DNA of 64,000 nt from Octopus sinensis (GCF_006345805.1 NW_021835991.1:310001-374000); one strand, 5' to 3'. Positions 1 to 64,000 are shown, counted from the stretch's first letter. The notes: a model not told the origin generated them from the letters alone. Made by a program: numbers and translations.

Positions 1-390
1 CAAGAATCCTACAGTAAAAACTGTTTATTTAATAATAGTTTGCAATAATTGTCTACCAACACTAACTAATAACATAATTTGTTCATCTGATATAGAACTA
101 CAAATTGATATCAAATTTTGACCAAATAATATTTAATTAACGTTTTTTCTTGAAATAAATTTAATTTTACGAAATTCGGATTTTTTATTTGATAGTAGTA
201 ATTAGCAAGGAACCTTAAGATTACTTTTGTTTATAGAAAAGTCATACACAACATCGCCATTTCACTGTGATAAGTAGTTGCGAATTCAAGTATTGATTGC
301 AATCCAGTTTTACTTAAAATGAAAAATTTTATTCTAGATTTAGTTACATTAATTAATTTATCTCAAATAAAAATGATGTGTTCTAATTCT

Positions 391-729
391 TTAAATGCTT
401 GGGAAATTCTTTCGCCATCTGACACATAAAAATAAAAAGTAATTATGAAGATACCAAAAATCCAATAATGAAGTACATTTCAATAATGAAGAATCCAATA
501 ATGAAGTAATTTGAACAGACTGATTACATTGAAGTTTAATCAAACTCTGCTGAAAATTGAGTTCCTGATATTCTTTAAATGAAGTCACGAAAGGTTGAAC
601 GATCCAGTTTGGAATTGGATCTTCAACAAAAAAGAAATCATCAAATTTTGTCTTGAAATTTTTCAGATGTTTGATTATCAGACTTAAAAGAAAATTATCA
701 GGTGGATTAGTGTCCGAGATGATATTCAA
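391..729 (-). pseudogene. decayed hAT (Buster/ZBED-type) transposase C-terminal fragment
   Basis: ORF text KHLKNFKTKFDDFF..IPNWIVQPF..QQSLIKLQCNQS resembles the hAT C-terminal region and the HL..L..HF..YF..WIQNPF..LIEL segment of the ORF at 52451. No TIRs seen. Confidence 0.5.
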
Positions 730-1084
730 GCATTAGGAACATTGTTGTTACTTTTTTTAATTTCATTACCAATAGTAATAACTTTTTCTTAAAAGCCATT
801 ATTATTTGATTAACATTTTTTTGTCTTTACAGACTCTTCTGGCGCCTAAGTTGAGTAGGTTTCAGTTTATTGTTTCACAAAATTCTATGGCAAATCATGC
901 ATTTTGCCTTTATTTCATTATTTGAGGCTACTTTTGCCGTTATCTCCTAATTTAAATTAATTAATTTTGTTTTTCTTTATTAACAAATTATTTTAGTTTA
1001 AAAAATTATTAACAGCTCTTTTCTTTAATTTAGACGGATTTAAATGATTTAATGATCTAAATTTTCATTTTGTTAAGGAAATTA

Positions 1085-2026
1085 CAGTGGAACTTGTCTA
1101 AACCGAACTCCGACGGGACCATGAAAATAGACCGGTTTATAGAGAGATCCGGTTTATCAAGGTTTTGAAATTTATGAACATAATCTTACCAAAAGGACTT
1201 AAAGTAAGATTCTATTTATTAAGAAAATCTGTCAAAAAAGATTGTTTAAGGTTTGATTTTTTTCACAATGGCCGTGTTGTTCAGAATCATTAATTCTTTT
1301 ATTGACGGAAGGAGAGAAGGATCCTCCGTACAAGCGAAGTGCTGTATATCTTCGAGAATTGAGCGAATGTCAATGCGAGTTAATTTGACTTCGTCTGCTT
1401 TTTGCGACTCGTCATCGTGGTTAGAATCACTCGGACTCTCCGCATCAGTTGGTTTTCTTGGAAGATGCTGCTCCAAGATGGCATTTTCCCATTCGTCGAA
1501 TCTAGCCCTCTGAAACCATTCCCAAGTGATCTTATTTAGATCATCAAACTTGCATTTATTTTCAAAACGCTTTTTCTTGCTGTTTCCATTGTCATCGTGT
1601 ATATCCAGATATTTAGTAGAGTTTTTCAGAATATCCGATACAGTGCTGGTCCCAATACCATATTTTTGGCTCAGATCTTTCTGTGTTAACTTGGGTGTGG
1701 ATTGATAATCTTTTATGAGTTGAACTTTGTGGTTCAGGTCGAGTTCACAACGAGCACGTTTCATTGATATTAAGTCAAATATGAAACTTATTAACTTTTA
1801 AAATTTTTATTTTTTAATTTTTTAAAAATACCTCTTTGTTCGGTTTGCACAGTGTGAAAAAACCGTTGGGACTTGACATTACCGCCGGTTTTCAAAATAT
1901 AGAGGATCCGGAATAAAGAGATGAAATTTATATTGAAAAATACTGTAAAAAATTAGGACCGGAGAAAACGGCCGGTATATGGAGAGATCCGGTATATTCA
2001 GGGGTTGGTTTGGACAAGTTCCACTG
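1085..2026 (-). mobile_element. non-autonomous pogo/Tigger (Tc1-mariner superfamily) element, internally deleted
   Basis: TIR CAGTGGAACTTGTCTAAACC at 1085 and its near-complement GGTTTGGACAAGTTCCACTG ending at 2026, flanked by TA on both sides. Encloses an HTH ORF. Confidence 0.9.
1246..1764 (-). CDS. truncated pogo transposase: HTH_psq, start of CENP-B HTH, fused to acidic C-terminal tail, no DDE domain
   Basis: MKRAR..L..KVQLI..QKDLSQKYGIGTSTVSDILKN (psq-type HTH), then DDLNKITWEWFQRAR, joined in frame to the C-terminal tail. Confidence 0.8.
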   Translation of the reverse strand: MKRARCELDLNHKVQLIKDYQSTPKLTQKDLSQKYGIGTSTVSDILKNSTKYLDIHDDNGNSKKKRFENKCKFDDLNKITWEWFQRARFDEWENAILEQHLPRKPTDAESPSDSNHDDESQKADEVKLTRIDIRSILEDIQHFACTEDPSLLPSIKELMILNNTAIVKKIKP

Positions 2027-2811
2027 TATTTTAATTTTTTTAAACTTTTTTAATAATTCTTTAAGTGTATAAAATATTTTTTGTAAAGTTTGTCATTGAA
2101 CCCTCAATCGTGATAAAATAAGAATTAATATTAATTTAGCTTTCATCTCATTTATTTCCATGAATTCGTGATTGATGAATTGATTTTCTTAACTCGAAAT
2201 GACAAGATTCCGTGATTCTTTGGGTTTCGAATTTTTGCCTTTGGAAGTAATATAGGATTTAATTGTGTCTAACCGACAAATATTTATAAGATCGGCATTT
2301 GTTAACAACTAAAATATTTTTTCAGTTCTGTGCCCCTTTATATATGTTACTGATTGAAATTTTTACTAGTCATCCACACTTTCTGGTCAACTTCAGTAGT
2401 TGCGAAATCTGCATGCAAAGTTCTCAATTTAGAATTTTTACGTCTTTTAAAGTTGTTTAGCTAATCATTGCTTGTTTAAACTGTTTAATTTCATATTCTT
2501 GCATTTTAACAAAATCGTTTTATCATTGTAAAGAAAGTAACTTTGAAACTCAATAAATTTTATTCAAGTGAAAAGTAATCGCGGTCAAGATAAACTTGCA
2601 TTATCCCCTTAGAAGATTCTAGAAGGTTCAAACTTTTTCAAAATTATATCCGGAACTGTCCTAAAATCTAACAAGTTTGTTGTTTTCAGAGACTAGTGTA
2701 AAAAAAGCTGATAATTATTCGAGAAAAATACTGAAACTTATAAAAGAAATCTTTCAAGCAACTCAATGAATCATTTTTAAAAATAGAAAATGTATACAAA
2801 AAATATGAATA

Positions 2812-4200
2812 TCAAATATTGAAGTACAACAAAGTTGAATGGCGATAACATTCTAGCTGGCGATTAATTTCTTTATGAGGGATCTGGGCAAATCCTTGTT
2901 CATTATTCCAAAATGATGAACAAAATCTTAGATTTGGACTAAATTCCCATTTAACAGACAGGCAAGTCCCAAAAAACGTTTTTTCCGACAAAATGTCTTT
3001 CATTGCCTCAGCAATTTGTCTAAGACGAAATTTGAAAATTAAACAGCCGTCATTTTCCAAATCATACTTAGTCTTTATTTTAATAAAAAATACACTAAAT
3101 GAGTGTGTGAATTGTCTAATATAAGACGCGATACAAACATGTGAAGCCACGGGGTGTTCTACACGCATTGATAAACAAAAAACTAAGAAATATTAAATTT
3201 GTAAAAACCATATAAAAATCCGGTTGTGGGAGCATCAAAGGAATCGTTTTCATTGATTAATCTTAGATAAGCCATTATTGGCTTATTTAATCTAAAAACT
3301 TAAATATTTGATTTTTATTTACTTTTCTTTTCTCTTCGACGACTTTCTAACATTTTTCTTTCATAGGAATTTTTTTCACTTTCACAATCTTCCTGAATTT
3401 CACCGTCTTCTAAACACTCAACCAGTTTTGGATCTTCAGTCTTTTTTTCTGCATTTTCTAGAATTTGAGTTTCTTTTTTGATAATCTTTTCTTTTTTAAC
3501 ATGTTTCTTTTTTAGTTTTTTTTCTGAATATTTTGAGGTTCGTTTTTTTGTTCTGTTTTTCTTGATTCTAGTACGTTCCAGTTTTTTGTTCTTTTCTTCA
3601 ACAAATTGTTCCAAAAGTGTACTCTTTCTTTTTTTCTTTTACTGTAATTTCTAGATTTTCATTCTTTTATCTTCTCAATTTCAGGATTATCTAAAATTTC
3701 ACTTTCATCTTCTTTCTTAACAGTTCCAGATTTTCTTGAACTTTCTCATTATTGTTTTCAAAACAAGTATGGCTTCGTCGTTCTTTCCAATATCCCATCT
3801 AGATTGTCTAGAGACCTTTACTGTCTAAATAAAGTTTTTTGACATTTTTTCAAATCATACATTATTTTCCTCCCCTCCAATCTCACACAAAATCTTCTCA
3901 AGTCTGGTAATCGCCAAGGGATTAAACAGTCCTTTGTAATTGCCTACAGTCTCACTGAGCTTATAAATATTCTAATCAATAATCGAACAATTTAATCATA
4001 CCTGATATGTTTGATCTTGTCTTACGTTTAATACTAGTAACTGTATTAAGGAAAATTCAACATAAAGTTTTTTAGCCTGATTATCAACTAAAAATATATT
4101 AAATTCTGACTTGTCTTTGCTAGAAATTGGTTTTGAGGATTTCTCCCCAATGTCATCAATTGAGAAATGAGGTGATTCAGAAAGAGATGATTGTTAAATA
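2812..4200 (-). CDS. multi-exon host gene, possibly SCAF4/SCAF8 (Nrd1/Seb1)-like; exon structure unresolved, possibly disrupted
   Basis: K/E-rich ORF 3315-3614, short GT-AG introns, and LSVKWEF..SFWNNEQGFAQIPHKEI, which resembles the post-RRM motif (I.W..FWD...G.T.IPW) of the SCAF8/Nrd1 family as recalled. Boundaries approximate. Confidence 0.3.
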
Positions 4201-6339
4201 TAAATATCCACGTTTTTAAAACATTGATAATTTTTTCCTAAAAATAAATTCGGAAAAAACTCGGTCTTGTATTGGACAATTGTAAATGTTTATAAATGTA
4301 TCAGAAATATTGTATAAAAATTGATAAATGAAAATAAAATTATCTTCGGATTCCTTTAAAGAGCCGACAAATAAATCCAATATATAAAATGCCCATAATT
4401 TAAGTTCTTGTGGGCACTAATAAAATATGTAATTTTTAAAACTTGAAAGATAAATTTTTCAAGGACAAGGACGATATGTTTATAGTGAGATATTGCATTA
4501 ATTCCTGTCTTTTTAATTCAATCAAAGTCGTTTGGCTGACTGATGGGTATTTTATGGTTGAAAGCTGTTAAAGTTATGGATATCAATTTTTATCACCACG
4601 TGAATAAATTTATTTACATTGTCCATTAGAATTATTGTGTAATCATAGTTTATTAAATAAACAAGTTTTATTTGAAAATAACAAAAACCACCAAAAATTA
4701 ATAAAAATCAAAAATATTGTATCTTCATCGTCTGACGAATACTGAAAATAAATTATAAAGAATTCTCTTCAAAAAAATAATATCTTATATTTCAAGAGAG
4801 TTCGTTTCGCCATTATGTGACGTTAGTTTAAAATTTACTTCAAATTTTAACAAGCGTCGATATGGCATTTATTCTGGTTGGATTACACGAATTTAGGATT
4901 TTTATTGTAATTTATAATTTAATGCTTCCCATTTCAATCTTATAAGCGATATCAGTTATGTTGGCTACATAGAATAAAATCGTTTCATATTTTAAGATAA
5001 ATTATATTTCAAATTTCTTTTTTTCATTTCTCTGCTTTATAAAAATAGTTTATTATTAAGGGTTTTTAATTTTTAAAATTTAAAAATTTTAACAATTTCA
5101 ATATTTCTAAAAATATTGTCCTCGACGCTAAGTCATTGCTTTCCATAAGTCTTCTAAATTGTACGCCTGTATATTAGACACTCACTATTTTTGTAACCGT
5201 CGGTATTCCACAATGATAAGTAATCATTTAGCGGATTATTTGTAGCCTATTATAATCAATCAAATAAACAAATCAAATATGACTGGGCAATCCAAATTAG
5301 TTATTGGCAACACAGGAAGCAAGCAATTCACATCTAAAACCATCTGGGACCAACAGTAGATCTTAGACGGTAACAGAAAGGTTAATATCTTCTATTATTT
5401 ATTTCCATTAACATTTGAAAGATTATTTTTTTGGTTAGTCCAAATTTATTAAAGTGTAATTAATTATTTTAATTTTAAAGTTGAAATTGAATTGTTATAA
5501 TTTAATAAAACTATTCTTTCCAATTCCTCAACAAATAGAATTTTTCAATCAAAAATATTATCGTTAAAATTCAGTTTGGTTCACTTTAGCGAAATATTCT
5601 GACAACCAACACAGGTAGGGAACGGTTTTATAATAAAAAAATAAAAGTTAATTTAAAAATTTAGATTTCAAATTGAGAACAATTGGCATTTCGTTTTTTT
5701 GAAAGCAAAATTGTGAGAATTGTGTCTTATTGAGTTGTAAAGAATTCTTAAACACATATTAATCATGAACCAAAATTGAAAACATTGAATGACCTTCAAT
5801 TTATAAATCCTGTCTCTATCTGAGATTAAACATAGAAATTATAATTGTTAACTTCATTTTTATTAAACGATTAAAAGAAATTAACGTTCATGTAATTTGA
5901 TATCAAAATATTAATACATTCATGTAGAATCAGCACTTTAAAAAGTTAAAAAAACAGGGATTGCCTGTAGTGGACTATTTTATAATATTTTATTATAAAC
6001 GTAAAAGAAACATCATGATAAACAAATAGAACTTTATTCAAATTCAAATTACCAAAGAAATTAACAATTATACTAAAACTTTGCTCAATAAATTGTACAT
6101 CCTATTCAATTACTTGATAAAAACTGATCTTGTCGGGTTATTTAATTATTTAGGTAAAAAACCAAAAATAGAACAATGTTTGATTCCGTAAAGAAAACTT
6201 GTTCTATGGTAGATTCCGATAAGAAACTAGCAAACAATCAAAAATATAATTCTTTCATTAAATCAATAAAAAAATATGTATTGCCTGAACATTCAAAATT
6301 TATAAATTCTGTAACAAAATTTGAGAAACATTGTAGATA

Positions 6340-7240
6340 GAGTGTAAGGACCTCAGAGACTGCCATCATAATCATCATGCAATATTAATTAATGATTTAA
6401 CTATTTTAGTTAGTTAATAGAACTTAATAGAATTTTAGAGTTTTCTGGATGAAGATAATACATGGCTGATCCGTTTTCTTTTATCTAGTACTGAATAAGC
6501 TGTACGGCTTAGGAATATGACATCGATGCTTTTCACGACTACGGTTGGAACACCTCAGGGAGACTCTCTATCTTGAATTTTATTCATCTTATGGGGGTGG
6601 GATAACGTGGAGGACCTCACTGAGAGCTCTCAGAATTAATGTGGAGGACCTGGCAAATGAAAACTAAAGGAAAAAAGGAAACTGAGATCGCTACTTATAT
6701 GATAGCAAGGACATGATATATAAAAGAGTGCTATCCAGTCCAATGTATAAGAAAATGCAAGTCGACCAAAGCTAATAAAAACAAAACTCTGAATAAGGCT
6801 ATACAACTCGTATAAAACCGTACTTGTCTACAACTCGAGTACATGGAGAGTCACAGAGTTAGAACTCAAGAAAATAGACACATTTTATCGAAAGCTATTA
6901 CGCAATTTACTCAGCCTAGATGGGCAACAAAGATTTCCAACAAGATTGTACTCTATGAAATAATTGGTTCCAATAAGCACTGAAATTATCGAATCAAGAT
7001 GGAGGCCATTTGGTCATGTACTTAGAATTGACATAAACACTCCCGCAAAAATTACAATAGACAATTACTTTGACAATGAAACAAAACATCCTTTAAAGAA
7101 AACCTAGAGTCACTCTCCTTGTTCTTCTAAACAAGGCTCTTAATAAAATTGGAAAAAACCTAGAAGACGTGAGGAACAGATACCGATGGAGAAGCTTGGA
7201 GAATAAAATCTCGAAACGTGTGGCACAAAAAAGACCTTAG
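6340..7240 (+). mobile_element. decayed RTE-clade LINE remnant related to the element at 29072-31657
   Basis: Broken frames give TVGTPQGDSLS (6541), VYNSSTW (~6830) and SRWRPFGHVLRIDINTPA (~7000), matching VGTPQGDALS, TYNSATW and RWRLFGHILRM..PA in the intact copy. Confidence 0.75.
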
Positions 7241-7320
7241 TTAATTTACATTCTTTGTTCTGTGAACGTACTTTTAAAAATAATAGAACTCGTATACACA
7301 AAATATTTAGGAAATTTGTG

Positions 7321-7354
7321 CACTTTAAACACTTTAAACACTTTAAACACTTCA
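7321..7354. repeat. short tandem repeat (CACTTTAAA) about 3.5 units
   Basis: cactttaaa cactttaaa cactttaaa cacttca read directly. Confidence 0.85.
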
Positions 7355-7876
7355 AGTGCAGATCTGTTAAAAGTTTGATTAAATTTTGTAAAAAAATATT
7401 TTATTTCTTATATCCCGAAAAATTCTTTTTCCTATTAAATTTGAATAGAATACTTAATTTTAACTTACTGGTATAAATTTTGAGAAAAGTAGACATAATA
7501 AAAAACTAAAAAAGATTTAGATTAAATCGACTTAAAAATCATTTACTTTTAATTCTAAAAATATGGTTTTCCCATTATAAATCCATAATTGTTGTGGTTG
7601 CCACTCCTTTAATTGTAACTACTGACATATTTATAAATAGTAAACTTTTAAAAATTATAAATTTAAAATGATTCAGATAATCAAAAAACAACAAATCTAA
7701 CATCTTACAAAATTAATAAATTTAAGATATTTTCAAAGAAGAAAATAAGATTTTATTTAATTTAAATTATAATTTTTTTTAACATTAAAAAATAATTTTT
7801 GACTTTTTACCCTGGGCTGAATATAATAATCAAATTTTAAAATCAAAAATTATTTTGTTGTCTAGAAGAGAATCAC

Positions 7877-8094
7877 ATGTTAGATAATACAATGGATAAA
7901 TTGTATATACAAAGTTTTTTTTTAATTTGCAGAAACTTTCGAGAGGAAAACAATCAGCTTACATCTGAAAATGATCTGTATTCTAAATATTAAATCTAAA
8001 AAGATATCTATTTTCAGAAAGCGAAACTGATAGCGATGCCGATAGCATTGAAACAATTTCAGTGTTTGGGGATACTTCCTTGTCTGATTTTTAG
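7877..8094 (+). CDS. small acidic hypothetical protein (~53 aa, 2 micro-introns); paralog of 8818-9101
   Basis: Splicing two GT..AG micro-introns gives MLDNTMDKLNFREENNQLTSENDLYLFSESETDSDADSIETISVFGDTSLSDF*. Further upstream exons are possible. Confidence 0.5.
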
Positions 8095-8817
8095 CATTTT
8101 TATAATGTTGGAATTTCAATAATTTTCTGTTTTATATAGATTTAGGGTTATTAATAAGAGAATTATCACTGAATATAATCTGAAAACTCAGACTAATCGG
8201 TTAATGTTAGCTATTTTGATTTTAATGGATTCTTGATCAAAACAAATCAATATGCTCATCTTGAATAAATTATAAAGAATAAAAACAAATGTTTGCGGTG
8301 ATTAGCATTTTTTGATCCCATTAAAACTTAATTAAAAACTGTAGAACGTCTCAATATCTTAGATCGACTTTCTAGGAATATTGTTTCAATGCATGAAAAT
8401 TTCATTAAAAAAATATTTTGAAATCATTTTAAATTGTCAACAAAATTGAACATCATTTATTTGAAGCTGTGTTTTTTTATTTTTAACTTTTTTAATTAGA
8501 CTTTCAACTGTTACCTAGAAGTATTTTGATGGAATTAAATTCCAAAATAATTAGAATTTTTAAAAATCGATTTTATATGTTTATTTTAGATAAAAAGAGT
8601 CTGATTTTTATCTTCTAACAAAAAAGTTACACTTTCAAAATTCATCTAAAATTTTAAATCAAAATAAACATTTATTAATTATTTTTTATTAATTCGAACA
8701 CTAATCGAACTTTTATTTTTAACTTTATTAAAATTTGTAAAAATAATATTTTAAGCAAATTGGAAATTTTAAATTCTAAAAAATGTTTTAATAAATTAGA
8801 TCTGATATTCGGTATAC

Positions 8818-9101
8818 ATGAAAAGAAAACCAAACGACATATCTGATATAACGTTTGAAAATAATATTTTTAATTAAATTTTATTTAAAAAAACTTATAG
8901 AGACTCGAGCAATGCAAAATTCCAACACTTATCAGATAAATTAACGTTTGTTAAAATATTTAAAAATTATTAAAAATCGTTTTTAGAGAGTTGCTTGAAG
9001 AGTTAAATGAGGAATTCAACGACCAATTTTTGTTCGACTGCGAAAGCGTTGGGACCGTTTCAGTTTGCGGAGACTCATTTCTATCGGACACAGAGATCTA
9101 A
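8818..9101 (+). CDS. small acidic hypothetical protein (~64 aa, 2 introns)
   Basis: Splicing two GTTTG..TAG introns gives MKRKPNDISDITDSSNAKFQHLSDKLTELLEELNEEFNDQFLFDCESVGTVSVCGDSFLSDTEI*. Confidence 0.55.
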
Positions 9102-9556
9102 GTTATTCTTATAATATTAAACTAATTAACAATTTCAATTTTTGGTTTGAAAATAACATAAAAGAATTACCACATAATATTTGTTAATGTCAAAATTGCA
9201 ACTCAATTTTGTCAACAAGTTGAATTCTTAAATTTTGCAATGATTTTTAATATAAGAAATCATGATTAACAACTTTCATATAAAAAAATACCTAAAATCT
9301 TATTATAATTATTTTTAATCAAAAGAAGATATCGGAATAACTGTTTTAATAAATAATTTGGGATATGTCGTTTATGTTCAATGAGAGAAAATTCTTAATA
9401 TTAAAAAATAAACGTATTGTTAATATTTAAAGTTTTAAATCAATTTTACTGCTATCCAAAGATAAACTAATAAATATTTAATTATCAAACAAATTTCAAA
9501 AAATAATAAAATGATAAGAATTTATTGCCAACAATAAAAAATCCCACAAACAATTA

Positions 9557-10569
9557 CTAATTACTCAACTTTTTCACATTACGGTTTCTAACACACGATT
9601 CTAAAATAAAAATAAGCAAAAAACCCAATCGTTTCATATCAACGCCAGAAAGCCACTCATTATTAGCAATATCTCCATCTTGTTCCACCCCGTTGACCTG
9701 AACTCCATTTTTAGGGAAAGTTCCCTTGGTCTGCTTCCCCCGTCTTCCTTTCTTCTAAAAACAAATATCAAAAAAAGACCAAACAAAATAATTTTTCATA
9801 AACCGAAATCCAAAAATCGCAAATATCACGACACAAGCAATGCAAATTAAAGACATAAAAAACTAAAAATCAAATAACAAAAAATACGCTTCTCCGTCAA
9901 ATGTATCCTCATTCTCCACCATGTAAACAAAAGTTGAAAAAACATTTTCTTTTATCAACGTCGACTAACAAAATAATTATAAAATATACATTTTTATTAG
10001 AATACATTAAATTTAACTCCAAAATAAATTGATAGTGGCATAGTCGGCTGGAACCTGAAAGGAATATAAAAATGTCCCTTCTTGGAGAGCAGGTATTGTT
10101 CTTGAATAATTTTTTGTAGTAAACTAATCGATAAATGTTTAAAAGTCACGTTTTGTATGTTGGAGCTATCTGGAGGGTATAAAAGTGAGGCAAATGCGGT
10201 TGCAACAGTCAAGTTGTTAAGTGAATTTAAATTTCGAACTGAAAATAAAATTTGGACATATTTTTCAACAATAAATTCTATTTTTATATTATTTTTTATT
10301 ACTTTCGGTATCATTCAATATTTTATAAAATATTTCAATTTCTTTCGTAGTGGTTTGATCCGAACTGTCAACAATTGGAGATAAATCCTCAGAGTTCTAA
10401 ATAATTTATAAATATACATCTTTTTGTTCATATATATCAGTAGTATAGTCCTCTTCAATAAATATATCATCGTCCTCCTGGCTATTTACTCGCAAATTTT
10501 GATATCCGAGTAATACTTGGTTATTAAAAGTATATTACTCTTACATATTGTAATTAATAAAAGACGCAT
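9557..10569 (-). CDS. SSR1: translocon-associated protein subunit alpha (TRAP-alpha), about 8 micro-introns
   Basis: Spliced product: signal peptide MRLLLITILLLG, acidic QEDDDIFIEEDY, ASLLYPPDSSNIQNFT..EGTFLYSF, VENEDTFDGE.FMSL plus TM helix, basic tail with NNEWL. These follow the SSR1 motif order. One or two homopolymer frameshifts are needed. Confidence 0.8.
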
Positions 10570-10879
10570 CAAAATATTTTATAATGTACCTACGTGTACA
10601 CGAAATATATTATTTTATTTAATATTCAAAAAATAAGAATATTAAATTTTAAATAAATATAAAATAATGCCAATAAATATGCATTAAAAACAGTAAAATT
10701 TTTTAATAACTATAATCAAAATGATATAAAAATCCTTCAATAAATATAGTTAACTTTAATTGTTGATCTTTATTAATTTTTAAAAATTAATTTATTTAAA
10801 ATAAGTTTAATTGAAAATTTCAATTTATAATAAATAAATACTCCGGTAAACATATAAACCTCGTGGGACGTATACTTTG

Positions 10880-12151
10880 ATGAATCTTTCCATTGCTCAC
10901 CCCTGGTTTACCTCATAAAAATAAAATCAAAGGATTGAAAAATACAGACCAGATTTTTCTGAATTATCGTTACAGTCAAATATAAATCGAACAAGTTATA
11001 TTTGTCAAAAAACAACAACATAGTAAAAAGACTAATAGAACATGATGAGATCCCTCACTTGCTATTCTACGGTCCATCGGGGACTGGAAAGACGAGTACA
11101 GCAATGGCCATTGCCCACAAAATGTATTCAAAAAATGAAAAAAATGCCATGACTTTAGAGGTAATAATTTTTATGAAATTTTAGCTCAATGCATCTGACG
11201 ATAGAGGAATTAATTTTGTAAGAGAAGAAATATTCTCTTTTGTTAGTACAAAGTCGCTTTTTGGGTTAAAATTTTGTTGTTTGATTATTTTTTCTTAGAA
11301 ATAAGCACAAATTGGTAATTTTAGATGAGGCAGATTCAATGACCCACGACGCACAAAATGCATTACGTCGAAGTATATTTTATTTATTAATTAAAAAATT
11401 ATTTATTTAAAAAATATATTTATTTAATTTTTATAGTTATTGAAGACTATTCTTCAAATGCCAGATTTTGTATTTTATGCAATTTTGTCTCCAAGATTAT
11501 TTCACCTATCCAGTCAAGGTGTATGAAATTTCGTTTCGGACGTATTTCTGGAATAGTTGTCCGCCAAAGACTGTCACATATAGCCAATTTAGAATCGTAG
11601 ACTTAATAAATATAAAATTAAAGAATATCCCTGGCCGAGGAGGCCTACGAAGCGATCGTTAGACTGTCCAATGGAGATCTTCGAAAGGCTATAAATATTC
11701 TGCAGAGTGTTTGCATGGCTTCTCCTTTTGGACATGACTCTATTATAAAAGAGATTGACGTTTATGGCTGTACTGGTAACCCTACTCCTTCTGAGATGAA
11801 GAATATTATTGAAATAATATTAAATAATGATATTACATATTCTGCTAGGGGTTGATATTGGGAAATAAATGTTGTAGAGGTTTGGGATTGGATGTGTGAA
11901 CAGAGCATTTCGTTGAGTGATGTGATTACTCAAGTATTTGATTTTTTTAAAAAAGGTTGTTTTTTGTGTTTGAATGTGGAATAGTGACGCTTGATGCAAA
12001 AGTGAGAATTAATTTGAATATCAAACTGAGTGAAATCGAGTTGGTTTTTTGGGTTATTTGTGGTAGGTATAGATTGGCGATGGGGACTAACGAAAAGATA
12101 CAGTTGGGCTCACTTATAGCAGCATTACAGCTTTTACGTGATTTTGAATAA
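10880..12151 (+). CDS. RFC5: replication factor C small subunit (human RFC5 / yeast Rfc3 type), 9 introns
   Basis: PWIEKYRP, PHLLFYGPSGTGKTS (Walker A), LELNASDDRGI, KLVILDEADSMTHDAQNALRR, SRCMKFRF, GDLRKAINILQS, NEKIQLGSLI. Introns include 10906-10932, 10995-11023, 11161-11184, 11265-11298, 11373-11436 and 11597-11623. Confidence 0.93.
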
Positions 12152-14599
12152 TTTTTTTTTGTTTTTAATGTTTTTTGACTTTTATTTCTTTCTAAAGTTA
12201 ATGTTATTTTTAACTATGTTCAGCATCTGTTTTGGTAGGTTCTTTAAGTCCCGTTGGTACTTGAGTTTTGTCGGTTTCTTGTGATTTTCTGTTAAAAATT
12301 GAGAAATTTGACTATCAATAATGAACTTCGGATTGTGTACAAATGTTTTTTATGTTATTAAGTCACTCTTTTAAACCCAAGTTTCTGATAAAAAATTCAT
12401 TATTTATTTGATTATTTCAAATAATGTTAATTTTATCCGGAATTTAATTACTATCAACATTTAGGGAATTGGTATATATTTTTTTAATTTTAGTTTATTG
12501 GACGGTGGTTCTCATTTAATCCAACTATTGTTTTTATGCAAATAAATTTTTCTTGAATTTTCAAAGAGATTTTCAAAATCTTAGTGTATTTTCTAATATA
12601 TCAAACCATAAAAATCCGTGTTTTGGCTTCTATTTGATTTGTAGACAAATGTTTATATTCCATTCAAATTTTTTAGATAAAATTTTGTAATTTATTTGTT
12701 GAATTTATTCTCAAATTGGTTTTATGATTATGACATGGTGTGCCAAGTTCATCTAGAAAATTTTTTCTCTGACCATTTTTTGATATTCACGAGCCGCTAT
12801 TTGCCGACCCCAGATTTTGCATAATTAATTCTTTCAAATATTTCAGCATTTCAATCAATCATTATTTTTTTAAGTAAAATAATTACCATCGCTCCAGAGA
12901 TCCCAGGGAATTTATATTCTTTATTCAGAGTATCTCGGTGGCTGTTTTACGCGGGAATTGTCTCTCAATCCTGCGACCCGGTACTTAATAGCTAGAATTT
13001 TTAATTGTTTTTTGGCTTAAAAAATAATTAAACAATTTATTCTTGTTTTACAACCTGTTTAAATGAATCAGATGAATTCTATTTAACCAACAGATTAATA
13101 TTAAAAAAAATTTGAATATCGGGTTGTAGTTTTGTATCTGCATTTAAATCAGCTTTACAATTAGACAAGATTAAATAAATTGTGTTTGTTAATTAAAATT
13201 TCAGAGCATATTTTAGAGAATTTAAGACCGATAATTATTTTGGTCTTAATTTAAGTAAGAATAATATTCTGTTCTTCGATGTTGTTTATTTTGGTCTTAA
13301 TTGAGGTGATTCCAATCTATTTTGTAATTTGATGTAGTTTGATTGAGGTGTTCTGGCAATTCTATTTTCATGTGATAGTGAACGTAGATTGCCTATAAGT
13401 GCAATTTAAAATTTTAAACAAGATTAATATACTTATCCAATCGCTTTAACAGTGACTTAATCTTATTTTTATAACTCTGCTTTTTCGAAGACTATTCAGA
13501 CTATTCACCAAATTTGGTTTTTTATGAAGAACGTTACCGGGGCCCGTTGGAACATTTCCGTCTTTTTGAAATTTTTTTATTATGAATAAATATTCTATTA
13601 TTTTTTAGAAGATTGCTATCCGTTCTCAATCATTCCTTATTTTAATTACAAAGTCAGTCATCATACTTCCTTAGCATTCATTAGGATGTTTCCACAAGTT
13701 TGTCAGTAGTAAAACTGATTGGATAATGTCCTTGTTGACTCCTTACTAGATCATTCATTCATATAAATGTTGAACCAGTTTGATACAATTCCATTTCAGG
13801 TTATAATCGTTGTTAGTTTTTTAAGTCTTTAGCGGGTCCTAAAGTCTTGAATGGGCTCCTTCAATTTTGTTATTTTTATGCCTATTTATTTGTTTTTATA
13901 TATAAATTTTGGAATATGTAAAATTATTTAAAGTAAATTTTTTGAAGTACCAAGAATGTCTGTTTCAAGGCAAAAATAAGGTAAAAAACCATCACTGTCG
14001 CTTGTGTTTGAAAACAAGGAAGATCAAAATTGAGTTAAACATCAATAGTCGTTAAAATAGCCGGAAATCATTTTTTTAATTGAAAAGCTAGTTAAAAACC
14101 TGGATTCGTGAATAAATTTGATCAATAAAAATCGACAAAGGCGTAATCGGCTAATTATAACTCAACTTTGCTTAAATTTTTTTATATACCTATCTCAAGT
14201 GTGGGTTAAAAATGGCTTTTTAATTTTTTACTAATTTTTTTAATAAATAATTATATTTTTAATTAACATTGACTTCTGGTTATACATTGACATAGCCTGC
14301 AATAAAAAAGTAATAAAAAATTAATAATACGTAAGATGTTTAACCAAAATGTCTTATTTCTACGGAAACCTCCAATCAAAATAAAAAATCAAATTTAGAG
14401 AGGAATTTAAAAATAAAGCACGCGATTTTTGTAAAAAAATATTTAATTGATGACTCACGAAAGAAAGCTGTAGAAGAACCTGCTGAAAATATCCAGATTG
14501 AGAATTCAGTATTTAAAAATTGGCAACATTTTTAATGTTATCCTATCAATTTTAGTTGATCATTTTTCTAGTATTTTTATAATTCTTGCATTAGAACGG

Positions 14600-16400
14600 G
14601 ACATGATCCACCCTTGTAACCCATACATCACCACATGAAGAATAGCTACACCGAAAAAGAATAACAAAGTCTCCGGGGGTAGGCGAAATTTAATTAGGCA
14701 CATAATAATTTGTGTAAACCGTTTTTTCCTTAGAATAATGTCTTCCTCACAACTTCCATTTTCAGAAAATTGGACTCGCAGTTACAAAAACGATTGGATT
14801 CGATCGTATATGGCAAGGTTTTGACACTTATTGCTAATACTTTAGTGAGCGTGCACTTCTCAATTGACAGAATCAAGTACTTAACTGTTTTATTTGTTCT
14901 AAGTAGGTTTTTAGTTTAATTTCCGACGTCTTCGGAAGGGCTGCCTTGTCCGTGATAATAATGTCATCAGCATAAATAAGCACATTCGTTGAGGTGCACA
15001 CAAATCTTGGAAAGTCTGCCAAATACACGTTAAACATTAATGGGCTAAAGAATAAGCCATGAGATACTTCCCTTTTTGAAGAATGGCTTTCGAATTTCGG
15101 CCAATATACTTGAAAAAGAGTTCCTCCCATTTATGTAGACGTTAAAAGATATTTTGTTATTATTTCTTTTGTCAAATGTCAAAGTTCAACATTTCCACGA
15201 CTAAACGTCCATTTAGAGAAAATTTCTTTTCTTTATTGTCTCGATTCCGAAATATCGTTTAAGTCTCAGTGTGGCAGCTGTCAGTTTGTGATCACTGTCA
15301 ATTGTCGTTCTTCCGTAACTACTAGAATTGGACAACAATCTCTATAATAAGATTGGGCAGGCAATATATTCGATTTAATTGTATCTAGATACAGCTGGCA
15401 TGTTTGGATCTCCTAATGCTGACCCTGTTTACACCACTCCGGAGTTCATATCGAGGACAAAGTCGTAGCCGACACTGCTACTATTGTCATTTTAGGAGCT
15501 CCTATAGTGCGGCCAGTTATCTTCGAAAGAGAGTATCGAGTAAATTCACGTTTATGCCTTTCAATACCAGCGTGAATTTTGACCTCAATTAATAAGTGGT
15601 TGTTTCCGATATCATCAAAACCTGTAGACTCTTCATCAGGTTGGCGACAGTTTAAAAGCAGATACTCAAAAATAAGTTGTCTGGGTCGCTGGGCGAGTGG
15701 TGGTTCGGGTCTTGAGAATTTCTGACAAATACATCGAGCTTGTTAGTAACTTTCTTCAGTGTACGACCATCCTGGTTAATAGTCCGGCAGCCAAACGCTG
15801 TGTTTCGAGTTTAGGTCTCTAACGAGAAGGCAATGAGCTGTGCTTGAGAAGAAATCGTCGATCAAGCTGGTGCAGGAGAATAGACTTTTGGAAGATACGC
15901 CTCCGACCTGGATGACAGGTGTTTACTATCTCAACAAAGTCTTGATGCTGTCTTTTGATAAATCGGGCATTCATAGCGATGATTTTTATAGGATCTATGT
16001 TGCTGGCGTGCTCCCCTCTAATAGGAGCTGTTGCAGCATCTCAGGTTCCAAACCGAGTTTTGTCAGGACTCCCACACAACAGCGAAAGAATTCCATAAGA
16101 GCATCTCTGTTGTACAGGTCCTGGTCTAAATGGGCATCTCTTTGCGGCAGGGTTTTGTCTCGAAGGGTGTTTGCCTTCTTGCGAGGACAGCCGAGCAGGT
16201 AGAGGCCTTCTCAGTTATTGAGGAAAGTTTATGACCGCCTTCGCCAAACATTTTAGTTTTCGAGAGCCTTGAATGCAGCTGTTTCCTCGGCGCACCGGAA
16301 TTTCTATGTTTCTGGATTTCTTTCCTTCTTTTAATAAGTGTATTCTTCGTGGTTTTATCGTCTATTCGAACTTTGATCATATTATGCGGCATCAAATGAA
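14600..16400 (-). mobile_element. decayed non-LTR retrotransposon (APE-type LINE; RT remnant plus probable ORF1 remnant)
   Basis: SPLMFNVYLADFP..VLIYADDIII at 14873-15130, and a higher-GC broken coding-like region upstream. Boundaries approximate. Confidence 0.6.
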
Positions 16401-17649
16401 TTTAATGTCTTTCTTTTCGTCAAATAAATATTTATTTAATTTCATTTAACTGTTATAATGTTATAAGGAAAAATTTCAACTACGAATAGAATGAAACATT
16501 GTGACAATCCACCATCAAGCAATATACTCAGTACGAGTGTATAATTATACTAATTAAATCCACAAATCAAAACTCCTTTAGAACAAATGTGCGTGTGAAT
16601 ACAGTAATGGTGACACTGACTTGCAGCAGCAAAAGAACACATTTTGTAGGAATTTCTCTGTATATATTTTTTGCGCGTTGTAAATTTAAATTCAAAATAT
16701 CTCTTAAAAAATAAATAATTAAAAAAAGGGATACGAGTTTACTCTCCGAGAATTACAAATTTAAAAAAATTGGAGAAATTATAAAACCGGTTTTTTTGCA
16801 CTCATTGTATATGTTATTCTTTTGCTGATCGCAAAATTTCTCGAAAGATACTTCGTTGAAATAAAAAAAAGACAAGAAACGAATACACCAATTGTGCCTT
16901 ATCTTACGCTATCCTGCGTAAAGCTCCAGAAACTATTTCTGAAAAGTACCACACAATCAATTTTAGTATTGTTTTCAATTAAATTTAAATTCAAATTATT
17001 TGACAATATATTACTTTATTTGTGCTTAGAACAGATAAGCCAAAAAATAAATACTGGGAAATCAAACAATACAACTGTTTTATTTTATGAAATGAAAATT
17101 CGGCATAGAATAAAAGTATAGCAAACATTAATAATCATTAAGTAATGTTGATTCAAACAAATAGAAAAATAAATTAAAAAATGTCTGAAAAATAAAATTA
17201 TATAGAACATTTAGAATCGATTTGACGATTGGAATTTAAAAAATTAGGGCATTAAAAAAAGTCATCAAAGTGAATAAAATAATATATTATTAAATCATAA
17301 ACTAAGGAATAATACATATCACAATATTGTAAAAACAAACTCATAACCAACAATTTTTTTAATTCATGGAAGGTTCTGAGCAAATATCAATATGCATAAA
17401 GTCCTTGAATAGAAATAATAGTTATGAATAAAAAATTAATATTTGCAGCAAAATAAGAACAACAAAAGAACGTGCGACTCTTGATAATTAATTAAAAGTG
17501 TGAATTTATAAATTTTTAGGTTTACCATTTAATAAATTAAACGATAATAATATAATTTAATATATAATTTAAATTTCTTAAATCCATGTATAGGAATCAT
17601 GATAGTTTGAAAAAAATTTAATATTATTTCTAGGCACATGACTGTGAAA

Positions 17650-18350
17650 AGTCGCATTGAGTTGGGAAATAGTGATTGTTGCCAAAGCCAAATTCGGGAG
17701 GAGGCCCGTGGCAGATGATTTCTGATTGGTGAGAATTAAAATCAGAAGTTTTCTACAGAAAAATCTATGGCCAATATTAAGAGCGTAGTGGGGTCAAGTG
17801 TTGAGGTTTATAAATGAACTGTCATTTAGTTGTGTGCTCAGATTAAAAATAACCAATTGATTCTAGGCAATCAAAAGAAATCTACGAGGAAAGTAGCAGG
17901 AAAAAGTCAACAAGGACCTTTGCGGGCTTAACAGGAGACAGCTCAAAGAGGAGAGATGGAAGTTGCCAAGTAATAGTCTGTACTCTTTCTTCAAGAAAAG
18001 AAAGTACCCAGACAAATGGTCTTACATAAGGATCACGTTCAGAGGATCGTCATGTGGTTCACCTTCTCGTGGAGACGATTGGATGCTGATTTCACATCAG
18101 CAACAAACAGAACCAATTTTTCCCCCTTGCCAACCAACCTGTCAACGGTTTGGTTGGTAGTGGCTACGGGACGAGCGCCAAGCTTACGTTCCCTGACTCT
18201 AATGTTCAGAGGAAAGAAGTGTTTAAACACTTCACATACATCACTTGCCAAATCTAAATCGTTAAATTTTGACAGGAATGGTTTTATGTCGAAGAAAACA
18301 CACATGGCTACAGATTATGTTGTTTGGAAATATAGTATCTAAACCTGCTT
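17650..18350 (-). mobile_element. probable retroelement RT remnant
   Basis: LVLFVADVKSASN..H resembles the RT motif D.K.AFN. Locally higher GC. Confidence 0.35.
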
Positions 18351-19929
18351 AGACATAAAACTAAGGATGCTAAAGGAAATGCAAAAAACTTTAACAAAAA
18401 CGAATCTACAAGAATCAGTTTTTTTGTAATATGCTACTGCCCGAGAAGACCACTGCCAAAGCAAGTCAAGCGAATTCTTTTCGAATATAACCACCTCAAA
18501 CGATTTGACAATATCTCTAATACATAAATGAAGGAAAAAAGATATACTGTTAAAATTATTAACACATAGCTCACATTTTTAAAATATCAGTTGAATTTTC
18601 TGAATTCTTTAAAAGAACTAAAATAGGAAAAACAATAAAAATTGATCAAATGAATCATATAATTAGTTATTAACTCACAAAAAAATATATTCTATTCTTT
18701 TTGAAAAAAAGAGCTCATTAAAAACATGAAAAAACAGTTTTTAATGATTTTCAGGAATGCAATTTAAATTAGATGACCCAAATAAAAGAATATAATTTTG
18801 AAATTTGAGATTTCATTGTGATTTTCAGTTTTTAATAATCTACCTGGGTCTTTCCACCAGTTTGATATTTTTTTGACTTCTTATTCTTACTACATAGAAT
18901 TTTTTTAAGAAAATAATTTTGGCTAACTTTTGTTTTTCTTTTTAAGATTTTCAGGAATCCAATTCAAATTAGATGACTCGAATTTCCAAAATTCGAAATT
19001 TCATAACGATTTTCAGTTTTTGATAATTTATTAGGCCCTTTCTACAAGTTCGATGTTTTTTAAAACAAAAATTTTGTTTAAGTTTCGTAGTTTTATCTTA
19101 AATTTTTTGAGATATAAACTTTAGAGGCACTTAATAAATCTATTTTCCCATTCTTAGGACCTACAAAGCTATACAATCTTCGTTATTACCTGATAAATCC
19201 ATATTTTAGATTTATAATTTTAAACTGAAATAAGGGTATTCCTTTTCGTATGATGTGATCGAGTCGTAAGGATTGATAAAGAAATATTCAAGTCTATTTA
19301 ACTTTTGGATTGCTAATCTTTCACGAGTTGGATTAAATTGGTCTGGTTTTATTGCAAAAGAAACAACTTTCCAGCTAGAATTAATTTTCGTCAACGTTCC
19401 CTGGCCGTAGGCCGATGAGTCCTTTTGGCATGATACAGTTGAAAAAGGGAATCTTTTTATTCCTGAATCAACTAATTTAGCGTGGCTTTATCTGCTCCAC
19501 CAAGTCAGTTGGATCTCGAAACGCCCAGGAGGAACCTAATACCCACATCAAAAGAACCTCTACTCATGGGAGATCCTCGTACCAGGACGATATACTTTCC
19601 ATAAAACCAAACCATCCCAGACAAAATTCCCAAGTCCATACAAATGCTGCAAACCGATTAGCCGCCAGATACGGTTTTGTGTGGACTGGTAGGAAGATTA
19701 CCAAACAAGGATGAGGTCGCTTTCAAAGTGCAACATAATCACGGATTAATTAGTTCCGTTATAACGTGTCTTGGTGACATAATAAATAAAATGGAAAATT
19801 CCTTTCACCTATTTAATTAGCAAAAAGAGTTGGATTGTATTTATTAGAGGATTTACATAGAAGATGGGAGGAAGGTTTGTGGAGTCTCCCCTTTTTGAAT
19901 ATAAAAGTGCGATCTACATTATTATTTTA

Positions 19930-20896
19930 TGAAATATAAAATAATATTTCTGACATCAAAGATATTGATAAAATTCTCTGAAGTTTAGGGATTGAGCAAC
20001 CTACTTTCCCATCATCGATGTCGAATTTAATTTGTAAATCTCATTTTTTATTTAATAAATGTGATAAGATTTTTTAATAATCAACTTATTAAAGAATTTT
20101 ATTTTTCAAATAAAATTTAGAACTTAAACAGTTTAATGAATAAATCTAAAAATTACTCTCTGAAAAATATCAAAACCTTCTCATTTGAAGTGGTACGATT
20201 GGTTCTTCTGCATTTCCAATAAAATTATATAATTCAGAAAAAGAATTTAAAAATTTTACTTTTTGAAGAAATTTAGAACTTTAATAAAAATAAATTAACA
20301 AAAAAACCTTATAAATAATTTTAAACACGAATAAAAGAATCTTGTCATTATTTTTGGATAGATTATATATAAAGTAACTATTTTCTTTTTTATCCTGGTC
20401 ATAAAAAAATAAAAATAACATTCTCTCTATTTTTAAATGAGCCTGTTGTAGCCAATAAAACGGAGGGAGATGTGCTGATGTGTTAGGGTATTGACAATAA
20501 ACAATAATCATGTTATTCATTACCTGTTTTTTGATTAGTTCCAACAAAAATCTAAAATGATGTTAGTTAGATTGTACATAAAAAGATTATCCATAATTTT
20601 AATATAATTATTATTTTCGGCTTTTGAAGGAAAATTAAATTCCCAGAAATATAGAATACATGTTTTTTCGTCAACAAAACCTGAATTTTTATTGCCCAAT
20701 TCATTTACCGCCATGTGAGTATACATCTAAATATGACTGTATTAATTTGAAATCATAATAAATTGAATATTGGCGATTATTATTTTTCTCTTCGTCATGA
20801 TACGTGAATTCTTAAACATTAATATTTATCAGTTTTACCATTTGAGTCATGAAGTGGAATAAGAGATGAATTATTGAGGCTGTGGGCTTCGTTCAT
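19930..20896 (-). CDS. hypothetical multi-exon protein; copy B (~43390-45710) is interrupted by a Ginger2 insertion
   Basis: ATG AAC GAA GCC.. at 20896 followed by exon-like ORFs (20535-20726, 20281-20547) separated by short GT-AG introns. No family recognised; 3' end approximate. Confidence 0.4.
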
Positions 20897-21254
20897 CGTT
20901 TTTTTAAATAAATAATTCGTTAATATATTGATATAATATATGCGCATTTTGAATTATTGCGATATTAATATTTCCGGATTGAGCTTATGATTTAAATATT
21001 TTAATTTATTTGATTCAAGTACACGAAAGGAGATTACAAACTAGGGCCAATGCACAGCTTCAAAGTTTGTCATTCCTTTGTGAAAAGATGGACTGATTGT
21101 TGACCAATTATTAAAAGGATTACTAAAACAATTGATGTAGAAAATCTCTTTAATCAACTATTTTTAAAAGAACTCTGAAGAATAACAGTTTTAATATTCG
21201 CCGAACAAGTCCTTTCCTGACATTTAGTCACCAGAAAGGGTTAGACTGCACCTA

Positions 21255-21510
21255 TTAGGGTATTTTTTTTTGAGAATCAAGAAAATTAGAGAAGGAGCGG
21301 ATGGACAGGCAATTTCCACGTAATATCGCGAACGATATCCGCTGAAAAAGCCAGCTCGTTTCACGACTGTCGTGACTCCTCCTCGAGATGATTGAACCAA
21401 TCTCTGAGAGGAGTTTGAGGGCTTTGGGTCCAATTATCCCACTGGTCTCGAAAGCCAGAGGAATGAAGCAGCAGGTATCGGTCAAAGAGGCATATTTAGC
21501 AGTTTTCCTA
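21255..21510 (-). mobile_element. CRE-clade retrotransposon 3' fragment (also 24726-24980 and 46120-46350)
   Basis: FIPLAFETSGIIGPKA..LFQRISFAILRGN matches the C-terminus of the 36915-40001 protein. Confidence 0.85.
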
Positions 21511-21660
21511 GATTAGGATATTTATACAGAAAATGGGAAAGAGATTTTTGTAGTTTCTTTTTGTTGAATATAAAGGAGCAATACTTGATTACAAAATTAA
21601 TTAAACTAAAATAGAAATGGTTTTTTTTTAAATCAAATTAATATAGAAAATCAAAGTCAT

Positions 21661-22599
21661 CTAAATAAATGGGATTCCGATCCAGGTAGTATTCCTATAT
21701 ACCTGGTATTGTGATCCAAAAAATGATAGTAAAAGAGCTTCTTCATTATTAATCCGTTTCTTAAAAAAATAAAGCATCCAACAAAAAAACAGAACAGTCG
21801 AAAACGGATTAACCAACGTAATCTATAACAATAACAAAAATCTTAAATACCTGAGTCCCAACAGAGAAATAAAAAAATCCAACATAAGCAGGATGCCGAA
21901 AATACTTATAGACTCCATTTTTTATTAGATCATGATCCCGACGTAGTTTGGATTCTATTTGATGACTATAGTTACTCCCGAGTGTTAGGATTGAGACCTT
22001 TCTCAATAAATCTGCCAACAAAGAAATCAATATTCCCAAAATCGATAAAAATTTAAAATTTTCTCTGAAACCTTGAAAATATTAAAAAAGATGAAAAACC
22101 GGGAAATAAGAAAATAGAAACAAAATATTCAAAAATTGCTATCCCCATCGCATAAAAGTAATCTCCATTTGTAAAAAGAAACGATTCGTTTGAAAAATCA
22201 TAAACTTTTGCAACATTGGCACATATAAATTCTAAATAATGAAACATGCACAGTTGTATGAGAAATATTCCAAATAGTATATGCTTTGACCAAAATAGTA
22301 CAAAAAGAGCCCAATGGACAAAACTAATCCCAAAATCGTTGAGTTTTTTATAATCTACAAAAATTGAATTAAAAATGAAACGTTTTTATATTCAGAATAA
22401 TTATTTTGAGGTCCATTTTTTAGGATAAAATAAACCGAAATTGTTTGAAAGAAAATTAACAATGTTAAATAAGCATTCTTAAGGTAAAAAATAAATATGG
22501 TTGAAGAGCCTAATAAGAAAGAAATCAATGAGAATATTAATGAAGTATTGTGGGAATCGTTCTAATTTTTATTATAAATAAAAAAACGTTAAAAATCAT
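21661..22599 (-). CDS. ICMT: isoprenylcysteine carboxyl methyltransferase, copy 1 (4 micro-introns; one homopolymer frameshift near 22305)
   Basis: FHYLEF, LRKVSILTLGSNYSHQI..HDLIKNGVYKYFRHPAYVGFFYFSVGTQ, NPFS..RINNEEALLLSFFGSQYQVYRNTTWIGIPFI* are the canonical ICMT/Ste14 motifs. Confidence 0.92.
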
Positions 22600-23609
22600 T
22601 TCTGGTCAGTCCACAAGAAGTGATAATCTTATAATTAGAATTTATTTATCAGACATAATTTCATTTTAATTTGAAATAAATTTTAATAATAATCTCTGTT
22701 CTCTTTCAACGCATATTCCACGTTTTATAATAAATATATCAACTTCGCCAACTCGGACGTTGTGGCAATGATAGAGTTTTATTAACCGTGCTTACTAGTT
22801 CAAGGAAATAAGACCAGGAACAAAAGACAGCTGTGGAAATACGGAACACTATCGAGGCCCTGATAAGTTACTGAGCACAGATTGAGAAGGAAATGCCCAA
22901 CTCGATTTTATTGCGTGCTACTACATAAATACGGAAAATTTCAGTGTTGCAGTTTATAAGACATTGACAAGAGCTGGTGAGTCATGTGGTGAAGGAATGT
23001 GTAGGGACTCTGTCCACCACGGGACATTTAAATAACTTTATTTTCTCAATAGATCTACGTAGTTTTGGAAAAGCCAGATTACTGGATAAAGCGCGGAGTG
23101 CCCATGATATGCGCTCTCAGTCAATTTTCTTCCTTTTCGAGCCTGCGCTTGGCTCTGCGGTCATTCTCAGTTTGATGGGCACACTCGGCAAAGCTTACTC
23201 CGTTGTTCCGTTTATAAACCAATCCATTAGGGATTCTTCCAGCTGGACCATTCCAAACTTATGTTTTGCACACATATTCTTCAATGTTCTCCAGATAACC
23301 ACTCTAAACTATATTAACTCGTCATTCGTTTTTGAGAATTGGTTTGTTTAACACTTTTCAATTAGTCTAAATTATTAACATTTGATTCATCGCTAATTTC
23401 ATTATTTGGATTTTCTCACACTTTCTATTGCTTAGTTAAGACCTCTCACACTTTATTTTTATGTAAATGGCTTTAAAAGGAATAATCTGAGATGTAATTT
23501 TTTTAATGCTTACATTATCTGGAAATTCATCATGTGTATTTTTTGAGTTTATTCCTATAATCTGTTTATATATTAAAATTTTCGGTTTTGCGAATTGGTT
23601 TGTTTATCG

Positions 23610-23720
23610 CAGGGGTGGCCAACCTTTTTCACCGGCGAGCTACTTTTCATATTGCGATTTTTTGGCGATCGACTTATATATTTTATCGCCGCTTTCTTGC
23701 ACTGTTTTTTGATTGAGGGA
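23610..23720 (+). mobile_element. isolated hAT terminal fragment (also ~27082 and ~50954)
   Basis: CAGGGGTGGCCAACCTTTTTCACCGGCGAGCTACTTT..GCGATCGAC is typical of a hAT end. No partner TIR found. Confidence 0.55.
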
Positions 23721-23949
23721 AACTATAAAAAGTAATCAAATTTGGGGATCACCAACCAACATTGATTTGCTTGATAAATGGTCTCTTTATCCAAATGTTG
23801 ATCAGTTCGAGATTGATAGAAGACTCGTGGTTGATCTAACATATAAATCAATTTATTTTGTTAAATGCATGAATAGATAGGCTGAAATGGAATAAAATTC
23901 ATTGGATATTCATATGAATTATACGCGTTTCTGCGTGTGGAATTTGTTG

Positions 23950-24620
23950 TATCTCCAGATTCACCTTTAAAATACGTTTCTATCACTGATACGGTGTGAT
24001 TGTAGTTATTAGCCATGCATAGAGGCATGTATGTATCTCTTATTTACAGTAACTGATTATTTTAAAATTCAAAAAAGTCAAACCGAGAGTATTTTGACGA
24101 TGTAGTATGTGCTACAGTTATCGACATATAAATTCCATTTAACCTCGAACATTCGTCATCCAGTCAAGTAGCCTTTGGTGATTTCAGTGAGCTGGTGGTT
24201 CTGAAGTAACTGTCATGAATACATCACGACAATATTTTTTCAGTACTCATTTCAATACTGTCGAATATTCCGTTTACTTCGATGAATCTTTTGGAGATTA
24301 TTCCTTTGACTTTTGTTTGGGTCTGGTCAAAAATGAGGAATACGAGTCTAAAAATGTGATTTGATAAATATGATTCTACTTTTACCCACAGATATAAGGT
24401 CATCAAGTGTTGCCCCGACTTTTCTCTTTCTTCGGAAGAGTGGGTTTTTTTCGAGCTTTATAAAACCGAAGTAGCTGGAAAAAAGTGCAAGATGGCTGTC
24501 AGCCATCATATTTGTGGTAATTTATGATTAAAGTTTAGTTACTCTGAGAGATAATATTCAAGCTGATATTGTATAAGATAGGAAAGCGCAGCTTATATTC
24601 TTTATGAAGTTCATATGGGT
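23950..24620 (-). mobile_element. possible highly decayed Ty1/copia RT-RNaseH remnant
   Basis: FIKLEKNPLF..TLDDLISVG and LYVDNCST resemble the copia YVDD and Y.DN.SA motifs. Frames are broken. Confidence 0.3.
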
Positions 24621-25131
24621 CCATTCTAAACGATTTCAACTGCAAACGTAACGTTAATCTAGAGTCTAGATTCTAGACTCTCCTTTCCTGACATTTAGTC
24701 ACCAGAAAGGGTTAGACTGCACCTATTAGGGTATTTTTTTTTGAGAATCAAGAAAATTAGAGAAGGAGCGGATGGACAGGCAATTTCCACGTAATATCGC
24801 GAACGATATCCGCTGAAAAAGCCAGCTCGTTTCACGACTGTCGTGACTCCTCCTCGAGATGATTGAACCAATCTCTGAGAGGAGTTTGAGGGCTTTGGGT
24901 CCAATTATCCCACTGGTCTCGAAAGCCAGAGGAATGAAGCAGCAGGTATCGGTCAAAGAGGCATATTTAGCAGTTTTCCTAGATTAGGATATTTATACAG
25001 AAAATGGGAAAGAGATTTTTGTAGTTTCTTTTTGTTGAATATAAAGGAGCAATACTTGATTACAAAATTAATTAAACTAAAATAGAAATGGTTTTTTTTT
25101 AAATCAAATTAATATAGAAAATCAAAGTCAT

Positions 25132-26070
25132 CTAAATAAATGGGATTCCGATCCAGGTAGTATTCCTATATACCTGGTATTGTGATCCAAAAAATGATAG
25201 TAAAAGAGCTTCTTCATTATTAATCCGTTTCTTAAAAAATAAAGCATCCAACAAAAAAACAGAACAGTCGAAAACGGATTAACCAACGTAATCTATAACA
25301 ATAACAAAAATCTTAAATACCTGAGTCCCAACAGAGAAATAAAAAAATCCAACATAAGCAGGATGCCGAAAATACTTATAGACTCCATTTTTTATTAGAT
25401 CATGATCCCGACGTAGTTTGGATTCTATTTGATGACTATAGTTACTCCCGAGTGTTAGGATTGAGACCTTTCTCAATAAATCTGCCAACAAAGAAATCAA
25501 TATTCCCCAAATCGATAAAAATTTAAAATTTTCTCTGAAACCTTGAAAATATTAAAAAAGATGAAAAACCGGGAAATAAGAAAATAGAAACAAAATATTC
25601 AAAAATTGCTATCCCCATCGCATAAAAGTAATCTCCATTTGTAAAAAGAAACGATTCGTTTGAAAAATCATAAACTTTTGCAACATTGGCACATATAAAT
25701 TCTAAATAATGAAACATGCACAGTTGTATGAGAAATATTCCAAATAGTATATGCTTTGACCAAAATAGTACAAAAAAGAGCCCAATGGACAAAACTAATC
25801 CCAAAATCGTTGAGTTTTTTATAATCTACAAAAATTGAATTAAAAATGAAACGTTTTTATATTCAGAATAATTATTTTGAGGTCCATTTTTTAGGATAAA
25901 ATAAACCGAAATTGTTTGAAAGAAAATTAACAATGTTAAATAAGCATTCTTAAGGTAAAAAATAAATATGGTTGAAGAGCCTAATAAGAAAGAAATCAAT
26001 GAGAATATTAATGAAGTATTGTGGGAATCGTTCTAATTTTTATTATAAATAAAAAAACGTTAAAAATCAT
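25132..26070 (-). CDS. ICMT: ICMT copy 2 (tandem duplicate; homopolymer frameshift near 25235)
   Basis: Near-identical to copy 1. Confidence 0.88.
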
Positions 26071-28125
26071 TTCTGGTCAGTCCACAAGAAGTGATAATCT
26101 TATAATTAGAATTTATTTATCAGACATAATTTCATTTTAATTTGAAATAAATTTTAATAATAATCTCTGTTCTCTTTCAACGCATATTCCACGTTTTATA
26201 ATAAATATATCAACTTCGCCAACTCGGACGTTGTGGCAATGATAGAGTTTTATTAACCGTGCTTACTAGTTCAAGGAAATAAGACCAGGAACAAAAGACA
26301 GCTGTGGAAATACGGAACACTATCGAGGCCCTGATAAGTTACTGAGCACAGATTGAGAAGGAAATGCCCAACTCGATTTTATTGCGTGCTACTACATAAA
26401 TACGGAAAATTTCAGTGTTGCAGTTTATAAGACATTGACAAGAGCTGGTGAGTCATGTGGTGAAGGAATGTGTAGGGACTCTGTCCACCACGGGACATTT
26501 AAATAACTTTATTTTCTCAATAGATCTACGTAGTTTTGGAAAAGCCAGATTACTGGATAAAGCGCGGAGTGCCCATGATATGCGCTCTCAGTCAATTTTC
26601 TTCCTTTTCGAGCCTGCGCTTGGCTCTGCGGTCATTCTCAGTTTGATGGGCACACTCGGCAAAGCTTACTCCGTTGTTCCGTTTATAAACCAATCCATTA
26701 GGGATTCTTCCAGCTGGACCATTCCAAACTTATGTTTTGCACACATATTCTTCAATGTTCTCCAGATAACCACTCTAAACTATATTAACTCGTCATTCGT
26801 TTTTGAGAATTGGTTTGTTTAACACTTTTCAATTAGTCTAAATTATTAACATTTGATTCATCGCTAATTTCATTATTTGGATTTTCTCACACTTTCTATT
26901 GCTTAGTTAAGACCTCTCACACTTTATTTTTTATGTAAATGGCTTTAAAAGGAATAATCTGAGATGTAATTTTTTTAATGCTTACATTATCTGGAAATTC
27001 ATCATGTGTATTTTTTGAGTTTATTCCTATAATCTGTTTATATATTAAAATTTTCGGTTTTGCGAATTGGTTTGTTTATCGCAGGGGTGGCCAACCTTTT
27101 TCACCGGCGAGCTACTTTTCATATTGCGATTTTTTGGCGATCGACTTATATATTTTATCGCCGCTTTCTTGCACTGTTTTTTGATTGAGGGAAACTATAA
27201 AAAGTAATCAAATTTGGGGATCACCAACCAACATTGATTTGCTTGATAAATGGTCTCTTTATCCAAATGTTGATCAGTTCGAGATTGATAGAAGACTCGT
27301 GGTTGATCTAACATATAAATCAATTTATTTTGTTAAATGCATGAATAGATAGGCTGAAATGGAATAAAATTCATTGGATATTCATATGAATTATACGCGT
27401 TTCTGCGTGTGGAATTTGTTGTATCTCCAGATTCACCTTTAAAATACGTTTCTATCACTGATACGGTGTGATTGTAGTTATTAGCCATGCATAGAGGCAT
27501 GTATGTATCTCTTATTTACAGTAACTGATTATTTTAAAATTCAAAAAAGTCAAACCGAGAGTATTTTGACGATGTAGTATGTGCTACAGTTATCGACATA
27601 TAAATTCCATTTAACCTCGAACATTCGTCATCCAGTCAAGTAGCCTTTGGTGATTTCAGTGAGCTGGTGGTTCTGAAGTAACTGTCATGAATACATCACG
27701 ACAATATTTTTTCAGTACTCATTTCAATACTGTCGAATATTCCGTTTACTTCGATGAATCTTTTGGAGATTATTCCTTTGACTTTTGTTTGGGTCTGGTC
27801 AAAAATGAGGAATACGAGTCTAAAAATGTGATTTGATAAATATGATTCTACTTTTACCCACAGATATAAGGTCATCAAGTGTTGCCCCGACTTTTCTCTT
27901 TCTTCGGAAGAGTGGGTTTTTTTCGAGCTTTATAAAACCGAAGTAGCTGGAAAAAAGTGCAAGATGGCTGTCAGCCATCATATTTGTGGTAATTTATGAT
28001 TAAAGTTTAGTTACTCTGAGAGATAATATTCAAGCTGATATTGTATAAGATAGGAAAGCGCAGCTTATATTCTTTATGAAGTTCATATGGGTCCATTCTA
28101 AACGATTTCAACTGCAAACGTAACG

Positions 28126-28160
28126 TTAATCTAGAGTCTAGATTCTAGACTCTAGATTAA
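28126..28160. repeat. 35-bp palindrome TTAATCTAGAGTCTAGA-T-TCTAGACTCTAGATTAA (partial copies 24654-24680 and 53111-53142)
   Basis: Perfect 17-bp arms around one central base; four TCTAGA cores. Confidence 0.95.
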
Positions 28161-28299
28161 TGATCCAAAATAGTATTTGATGAGGTTTCTTGTCTGGATT
28201 GGTAGAATTTACACCTGTTCAGATATTCCCACACCAAGTTGTAAAGAGTATGTTCAATAATAAGTTTTTTTTAATTAATATCTTTTTTGAGGCAACTAC

Positions 28300-28700
28300 A
28301 CCGTTGACCCGCCATGTTTCGACATCTTTCCGCGTTATATTCCATTAAGAAAGCTGACTCATCTAACAAGTCAACTGATAGTCGCAGCTTATTTCATTTA
28401 GCGATAAGAAGATTTGTTTCCCTGACATTTTGATCACAAAAATTATCGATTTTCATGCCAAGCAGATGTTTTGGATGTCTTAATTTTAATACATAATTTA
28501 TTGAATTCGGCAAATTTGCCATTTTATGTCAATACAGTGGAAGTTGTGACTGTTGGTTGAATATAACATCTATTTTTAATAACAATTAAGCCTAATAAAT
28601 ATCACTAACGACCATGTCAAATTCTGTTATAGACAAATACTAATTATTGGATAAACATATTTCGACTGGGGTTTGAAATGCTTATTTTAGAGCCGGTGTA
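28300..28700 (-). mobile_element. possible decayed LTR-retrotransposon integrase remnant (copy B ~53270-53660)
   Basis: VLT*NGKFAEFNKLCIKIKTSKTSAWHEN resembles the integrase core pattern SDNG..F..LC..TS.YHP. Confidence 0.3.
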
Positions 28701-29071
28701 AAATAAAAGAAATGAAAGAGAATTGGGATTTTGACATTCTGATGAAATACCATGACAGAAAATCGCTTCTTGTGTAATAATTATGTCACGTCCCTTGGTT
28801 AGTGGGAACTACCTAGTCAGACACTTTATTCTCACTATGTCATATCTTGCCTTCAATCAAAAGTCTACGACTCAAAGGAAGATTATCAAAAATTCTTAAA
28901 TAATCTTTTCTATTTGTCAATTTTCTTTACAAAATAACTTTCGAATTAGTAAATTGATTTATTGATACAACTTTCATTTTAATTCTGAGATGAAATTTAA
29001 ATGATTTTTTTCCAGGAGTGGAAGAATTTTAAAAAATTTTACTTTTGCAAAAATTATGACAAATAATAATT

Positions 29072-31657
29072 ATTATTATTATTTGCAACATACGTAGAAT
29101 CATATTAGTTATAATTTTACTCGTGCAGCATTAAAAACAATCCTTTGAACCAGCCTCCTCCAACCTCCTCTGTCGTGAGCGAGTTTTCTCAGCTCGTCCA
29201 GATCCTCACCACTCCTTAGCCTTTTCTTCACACATTTCAGGTCTCCGTCAAGTGTTTCCGGCAGCGTAACACGTGGACGTCCACGGAAGCTCGATCCCTC
29301 TTTCAGGAAGTAGCCCTCCATTGCTATGTTAGCTGGGGCAAGCATGTCCATTCGTAGAATATGGCCAAATAACCTCCACCGCATATTGACGATTTCCACA
29401 CTCAGAGGGCCAGTTCTGCATCTATTGTATAGCGATTCCTGGTTGATTCTTATAGGCCAGTTCAATCCCAGTAGGGATCTAAGTTGCCTGCGGTGAAAAG
29501 AATCGAGTCCACGTTGTTCAGTACTAGACATTCCCCAGGTCGCCGAATTATATGTCAGGATTGGTTTGACAAAGGCTTCATACATCCTCAGACGAAGTGA
29601 CGTACAGAGTCGTCGTTTGCCGATCCACTCTTTCTTTATCTTGTTCATCGTGGCCCAAGCGAGAGCCTTTCTTCTGACAATATCATGGCCGTCCCCAAGT
29701 AGAGAACCGAGTTTGTTCGTTTTGCGCCAGGCTTCACTTGAGCTGCTCTCCATCCTCATGATTTCAACGATGTCGGTTTTTCCAACGTTCATTTTAAGGA
29801 ACCATCTGTTCAGCTCAGCAGGTGCCACTTCAAGGAGTCGAAGTAAGGCCGATTTGTCGTCTGACACGAAGTCGACGTCATCTGCATATACAATTTCGAC
29901 GATATTGCCAGCATAGAATTTTCGAAGGTCTCGTAGTGCCGTCTCCAGATAGATCACGAATAGCAACGGCGAGAGGGCGTCTCCCTGAGGGGTACCGACG
30001 TTGCACGTGAATTCACGGGAAAACGCCGTGCCGACCCGCACCTTGAGCTTTGTGTTCGATAGTAGTACTCTTATCATATTGACAGAGTCAGGGTCCAGGA
30101 ATTGTTCCAGTATTTTGAGGAGTAGACCACGGCGTACCGTGTCAAAGGCCCTAGACAGGTCTATTCCCAGGACTGTTGTTGCACTTTTGTATCTCTGGGT
30201 GATAGCGCAGTACCACTTGTGGGCCCAGACAGCATCGGCGGTGGATCTTCCTGTCCTAAATCCACTATGACTCGGGGATAGATAGTTGTCCACTTGTTCT
30301 CTTATTCGGTTCAGTGTAACTAATCCCAAAAGTTTCCGTAAGGTGTTTAGCAAGATTATAGGGCGTAGATTTTCGACAGGCCCAGCCTGCTTGTTAGGCT
30401 TTTGGATCGGTATTAATAATCCGGAATCAAGACCGAGGAATTCCTTTTTCATAAACATACCATTGAGTAGCTCCGCCAGTTTGTCTGTTAGTGCAGGCGG
30501 TCCGTATTTAAACAGTTCTGAATTTATTCCATCCGGTCCAGAGGAGCGGCCATTTTTAAGTTTGGCTATTGCAGTTGATACTTCACCGGTGGTGATAGGT
30601 AGGCTGAGATGAGTGGTGTATCCGCTGGTGTAATCGGATATTTCTCCGTGAGCGGTTAATATACTCTCGAAATACGAGGCTATATATTCAGCCTGCTCTT
30701 TGGGATTTGTGATGAATCTTCCATTGCTGTCATGGATTTTGAGTTTGTTAGTTTGTTTTTTCCTGTTGAGTAGGCGGATTGCCGTAAACATTTTTGAAGA
30801 GTCCTTTAGCTGTTCAATTCCTGCAGCTATTAAGTCGAGTTTGTTAGTGAAGTTTGTCTTGTTCAACATTTTGATTTTTTTCTGGGTAGATGAACGTCTA
30901 TTCTGTAAGATTTGTTTCTTCTTCGGATCAGATGTGTTTTCCAGTTGTAGTCTTAGCTCCTTTTGTTCTTTGATGAGGGCAGGGAGATCAGAGTGTATAC
31001 CTTTGTTGCATAGTACTTGCGACCGAAGGCCAATTGCCTCGTCGGCTGCCAAGAGGATCCCTTTCATTGTCTCCGCCCAGGCACCTCCTGGAGAAAGTTC
31101 GGCATTTATGTTTCCAAGAGATTTCATGATTGACAGTTGGTAGTTGTCTCTGACCAGCGTAGATGAGCACAGTTGTTCGATTTTATGCCTTATCCTTACA
31201 TCAGCGTTGGGCCCCCTTCGTCGTAGGTCAATTGATGTCTTCATAGCAAACTTGGCAGAGACAATTTTATGATCACTGTAAGTAGCTGCACCTCCATAAG
31301 ACCTTGAGTCTCGGAGAAGCGATTTTTCCCCGGCTCGACAGACGATGTAGTCAATTTGGTTGAAAATGTTGACGGACCCTGCGGTCGGTGAGGGTCGTTG
31401 GCCAGTCCACGTCGTTTTGTGACGCGCGGGATGCTGGAAACCGGTGTTGCATAGGAATAGGTCAAAGACCCGACAGAATTCAGCTAGAACAGTTCCTGGA
31501 TAGTTTCTGATTCCTCTTCCGTGATGGCCAATAAAACTTTCGTTTCCCTTACGGGTTCCAACTTTCGCATTCCAGTCCCCGGCAACAAACAGAAAGTACG
31601 AAGAGCCGAGGTCTGTTAATGTCCTTCCTAATTCCTCATAGAAGATATCAAGTTCTT
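29072..31657 (-). mobile_element. RTE-clade LINE, 5'-truncated, young, with 12-bp TSD and (AAT)n tail
   Basis: CAAATAATAATT at 29060-29071 and 31658-31669. AAT repeats at the 3' end. Open frame from ~31657 to 29109. Confidence 0.9.
29109..31657 (-). CDS. APE endonuclease (C-terminal part) plus reverse transcriptase, uninterrupted but lacking its N-terminus
   Basis: In frame upstream of the listed ORF: GDWNAKVG, NQIDYI, SDHKIV (APE). RT motifs GPDGI, LRPI, DLSRAFD, GTPQGDALSP, YADD. RTE-type tail RWRLFGHILRM..RGRP. Confidence 0.9.
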
Positions 31658-31923
31658 CAAATAATAATTGTCTATAAATTATTAATTTTAAGGATACACA
31701 AAATATTATAAACCTACATATAACAATAAAAAAACCATTTTCAGGAAGTCAACTATATTTAAATCGTCTTTCAATAAAAAAACATTTCCCTCGACAATTT
31801 ACACCTTTGCTAGACTACGCTCAACAAACGTGTGTTAAAGGGAGTATTACCAGGGCATTATCCAGCCTGTGACATTTTGTTTTTAATTTTATTATATAAC
31901 AAATTAGGTCAAGAGAAAAATCG

Positions 31924-32530
31924 TCATTGGCAGATACCCAGAGTATTGCCTCTGACTATGGCTATAGATATTCGTTCGATTAAATACCGGTGCTCACACG
32001 GGTCGCCGGTAACCCTTTCGATTAATGAGGCAATGCGTTGGAGTAGGGTCCGAGTAGAAGGCCCCTGTATTCCTGACGTCTCAACAGCCAGGGGGACAAA
32101 CATTCCCAATTCCAGCGTATTTCTCAGCTTTTCTCTTCACAGCCCGTTCAGACGGGGCTCCAGGATTCTCGATGCTTAATTTGATATTCTGATTGGAAAA
32201 GGAGTTCACACACATGACGTCCCAAACCAGACACTTTCTCCTCTGAAATGGAAATATAGTCATCCCATCGGGTTTTCTGCCGTCCTCTACGAAAATCCCT
32301 GCAGGTTCCAATTGTGTGTGGAATCCAGCAGTTCGAAGAGATTGACAGATGATCTGGTTCAGTTCGGAATGCCGTGAGGAACGTCCAATTCCGTTTCGAC
32401 ATGAGAGGGAGTGATATCCAAACTCGTCAGTCCACACGCCGCACCGGCATTGGTGTTTTGCATAAACGCGTAGACCGAGGCGCAGACTAACTCCAATTCT
32501 TACGGCTTCATCATTAAGAAGGCAGCCAGT
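31924..32530 (-). mobile_element. CRE-clade 3' fragment, second family (copy B 55855-56460)
   Basis: VRIGVSLRLGL..CRCG..HSLSC..RH..N..LEP..KPDG..WDV.C..ETSG..RISIAIVRGN. Confidence 0.88.
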
Positions 32531-32617
32531 TGTTTTTAATTTTTTAATTTTTAAATTTATTTTATCATTTGTAAATAAAAAATATTTATAATTAATTGAA
32601 TGTTCATTAGCAACTGA

Positions 32618-32900
32618 AAATGAAAATTGGTCCTGGTCCACTCGACTCGATTAAAAAACTCAAATTAAAATTAAGTTTACCAGGCGACAATTGGCAAACA
32701 TATAATATAATTGGGAGGAACAAAGTGATAATGGACTTGTCAAAAGCCGAATTAGACACAAGATTGGCTTTTTAAAATTTTTAAAGGAATTATATTTTGA
32801 TGATAATCCGATTTCCTGGCCTTCTGAAAATGTGCTGTTTTGCAAAGATATTAAAAAAATTAAAAAATATCTGACCACATTTAAACTTAAAAATTAAAAT
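32618..32900 (+). pseudogene. LRR gene copy A with ~1.25 kb internal deletion
   Basis: Same start as 56540, but jumps from ..TTAGACACAA directly to GATTGGCTTTTT (57930 in copy B). Confidence 0.8.
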
Positions 32901-33371
32901 TTTTATTAGTAATGATCGATTTCAACGTAGTCAATTATGTTTGCGTCCAGTGTAAGTTTGAAATGAATATTTATATTAGAATTTGAATAAATTAATAAAT
33001 GTTCGTTTTGGTTGATCTTGGACATGAAATAAGCTGTCTATTTAAGTAGTTTTAGAAAACAAAAATTATCAACACAAATAAAAATCTTTATTTTATTCAT
33101 TTAAAAATATAAACATCTAACACTCCTAAACATCATTTCAGTATGTTTCTTGAAACGTAGTAATGAGGAATAGGTCCAATATCCTCTTTATTATAAGAAC
33201 TTAGACAGGTTCGTATGTTTAGGTAATCAAAGATGATTTTGGATAGAGGCTGCTAGTCTGACTGGGGTCCAAAAGATGAGGCCTTTTTAGTGATCAATGA
33301 GAGAGTCGTCATTTTGAATCAGATTAAAGACTAAATTTAATTTTTAGTATTTAATAAAAATGATTTTTTCG

Positions 33372-33455
33372 CAATAAATCAAATTAACGTATGAATTTCC
33401 ACAATAAATCAAATTAACGTTATGAATTTCTACAATAAATCAACTTAACGTTATG
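33372..33455 (+). repeat. ~30-bp tandem repeat x3 (CAATAAATCAAATTAACGTTATGAATTTC..)
   Basis: Read directly. A degraded copy lies at ~58725-58810. Confidence 0.75.
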
Positions 33456-33479
33456 AGCATAATTTAAAGCGTTGCGTCA

Positions 33480-35200
33480 TGTGGTTCACCGGTTGTTACA
33501 ACTCTAGAGGCGCACAGAATGCTCCTAAAGCATTCGAGAAAAGAACCATTCATTCTTTCCAGCTGGAATTATCCAGACAACAATCCCGGAGACTTGAACG
33601 CAAAGCATCTGACTTGGCTTAAATACCAACGGGCAGACTCAAGAGAGGATGGTCTCTATTGGAACAACTCTCTGCCATGTCTTTCCTTAACAATCCGAAG
33701 ACCTACACTAGGACACCTTATAAGGATACCGAACGCTTAACATCTCCGGACATTACACTATCCTCAACTAACTTATCCTCAGCCATTTCATGGACAGTAG
33801 ACTACGATCTTAATTCAAATCACAATCCAATCATCATCAGGATCAAGAAAGCCTTTTCTTAAATGAACAAAACTATTTTTATCTATTACAAGAGCGCAAA
33901 CTGGGAGAGATATGCTAACTTCACCGGCGCAATGCTGCAAAACTTTGATATTAAACTGTTCAAATTAATCGACGGAGCTGTCAAGTGCATAGAGGAGGCG
34001 ATCTTGCTGGGTAGAAAACTATTTATTCCAAAATGCACTTACCATCACTTCGACAAAAATCTCGACCAGGAGACAAAAATCCTCATCGGGAAAAGAAACT
34101 TCATTTAAAAGAATTTAATTTATATTCCCGGAGAAAGAAAAAAAATAAAGAACCTCAACGATTCCATTGCTAAGAAACTCAAAGCATCCCAAAGAAGAAG
34201 ATAGGAAAAGCAAATCAAAACGCTTGAAAAGGAAAAATCTGCCCAATGCACGTGGAACGCTCTCAAAAAGTTCAGACCTGCCAACCATTGCACAGACTCA
34301 GAAGAAAAGTCAACCTGAATTGAGTAAACTCATGAAATTCTACGCCGGAATCAGCCACAAGAATCATCTAAAGATAAACTCATATTATGTAAGCAATAAA
34401 CCAAAGAAATCAAACACAGGAGGAGGCATATCCCCTGCTGAGGTTGCAGCGGTGATTACCAGTACAAAATCATCCATATCCTGTGGACTAGACTTGATTC
34501 CAACAATTTTGCTAAAGCAACCTTGGTCCCATCGGAATTGATGCAGTGACAAACATTTCAACTATTCTGTTAACCAGAATCAAATACCAAATATATGGAA
34601 AAATTCTCTTATATGTCCAATTCTCAAGCCGGGCCGACCGAAGAACGTCCCCTCCTCATATGTACTCATCTCACTTTTATCTTCAATTGCAAAGATTCTT
34701 GAAAAACTAATTCTCAATTTGATCACCCCTATACATACATCCAACATGGCTTGAGGAGTAATTTCTTTACCTCGACAAATCTTAACATATTAACCCAGTT
34801 TATAATGGAAGCTTATCTCAAATCAACGCAAAAATATTTGGCCTATCCATCGACTCGAACATAAAACTTTGGCTTTTGAATTTCCTCAGCGGAAGGAGAG
34901 GGCGTGTATGCCTGAATGGAATCAAATCAATCTCAAGATTGCTTCCAAATGCGTTCCCCAAGGCTCCTCCTCTTTCCTGCTCTATTCAATTTATACCTAG
35001 CCGACATTCCTAACCCTGAAATGGAAGACTCAATCATTCTCGCCTACGCCGACGACCTACTCATTGGATCACGTGATCAAGATCTCTCGAAAGCTTCCAA
35101 AAGAACACAAGATCTCTTATTACAAATTAGAACTTGGCTATATTAAAACAGGATGGACATCTTCCCAGAAAAATCGTCCACTACCCTATTTACGTCGGAC
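33480..35200 (+). mobile_element. decayed APE-RT LINE (I/Jockey/R1-like); copy B ~58830-60550
   Basis: GDLNAKHLTW, SPDITL, DLNSNHNPI (APE), GLDLIP, LFNLYLADIP..LAYADDLL (RT). Many frameshifts. Confidence 0.8.
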
Positions 35201-35385
35201 AAGAGACTCGGAGGCCGTACTGTTGATAGGGAAAAGCTGAGAATGATCTTGAGGATTGTCGGAATCAGCTAATTAATTACCCTAATTAACTATTGGTGAT
35301 TCTTGGGTTAAAAATAAATAAGTTTGTAATATTCGATTATTGGTAAGGTGACTTAAGACTTTAAAACAAAAAATAATTCCAAATT

Positions 35386-36691
35386 TAGCTAATTTAAATT
35401 AGTTGCCGAGCGGATGGAATGGCAATTCCGACGAAATACCGTGAACGATATCCGCTGAAAAAGCCAGCTCGTTTCACGATTGTCATGACTCTTCCTAGAG
35501 ATTGCTGAATTAATTTCTGAGCGTATTTTGAGCGCTTTGGGTCCAATTACCCCACTGGTCTCGAAAGCCGAGGGATGAAGCAGGAGGTATCGGTCTACGA
35601 GGCATATTTTGCAGTTTTCCTAGATTCGGCAAGGCCAAATGTAGATTCAGGACGGGAAGCATCACCTCTTTTGACGACCTTGTTATTCTCGGATCCCCGA
35701 TCAGTGGGAAGGGTACTAGGAAGGCTCTCAATAACAAGGAAGAGAAGATAAAAGTCCTCATTTTGCGTATCTGCAAACTCTAATCACACCTGAAGCTTTT
35801 TCTACTCAAGAATATCTCTTTATTTTGAAACGTACTTTTTTCGTGCGCTCAAAGCCCTGCTTTCTCGTGCAGGAATACTTATCTCGTCTTGATAATCTGG
35901 TTTTGAAAACTCTTGAGTCATTGGTAAACATCATGTTCAAATCCGATGATATACTCTGTGTTAATTTACCGAGTCGTTATGGGGCATCCGCTTTTGCAGA
36001 GATTATCCCTCCTATGTTATCTATCATCGTTGTCAAGTTTGACTAATTTCGTCATCTCTGTTTTCTTTCCCTCTTCTGAACAATGCCAGTTTTTGGAATA
36101 TGTGGCTGGTGTCAACGAGTGGGTTTCTAGGGGGCTTAAAATCTCGGATACTCCATTTGTTCAAAGGAACTGGGATAAAATATATTGCTCGCAAATATCG
36201 AAGATATCCGCCTATATGAAGACCTGTTTCAGTTGGCAAGTATTAATTTTGCTTGTCAGCTACATTCGGCCGATTGGCTTAATGAGTTACCGATCTCGTC
36301 AGTCGTTATGCTCCTGGACAACGAATCAGTCCGCATTGGAATTTGTCCTTGGCATTGAGATTCGCGAGCCGCATCATTGTAGATGTGGAACTCATCGACA
36401 GGAGGAGGCATACTCTCTCTTTTGTCGCGTTAGAGCTGGTAGGATCCCCAGACACGCCCCATTAAATGATGTTGTGAAACGTGTGCTTAACGCCTCTGGA
36501 TTCCCCTCAATATTAGAACCCGTTGGACTGGACCTCTGGGACAGAAACGCCTTAATGGGTCGACTTTATTCCTGTTAAGGGAGTTAAATTTTTGAAATAA
36601 TTAAAGTTTTCAAAATTTATTTAAAATTTCTGTCTTTTTCAATGGATATCATGCTTGCCTGTCCATCCGCTCGGCGACTAATTTAAATTAG
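35386..36691. mobile_element. two oppositely oriented decayed CRE fragments (minus 35386-35710, plus ~35760-36691); copy B 60725-62012
   Basis: Minus strand: FETSG..LFQRISFT. Plus strand: NLPSRYG, QRNWD, CRCG..CRVRAGRIPRHAPLNDVVKR..LEPVGLD. Both end in ..CGCTCGGC(A/G)ACTAATTTAAATTAG. Confidence 0.8.
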
Positions 36692-36859
36692 CGAACAGTT
36701 TTTTCATTTCTTCTTTACCCATAATATATTAATGGTTTTTTTGTTAGTTTGGGTGATAGTGTAATTAAAAATTTTAAATATTCGACAAAATTTTTTATTT
36801 TTTGGTTTAAAATAATTTTTTTGTACTATTTTTGAAATTAAAACTTTAACAGTTAAAAG

Positions 36860-39800
36860 TGATCTATCTTTTATTAACCAAAACGAAGCTAGATTAGTTT
36901 TATATTATAAATCGTCACGCTCCGGCAGCCAGTATCGCGTGCGTGTTGCCACGAAGAACTGCAATTCCGATACGTTGGCGAAGCCAATACCCCTCGCGAC
37001 TGTCCCTCCTTCGTTTAGCCAGCATCGCCCCAATTTCCTTGAGAAATTCCGCGGTTTTGGATCCCACTACACCAGACGTCTCTATCGAGATTGGGACAAA
37101 ACGGAAAAGTTTTCCGATCTCCAAATACTTAGATATCTTCGCCTTTTCTGCTGCGTTAGCAGCCCAACCGGGCGAATGAATATTCCGAAGAATCATGGAC
37201 TGGGAGAACGTGTCTACGCACGTCGCATCCCATGCGAGTGATTTTCCCTGGGAGTACGGGAAAAGAGTTATCCCATCGGGCCTTCTGCCATCTCCCCGGT
37301 CAAGCCCGATGGGTTCCAGGTGTGCTGGAAATCCTGCGCTCTCGAGGGCCCGTCGTATTATGTCGTTGAGTGCGGCATGGCGGGGAGCGCGACCTGCACT
37401 CCTCTTGCAAGACAAAGGGTGTAGTCCTTTGGAATCGACTATTCCTCCACACCGGCATCTGTGTTCCTGACAGACGTCAAGACCCAAGCGTTGTGCAACA
37501 CCGATTCTCACACAATCGTCGTCCATAAGCGTACCGAATGAACTGCATGGAAATGCGTGGAGCCATGCACCACTCCCGTGCTGTGCCCCGGATAGCAAAC
37601 AGACGAGCCGGTGTTGGTTCAACTCCCGCTTCAGGTCATCAACGACAGCCTTGCATGATATTGCGTCCCAACAATTCTGCCTCGAGACATCATCTGGGAT
37701 TGAAAGTCCGGCTTCCTTCCATTGCAAGCAAGCCTTGTCAAATACTGTGTCCAAGGAGAGTCCAGTTGTGTAACGTAGGATTTCCTGGACGAGATGACTG
37801 CAGCTTGAAAGCGATGACAGATATGCCGGGAATGCGAAATCCAGCGCCGACCTGAGACCCGTTCCTCCGATGCGTGTAGGAAGCTTGCATTGATTCCAGC
37901 CAGGTTCGTCAAAGTGGATGTTCAAGAGCGATTCAGCTGAACTTCTCAAAGTCCTATCCAGTGTCTGTAGAATGTCTCGATGTTCCAAGCAGGGAGAACA
38001 ACGGAGAGCGTATTGGAGTTTAGGCAAGCCAATGCTATTTTTCAAAAGGAAGAATGCAGTATGAGCATTGAGTAAGGAGAGTTTCTCCGTAACTCTAGAA
38101 AGACCCTTGTTTTTTTCCAGCAGATGGCACCGCAGTTCCTTTTCGCCAAGTGGGCATCCAAGAAAGTATGCCCTCTCCCGAGGTAAGACAGTAATCCCAG
38201 GTAATATCGATTCGAAAGACTTGACCACGTTGATAAAATCACTTTCCGAGTATGTGATATTTATCAGCTCCGATTTCTTTATATTTATATCAAGCCCGAG
38301 TTTTCGTAGTACAGGCACGGCTTGTGACAGAACGTCAAAAACTTTTCCCCACGGCCCTCCAATCGTGGCATCATCAAGATACCAGAGGTTCAGTTCCGCG
38401 TTGATGGAACGTACAGTTTCGTCGATTGCCAACGCAAAGAGAAGTGGACCAAGCGGGTCCCCTTGCTGGACTCCAGTCTCCGAATAGATAATCTTGTCCG
38501 CAAAGACGAGTGAAGACTTGGTTCCGTAGGCCAGGTAGACGAGTGGAATGAGTTCCGGGGCTCGTTTGCTTACTGTTTCGAAAATTTGATCCCTCCGCAG
38601 TGAATTAAAGGCATTGCAGATGTCAAGCTTGACTCCCATTTTTGGATTTTGTTCGTTTTTCTGTGTGAAAAAGCACCTTGCGGCATGCACCGCCGCCTCA
38701 CATCCGTTCTTTACCCCAACTCCGAGTTGGAAGGGGGAGAATTCTTCAGATATTCTCGGACAGACAAGACTGCATGCAATTTTAGCTGTTAGCCTTCTGA
38801 AGTAGTTCCCGACCGCGATAGGGCGGGCCCCACCTTCGGGTTTTTTGAAGCCAAGTAGATGTGCGCTGAAAAGAAGCTCCCTTGCGAGAGGAGGGATATC
38901 CCCGTTCAAAATACGCATAACCAGTCTTGTGATTGATTTGACAAGGTTGCGGCCCGCCTCCGCAGTAGCCCCAGCCGTGAGATCCTTGATGTGGCCTGGT
39001 CGCAAGCCATCGAGACCTCCACTGCTGCTCGCCGCGAACGACGAAATGCTGCGCCGCACTTCGCCTTCAGTAACAGTTGTCCTTGGCATATCTCCCGGGA
39101 GCACGAATGGGCGGTAATCTTCCGGCGGACATGGATGTTTTCGTCTGATCTGTTCGAGGACTTCAGGTGTTGCAGCCAGGACGGTATCGTCGCTGGAAAC
39201 GACCCGCAACGCCGCCCGGACATCGCCTTCAAGAAGTTTACGATTTACTTTCTCTCCGAGTGTATCTGGGCAATTCCGAAAGAGCGTATGATCGGCGTCC
39301 GGATGTTTTGCTTTTGAAAATTCCGTTTTGTTAATAGATCGTGATTGGAAATCGTGGATATTTTTCTTCATTTTTGAGGAAAGTGAGTTTCCATGCATGG
39401 AACTTTCTCTAGTGTTCCGATGTGGCTCCTTTGACTCAGTGTAAGGTATGCCAAGTGCAAGCGGGGCGAAACCGAAGAGTTTGAGCCAGGCCTCTTGGTC
39501 GTTGGACGTGAGTGCATCGTCAATAGCGGAAGCCAGGCATATAGCTGCAGGGATCCGGACGGGTCTCGGGATCTTAAGTGGAATCTTGTTGGCCTTCCTT
39601 TGCTCAGACAAGAAAAGCAGGAGAGAATCCGTATTGTCGAAATCCAACGGCTCGCTAGAGACGACAGGTTCATTCGATATTTTCGCCTGGGTCTTCCGGC
39701 CAAAGCCCATACATACATTGCAGTTCCATAAACTGAGTGAGGATGCAGCCTGCCGGGACATCCTTACACATCCGAGGTGGAAAAAGTTCCCGCAAATCGA

Positions 39801-40019
39801 GCAGAAGAGCCCGTACTTGCGTGCATTGCCACAACCGCACGAAGAACACACCATACCAACTCTCACAGGGATAATGTGCGTAGTGTTGTGTTCTTGCATC
39901 TTGGAGACTGTTTCTACGCCCTCTATTTGTTCGATGGCTCTTTTTTCTTTCTTCTTTTTCCAGTTCATTTCGGGATAAATTTTGCCCCACAAGAACCCCA
40001 CGCCGTAGTTTATTCTATC
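36860..40019 (-). mobile_element. CRE-clade (RLE-type) non-LTR retrotransposon with intact ORF
   Basis: Single long ORF in markedly GC-richer DNA, short 3' UTR with AATAAA, absent at the corresponding position of copy B. No TSD identified. Confidence 0.88.
36915..39968 (-). CDS. PHD finger - reverse transcriptase - zinc knuckle - restriction-like endonuclease polyprotein (~1017 aa from first ATG)
   Basis: C4HC3 PHD (CSSC..CSIC..HLGC..WNCNVC). RT motifs GGLDGLRP, RPIAVG, QLGVG..GCE, LDICNAFN, GVQQGDPLGPLLF, WYLDD. CRCG..H..SC knuckle. RH..N, RPDG..D, ETSG endonuclease motifs. Confidence 0.93.
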   Translation of the reverse strand: MNWKKKKEKRAIEQIEGVETVSKMQEHNTTHIIPVRVGMVCSSCGCGNARKYGLFCSICGNFFHLGCVRMSRQAASSLSLWNCNVCMGFGRKTQAKISNEPVVSSEPLDFDNTDSLLLFLSEQRKANKIPLKIPRPVRIPAAICLASAIDDALTSNDQEAWLKLFGFAPLALGIPYTESKEPHRNTRESSMHGNSLSSKMKKNIHDFQSRSINKTEFSKAKHPDADHTLFRNCPDTLGEKVNRKLLEGDVRAALRVVSSDDTVLAATPEVLEQIRRKHPCPPEDYRPFVLPGDMPRTTVTEGEVRRSISSFAASSSGGLDGLRPGHIKDLTAGATAEAGRNLVKSITRLVMRILNGDIPPLARELLFSAHLLGFKKPEGGARPIAVGNYFRRLTAKIACSLVCPRISEEFSPFQLGVGVKNGCEAAVHAARCFFTQKNEQNPKMGVKLDICNAFNSLRRDQIFETVSKRAPELIPLVYLAYGTKSSLVFADKIIYSETGVQQGDPLGPLLFALAIDETVRSINAELNLWYLDDATIGGPWGKVFDVLSQAVPVLRKLGLDINIKKSELINITYSESDFINVVKSFESILPGITVLPRERAYFLGCPLGEKELRCHLLEKNKGLSRVTEKLSLLNAHTAFFLLKNSIGLPKLQYALRCSPCLEHRDILQTLDRTLRSSAESLLNIHFDEPGWNQCKLPTRIGGTGLRSALDFAFPAYLSSLSSCSHLVQEILRYTTGLSLDTVFDKACLQWKEAGLSIPDDVSRQNCWDAISCKAVVDDLKRELNQHRLVCLLSGAQHGSGAWLHAFPCSSFGTLMDDDCVRIGVAQRLGLDVCQEHRCRCGGIVDSKGLHPLSCKRSAGRAPRHAALNDIIRRALESAGFPAHLEPIGLDRGDGRRPDGITLFPYSQGKSLAWDATCVDTFSQSMILRNIHSPGWAANAAEKAKISKYLEIGKLFRFVPISIETSGVVGSKTAEFLKEIGAMLAKRRRDSREGYWLRQRIGIAVLRGNTHAILAAGA

Positions 40020-41747
40020 AACCGGAAAAAATTCATTTTAAGAAATGGTTTAGCGTCATTTTAGAAAAAAATTATGGTTTCTCTCAAAAGATGTTAGCTC
40101 ATATAGTCTTAATTCTTAGGCTACGTGAAAAACGACAGTGAATACCAAAATCTGAGAAGTGTACTACTTCAACAACCAGTGATGACTACATCCAAGTCAG
40201 AAAAATACAAACTTATGAAAAAAGCGACTCAATTTATCATTATTAATGATCGGTATATTTGCGACTCCTAACTCATAGTCTTTATCTAAAGGACGAGAAT
40301 AACCAAAAACACAAATTGGTCATTTGTCTGGACAATGAAATGGAGATGAGGACACTAGCATTCGCCATTCACCAAGAATCCCACTGGGGAATACGAAAGC
40401 TTCAGAAAAAGTGCAGTGAATTCTATTTCACTGTAAAACGTCCAATCATCGAACAAATTATAAAAGACTGCGAAATTTGTAAATTTGCCCTACCATTGAA
40501 AGTATTTTAAAAAAATATACCTAGGTGTCGGATTCTAATTACCATGTAACTGCAGGAAAACCCAATGAAAGATTCCAGGCGGATCTTATTGATGTAAGAA
40601 GATATAAAGAGTTTAATGATGGATGTAATTGGATACTTACAATTATTGACATCCACAGCAAATTTGTTGTCTGCAAATCTTTAAAAAATAAAACTGCTTC
40701 TGGTAAGACTTAAAATTTATTTGAAGAAGTGGTGAATAAATTCCAAAATTTGTTTTATCAAATTGGATATTGTCAGATCTTGCAAACGGACAACGGGTTG
40801 GAATTCAAAAACCAACTTATGGCTCAACTATGCGAGTAAAACAAAATTAAGCATATTTATGGAAGGCCAAACCATCCTCAGTCACAAGTTTGTTAGTTTA
40901 TATAACTTAGGGTGTGATTGAGAGGTTTAACCAAACCTTAACTCGTGCTCTGGCCAAAATGATGGAAATAGAGGGAACTAAAAATTGGAAACAATTTTTA
41001 GACAAAGTAACTTTTTCTTATAATACGACACACCACTCGGCGATCAATGAGACCCCCTTCAAAAAGTTTAGGGGTATTTCTGGAATTAACACTGTGATTC
41101 ATGAAATACCAGGTTATAATCTTATTTATAATTTAGATGAAAATAATGAGGCATCGTTTGTCGAAGATGAACTTAGTGGTAAATTTACGATGTATTTATT
41201 TTAGAAACGAATAACAAAATTTTTAATTTCACTCCTCCAGACATGAATTCATCTTATTTTAAAAGAATGAATACAAAGATGGGAGTACACAGGTCAAAAT
41301 ATGATTTTGAAATAGGGAATGAGGTATAAATAAATAATAACAGTTTAGGTTCGAATCTTGAAAGATTGTGGGACAAATCCGTCATTGAAGCTACACAGAT
41401 TTGAATCCCCATATGAAGAAAAGGGAACAGTGAAAGAAGTAATGTCAAATAACAGACTACTAGTGAGTTACCATTCCTAACATTAAGATCGAATTCCAAA
41501 ATGAAGCTAGGATAGTTACTATGAACAGAGTTAAAAAGTGTTAATTTTTTTAAGTGTTAACATGTCGTTAGTTTTTTTAATTAATACAAAAATACATCGA
41601 TTAAAATATATCACCTGTCAAACTGATGGTCGCAATTAATGTCAAAAATACATCACTGAAGGTCATAACCTGTCAAATTGAAGGTCGGATGGTCGCCAGC
41701 GTGGGATGGTCGCCAGCGTGGGATGGTCGCCAGCGTGGGTCGCGACA
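40020..41747 (+). mobile_element. Ginger2/TDD DNA transposon, family 1 (5' TIR lost at the CRE junction)
   Basis: Right end ..(ATGGTCGCCAGCGTGGG)x3 TCGCGACA followed by TATTA. Encodes a retroviral-like integrase with no RT or LTR. Confidence 0.88.
40074..41544 (+). CDS. Ginger2/TDD (KRBA2-like) integrase-transposase, 10 exons, one in-frame TAA (~40836)
   Basis: HHCC (IHQESHWG..CEIC), FQADLID, IDIHSKF, LQTDNGLEF, GRPNHPQSQGVIERFNQTL, YNTTHHSAINETPF, C-terminal FEIGNEVRIL..SPY. Nine GT-AG introns of about 23-27 nt. Confidence 0.85.
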
Positions 41748-41884
41748 TATTAAATTAGCGTTAACTCAGAAAACTGCAAAGGGAAATCTGAAGAAGCCGT
41801 GTTAATCAGTAAATGAGAGATTCGATAGTTTTGTTGGTTAGCCGGACATCTTCTTTCTACGTCACTGCAGTAGTGACCACCTGA

Positions 41885-43299
41885 TACTAAATATCTTTGT
41901 AATAATTAGAAGTTTCACCAATGGGTTTCCTTATAAATTTAAATTTTTTTGGATCCGGATAGGAACATTCTGACTCGGAATTATCTACGTATATATTTTA
42001 AATTGGATTACGCAAATTTTCTACGCTCTCTGGAGTTGAACAATCAAATGAATCTTCCATTTGCTCTGAAATAACACAATCATTTGAATCATCTAAAACA
42101 TAATTATATATAACCACCAATTATTGGATTTATTCCCTTAATTCCCCTATATTTTTCAAAGGGGCTCTCATTAGAAAATGAATGTACAGAGATGTTATAA
42201 CTGTACACACATTTTTCTAATTTCACTATCCACTTTTTCTCGCTGTTAAAGTTTGGTTGAATCTCTCTACAACCCCCTGTGTCCGTGGATTGTTAGGTCT
42301 TCCGTGAATTTGTTTGATTTTAAAATCAAAACAAATTTTCTTTATTTCCTGATTCTTAAACTCAGACCCATTATCTGACTGAAGAATTTGACATGGGGCG
42401 TTTAAATAAAATAATGACTTTAAATTTTCCGATACTTCTTTGTCCGACTTATTATAAAGAGGCCTGGCGAAGGCAAATCTATAAAGATTGTTTTAACTAA
42501 CAAACCTCCTATAGACATCAATGACCGTTAAAATCCATTTAAAATCATGATTAACAGTTGAAAATCTTTTTAAGTCTTTAAGATCTATCTGAAACCGTTC
42601 ATTAGGACAAGAAGCAAAAACATGGTGATTTATATCTCCAATCTACAATATAAAATGCCTATACTTTTAAAGGACGTGAAAATTTACAGACTTGACAATT
42701 TCGAATTACTTTTCTGATTATGTCATTCTTTACAGTAAAATAGCTTTGTCGACACTGATATTCAATTTTATTCACTCCTCCGTGAGAATACTCGTGCAAT
42801 GTTTTTGCAACAAGCTCCATTTCAGATTCATTATCGAGAGTAATTACTAACTTGGGATCAGCGGATTTAAGATACAATCTGAAACTTATTGCGCATTCAA
42901 AATACCTTTCATTTATGATAGTAAAATTCTTTATTTTATTGGCAAGCCTATATTTTGTGTGCCTCGAAAAATTTTCGGGAAATTTACCAGCCAACGCATC
43001 CTTTAAAATCTCATATTCGATAATGTCTTTTACAAAACCCTTGTAAGAACTCATCACAATAGAGAAAACAAGAAAAAACACGCTAGAAATGTAAGTTTGC
43101 CAAGTTAAAAAATTAAAATCTTAATAATTGTAACATTAATAAATTAAAGATTATTTAACATGTTTGAAATCGATTCATTTAATATATTTTTTTTCACTAT
43201 AAAAATTAAATTTCGGCTAATCAAAGAATTCTAATTTGACAGTTTCAATGTCAAAAAATGTAACGCGCTGCCCATGCGTAACGCGCTGCCCATGTCACA
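41885..43299 (-). mobile_element. Ginger2/TDD family 2, defective and 3'-truncated
   Basis: End TGTGACATGGGCAGCGCGTTACGCATGGGCAGCGCGTTAC (at 43299, minus strand). Product LHEYSHGG..CQVC, FQIDLKD, LQSDNGSEF, GRPNNPRTQGVVERFNQTL, with micro-introns. Confidence 0.85.
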
Positions 43300-44072
43300 T
43301 ATTAGAGGATTTACGGAGAAGATGGGAGGAAGATTTGTGGAGTCTCCCCTTTTTAAATATAAAAGTGCAATCTACATTATTATTTTATGAAATATAAAAT
43401 AATATTTCCGACATAAAGGATATTGATAAAATTCTCTGAAGTTTAGGGATTGAGCAACCTACTTTCCCATCATCGATGTCGAGTTTAATTTGTAAATCTC
43501 AATTTTTTATTTAATAAATGTGATAAGATTTTTTAATAATCAACTTATTAAAGAATTTTATTTTTCAAATGAAATTCAGAACATAAACAGTTTAATGAAT
43601 AAATCTAAAAATTACTCTCTGAAAAATATCAAAACCTTCTCATTTGAAGTGGTACGATTGGTTCTTCTGCATTTCCAATAAAATTATATAATTCAGAAAA
43701 AGAATTTAAAAACTTTACTTTTTGAAGAAATTTAGAACTTTAATAAAAATAAATTAACAAAAAAACCTTATAAATAATTTTAAACACGAATACAAGAATC
43801 TTGTCATTATTTTTGGATAGATTATATATAAAGTAACTATTTTCTTTTTTATCCTGGTCATAAAAAAATAAAAATAACATTCTCTCTATTTTTAAATGAG
43901 CCTGTTGTAACCAATAAAACGGAGGAAGATGTGCTGATGTGTTAGGGTATTGACAATAAACAATAATCATGTTATTCATTACCTGTTTTTTGATTAGTTC
44001 CAACAAAAATCTAAAATGATGTTAGTTAGATTGTACATAAAAAGATTATCCATAATTTTAATATAATTATTA

Positions 44073-45422
44073 TGTCGCGACCCACGCTGGCGACCATCCC
44101 ACGCTGGCGACCAGAGCGACCTTCATTGTTGACAAGATTGACAGGGTTTGACATTAACTACATAGTTTGACATTAATTACTGACTAAAGATAATTGCTAA
44201 AAAATCAAAAAACTTAACATTTTTTATCTCTATTCATAGTAACTATTTCGTAATTCGAACTAAATGTTTGTTGGGAAAGACAACTAACCATTAATCTGTA
44301 TTTAGACATTATATTTTTTACTTTTCCCTTTTCTTCATATGGGGATTCAAATCTGTGCAGCTTCAATGACGGATTCGTCCCACAATCTTTTATTATTCGT
44401 TTCTAAAAATAAATACATCGTAAATTTACCATTAAGTTCATCTTCGACAAACGATGCCTCGTTATTTTCATCTAAATTATAAATAAGATTATAACCTGGT
44501 ATTTTATGAATCACAGTGTTAATTCCAGAAATACCTTTAAACTTTTGAAGGGGGTCTCATTGATCGCCGAGTGATGTGTCGTATTATAGGAAAAAGTTAC
44601 TTTGTCTAAAAATTGTTTCCAATTTTTACGTATTTTTGGTTTTTGAATTCCAACCCGTTGTCCGTTTGCAAGATCTGACAATATCCAATTTGATAAAACA
44701 ATTTTTGGAATTTATTCACCACTTCTTCAATTAAATTTTAAGTCTTACCAGAAGCAGTTTTATTTTTTAAAGATTTGCAGACAACAAATTTGCTGTGGAT
44801 GTCAATAATTGTCAGTATCCAATTACATCCATCGTTAAACTCTTTATATCTTCTAACATCAATAATATCCGCCTGGAATCTTTCATTGGGTTTTCCTGCA
44901 GTTACATGGTAATTAGAATCCGACACCTAGGTATATTTTTTTAAAATACTTTCAATGGTAGGGCAAATTTACAAATTTCGCAGTCTTTTATAATTTGTTC
45001 GATGATTGGACGTTTTACAGTGAAATAGAATTCACTGCACTTTTTCTGAAGCTTTCGTATTCCCCAGTGGGATTCTTGGTGAATGGCGAATGCTAGTGTC
45101 CTCATCTCCATTTCATTGTCCAGATAAATGACCAATTTGTGTTTTTGGTTATTCTCGTCCTTTAGATAAAGACTATGAGTTAGGAGTTGCAAATATACAG
45201 ATCATTAATAATGATAAATTGAGTCGCTTTTTTCATGCTAACATCTTTTGAGAGAAACCATAATTTTTTTTCTAAAATGACGCTAAACCATTTCTTAAAA
45301 TGAATTTTTTCCGGTTTAAATTAAATATCAAATTTAAATTAAATCACCTGTCAAACTGAAGGTCATAACCTGTCAAGCTGATGGTCGCCAGCGTGGGATG
45401 GTCGCCAGCGTGGGTCGCGACA
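44073..45422 (-). mobile_element. non-autonomous Ginger2/TDD family 1 element with both TIRs and 5-bp TSD TATTA
   Basis: TGTCGCGACCCACGCTGGCGACCATCCCACGCTGGCGACCA at both ends. The empty site AATATAAT-TATTA-TTTTCGG at ~20601-20620 establishes the TSD. Three internal deletions relative to 40020-41747. Confidence 0.95.
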
Positions 45423-46502
45423 TATTATTTTCGGCTTTTGAAGGAAAATTAAATTCCCAGAAATATAGAATACATGTTTTTTCGTCAACAAAACCTGAAT
45501 TTTTATTGCCCAATTCATTTACCGCCATGTGAGTATACATCTAAATATGACTGTATTAATTTGAAATCATAATAAATTGAATATTGGCGATTATTATTTT
45601 TCTCTTCGTCATGATACGTGAATTCTTAAACATTAATATTTATCAGTTTTACCATTTGAGTCATGAAGTGGAATAAGAGATGAATTATTGAGGCTGTGGG
45701 CTTCGTTCATCGTTTTTTTAAATAAATAATTTGTTAATATATTGATATAATATATGCGCATTTTGAATTATTGCGATATTAATATTTCCGGATTGAGTTT
45801 ATGATTTAAATATTTTAATTTATTTGATTCAAGTACACGAAAGGAGATTACAAACTAGGGCCAATGCATAGCTTCAAAGTTTATGTCATTCCTTTGTGAA
45901 AAGATGGACTGATTGTTGACCAATTATTAAAAGGATTACTAAAACAATTGATGTAGAAAATCTCTTTAATCAACTATTTTTAAAAGAACTCTGAAGAATA
46001 ACAGTTTTAATATTCGCCGAACAAGTCCTTTCCTGACATTTAGTCACCAGAAAGGGCTAGACTGCACCTATTAGGATTTTTTTTTTTGAGAATCAAGAAA
46101 ATTAGAGAAGAGAAATTAACTAATCTAGATGAGTCGCCGAGCGAATGGACAGGCAATTTCCACGTAATATCGCGAACGATATCCGCTGAAAAAGCCAGCT
46201 CGTTTCACGACTGTCGTGACTCCTCCTCGAGATGATTGAACCAATCTCTGAGAGGAGTTTGAGGGCTTTGGGTCCAATTATCCCACTGGTCTCGAAAGCC
46301 AGAGGAATGAAGCAGCAGGTATCGGTCAAAGAGGCATATTTAGCAGTTTTCCTAGATTAGGATATTTATACAGAAAATGGGAAAGAGATTTTTGTAGTTT
46401 CTTTTGTTGAATATAAAGGAGCAATACTTGATTACAAAATTAATTAAACTAAAATAGAAATGGTTTTTTTTAAATCAAATTAATATAGAAAATCAAAGTC
46501 AT

Positions 46503-47441
46503 TTAAATAAATGGGATTCCGATCCAGGTAGTATTCCTATATACCTGGTATTGTGATCCAAAAAATGATAGTAAAAGAGCTTCTTCATTATTAATCCGTT
46601 TCTTAAAAAATAAAGCATCCAACAAAAAAACAGAACAGTCGAAAACGGATTAACCAACGTAATCTATAACAATAACAAAAATCTTAAATACCTGAGTCCC
46701 AACAGAGAAATAAAAAAATCCAACATAAGCAGGATGCCGAAAATACTTATAGACTCCATTTTTTATTAGATCATGATCCCGACGTAGTTTGGATTCTATT
46801 TGATGACTATAGTTACTCCCGAGTGTTAGGATTGAGACCTTTCTCAATAAATCTGCCAACAAAGAAATCAATATTCCCAAAATCGATAAAAATTTAAAAT
46901 TTTCTCTGAAACCTTGAAAATATTAAAAAAGATGAAAAACCGGGAAATAAGAAAATAGAAACTAAATATTCAAAAATTGCTATCCCCATCGCATAAAAGT
47001 AATCTCCATTTGTAAAAAGAAACGATTCGTTTGAAAAATCATAAACTTTTGCAACATTGGCACATATAAATTCTAAATAATGAAACATGCACAGTTGTAT
47101 GAGAAATATTCCAAATAGTATATGCTTTGACCAAAATAGTACAAAAAAGAGCCCAATGGACAAAACTAATCCCAAAATCGTTGAGTTTTTTATAATCTAC
47201 AAAAATTGAATTAAAAATGAAACGTTTTTATATTCAGAATAATTATTTTGAGGTACATTTTTTAGGATAAAATAAACCGAAATTGTTTGAAAGAAAATTA
47301 AGAATGTTAAATAAGCATTCTTAAGGTAAAAAATAAATATGGTTGAAGAGCCTAATAAGAAAGAAATCAATGAGAATATTAATGAAGTATTGTGGGAATC
47401 GTTCTAATTTTTATTATAAATAAAAAAACGTTAAAAATCAT
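46503..47441 (-). CDS. ICMT: ICMT copy 3
   Basis: Near-identical to copies 1 and 2 with a few substitutions (TAA stop, EYF>EYL) and a homopolymer frameshift near 46595. Confidence 0.88.
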
Positions 47442-48283
47442 TTCTGGTCAGTCCACAAGAAGTGATAATCTCATAATTAGAATTTATTTATCAGACATAA
47501 TTTCATTTTAATTTGAAATAAATTTTAATAATAATCTCTGTTCCCTTTCAACGCATATTCCACGTGTTATAATAAATATATCAACCTCGCCAACTTGGAC
47601 ATTGTGGCAATGATAGAGTTTCATTAACCGTGCTTACTAGTTTAAGAAAATAAGACCAGGAACAAAAGACCGCTGTGAAAATACGGAACACTATCGATGC
47701 CCGGATAAGTTACCAAGCACAGATTGAGAAGGAAATGCCCAATTTGATCGTTATTGCGTGATACTACATAAATACGGAAAATTTCAGTGTGTCCACTTTA
47801 TAAGACACTGACGAGAGCTGGTGAGTCATGTGGTCGAAGAATGTGTAGGGACTCTGTCCACCACGGGACATTTCACCAACTTTATTTTCTCAATAGATCT
47901 ATGTATTGAGAAAAGCCAGATTACTAGATAAAGTGCGGAGTGGCCATGATATGCGCTCTAAACTATATTAACCTAAATGGATAACGATGACGTTCAGTGC
48001 ACATGTTTAATTATTATATGAGTTCTAGAGCAATGGAATTACTGCCAAGATTGAAAGGAATCTGATTTATGAGAGTACAACTGACTTGACTGATGGAATA
48101 TTCGCCGGATTTGGACTGTCGGGATACAAGGTGGCGGACTTTAACGAGGTTGAATACTACGGTTTCAATTAATCATTTACTTTATTTTCTCTATCACTAA
48201 CTTTCTTGATTAAACTATTGCTTAAAACCACTCTTAAAATAAAAGAATTATATTAGCACTCCTTCAGCTCTCATAATCTAGAT

Positions 48284-50454
48284 CAGGGGTCACCAAACTT
48301 TTTGCACTCGCGGGCCGGATTGACCCCAACACAATGAACGCGGGCCGGAGCACGTGCATAGGATTATAATTTTACTAGAAATTCATAAGTGTGTTTTTTA
48401 CAATAAAAACTAATTTAAACAAAAATAAAGTAAACAAAAATTTTAATGAGAGCTATGGAACTGTGATCTTTTTTTGATAAGTTCATTAATATTTGGTTTT
48501 AAATTACTGCATCCTATCATGAGAATTGATTTTAAGTGTCCGTCAGTCAATCTTGCACGATGGGCAGACTTAACATATTTCATCCTCGAAAACGTTTGCT
48601 CACATTGGTAAGTTGTGCCAAATATAGAAATCATCTTTATCGCAAAATTCTTTAGTCTCGGAAACTCATCATTCTTGAGATATTCGTAGAACTCAGCGAG
48701 TTTTGTCCGTCTGTGACAATCTTTGAGCTGTTCATTTGATTGTAAGTCAATAACTTCTAATTGTAATTCATGTTGAACATTTTCAACATTACAAGAAAAT
48801 GGATTTTCGAACAAAATTATATCGCTTTCAATTTTGTCAAGTTCAGAAAACTTATGTAAAAAATGATGTTTTAATTCTTTGATAATTCCAATTTGGAAAG
48901 TAATGTCGATCTCATTACAGTTTGCCTCACAAAAACTTTTAAAACAAGAAAAGTGTGAAAACTGACGTACTCCAAGTTGTGACTCGAATAACATCAATTT
49001 TTGTCGAAATGCTTTAATTATCCTGTAGAAATCACAAATTAAGTTTTCCTTTCCTTGTAATTTCAGATTTAGCTCATTCATGTGAGTTGTAACATCAACC
49101 AAAAATGATAATTTTGATAACCAAGCAAGATCTGATAATTCGGGATAATAGTTATTTTTACTGGTTAGAAAAATATCAATCTCACTTCGGAGTTTATAAA
49201 ATCTATTTAATACATTACCACAGCTAAGCCATCTAACTGCAGTGTAATATGGTAAGTCAAAATATTCAGATCCAAAATCGTCAAGTAAAACTTTAAACTG
49301 ACGGTGATTAAGTGAGCTCCCTCGAACAAAGTTTATTATGCGAATAACTGGATTCAACACACATGAAATATTAAGAGCCTTCGCACATAGTGCGTGCTGA
49401 TGAAGGATGCAATGAATGAACAAAGTGTTTGAAATATGTAATTCCTCCAATTTATTAGTTATTTGCCCAACTAGACCCTTTTTAGAACCAGCCATATTCT
49501 TTGCCCCGTCAATCGTAACACAACTCAGTTTCTCCCATTCAAGGTTATAGTCACTTATAGTTTGTTCCAATTCATCAAAAATATCTTTTCCAGTGGTTGT
49601 TCCATGAATAGAACAAACAGATGCCAGTTCTTCAGTTATGGAAATATTCTCATCAACTCCACAATAAAAATAAGAAGTTGCGATGTTCCTGAAATGTCAA
49701 CTGACTCATCCAATGCAAGAGAATACCACAACATATTACTTGTCTTTTCACAAATTTGTAAATATATATTTTTCCAAGCTCTTCAGTTCTCCGTGATACA
49801 GAACTCGCCGACAAACTTATTCCATCAAATAAGGAAGAATTTAGTGGGCACAAACAATTAACTGCTTCAATAATGCAATTTTTGATATACATCCCATCAC
49901 TAAAGGGTTTCCCGTGTTGTGAAATAATTTTCGTTATCTCGTATCCAGCTCTTGTTACATTTTCATTATTTTCAAATTTTTTTTTTATAAGGCCTTGTTG
50001 AATTTGTAAAGTGCGTTTCAGTGATTCAACTTTATCCTCACGTAGCTTTCCAGTGTACTTGGAATATATCGGAGCATGATTCGTTTCATAATGACGTCGA
50101 ATGTTATACTCCTTCATAACAGAAAGATGTTCGTGGCATATTAAACAATAAGCTTTCTGCTTTAATTCATCTTTCGCAAAAAAATACTTCAATTCCCATA
50201 ATTTATTGAATACACGGCATTCGCGGTCAACCTTTCTTTTCATATTAGACATAGCAACAAAGAAAAATTTAAAGTTAATGCTGATAAGTTTTTTTTCGAA
50301 TTAAATCTTGCAAAATAGTTTAATTTTTTAATTAAAGTTTTTATTTAAGTTAATTATTAAGGTATTAATTGAATATCTCGAAATAGTGCGCGGGCCGGAT
50401 AAAATGTTGTCGCGGGCCGGATCCGGCCCGCGGGCCGTAGTTTGGTGACGTCTG
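48284..50454 (-). mobile_element. hAT transposon, GTF2IRD2/SPIN-like (Buster group), near full length
   Basis: TIRs CAGGGGTCACCAAAC and GTTTGGTGACGTCTG, subterminal CGCGGGCCGG repeats, flanks ATCTAGAT and GTCTAAAT. Confidence 0.92.
48443..50252 (-). CDS. hAT transposase (BED finger, DDE core, dimerization domain), frameshift near 49770
   Basis: KRKVDRECRVFN..CLIC..KEYNIRRHYETNH, ALDESVD in the shifted frame, TIDGAKNM, HCILHQHALC, VRWLS, FGTTYQCEQTFSRMK. Confidence 0.9.
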
Positions 50455-50529
50455 GTCTAAATAGACAAAGTTTTTTGAAATAATAAAAAATGTAATAAGT
50501 ATTAGGCAACAACGATTATGTAATAGCAT

Positions 50530-50665
50530 TTTAATATAAATAGAAGAGACGAATCAGGTTCGAACAACCATACCGAGATCCAGTTAACTATTGGTCACCG
50601 AGCGGATGGACAAGCAATTTCCATGCAATATCGAGAACGATATCCGTCGAAAAGAACCAACCTCT
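50530..50665 (-). mobile_element. short CRE 3' fragment
   Basis: FRRISFSILHGNCLSIRSV*-like tail on the minus strand. Confidence 0.6.
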
Positions 50666-51827
50666 AGGAGTAGTTTGAATAATCCTTTATAAATCTTTTA
50701 TAAATTATATGTTTATATAAATTTTATTATTATTGATTACATGTGTATTATTGATGCGTTTGTTGGAATTAATCATGTTTATTATTTAATTCGCACTAAT
50801 TTTTTATGTAAATGGCTTTAAAAGGAATAATCTGAGATGTAATTTTTTAATGCTTACATTATCTGGAAATTCATCATTTGTATTTTTTTAGTTTATTCCT
50901 ATAATCTGTTTATATATTAAAATTTTCGGTTTTGCGAATTGGTTTGTTTATCGCAGGGGTGGCCAACCTTCTTCACCGGCGAGCTACTTTTCATATTGCG
51001 ATTTTTTGGCGATCGACTTATATATTTTATCGCCGCTTTCTTGCACTGTTTTTTGATTTAGGGAAACTATAAAAAGTAATCAAATTTGGGGATCACCAAC
51101 CAACATTGATTTGCTTGATAAATGGTCTCTTTATCCAAATGTTGATCAGTTCGAGATTGATAGAAGACTCGTGGTTGATCTAACATATAAATCAATTTAT
51201 TTTGTTAAATGCATGAATAGATAGGCTGAAATGGAATAAAATTCATTGGATATTCATATGAATTATACGCGTTTCTGCGTGTGGAATTTGTTGTATCTCC
51301 AGATTCACCTTTAAAATACGTTTCTATCACTGATACGGTGTGATTGTAGTTATTAGCCATGCATAGAGGCATGTATGTATCTCTTATTTACAGTAACTGA
51401 TTATTTTAAAATTCAAAAAAGTCAAACCGAGAGTATTTTGACGATGTAGTATGTGCTACAGTTATCGACATATAAATTCCATTTAACCTCGAACATTCGT
51501 CATCCAGTCAAGTAGCCTTTGGTGATTTCAGTGAGCTGGTGGTTCTGAAGTAACTGTCATGAATACATCACGACAATATTTTTCAGTACTCATTTCAATA
51601 CTGTCGAATATTCCGTTTACTTCGATGAATCTTTTGGAGATTATTCCTTTGACTTTTGTTTGGGTCTGGTCAAAAATGAGGAATACGAGTCTAAAAATGT
51701 GATTTGATAAATATGATTCTACTTTTACCCACAGATATAAGGTCATCAAGTGTTGCCCCGACTTTTCTCTTTCTTCGGAAGAGTGGGTTTTTTTCGAGCT
51801 TTATAAAACCGAAGTAGCTGGAAAAAA

Positions 51828-53110
51828 GAAAGTACAATAATAGAAGATCTATTATTCTGCAAACCATTTCCTGGAAGGAGCACGGCCAATGAAATTTTTA
51901 ATATAATTGATACTTTTTTGAAGAAAATAACATAGAATGGAGCACAGTCAATGTCAGGAAATAAATCTGGTCTTCAAGCTCTTGTAAAAAACAGAGCACC
52001 AGAAATTATCTGGACGCACTGCATGCTGCACAGATCAGCACTTGTCTCAAAGAATATGAGTCCAGAACTGAACGATATTTTTGCGCAAATTACAAAAGTT
52101 ATAAACTACATAAAACACAGTCCTTTAAGAGCTAAGCTTTTTGCAAAGCTGTGTGAAGATATGGATTCAAAATATACATCGCTTTTATACTATTGTGAGG
52201 TACGCTGGCTATCTCGTGCAAAAGTGATTAGAAGGGTGTTTGAACTCAAAGATCAAGTTGCAGATTTTCTTGATGAAAATGATATTGAAGATGCAAAGTT
52301 GTTCAGGGATGATGACTTTATTGTCAAATTTGCCTATTTAGTTGACATTTTTGGGAAATTGAGTATATTGAATAAATCAATGCAGGGACCACAACTACAT
52401 TTATTCTCTCAAAAGGACAAAATAAAAGCATTTATGAAAAAATTGGTATTATGGAAATCAAATATACAAAAAATATCTATGACATGTTTCCACTTTTAAA
52501 CACCTTTTGCGCCATAGTGAACATTGAAGCAAACAAAGACATATTTGCTGAACATTTGGATTGTTTGTTGAAGCATTTTGCTCACTATTTTAAAGATCTC
52601 GACTGTAAAATGTTCGAATGGATACAGAATCCATTTATTGATGAAGAAGATAATCAATTTGCATTGACAACTTTTGAAAAAGAAAAATTGATAGAATTGT
52701 CATGCGATACATTATTGAAACAAAAATTTGAGAGAGAACCGCTAATTTCTTTTTGGTTGAATGTAAGAACGGAATATGAAATTTTGTCGAATAAAGCAAT
52801 GAAAGTTTTGTTGCCATTTGCTACTTCATATTTATGCGAAACTGGATTTTCTGCACTAGCTGCAAATAAATCTAAATATCGAACTCGTTTAGTAGTGACT
52901 AATGAGCTAAGAGTAGCACTCTCTGCGATGACACCAAGATTTGAAAAACTTTGCGCCAAGATGGAAAAAAAATTATCTCATTAACTTTTTGTTTTAAAAA
53001 ATTGTTTTTGATAAAATAATAATTGTATTATATTATGGAATATAAAGGGAGGCGCAAGATTGTACTTTTTCTCTAAGGGAGGCGCGTAAAAAAAAGCTTG
53101 GAAACCTCTG
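51828..53110 (+). mobile_element. 3' part of a hAT Buster/Charlie (ZBED5/ZBED8-like) element with right TIR
   Basis: HCMLHRSAL, EVRWLSRAKV, LLPFATSYLCETGFS..KSKYR. Ends AAAGCTTGGAAACCTCTG, followed by ATCTAGAG. Confidence 0.9.
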
Positions 53111-53951
53111 ATCTAGAGTCTAGAATCTAGACTCTAGATTAATGATCCAAAATAGTATTTGATGAGGTTTCTTGTCTGGATTGGTAGAATTTACACCTGT
53201 TCAGATATTCCCACACCAAGTTGTAAAGAGTATGTTCAATAATAAGTTTTTTTTAATTAATATCTTTTTTGAGGCAACTACACCGTTGACCCGCCATGTT
53301 TCGACATCTTTCCGCGTTATATTCCATTAAGAAAGCTGACTCATCTAACAAGTCAACTGATAGTCGCAGCTTATTTCATTTAGCGATAAGAGATTTGTTT
53401 CCCTGACATTTGATCACAAAAATTATCGATTTCATGCCAAGCAGATGTTTTGGATGTCTTAATTTTAATACATAATTTATTGAATTCGGCAAATTTGCCA
53501 TTTTATGTCAATACAGTGGAAGTTGTGACTGTTGCTTTATAACAACTATTTTTAATAACAATTAAGCCTAATAAATATCACTAACGACCATGTCAAATTC
53601 TGTTATAGACAAATACTAATTATTGGATAAACATATTTCGACTGGGGTTTGAAATGCTTATTTTAGAGCCGGTGTAAAATAAAAGAAATGAAAGAGAATA
53701 GGGATTTTGACATTCTGATGAAATACCATGACAGAAAATCGCTTCTTGTGTAATAATTATGTCACATCCCTTGGTTAGTGGGAACTACCTAGTCAGACAC
53801 TTTATTCTCACTATGTCATATCTTGCCTTCAATCAAAAGTCTACGACTCAAAGGAAGATTATCAAAAATTCTCTATTTTTCAATTTTCTTTACAAAATAA
53901 CTTTCGAATTAGTAAATTGATTTATTGATACAACTTTCATTTTATATAATA

Positions 53952-55824
53952 CAGTACGACCCCGGTTTGGGGCAGACCCCATGGGTGGGGCACCCTCGGG
54001 TTTTGGGGCACCCCCGCTTTTAGGGGCAGTTTTTGAAAACAGTAAATTTTTCATTCTATTATTTATTTTTGATGACCCCGGTTTGGGGCACTTATTTAAT
54101 TTATTTAATTACAAAATGTTAGTTTATTTATTAATTATTAATTAATACTATTATTTCACGTGTTTATTTTGACTTTAGTATGGTTCGTAAAAAGAATTCA
54201 AAGATTAATTATGAAACAAAAATTAAAATCGCTAAAGATATAAAACATGGTCAATTTTCAGAAAGAGATCTTGCTAAAAAGTATAAAACGAGCAAAGTAT
54301 CTTTTTTTAACTAATTATTAATTACAGGTACTATTTCTCGCATTAAACAAAATTTTGTTTATTATTTTGACGCGGGATTAACTGAATCCGATAGAATCAA
54401 GGAATCACATGATCCAAATATGAATTAGATAGATTAGTTTTTTGAAACTTTTCTACGTCTGAGAGATGAATTTCTTCCAATTTCTGGAACTATCTTAAAA
54501 CTGATTGCAAAAAAATTATCTAAAAAGATAAATTATGAATCATTTAAGGCATCAAATGGATGGCTAGACCGGTTCAAGAAAGACACGAGTTGCTATTTAA
54601 AACTATAAGTGGAGAAAAGAATTCATCTGACCTTTCTACGGTTTCCAATTTTTTTTGCTGATTATGACACTGTTTGGAAACTGTAGGAAGTGAAAATATT
54701 TTTAACTGTGATGAAACAGCTTTATACATAAAGCGAACGCCGTCGAAATCTTTTGTTCAATTTAATGACAAATGCAATGGAATTAAAATGAGCAAAGAGA
54801 AGTTACCCTTCTCCTTTGTTGTAATGCACTTGGTGAAAAGTTAAAACCTCTATTAATTGGAAAATTCAAATCTCCTAGGTGTTTAAAAATTTTAACGCTG
54901 AGGATCACGGAGTACTATATGCTGCATCAAAAAATTCGTGGATGACTAGTGATATTTTTTGGGAAATGGTTATGGAAAGTAAATCAAGATATGATCAATG
55001 AAAAGAGAAAAATTGTCTTAATACTGGATAATGCGAGCTGTCACAGAAATACAGAATATTCCAATGTTTATTTACTTTTTCTTCCCAAAAATACGACCGC
55101 TTTAATTCAACCCCTAGATATGGGAATAATAAAATCCTTCAAGTCCCTCTATTTCAATAAACTGATTGATTTTACTCTTATATTTGAAAAAGACAGCTTT
55201 CTGATTTGAATTTGAATAATGTCAATCTTAGACAAGTCATTACAGTTGTCGGGGAGGCATGGAAAATGATGTCAGAGACAACGATAATTAATTGCTGGCA
55301 GAAAAAAATGAAAACAGATCAAAAATTTCGGATAATGTACAGTTGGACGAAGAATTAATAGATGACGCGATTTCAGATGTTATTTTCAATGGATTCGACA
55401 GATATTATTGAGGACAAAATTACTTATGATGGATATGAATCTAAAAAATCATCATTAAAGAAATCATAACATCGTGAATTCTCTAGAAGATAATATTTTC
55501 AGTACATGTCCACAATTTTTGAAAATCTACTACGAATTTAGAAAAAACCTATCAGGAGAACTGAAAAAAAACCAATTCGGTGGAGAAAATTACTGATTAC
55601 TTTTAATAGTATTTTTGTTGGATTTATTAAAATTTTTTAATTTTATTAAGAAAGGACTATGTTAGAATTTTTATTAATATTAAATAATTTTAATTTATAG
55701 TCTAAATGCAATAAAAATCTATTGAGGAGAAATAAAAGCAAAAAATCTTTACCCTCGCATTTTGGGGCACCCCCGCTTTTGGGGCACTATGATAAAAATG
55801 CTGCCCCAAACCGGGGTCGTACTG
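53952..55824 (+). mobile_element. full-length pogo/Tigger element (transposase ~54180-55606 with many frameshifts and one micro-intron)
   Basis: Perfect 24-bp TIR CAGTACGACCCCGGTTTGGGGCAG with TA flanks. Motifs FKASNGWLDRFK, IFNCDETAL, LILDNASCH, FLPKNTTALIQPLDMGII, terminal KITDYF*. Confidence 0.93.
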
Positions 55825-56539
55825 TATATAACAAATTAGGTCAAGAGAAAATCGTCATTGGCAGATACCCAGAGTATTGCCTCTGACTATGGCTATAGAT
55901 ATTCGTTCGATTAAATACCGGTGCTCACACGGGTCGCCGGTAACCCTTTCGATTAATGAGGCAATGCGTTGGAGTAGGGTCCGAGTAGAAGGCCCCTGTA
56001 TTCCTGACGTCTCAACAGCAGGGGGACAAACATTCCCAATTCCAGCGTATTTCTCAGCTTTTCTCTTTACAGCCCGTTCAGACGGGCTCCAGGATTCTCG
56101 ATGCATAATTTGATATTCTGATTGGAAAAGGAGTTCACACACATGACGTCCCAAACCAGACACTTTCTCCTCTGAAATGGAAATATAGTCATCCCATCGG
56201 GTTTTCTGCCGTCCTCTACGAAAATCCCTGCAGGTTCCAATTGTGTGTGGATCCAGCAGTTCGAAGAGATCGACAGATGATCTGGTTCAGTTCGGAATGC
56301 CGTGAGGACCGTCCAATTCCGTTTCGACATGAGAGGGAGTGATATCCAAACTCGTCAGTCCACACGCCGCACCGGCATTGGTGTTTTGCATAAACGCGTA
56401 GACCGAGGCGCAGACAAACTCCAATTCTTACGGCTTCATCATTAAGAAGGCAGCCAGTTGTTTTTAATTTTTAAATTTATTTTATCATTTGTAAATAAAA
56501 AATATTTATAATTAATTGAATGTTCATTAGCAACTGAAA

Positions 56540-58070
56540 ATGAAAATTGGTCCTGGTCCACTCGACTCGATTAAAAAACTCAAATTAAAATTAAGTTTAC
56601 CAGGCGACAATTGGCAAACATATAATATAATTGGGAGGAACAAAGTGATAATGGACTTGTCAAAAGCCGAATTAGACACAATTTGTGCATTTGGTTATAC
56701 AAAAGCTCTAAAAACTGTCGACATTTCAAATTGTGAATTACAGACATTTCCACCCAGGTTCTGAATTTCAACAATATAAAAAAAATTTTACTCGACAAAA
56801 ATTACATCGAGTCAATTCCCGCGGAGATTGCATCTATGGAACACCTCAAAATTCTATCACTGGATAACAACAATTAACTGAAATTACTCATTTCTTTGAC
56901 GGAAATTAAGTCAATCGATGAACTTTCATTTCGAAACAACAAAATATCAAAAATCGAATGTTCCTCGCCATGTAAATTAAAATATCTTGACTTGGATAAA
57001 AATGAATTTAAACATTTTCCATTTGAAGTCATTTTATGGATAATGTTTGTAGATTTAAAATTGTCATGCTTGGAGTATTTTTTATTTCAATAATCCACTT
57101 GGAACCGGAATTCCTGACGACATTTCAGAATTGAAAAATTTGAAAGTTTGATTATTTTTTATGTTTAAAAGATTCTTGATATATCATCTTGTTCTCTAGA
57201 CAAAATTCCGATTGGGATTTGTTCTCTTTTTCACTTGGAAACTCTCGTCGCGTCTTGCAACAACATCACTGAACTACCAAAAGAATTTGAAAAAATGAAA
57301 ATTTAAAAGTTTTTTCTATTTAATCAATCAAAGTCATTTGACATAAGTGTAAATAAATTGACAGAATTAAGCCAGGCCACGTCAAATGTGCTTTCTCTCA
57401 AAATTAGCAAAATTATTCAATGGACTTGAACGGACTTTTATTTTATCAAAAATACTCGTTTTGGACATCAGTGGAATACATATTTCTGAAAATATAAACA
57501 AATTGAAATTTTTAAAGCAACTACGTGAACTTTACATGAGAAATTGTTGTATAAATTCATTGGAATTTGTAGCAGAAATATCTATACATTTATTAGTTCT
57601 TGATTGTAGTGAGAATTTAATTGAGAAGCTTCCATTTCAGCTTGCAAACCTTTCAAATCTTCAAATATTGAATCTCAATAAAAACAAAATCGAAAATTGT
57701 GCAGTTCAATTGCCAGAATCTCTAATAGAATTACATTTAAAACTCAAATAGAATTACAAATCCCCCAATTTTGACATCCACTCTTGAAAAGTGGATTTGA
57801 GCAAAACAAATTTTTGCTTAAATACATGCATTAAAAAAACATCTAATTTGAAGGTAAAATATTTTTTTATTAAATTTATGCTAGGTTTTAAATATAAGTG
57901 AAAATAAATTGACAGAGTTGCCAGACAAGATTGGCTTTTTTAAATTTTTAAAGGAATTATATTTTGATGATAATCCGATTTCCTGGCCTTCTGAAAATGT
58001 GCTGTTTTGCAAAGATATTAAAAAAATTAAAAATATCTGACCACATTTAAACTTAAAAATTAAAATTTTT
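56540..58070 (+). CDS. leucine-rich repeat protein (micro-introns; frameshifts probably artefactual)
   Basis: Repeated LxxLxLxxN: LKTVDISNCEL, LKILSLDNN, LKYLDLDKNEF, LRELYMRNC, LQILNLNKNKI. 3' end approximate. Confidence 0.8.
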
Positions 58071-58211
58071 ATTAGTAATGATCGATTTAACGTAGTCAAT
58101 TATGTTTGCGTTCAGTGTAAGTTTGAAATGAATATTTATATTGGATTTTGAATAATTGGTAAATGTTAGTTTTGGTTGATCTTGGACATGAAATAAGCTG
58201 TCTATTTAAGT

Positions 58212-58590
58212 AGTTTTAGAAAACAAAATTATCAACACAAATAAAATCTGTTTTTTATTCATTTAAAAATATAACATCTAACACTCCTAAACATCATTTC
58301 AGTATGTTTCTTGAAACGTAGTAATGAGGAATAGGTCCAATATCATCTTTATTATAAAAAACTTAGACAGGTTCGTATGTTTAGGTATCAAAGATGATTT
58401 TTAGTTTTAGAAAACAAAAATTATCAACACAAATAAAATCTTTTTTTTATTCATTAAAAATATAAACATCTAACACTCCTAAACATCATTTCAGTATGTT
58501 TCTTGAAACGTAGTAATGAGGAATAGGTCCAATATCATCTTTATTATAAAAACTTAGACAGGTTCGTATGTTTAGGTAATCAAAGATGAT
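58212..58590 (+). repeat. ~190-bp local tandem duplication, present only in copy B
   Basis: AGTTTTAGAAAACAAAA..CAAAGATGATTTT occurs twice here and once at ~33047-33240. Confidence 0.8.
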
Positions 58591-61500
58591 TTTGGATAGA
58601 GGCTGCTAGTCTGACTGGGGTCCAAAGATGAGGCCTTTTTAGTGATCACTGAGAGAGTCGTCATTTTGAATCAGATATAAAGACTAAATTTAATTTTTAG
58701 TATTTAATCAAAATGATTTTTTCGCAATCAATTCAAATTAACGTTATGATTTCCACAATAAATCAAATTAAACGTTATGACATTTTCACAATAAATCACC
58801 TAACGTTATGAGCATAATTTAAAGGCGTTGTCGTCATGTGGTTTTTGGACGGTTGTTACAACTCTAGAGGCGCAAGATTGCTCCTAAAGCATTCGAGAAA
58901 AGAACCATTCATTCTTTCCAGCTGGAATTATCCAGACAACAATCCCGGAGACTTGAACGCAAAGCATCTGACTTGGCTTAAATACCAACGGGCAGACTCA
59001 AGAGAGGCTGCTCTATTGGAACAACTCTATGCCATGTCTTTCCTTAAAATCCGAAGCCTACACTAGGAACACTTATAAGGATTTACCGAACGCTTAAACC
59101 ATAATCCGGACATTACACTATCCTCAACTAACTTATCCCAGCCATTTTTCATGGACAGTAGACTACGATCTTAATTCAAATCACAAATCCAATCATCATC
59201 AGGATCAAGAAAGCCTTTCTAAATGAACAAAACTATTTTTATCTATTACAAGAGGCAAACTGGGAGAGATATGCTAACTTCACCGACCGCAATGCTGCAA
59301 AAACTTTGATATTAAAGTTCAAATTAATCGACGGAGCTGTCAACGTCCATGCATAGAGGAGGCGATCTGCTGGTAGAATAGAAAACTATTTATTCAAAAT
59401 GCACTTACCCATCACTTCGACAAAAATCTCGACCAGGAGACAAAAATCCTCATCGGGAAAAGAAACTTCAATTAAAAGAATTTATTTATATTCCGGGAAA
59501 GAAAAAAATAAGAACCTCACGATTCCATTGCTAAGAAACTCAAAGCATCCCAAGAAGAAGATAGGAAAAGCAAATCAAAACGCTGAAAGGAAAAACTGCC
59601 CCATGCACGTGGAACCTCTCAAAAAGTTCAGACTGCCAACCATTGCACAGACTCAGAAGAAAAGTCAACCTGAATTGAGTATTAACTCATGAATTCTACG
59701 CCGGAATCAGCCAACAAGAATCATCTAAAGATAAACTCATATTATGTAACAATAAACCAAAGAAATCAAACACACCCACCCATATATCCCATGCTGAGGT
59801 TGCAGCGGTGATTAACGTAAAAACAAATCATTCCATATCCTGTGGATAGACTTGATTCCAACAATTTTGCTAAAGCAACCTTGGTCCCATCGGAATTGAT
59901 GTCAGTGACAAACATTTCAACTATTCTGTTAACCAGAATCAAATACCACAAATATGGAAAAATTCTCTTATATGTCCAATTCTCAAGCCGGGCCGACCGA
60001 AGAACGTCCCCTCCTCCTATATACTCATCTCACTTTATCTCAATTGCAAAAGATTTTGAAAAAATTCTCAATTGATCACCCCTTATAACTACATCCAACA
60101 TGAGTAATTTCTTTACCTCGACAAATCTTAACATATTAACCAGTTTATAATGGAAGCTTATCTCAAATCAACGCAAAAATATTGGCCTATCCATCGACTC
60201 GAACATGAAACTTTGGCTTTTGAATTTCCTCAGCGGAAGGAGAGGGCGTGTATGCCTGAATGGAATCAAATCAATCTCAAGATTGCTTCCAAATGCGTTC
60301 CCCCAGGCTCCTCCTCTTTCCTGCTCTATTCAATTTATACCTATCCGACATTCCTAACCTGAAATGGAAGACTCAATCATTCTCGCCTACGCCGACGACC
60401 TACTATTGGATCACGTGATCAAGACCTCTCGAAAGCTTCCAAAAGAACACAGATCTCTTATTACAAATTAGAACTGGCTATATTAAACAGGATGGACATC
60501 TCCCAGAAAAATCGTCACTACCCTATTTACGTCGGACAAGAGACTCGGAGGCCGTACTGTTGATAGGGAAAAGCTGAGAATGATCTTGAGGATTGTCGGA
60601 ATCAGCTAATTAATTACCCTAATTAACTATTGGTGATTCTTGGGTTAAAAATAAATAAGTTTCTAATATTCGATTAGTGGTAAGGTGACTTAAGACTTCA
60701 AAACAAAAAATAATTCCAAATTTAGCTAATTTAAATTAGTTGCCGAGCGGATGGAATGGCAATTTCCACGAAATATCGTGAACGATATCCGCTGAAAAAG
60801 CCAGCTCGTTTCACGATTGTCATGACTCTTCCTAGAGATTGCTGAATTAATTTCTGAGCTATTTGAGCGCTTTGGGTCCAATTCCCCACTGGTCTCGAAA
60901 GCCGAGGGATGAAGCAGGAGGTATCGGTCTACGAGGCATATTTTGCAGTTTCCTAGATTCGGCAAGGCCAAATGCAGATTCAGGACGGGAAGCATCACCT
61001 CTTTTGACGACCTGTTATTCTCGGATCCCCGATCAGTGGGAAGGGTACTAGGAAGGCTCTCAATAACAAGGAAGAGAAGATAAAAGTCCTCATTTTGCGT
61101 ATCTGCAAACTCTAATCACACCTGAAGCTTTTCTACTCAAAAATATCTCATATTCGAAACGTACTTTTTCGTGCGCTCAAAGCCCTGCTTCTCGAGCAGG
61201 AACACTTATCTCGCTTGATAATCTGGTTTTGAAAACTCTTGAGTCATTTAAACATCATGTTCAAATCCGATGATATACTGTGTGTTAATTTACCGAGTCG
61301 TTATGGGGCATCCGCTCTTGCAGAGATTTATCCCTCCTATGTTATCCATCATCGTTGTCAAGTTTGACTAATTTCGTCATCTCTGTTTTCTTTCCCTCTT
61401 CTGAACAGTGCCAGTTGTTGGAATATGTGGCTGGTGTCAACGAGTGGGTTTCTAGGGGGCTTAAAATCTCGGATACTCCATTTGTTTAAAGGAACTGGGA

Positions 61501-62489
61501 TAAAATATATTGCTTGCACATATCGAAGATATCCGCCTACATAAAGACCTGTTTCAGTTGGCAAGTATTAATTTTGCTTGTCAGCTACATTCGGCCGATT
61601 GGCTTAATGAGTTACCGATCTCGTCAGTCGTTATGCTCCTGGACAACGAATCAGACCGCATTGGAATTTGTCCTTGGCATTGAGATTCGCGAGCCGCATC
61701 ATTGTAGATGTGGAACTCATCGACAGGAGGAGGCATACCCTCTCTTTTGTCGCGTTAGAGCTGGTAGGATCCCCAGACACGCCCCATTAAATGATGTTGT
61801 GAAACGTGTGCTTAACGCCTCTGGATTCCCCTCAAATTAGAACCCGTTGGACTGGACCTCTGGGACAGAAACGCCTTGATGGGTCGACTTTATTCCTGTT
61901 AAGGGAGTTAAATTTTTGAAATAATTAAAGTTTCAAAATTTATTTAAATTTCTGTCTTTTCAATGGATATCATGCTCGCCTGTCCATCCGCTCGGCGACT
62001 AATTTAAATTAGCGAACAGTTTTTTCATTTCTTCTTTACCCATAATATATTAATGGTTTTTTTGTTAGTTTGGGTGATAGTGTAATTAAAAATTTTAAAT
62101 ATTCGACAAAATTTTTATTTTTTGGTTTAAAATAATTTTTTTGTACTATTTTTGAAATTAAAACTTTAACAGTTAAAAACAAAAATCAAAATAAAATTAT
62201 CATGACCATACTCAGAGGTCAGAAATCTTTTTGTGGCAAAGAGCTTTAAACATAGAAAATATACAATAATTAATGCGACGGTTGTCCATGTATATCTCAT
62301 TTGGCAGTTTTATTAAATCGGGAATGTAGTTAGTCATTTTTAATTTTACACAAGAATTGAGATCTTCCTCGGTTAGCTGACTCTTCAATTTTTATTTTAT
62401 TGAATTCATTTCTGACAATGACTTTTCACAAATATATTTTGATCCAAATATTGTTATAATTCCAACTCTGGATATTTAATTCCTTTGGT

Positions 62490-63889
62490 ACCAAGTAAAT
62501 ATCCGGATCCAAACAAATTCAAATTTATAAGGAAACCGATTGGTGAAACTTCTAATTATTACAAAGCTATGAACAGGAAAATGAATGTTCATAATAGTAA
62601 GTATGATTATAATGTCGGTGATAAAGTAAGAAATAAAAAACTAATAAATAGATTCGAATTAAAAAAGATTTTGAAACTAATTTATCGTTGCGAATAGATA
62701 AATTCGAATCACAGTACTATCCATCAGCTAAAATAATAAATATTTTGTCGAATTTTAAATTTATTTATTTAATAGATTAAACACTCAAATGGGGAAAAGT
62801 CTATAGACAGGATTAAAAAACTTAATTAAATTAATAATTTTTGTAGTTGATAATTCAATAATAAGATTGTTTGAAGTTTATCGATAAATTGACAGATGTA
62901 TTTTTTAATACAAAATGAAACAAATCAGATTTTTTTTAAAAAAATCAATAGTTTTTTGGAAAACCAGAAAAATCAAAATGAAACTAAAGTTAGTTAGAGG
63001 ACTTCCCCGCTTCGTAGATGGAGAAACAGTTTCCTCGTACGATGGCAAGGGAAATCCTCTGAAGGAGCCAGCCCGTCTTGCGTGTGTCATTTCTCTTCAG
63101 AGAGATCAGACGTCCGAGCTTATAGAGGAAAGTCAAAGACTTTTCCCCAATGACCCCTGAAGTCTCGACAGCAACAGGGGCGAATAGATATCGCTCCGAG
63201 AGTTCTCTATATTCGCAATCTTAAGCTTTTCTGTTCTAAGGGACACCGAACCGGCTGCGACGGCTGACAAGGGAAAATTAGGTTCAGAGAAGTATCTGAA
63301 CATGTCGCGTCCCAAATCAGCGACTTGCCGAACTCAAAGGGGAAGGTGGATAGACCGTCAGGTCTTTTTCCGTCTTCCCTAGCAAGCCCAGCCGGTTCTA
63401 GGATGATGGAATACCGGCAGCATTGAGACCCCTCAAGACAACGTCATTAAGGCTGTGTGGCGTGGTGCCCGCCCAGCACTGCGTCTGCAGGAAAGAGGGT
63501 GTAGACCGTACTGGTCGATCATGGCCCCACAGCGGCACTTGTGAATTGCACAGATCTTCAAACCGAGACGCAGAGAAATAGCGACTCTGAGACAATCGCC
63601 GTCTAGTAGTGTCTCGATGTTCGGTAGGGGAAGGGCGTCAAGCCAGGCCCCACTGCCCGGACTGCAGCCCGCACGAAGACAGGCCAGCCTGTGCTGGTCG
63701 AAACTCTAAAGCAGGACAGAGGAGAGAGTGTCACAAGTGATCGAATCCCACTGACCCTGGACGGATGGGTCGGCAGGTCTTTTGGTATACGCAGAATCCC
63801 AAACAAAATCAGATTAAAATTGACAGATTAACATTAATTGAAGGTCAGTGTAACGCGGATCCCAAACGTATCATTTTGCCCATGTCACA
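62490..63889 (+). mobile_element. 3' part of a Ginger2 family 2 element with nested CRE fragment
   Basis: YPDPNKFKFIRKPIGETSNYYK matches 41895-41960 (minus strand). End ..TGCCCATGTCACA at 63889 followed by TATTA. Confidence 0.75.
62985..63800 (-). mobile_element. CRE-clade 3' fragment, another family
   Basis: [32 protein letters not shown] and IVRGNCFSI in broken frames. Confidence 0.8.
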
Positions 63890-64000
63890 TATTAAATATA
63901 TAGAAGAAAAATGTCTGTTTATTCTAAAAAATTCTTTTTTAACAATTATTTATAAATTTATTAAAGCGAGCCGCAATATAATATTAAATTAGCGTTAACT

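Follow-up and report, generated by a model that had tools for sequence, protein, structure and literature searches.

Does a PHD finger at the N-terminus of a retrotransposon choose the insertion site by reading histones, or does it serve the insertion machinery in some other way? The question is raised by an element on the minus strand of the window, the whole 64,000-nucleotide stretch of DNA analysed here, which combines such a finger with a reverse transcriptase (RT) and a restriction-like endonuclease (RLE). The sequence-only reading had suggested that its target might be chosen by chromatin state rather than DNA sequence. Published work is cited below by PMC accession. The features of the element are as follows, from 5' to 3'.

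36870..40003, minus strand: full-length CRE-type non-LTR retrotransposon of about 3.13 kb, delimited by the 5' and 3' ends of copies
39900..40003, minus strand: likely 5' UTR of about 100 nt, from the aligned 5' ends of copies
36915..39899, minus strand: single ORF, likely 994 aa from the ATG at 39899, from translation and copy alignment
39711..39848, minus strand: basic C4HC3 zinc finger of predicted PHD fold, carrying the R-K motif of its family ahead of Cys3
39645..39701, minus strand: predicted flexible linker from the finger to the helical N-terminal region (pLDDT below 50 at residues 67-85 of the 994-aa model)
38244..38846, minus strand: RT core, Pfam RVT_1, aa 375-575
38370-38384, minus strand: WYLDD of the RT, aa 529-533
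37407..37457, minus strand: CCHC zinc knuckle, aa 838-854
36918..37406, minus strand: restriction-like endonuclease, RH..E..RPDG..D (D898, D914)
36870..36914, minus strand: short 3' UTR, from the 3' ends of copies

The sequence-only reading had described one open frame in which a C4HC3 finger is followed by an RT with WYLDD, then a zinc knuckle and a PD..D endonuclease; all of these were confirmed, the finger at precisely the reported coordinates. The frame is uninterrupted for 1017 aa, from an ATG at 39968 to a TGA at 36915-36917, so the ORF proposed at 36915..39968 stands as to its integrity; its start does not. The ATG at 39968 is private to the window copy, five near-identical long copies having AGG there, and it was rejected as the start. 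Of the 14 5' ends that were aligned, 13 have the ATG at 39899, so the protein is likely one of 994 aa that begins there. The longest young copies reach 39994-40003, and copies of the young and the older subfamily start at approximately 39983-40003; the 3' ends lie at 36869-36903 and are followed by A-rich tails. This agreement between young and older copies puts the length of the element at about 3.13 kb and the finger inside it. An AlphaFold2 model of the 994-aa protein (pLDDT 91.9, pTM 0.86) has R2 complexes of target-primed reverse transcription (TPRT) as its closest fold matches, and carries the finger on a linker predicted to be disordered; the nuclease aligns weakly to the R2 nuclease region.

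The layout is that of CRE-type elements, with a single ORF and an RT followed by CCHC and PD-(D/E)XK nuclease domains. The nuclease matches the SLACS/CRE REL pattern of PMC12857005, and the A tails and variable duplications agree with descriptions of CRE elements (PMC12278014, PMC3636483). When compared by eye with the alignment in supplementary file 6 of PMC5678591, the RT is colinear with that of Cre-1_BM, labelled LINE_CRE-II there, and has in common with it the motifs GGLDGL-P-H-KDL, RPIAVG, QLGVG-K-GCEAAVHAAR, QQGDPLGP, and LNLWYLDD; the rows inspected for Cre-1_HM, CRE1, CZAR, and R2 lack most of these. This motif-for-motif agreement, which is a comparison by eye and not a tree with Repbase references, would place the element clearly near Cre-1_BM in the CRE clade, as the earlier assignment to CRE-type RLE elements had it.

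The finger occupies residues 41-86 (39848-39711) with the spacing C-x2-C-x11-C-x2-C-x4-H-x2-C-x13-W-x-C-x2-C, so that all C4HC3 ligands and the W-x-C are present. Pfam PHD (PF00628) scores 23.6 bits (E 5.3e-05) over the first 123 aa, covering model positions 1-47 of 47, just below the curated gathering cut-off of 24 bits; the whole protein scores 18.1 bits, and the relatives P0049, P0040, P0073, and P0118 exceed the gathering score. A sequence search of the PDB returned mostly PHD fingers. An AlphaFold2 model of the finger, made from 24 aligned sequences, has a pLDDT of 88-94, and the Foldseek and VIA-align matches listed are PHD-finger proteins, bar one or two large complexes. Superposition of the model on AL1 gives an rmsd of 1.1 A (51 columns), and the range for AL1/AL3 is 1.1-1.6 A (51-53 columns); the best Z is that for BPTF (Z 7.3, rmsd 2.2 A, 55 residues aligned), which is middling when taken alone. 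The ESM Atlas gave one PHD cluster at a cosine of 0.75, a lead only. On these predictions the finger has a real PHD fold, and the identification of the N-terminal Cys/His region as a PHD holds.

The sequence-only reading could not confirm that the combination of PHD, RT, and RLE is undescribed; in sequence space it is common. A finger followed by the element-specific segment is found in 108 related proteins, and another 13 intact families in this assembly also keep the finger. A whole-protein search gave 654 matches, with the best 120 listed. Among 123 long homologues, the part before the conserved segment is long enough for a finger in 58, and a full C4HC3 is present in 31 of these 58. When 50%-identity clusters were searched with the first 150 aa, 77 of 128 matches had the finger and the element-specific segment; such a query favors sequences with a finger, and the matches are mostly short gene calls that lack the RT. 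The same query gave 610 candidates in this assembly, of which 150 were scored, many in frames of 930-1075 codons. The 20 ORFs of other families that were examined all have the finger, YLDD, and a pattern-matched nuclease; they represent the 13 further intact families, which are 41-58% identical to the window element. Across those families identity is 46.5% in the finger, 48.3% in the RT, 3-10% in the segments that flank the finger, and approximately 10% in the predicted linker (39645..39701). Because all 20 ORFs carry the finger, and it is conserved as the RT is, these comparisons indicate that it is old and under selection.

PHD fingers are already known from other retroelements (CR1/L2, Chlamys), while a PHD joined to a CRE-type RLE element is absent from the literature searched, as is a CRE element with a USP domain; Repbase and Dfam lie outside that search. 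The passages searched in PMC9977147, PMC13580325, PMC13708176, PMC12857005, PMC4640811, and PMC12278014 hold no PHD-bearing CRE element, and a figure legend in PMC9977147 names PHD among the domains of transposable elements. Since the architecture is so common, a Repbase entry that notes it is quite possible.

Readers of H3K4me3 have an aromatic cage with an invariant Trp, and readers of H3K4me0 have an acidic cluster before Cys1 (PMC3241642). In the alignments to AL3 and SHL, the cage Trp stands two positions ahead of the His. The window finger has Phe at that position and Gly at the second cage position, which we take to be Cys3-3, and there is no Asp or Glu in residues 27-99. The fold and zinc ligands are those of the H3K4 readers AL1/AL3, PHF2, BPTF, and DPF2, but the cage Trp and the acidic cluster are missing and the net charge is +5.

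The same pattern runs through the family. Five residues before Cys3 (Cys3-5), where readers are acidic, 100 of the 108 element-linked fingers have Lys or Arg; the net charge is positive in 99 (median +5), Asp follows Cys3 in 16, and the four positions before Cys1 include an acidic residue in 57. The cage is kept in 11 of the 108, three of these being of the acidic RFX type, and a cage-like Met/Trp plus Trp is kept in eight basic-type fingers of the set as well as in P0041 and P0078, which fell outside the finger pattern that defined it. Fingers of the 20 other-family ORFs in this assembly have Lys or Arg at Cys3-5 in 19, a net positive charge in 20, the cage in none, Asp after Cys3 in one, and an acidic residue within those four positions before Cys1 in two. 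A control of 39 fingers that lack the element segment has a median charge of 0 and the cage in 14, and is itself mixed, since seven of the 39 resemble fragments of the PHD-CRE family. Judged from aligned residues, the usual H3-binding face is charge-reversed in the family, which argues against a standard histone reader; H3 may be bound through its backbone alone. The suggestion that this is a typical reader of the H3 tail is therefore not borne out.

The N-terminal slot is variable among relatives. In a FastTree tree of RT-RLE columns from 86 proteins, rooted at the midpoint only and leaving out 38 mostly shorter homologues, a branch with SH-like support of 100 has all 29 basic-finger rows to one side, where a further 17 rows are N-terminally short calls or partial fingers. 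On the opposite side the same slot holds an RFX domain with an acidic PHD, C2H2-like and CxxC-H-C fingers (both identified by eye), or two further PHD variants. The PHD of the RFX lineage is canonical, acidic, and has the Trp cage. Two proteins with basic fingers have an added zf-C4 DNA-binding domain of the nuclear-receptor type, and some relatives carry a USP deubiquitinase or a Ulp1 protease, the latter known from NeSL/Utopia elements (PMC4640811). A more ambitious interpretation, which we put forward as tentative, would make the charge-reversed PHD the mark of a large uncatalogued CRE branch whose N-terminus takes interchangeable targeting cassettes (basic PHD, acidic PHD with RFX, C2H2, or nuclear-receptor finger), sometimes with a C-terminal USP deubiquitinase; the finger would engage nucleosomes and let an ancestrally site-specific RLE lineage spread through the genome.

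Two DNA searches of this assembly gave 43 and 40 matches (40 of 86 and 40 of 170 candidates scored), many of them 97-100% identical to the window element. The finger is inside the element boundary in all five near-identical long copies and has all eight ligands in four; every one of the five has its frame breaks outside the finger. Most copies are 5'-truncated and many have A-rich tails. Of 21 copies, the window copy and 20 others, five (L027, L042, L048, L055, L060) have junction duplications of 10-30 bp. The window copy has no clear target-site duplication; the most that can be matched is 6 bp, at a distance of 10 nt from the 5' junction. Its 5' flank is a truncated multi-copy repeat; five other copies of this repeat continue into sequence that differs from the 3' flank, so that reconstruction gave no clean pre-insertion site. 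An all-against-all comparison of 89 flank segments found no common insertion target, and the flanks are mostly unrelated. Because copies lie in unrelated flanks with variable duplications, the element is not site-specific in its targeting, and strict sequence-specific targeting had rightly been doubted.

Two copies give a hint of some site preference: L027 and L105, from two families whose proteins are 49% identical, are inserted approximately 19 nt apart in copies of one repeat. Strict targeting of a shared repeat was ruled out, as this repeat is abundant (547 candidate copies) and other flanks differ. The scattered CRE copies in the window, which the sequence-only reading had seen as fitting target choice by chromatin state, are 3' fragments of other families (24-68% amino acid identity) and not of this element. 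Scattered insertion requires no reading of chromatin. Much of the element, with the finger region, is covered by contigs of sequencing runs that carry two other species labels and belong to two further studies. No RNA run was listed among those that contain the element, which has no bearing on expression. A large run of the same sample (X9) gave depth in three of 30 bins, in pieces of 18-35 nt, and was not counted as evidence, since absence does not follow from contigs.

The assembly has very large contigs (C1-C30, with coordinates that reach 155 Mb) besides numerous small ones, and none of the scored candidates, 83 DNA and 150 protein matches, lies on C1-C30. Large contigs have a canonical animal H3, while small ones have a divergent H3, filed by NCBI under an octopus species, that is approximately 79-81% identical to other H3s and 93% to one further protein; contig C8744 holds both this H3 and the long element copy L021. 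There are two types of 18S, one of approximately 2,600 nt, mostly on large contigs and with 64% GC in the one measured, and one of 1,667 nt with 45% GC on a small contig. On the contig of the window, two genes are interrupted by eight introns of 23-32 nt, which were placed by eye where the frame shifts. The median intron length in dicyemids is 27 bp (PMC6543705), and the genome of D. japonicum has 36.7% GC and 49% repeats (PMC6736024). The short introns, the divergent H3, the second 18S, and the confinement of the scored matches to contigs other than C1-C30 make it likely that the window stems from a dicyemid parasite co-assembled with its host, and not from the main animal of the assembly. 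If so, the reading of the contig and of the proteins annotated on it changes.

We favor, at a probability of about one half, the reading that the finger is a putative low-specificity DNA grip for TPRT and not a reader of histone marks. Insertion would occur by TPRT at loosely chosen AT-rich sites. By established RLE biology the nuclease would nick the target, the RT would prime on the nick with the 3' end of the RNA, and a staggered cleavage of the second strand would leave the duplication. The finger, on approximately 20 flexible residues, would occupy the slot that C2H2 or Myb modules hold in R2 and other CRE elements, and its conserved R-K motif would contact the DNA backbone, naked or nucleosomal; it is possibly descended from a K4me3-type reader with the cage mostly decayed. 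This reading is preferred because the finger is conserved as the RT is, the family is basic, and the slot is shared with DNA-binding modules in sister lineages; the truncations and duplications of copies are typical of TPRT. Against it, PHD fingers also bind H3 through pairing with a backbone strand and a pocket for Ala1 (PMC3241642), the closest fold matches are readers of H3K4me, a minority of relatives retain the cage while more retain acidity before Cys1, and the L027/L105 pair hints at a site preference. The basic surface could equally suit the template RNA or the acidic patch of the nucleosome.

That the finger reads the H3 tail and so steers insertion by chromatin state is unlikely, although the fold is that of a PHD, the closest matches are H3-bound readers, and the H3 of the likely host retains canonical residues 1-13. 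Some relatives do keep the cage and a sister lineage pairs an acidic Trp-cage PHD with RFX; PMC4120745 also proposed general genome targeting for the PHDs of LINEs and stated, as of 2014, that none of them had yet been tested. The window finger, however, has neither cage Trp nor acidic residue, its counterparts in the 20 other-family ORFs are all positive and all cageless, and repulsion would be expected between a basic surface and the H3 tail, which is itself basic. Docking on the nucleosome acidic patch, or on an acidic host protein of chromatin or repair, would let chromatin guide the element by a route other than histone marks and would make use of the exposed, conserved R-K and the flexible tether; the USP and Ulp1 domains of relatives likewise suggest dealings with host proteins. 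Sister lineages fill the slot with DNA-binding modules, and we regard this as improbable. Slightly less probable again is binding of the element's own RNA, by which the finger would aid assembly of the ribonucleoprotein in place of an ORF1-type protein: the zinc finger is basic, the element has a single ORF, CR1/L2 elements have PHDs in ORF1 (PMC4120745), and N-terminal fingers of R2 lineage A anchor both RNA and DNA (PMC13580325), but the exchange with RFX and zf-C4 DNA-binding domains in relatives favors the DNA side. That the finger was captured by chance from a host gene, or is a functionless remnant, would fit the Pfam score slightly below the cut-off; with the finger inside the element in every long copy, ligands intact in four of five, presence in all 20 other-family ORFs, and conservation matching that of the RT, that explanation is largely refuted.

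RLE retrotransposons are under engineering as tools for gene insertion, and their N-terminal modules set the landing place. A natural series of different targeting heads on one RT-nuclease chassis offers a direct approach to the question of how dispersed elements arise from site-specific ones, and to that of what the PHD fingers of retroelements do. The window copy is intact, small (approximately 994 aa), and of a young family, and is therefore a practical test subject.

Among known systems, the CRE1, CRE2, SLACS, and CZAR elements of trypanosomatids and the fungal MoTeR, FoTeR, and Cnl1 also have a single ORF with an RT, CCHC, and RLE, and, as here, an A-rich tail and variable target-site duplications (PMC12278014, PMC12857005). 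However, those elements occupy fixed sites (SL RNA genes or telomere repeats) and have zinc-finger-like or C2H2 modules, whereas the window element is dispersed and its finger has a predicted PHD fold. The closest solved structures by both sequence profile and fold are those of R2 (R2Bm and R2Tg; PDB 8gh6, 9nl3, 9dou), which has the same order of TPRT domains at only 14-18% identity; unlike the window element, R2 has one to three N-terminal zinc fingers and a 28S rDNA target. The PHD itself is better known from ORF1 of CR1/L2 elements, as the sequence-only reading had stated and as PMC4120745 agrees, and certain subgroups of L2/CR1 encode an N-terminal PHD in their only ORF (PMC4120745, PMC8557442). 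Those elements and the Penelope-like Chlamys elements also use the PHD as an accessory domain, but with APE or GIY-YIG nucleases, while the window element has an RLE.

At least 14 PHD-CRE families with long open frames (loci L099-L118) occur together on small contigs of the assembly containing the window (G000), and they are 41-58% identical to the window element; their coexistence is a radiation within one small genome. The window's own contig (C12462) likely derives from a second organism co-assembled with the main animal, and intron sizes, H3, and 18S point to a dicyemid. This origin is likely because the NudC-like and chitinase-like genes on the contig (L119 and L121) have introns of 23-32 nt, because the assembly holds both a divergent H3 (~79% to canonical H3) and a further H3 gene with a 26-nt intron (loci L083 and L088), and because it contains a short second 18S (L127).

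Copies of a single high-copy repeat carry insertions of two of the families (L027 on contig C8596 and L105 on C8911) at positions ~19 nt apart, and the 5' flank of a third (L112) adjoins the same repeat sequence in the opposite orientation. This repeat may be an insertion hot spot. Another family member, L117 (C12878), lies within an 84-bp tandem array.

The window also contains the following transposon sequences:

29109-31748 (-), LINE with APE and RT, open frame of 879 codons, likely RTE-like
48443-50300 (-), broken transposon piece
51936-52984 (+), broken transposon piece
1246-1797 (-), broken transposon piece
40250-41204 (+), broken transposon piece
42659-43120 (-), broken transposon piece

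Among the broken pieces are remains of hAT with a Spin-doc finger and a dimerisation domain, of CENP-B/pogo-type transposons, and of transposons bearing an integrase. On its 5' side the element is flanked by a truncated repeat of integrase type that is present in multiple copies.

At the protein level, a USP/UCH deubiquitinase domain (PF00443) is C-terminal to the endonuclease in 10 of the 120 best homologues (of 654 whole-protein matches): P0018, P0022, P0029, P0040, P0048, P0059, and P0065, as well as P0057, P0080, and P0109 by precomputed Pfam. These proteins are scattered over several positions of the tree, and a literature search for USP-bearing retrotransposons found no published account of CRE proteins carrying USP/UCH. 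N-terminal modules other than the element's PHD have also been captured within the same CRE lineage: a nuclear-receptor zf-C4 (P0034, P0049), an RFX DNA-binding domain combined with an acidic PHD (P0073, P0088, P0098, P0118), a second PHD (P0040), and a Ulp1 protease (P0123).
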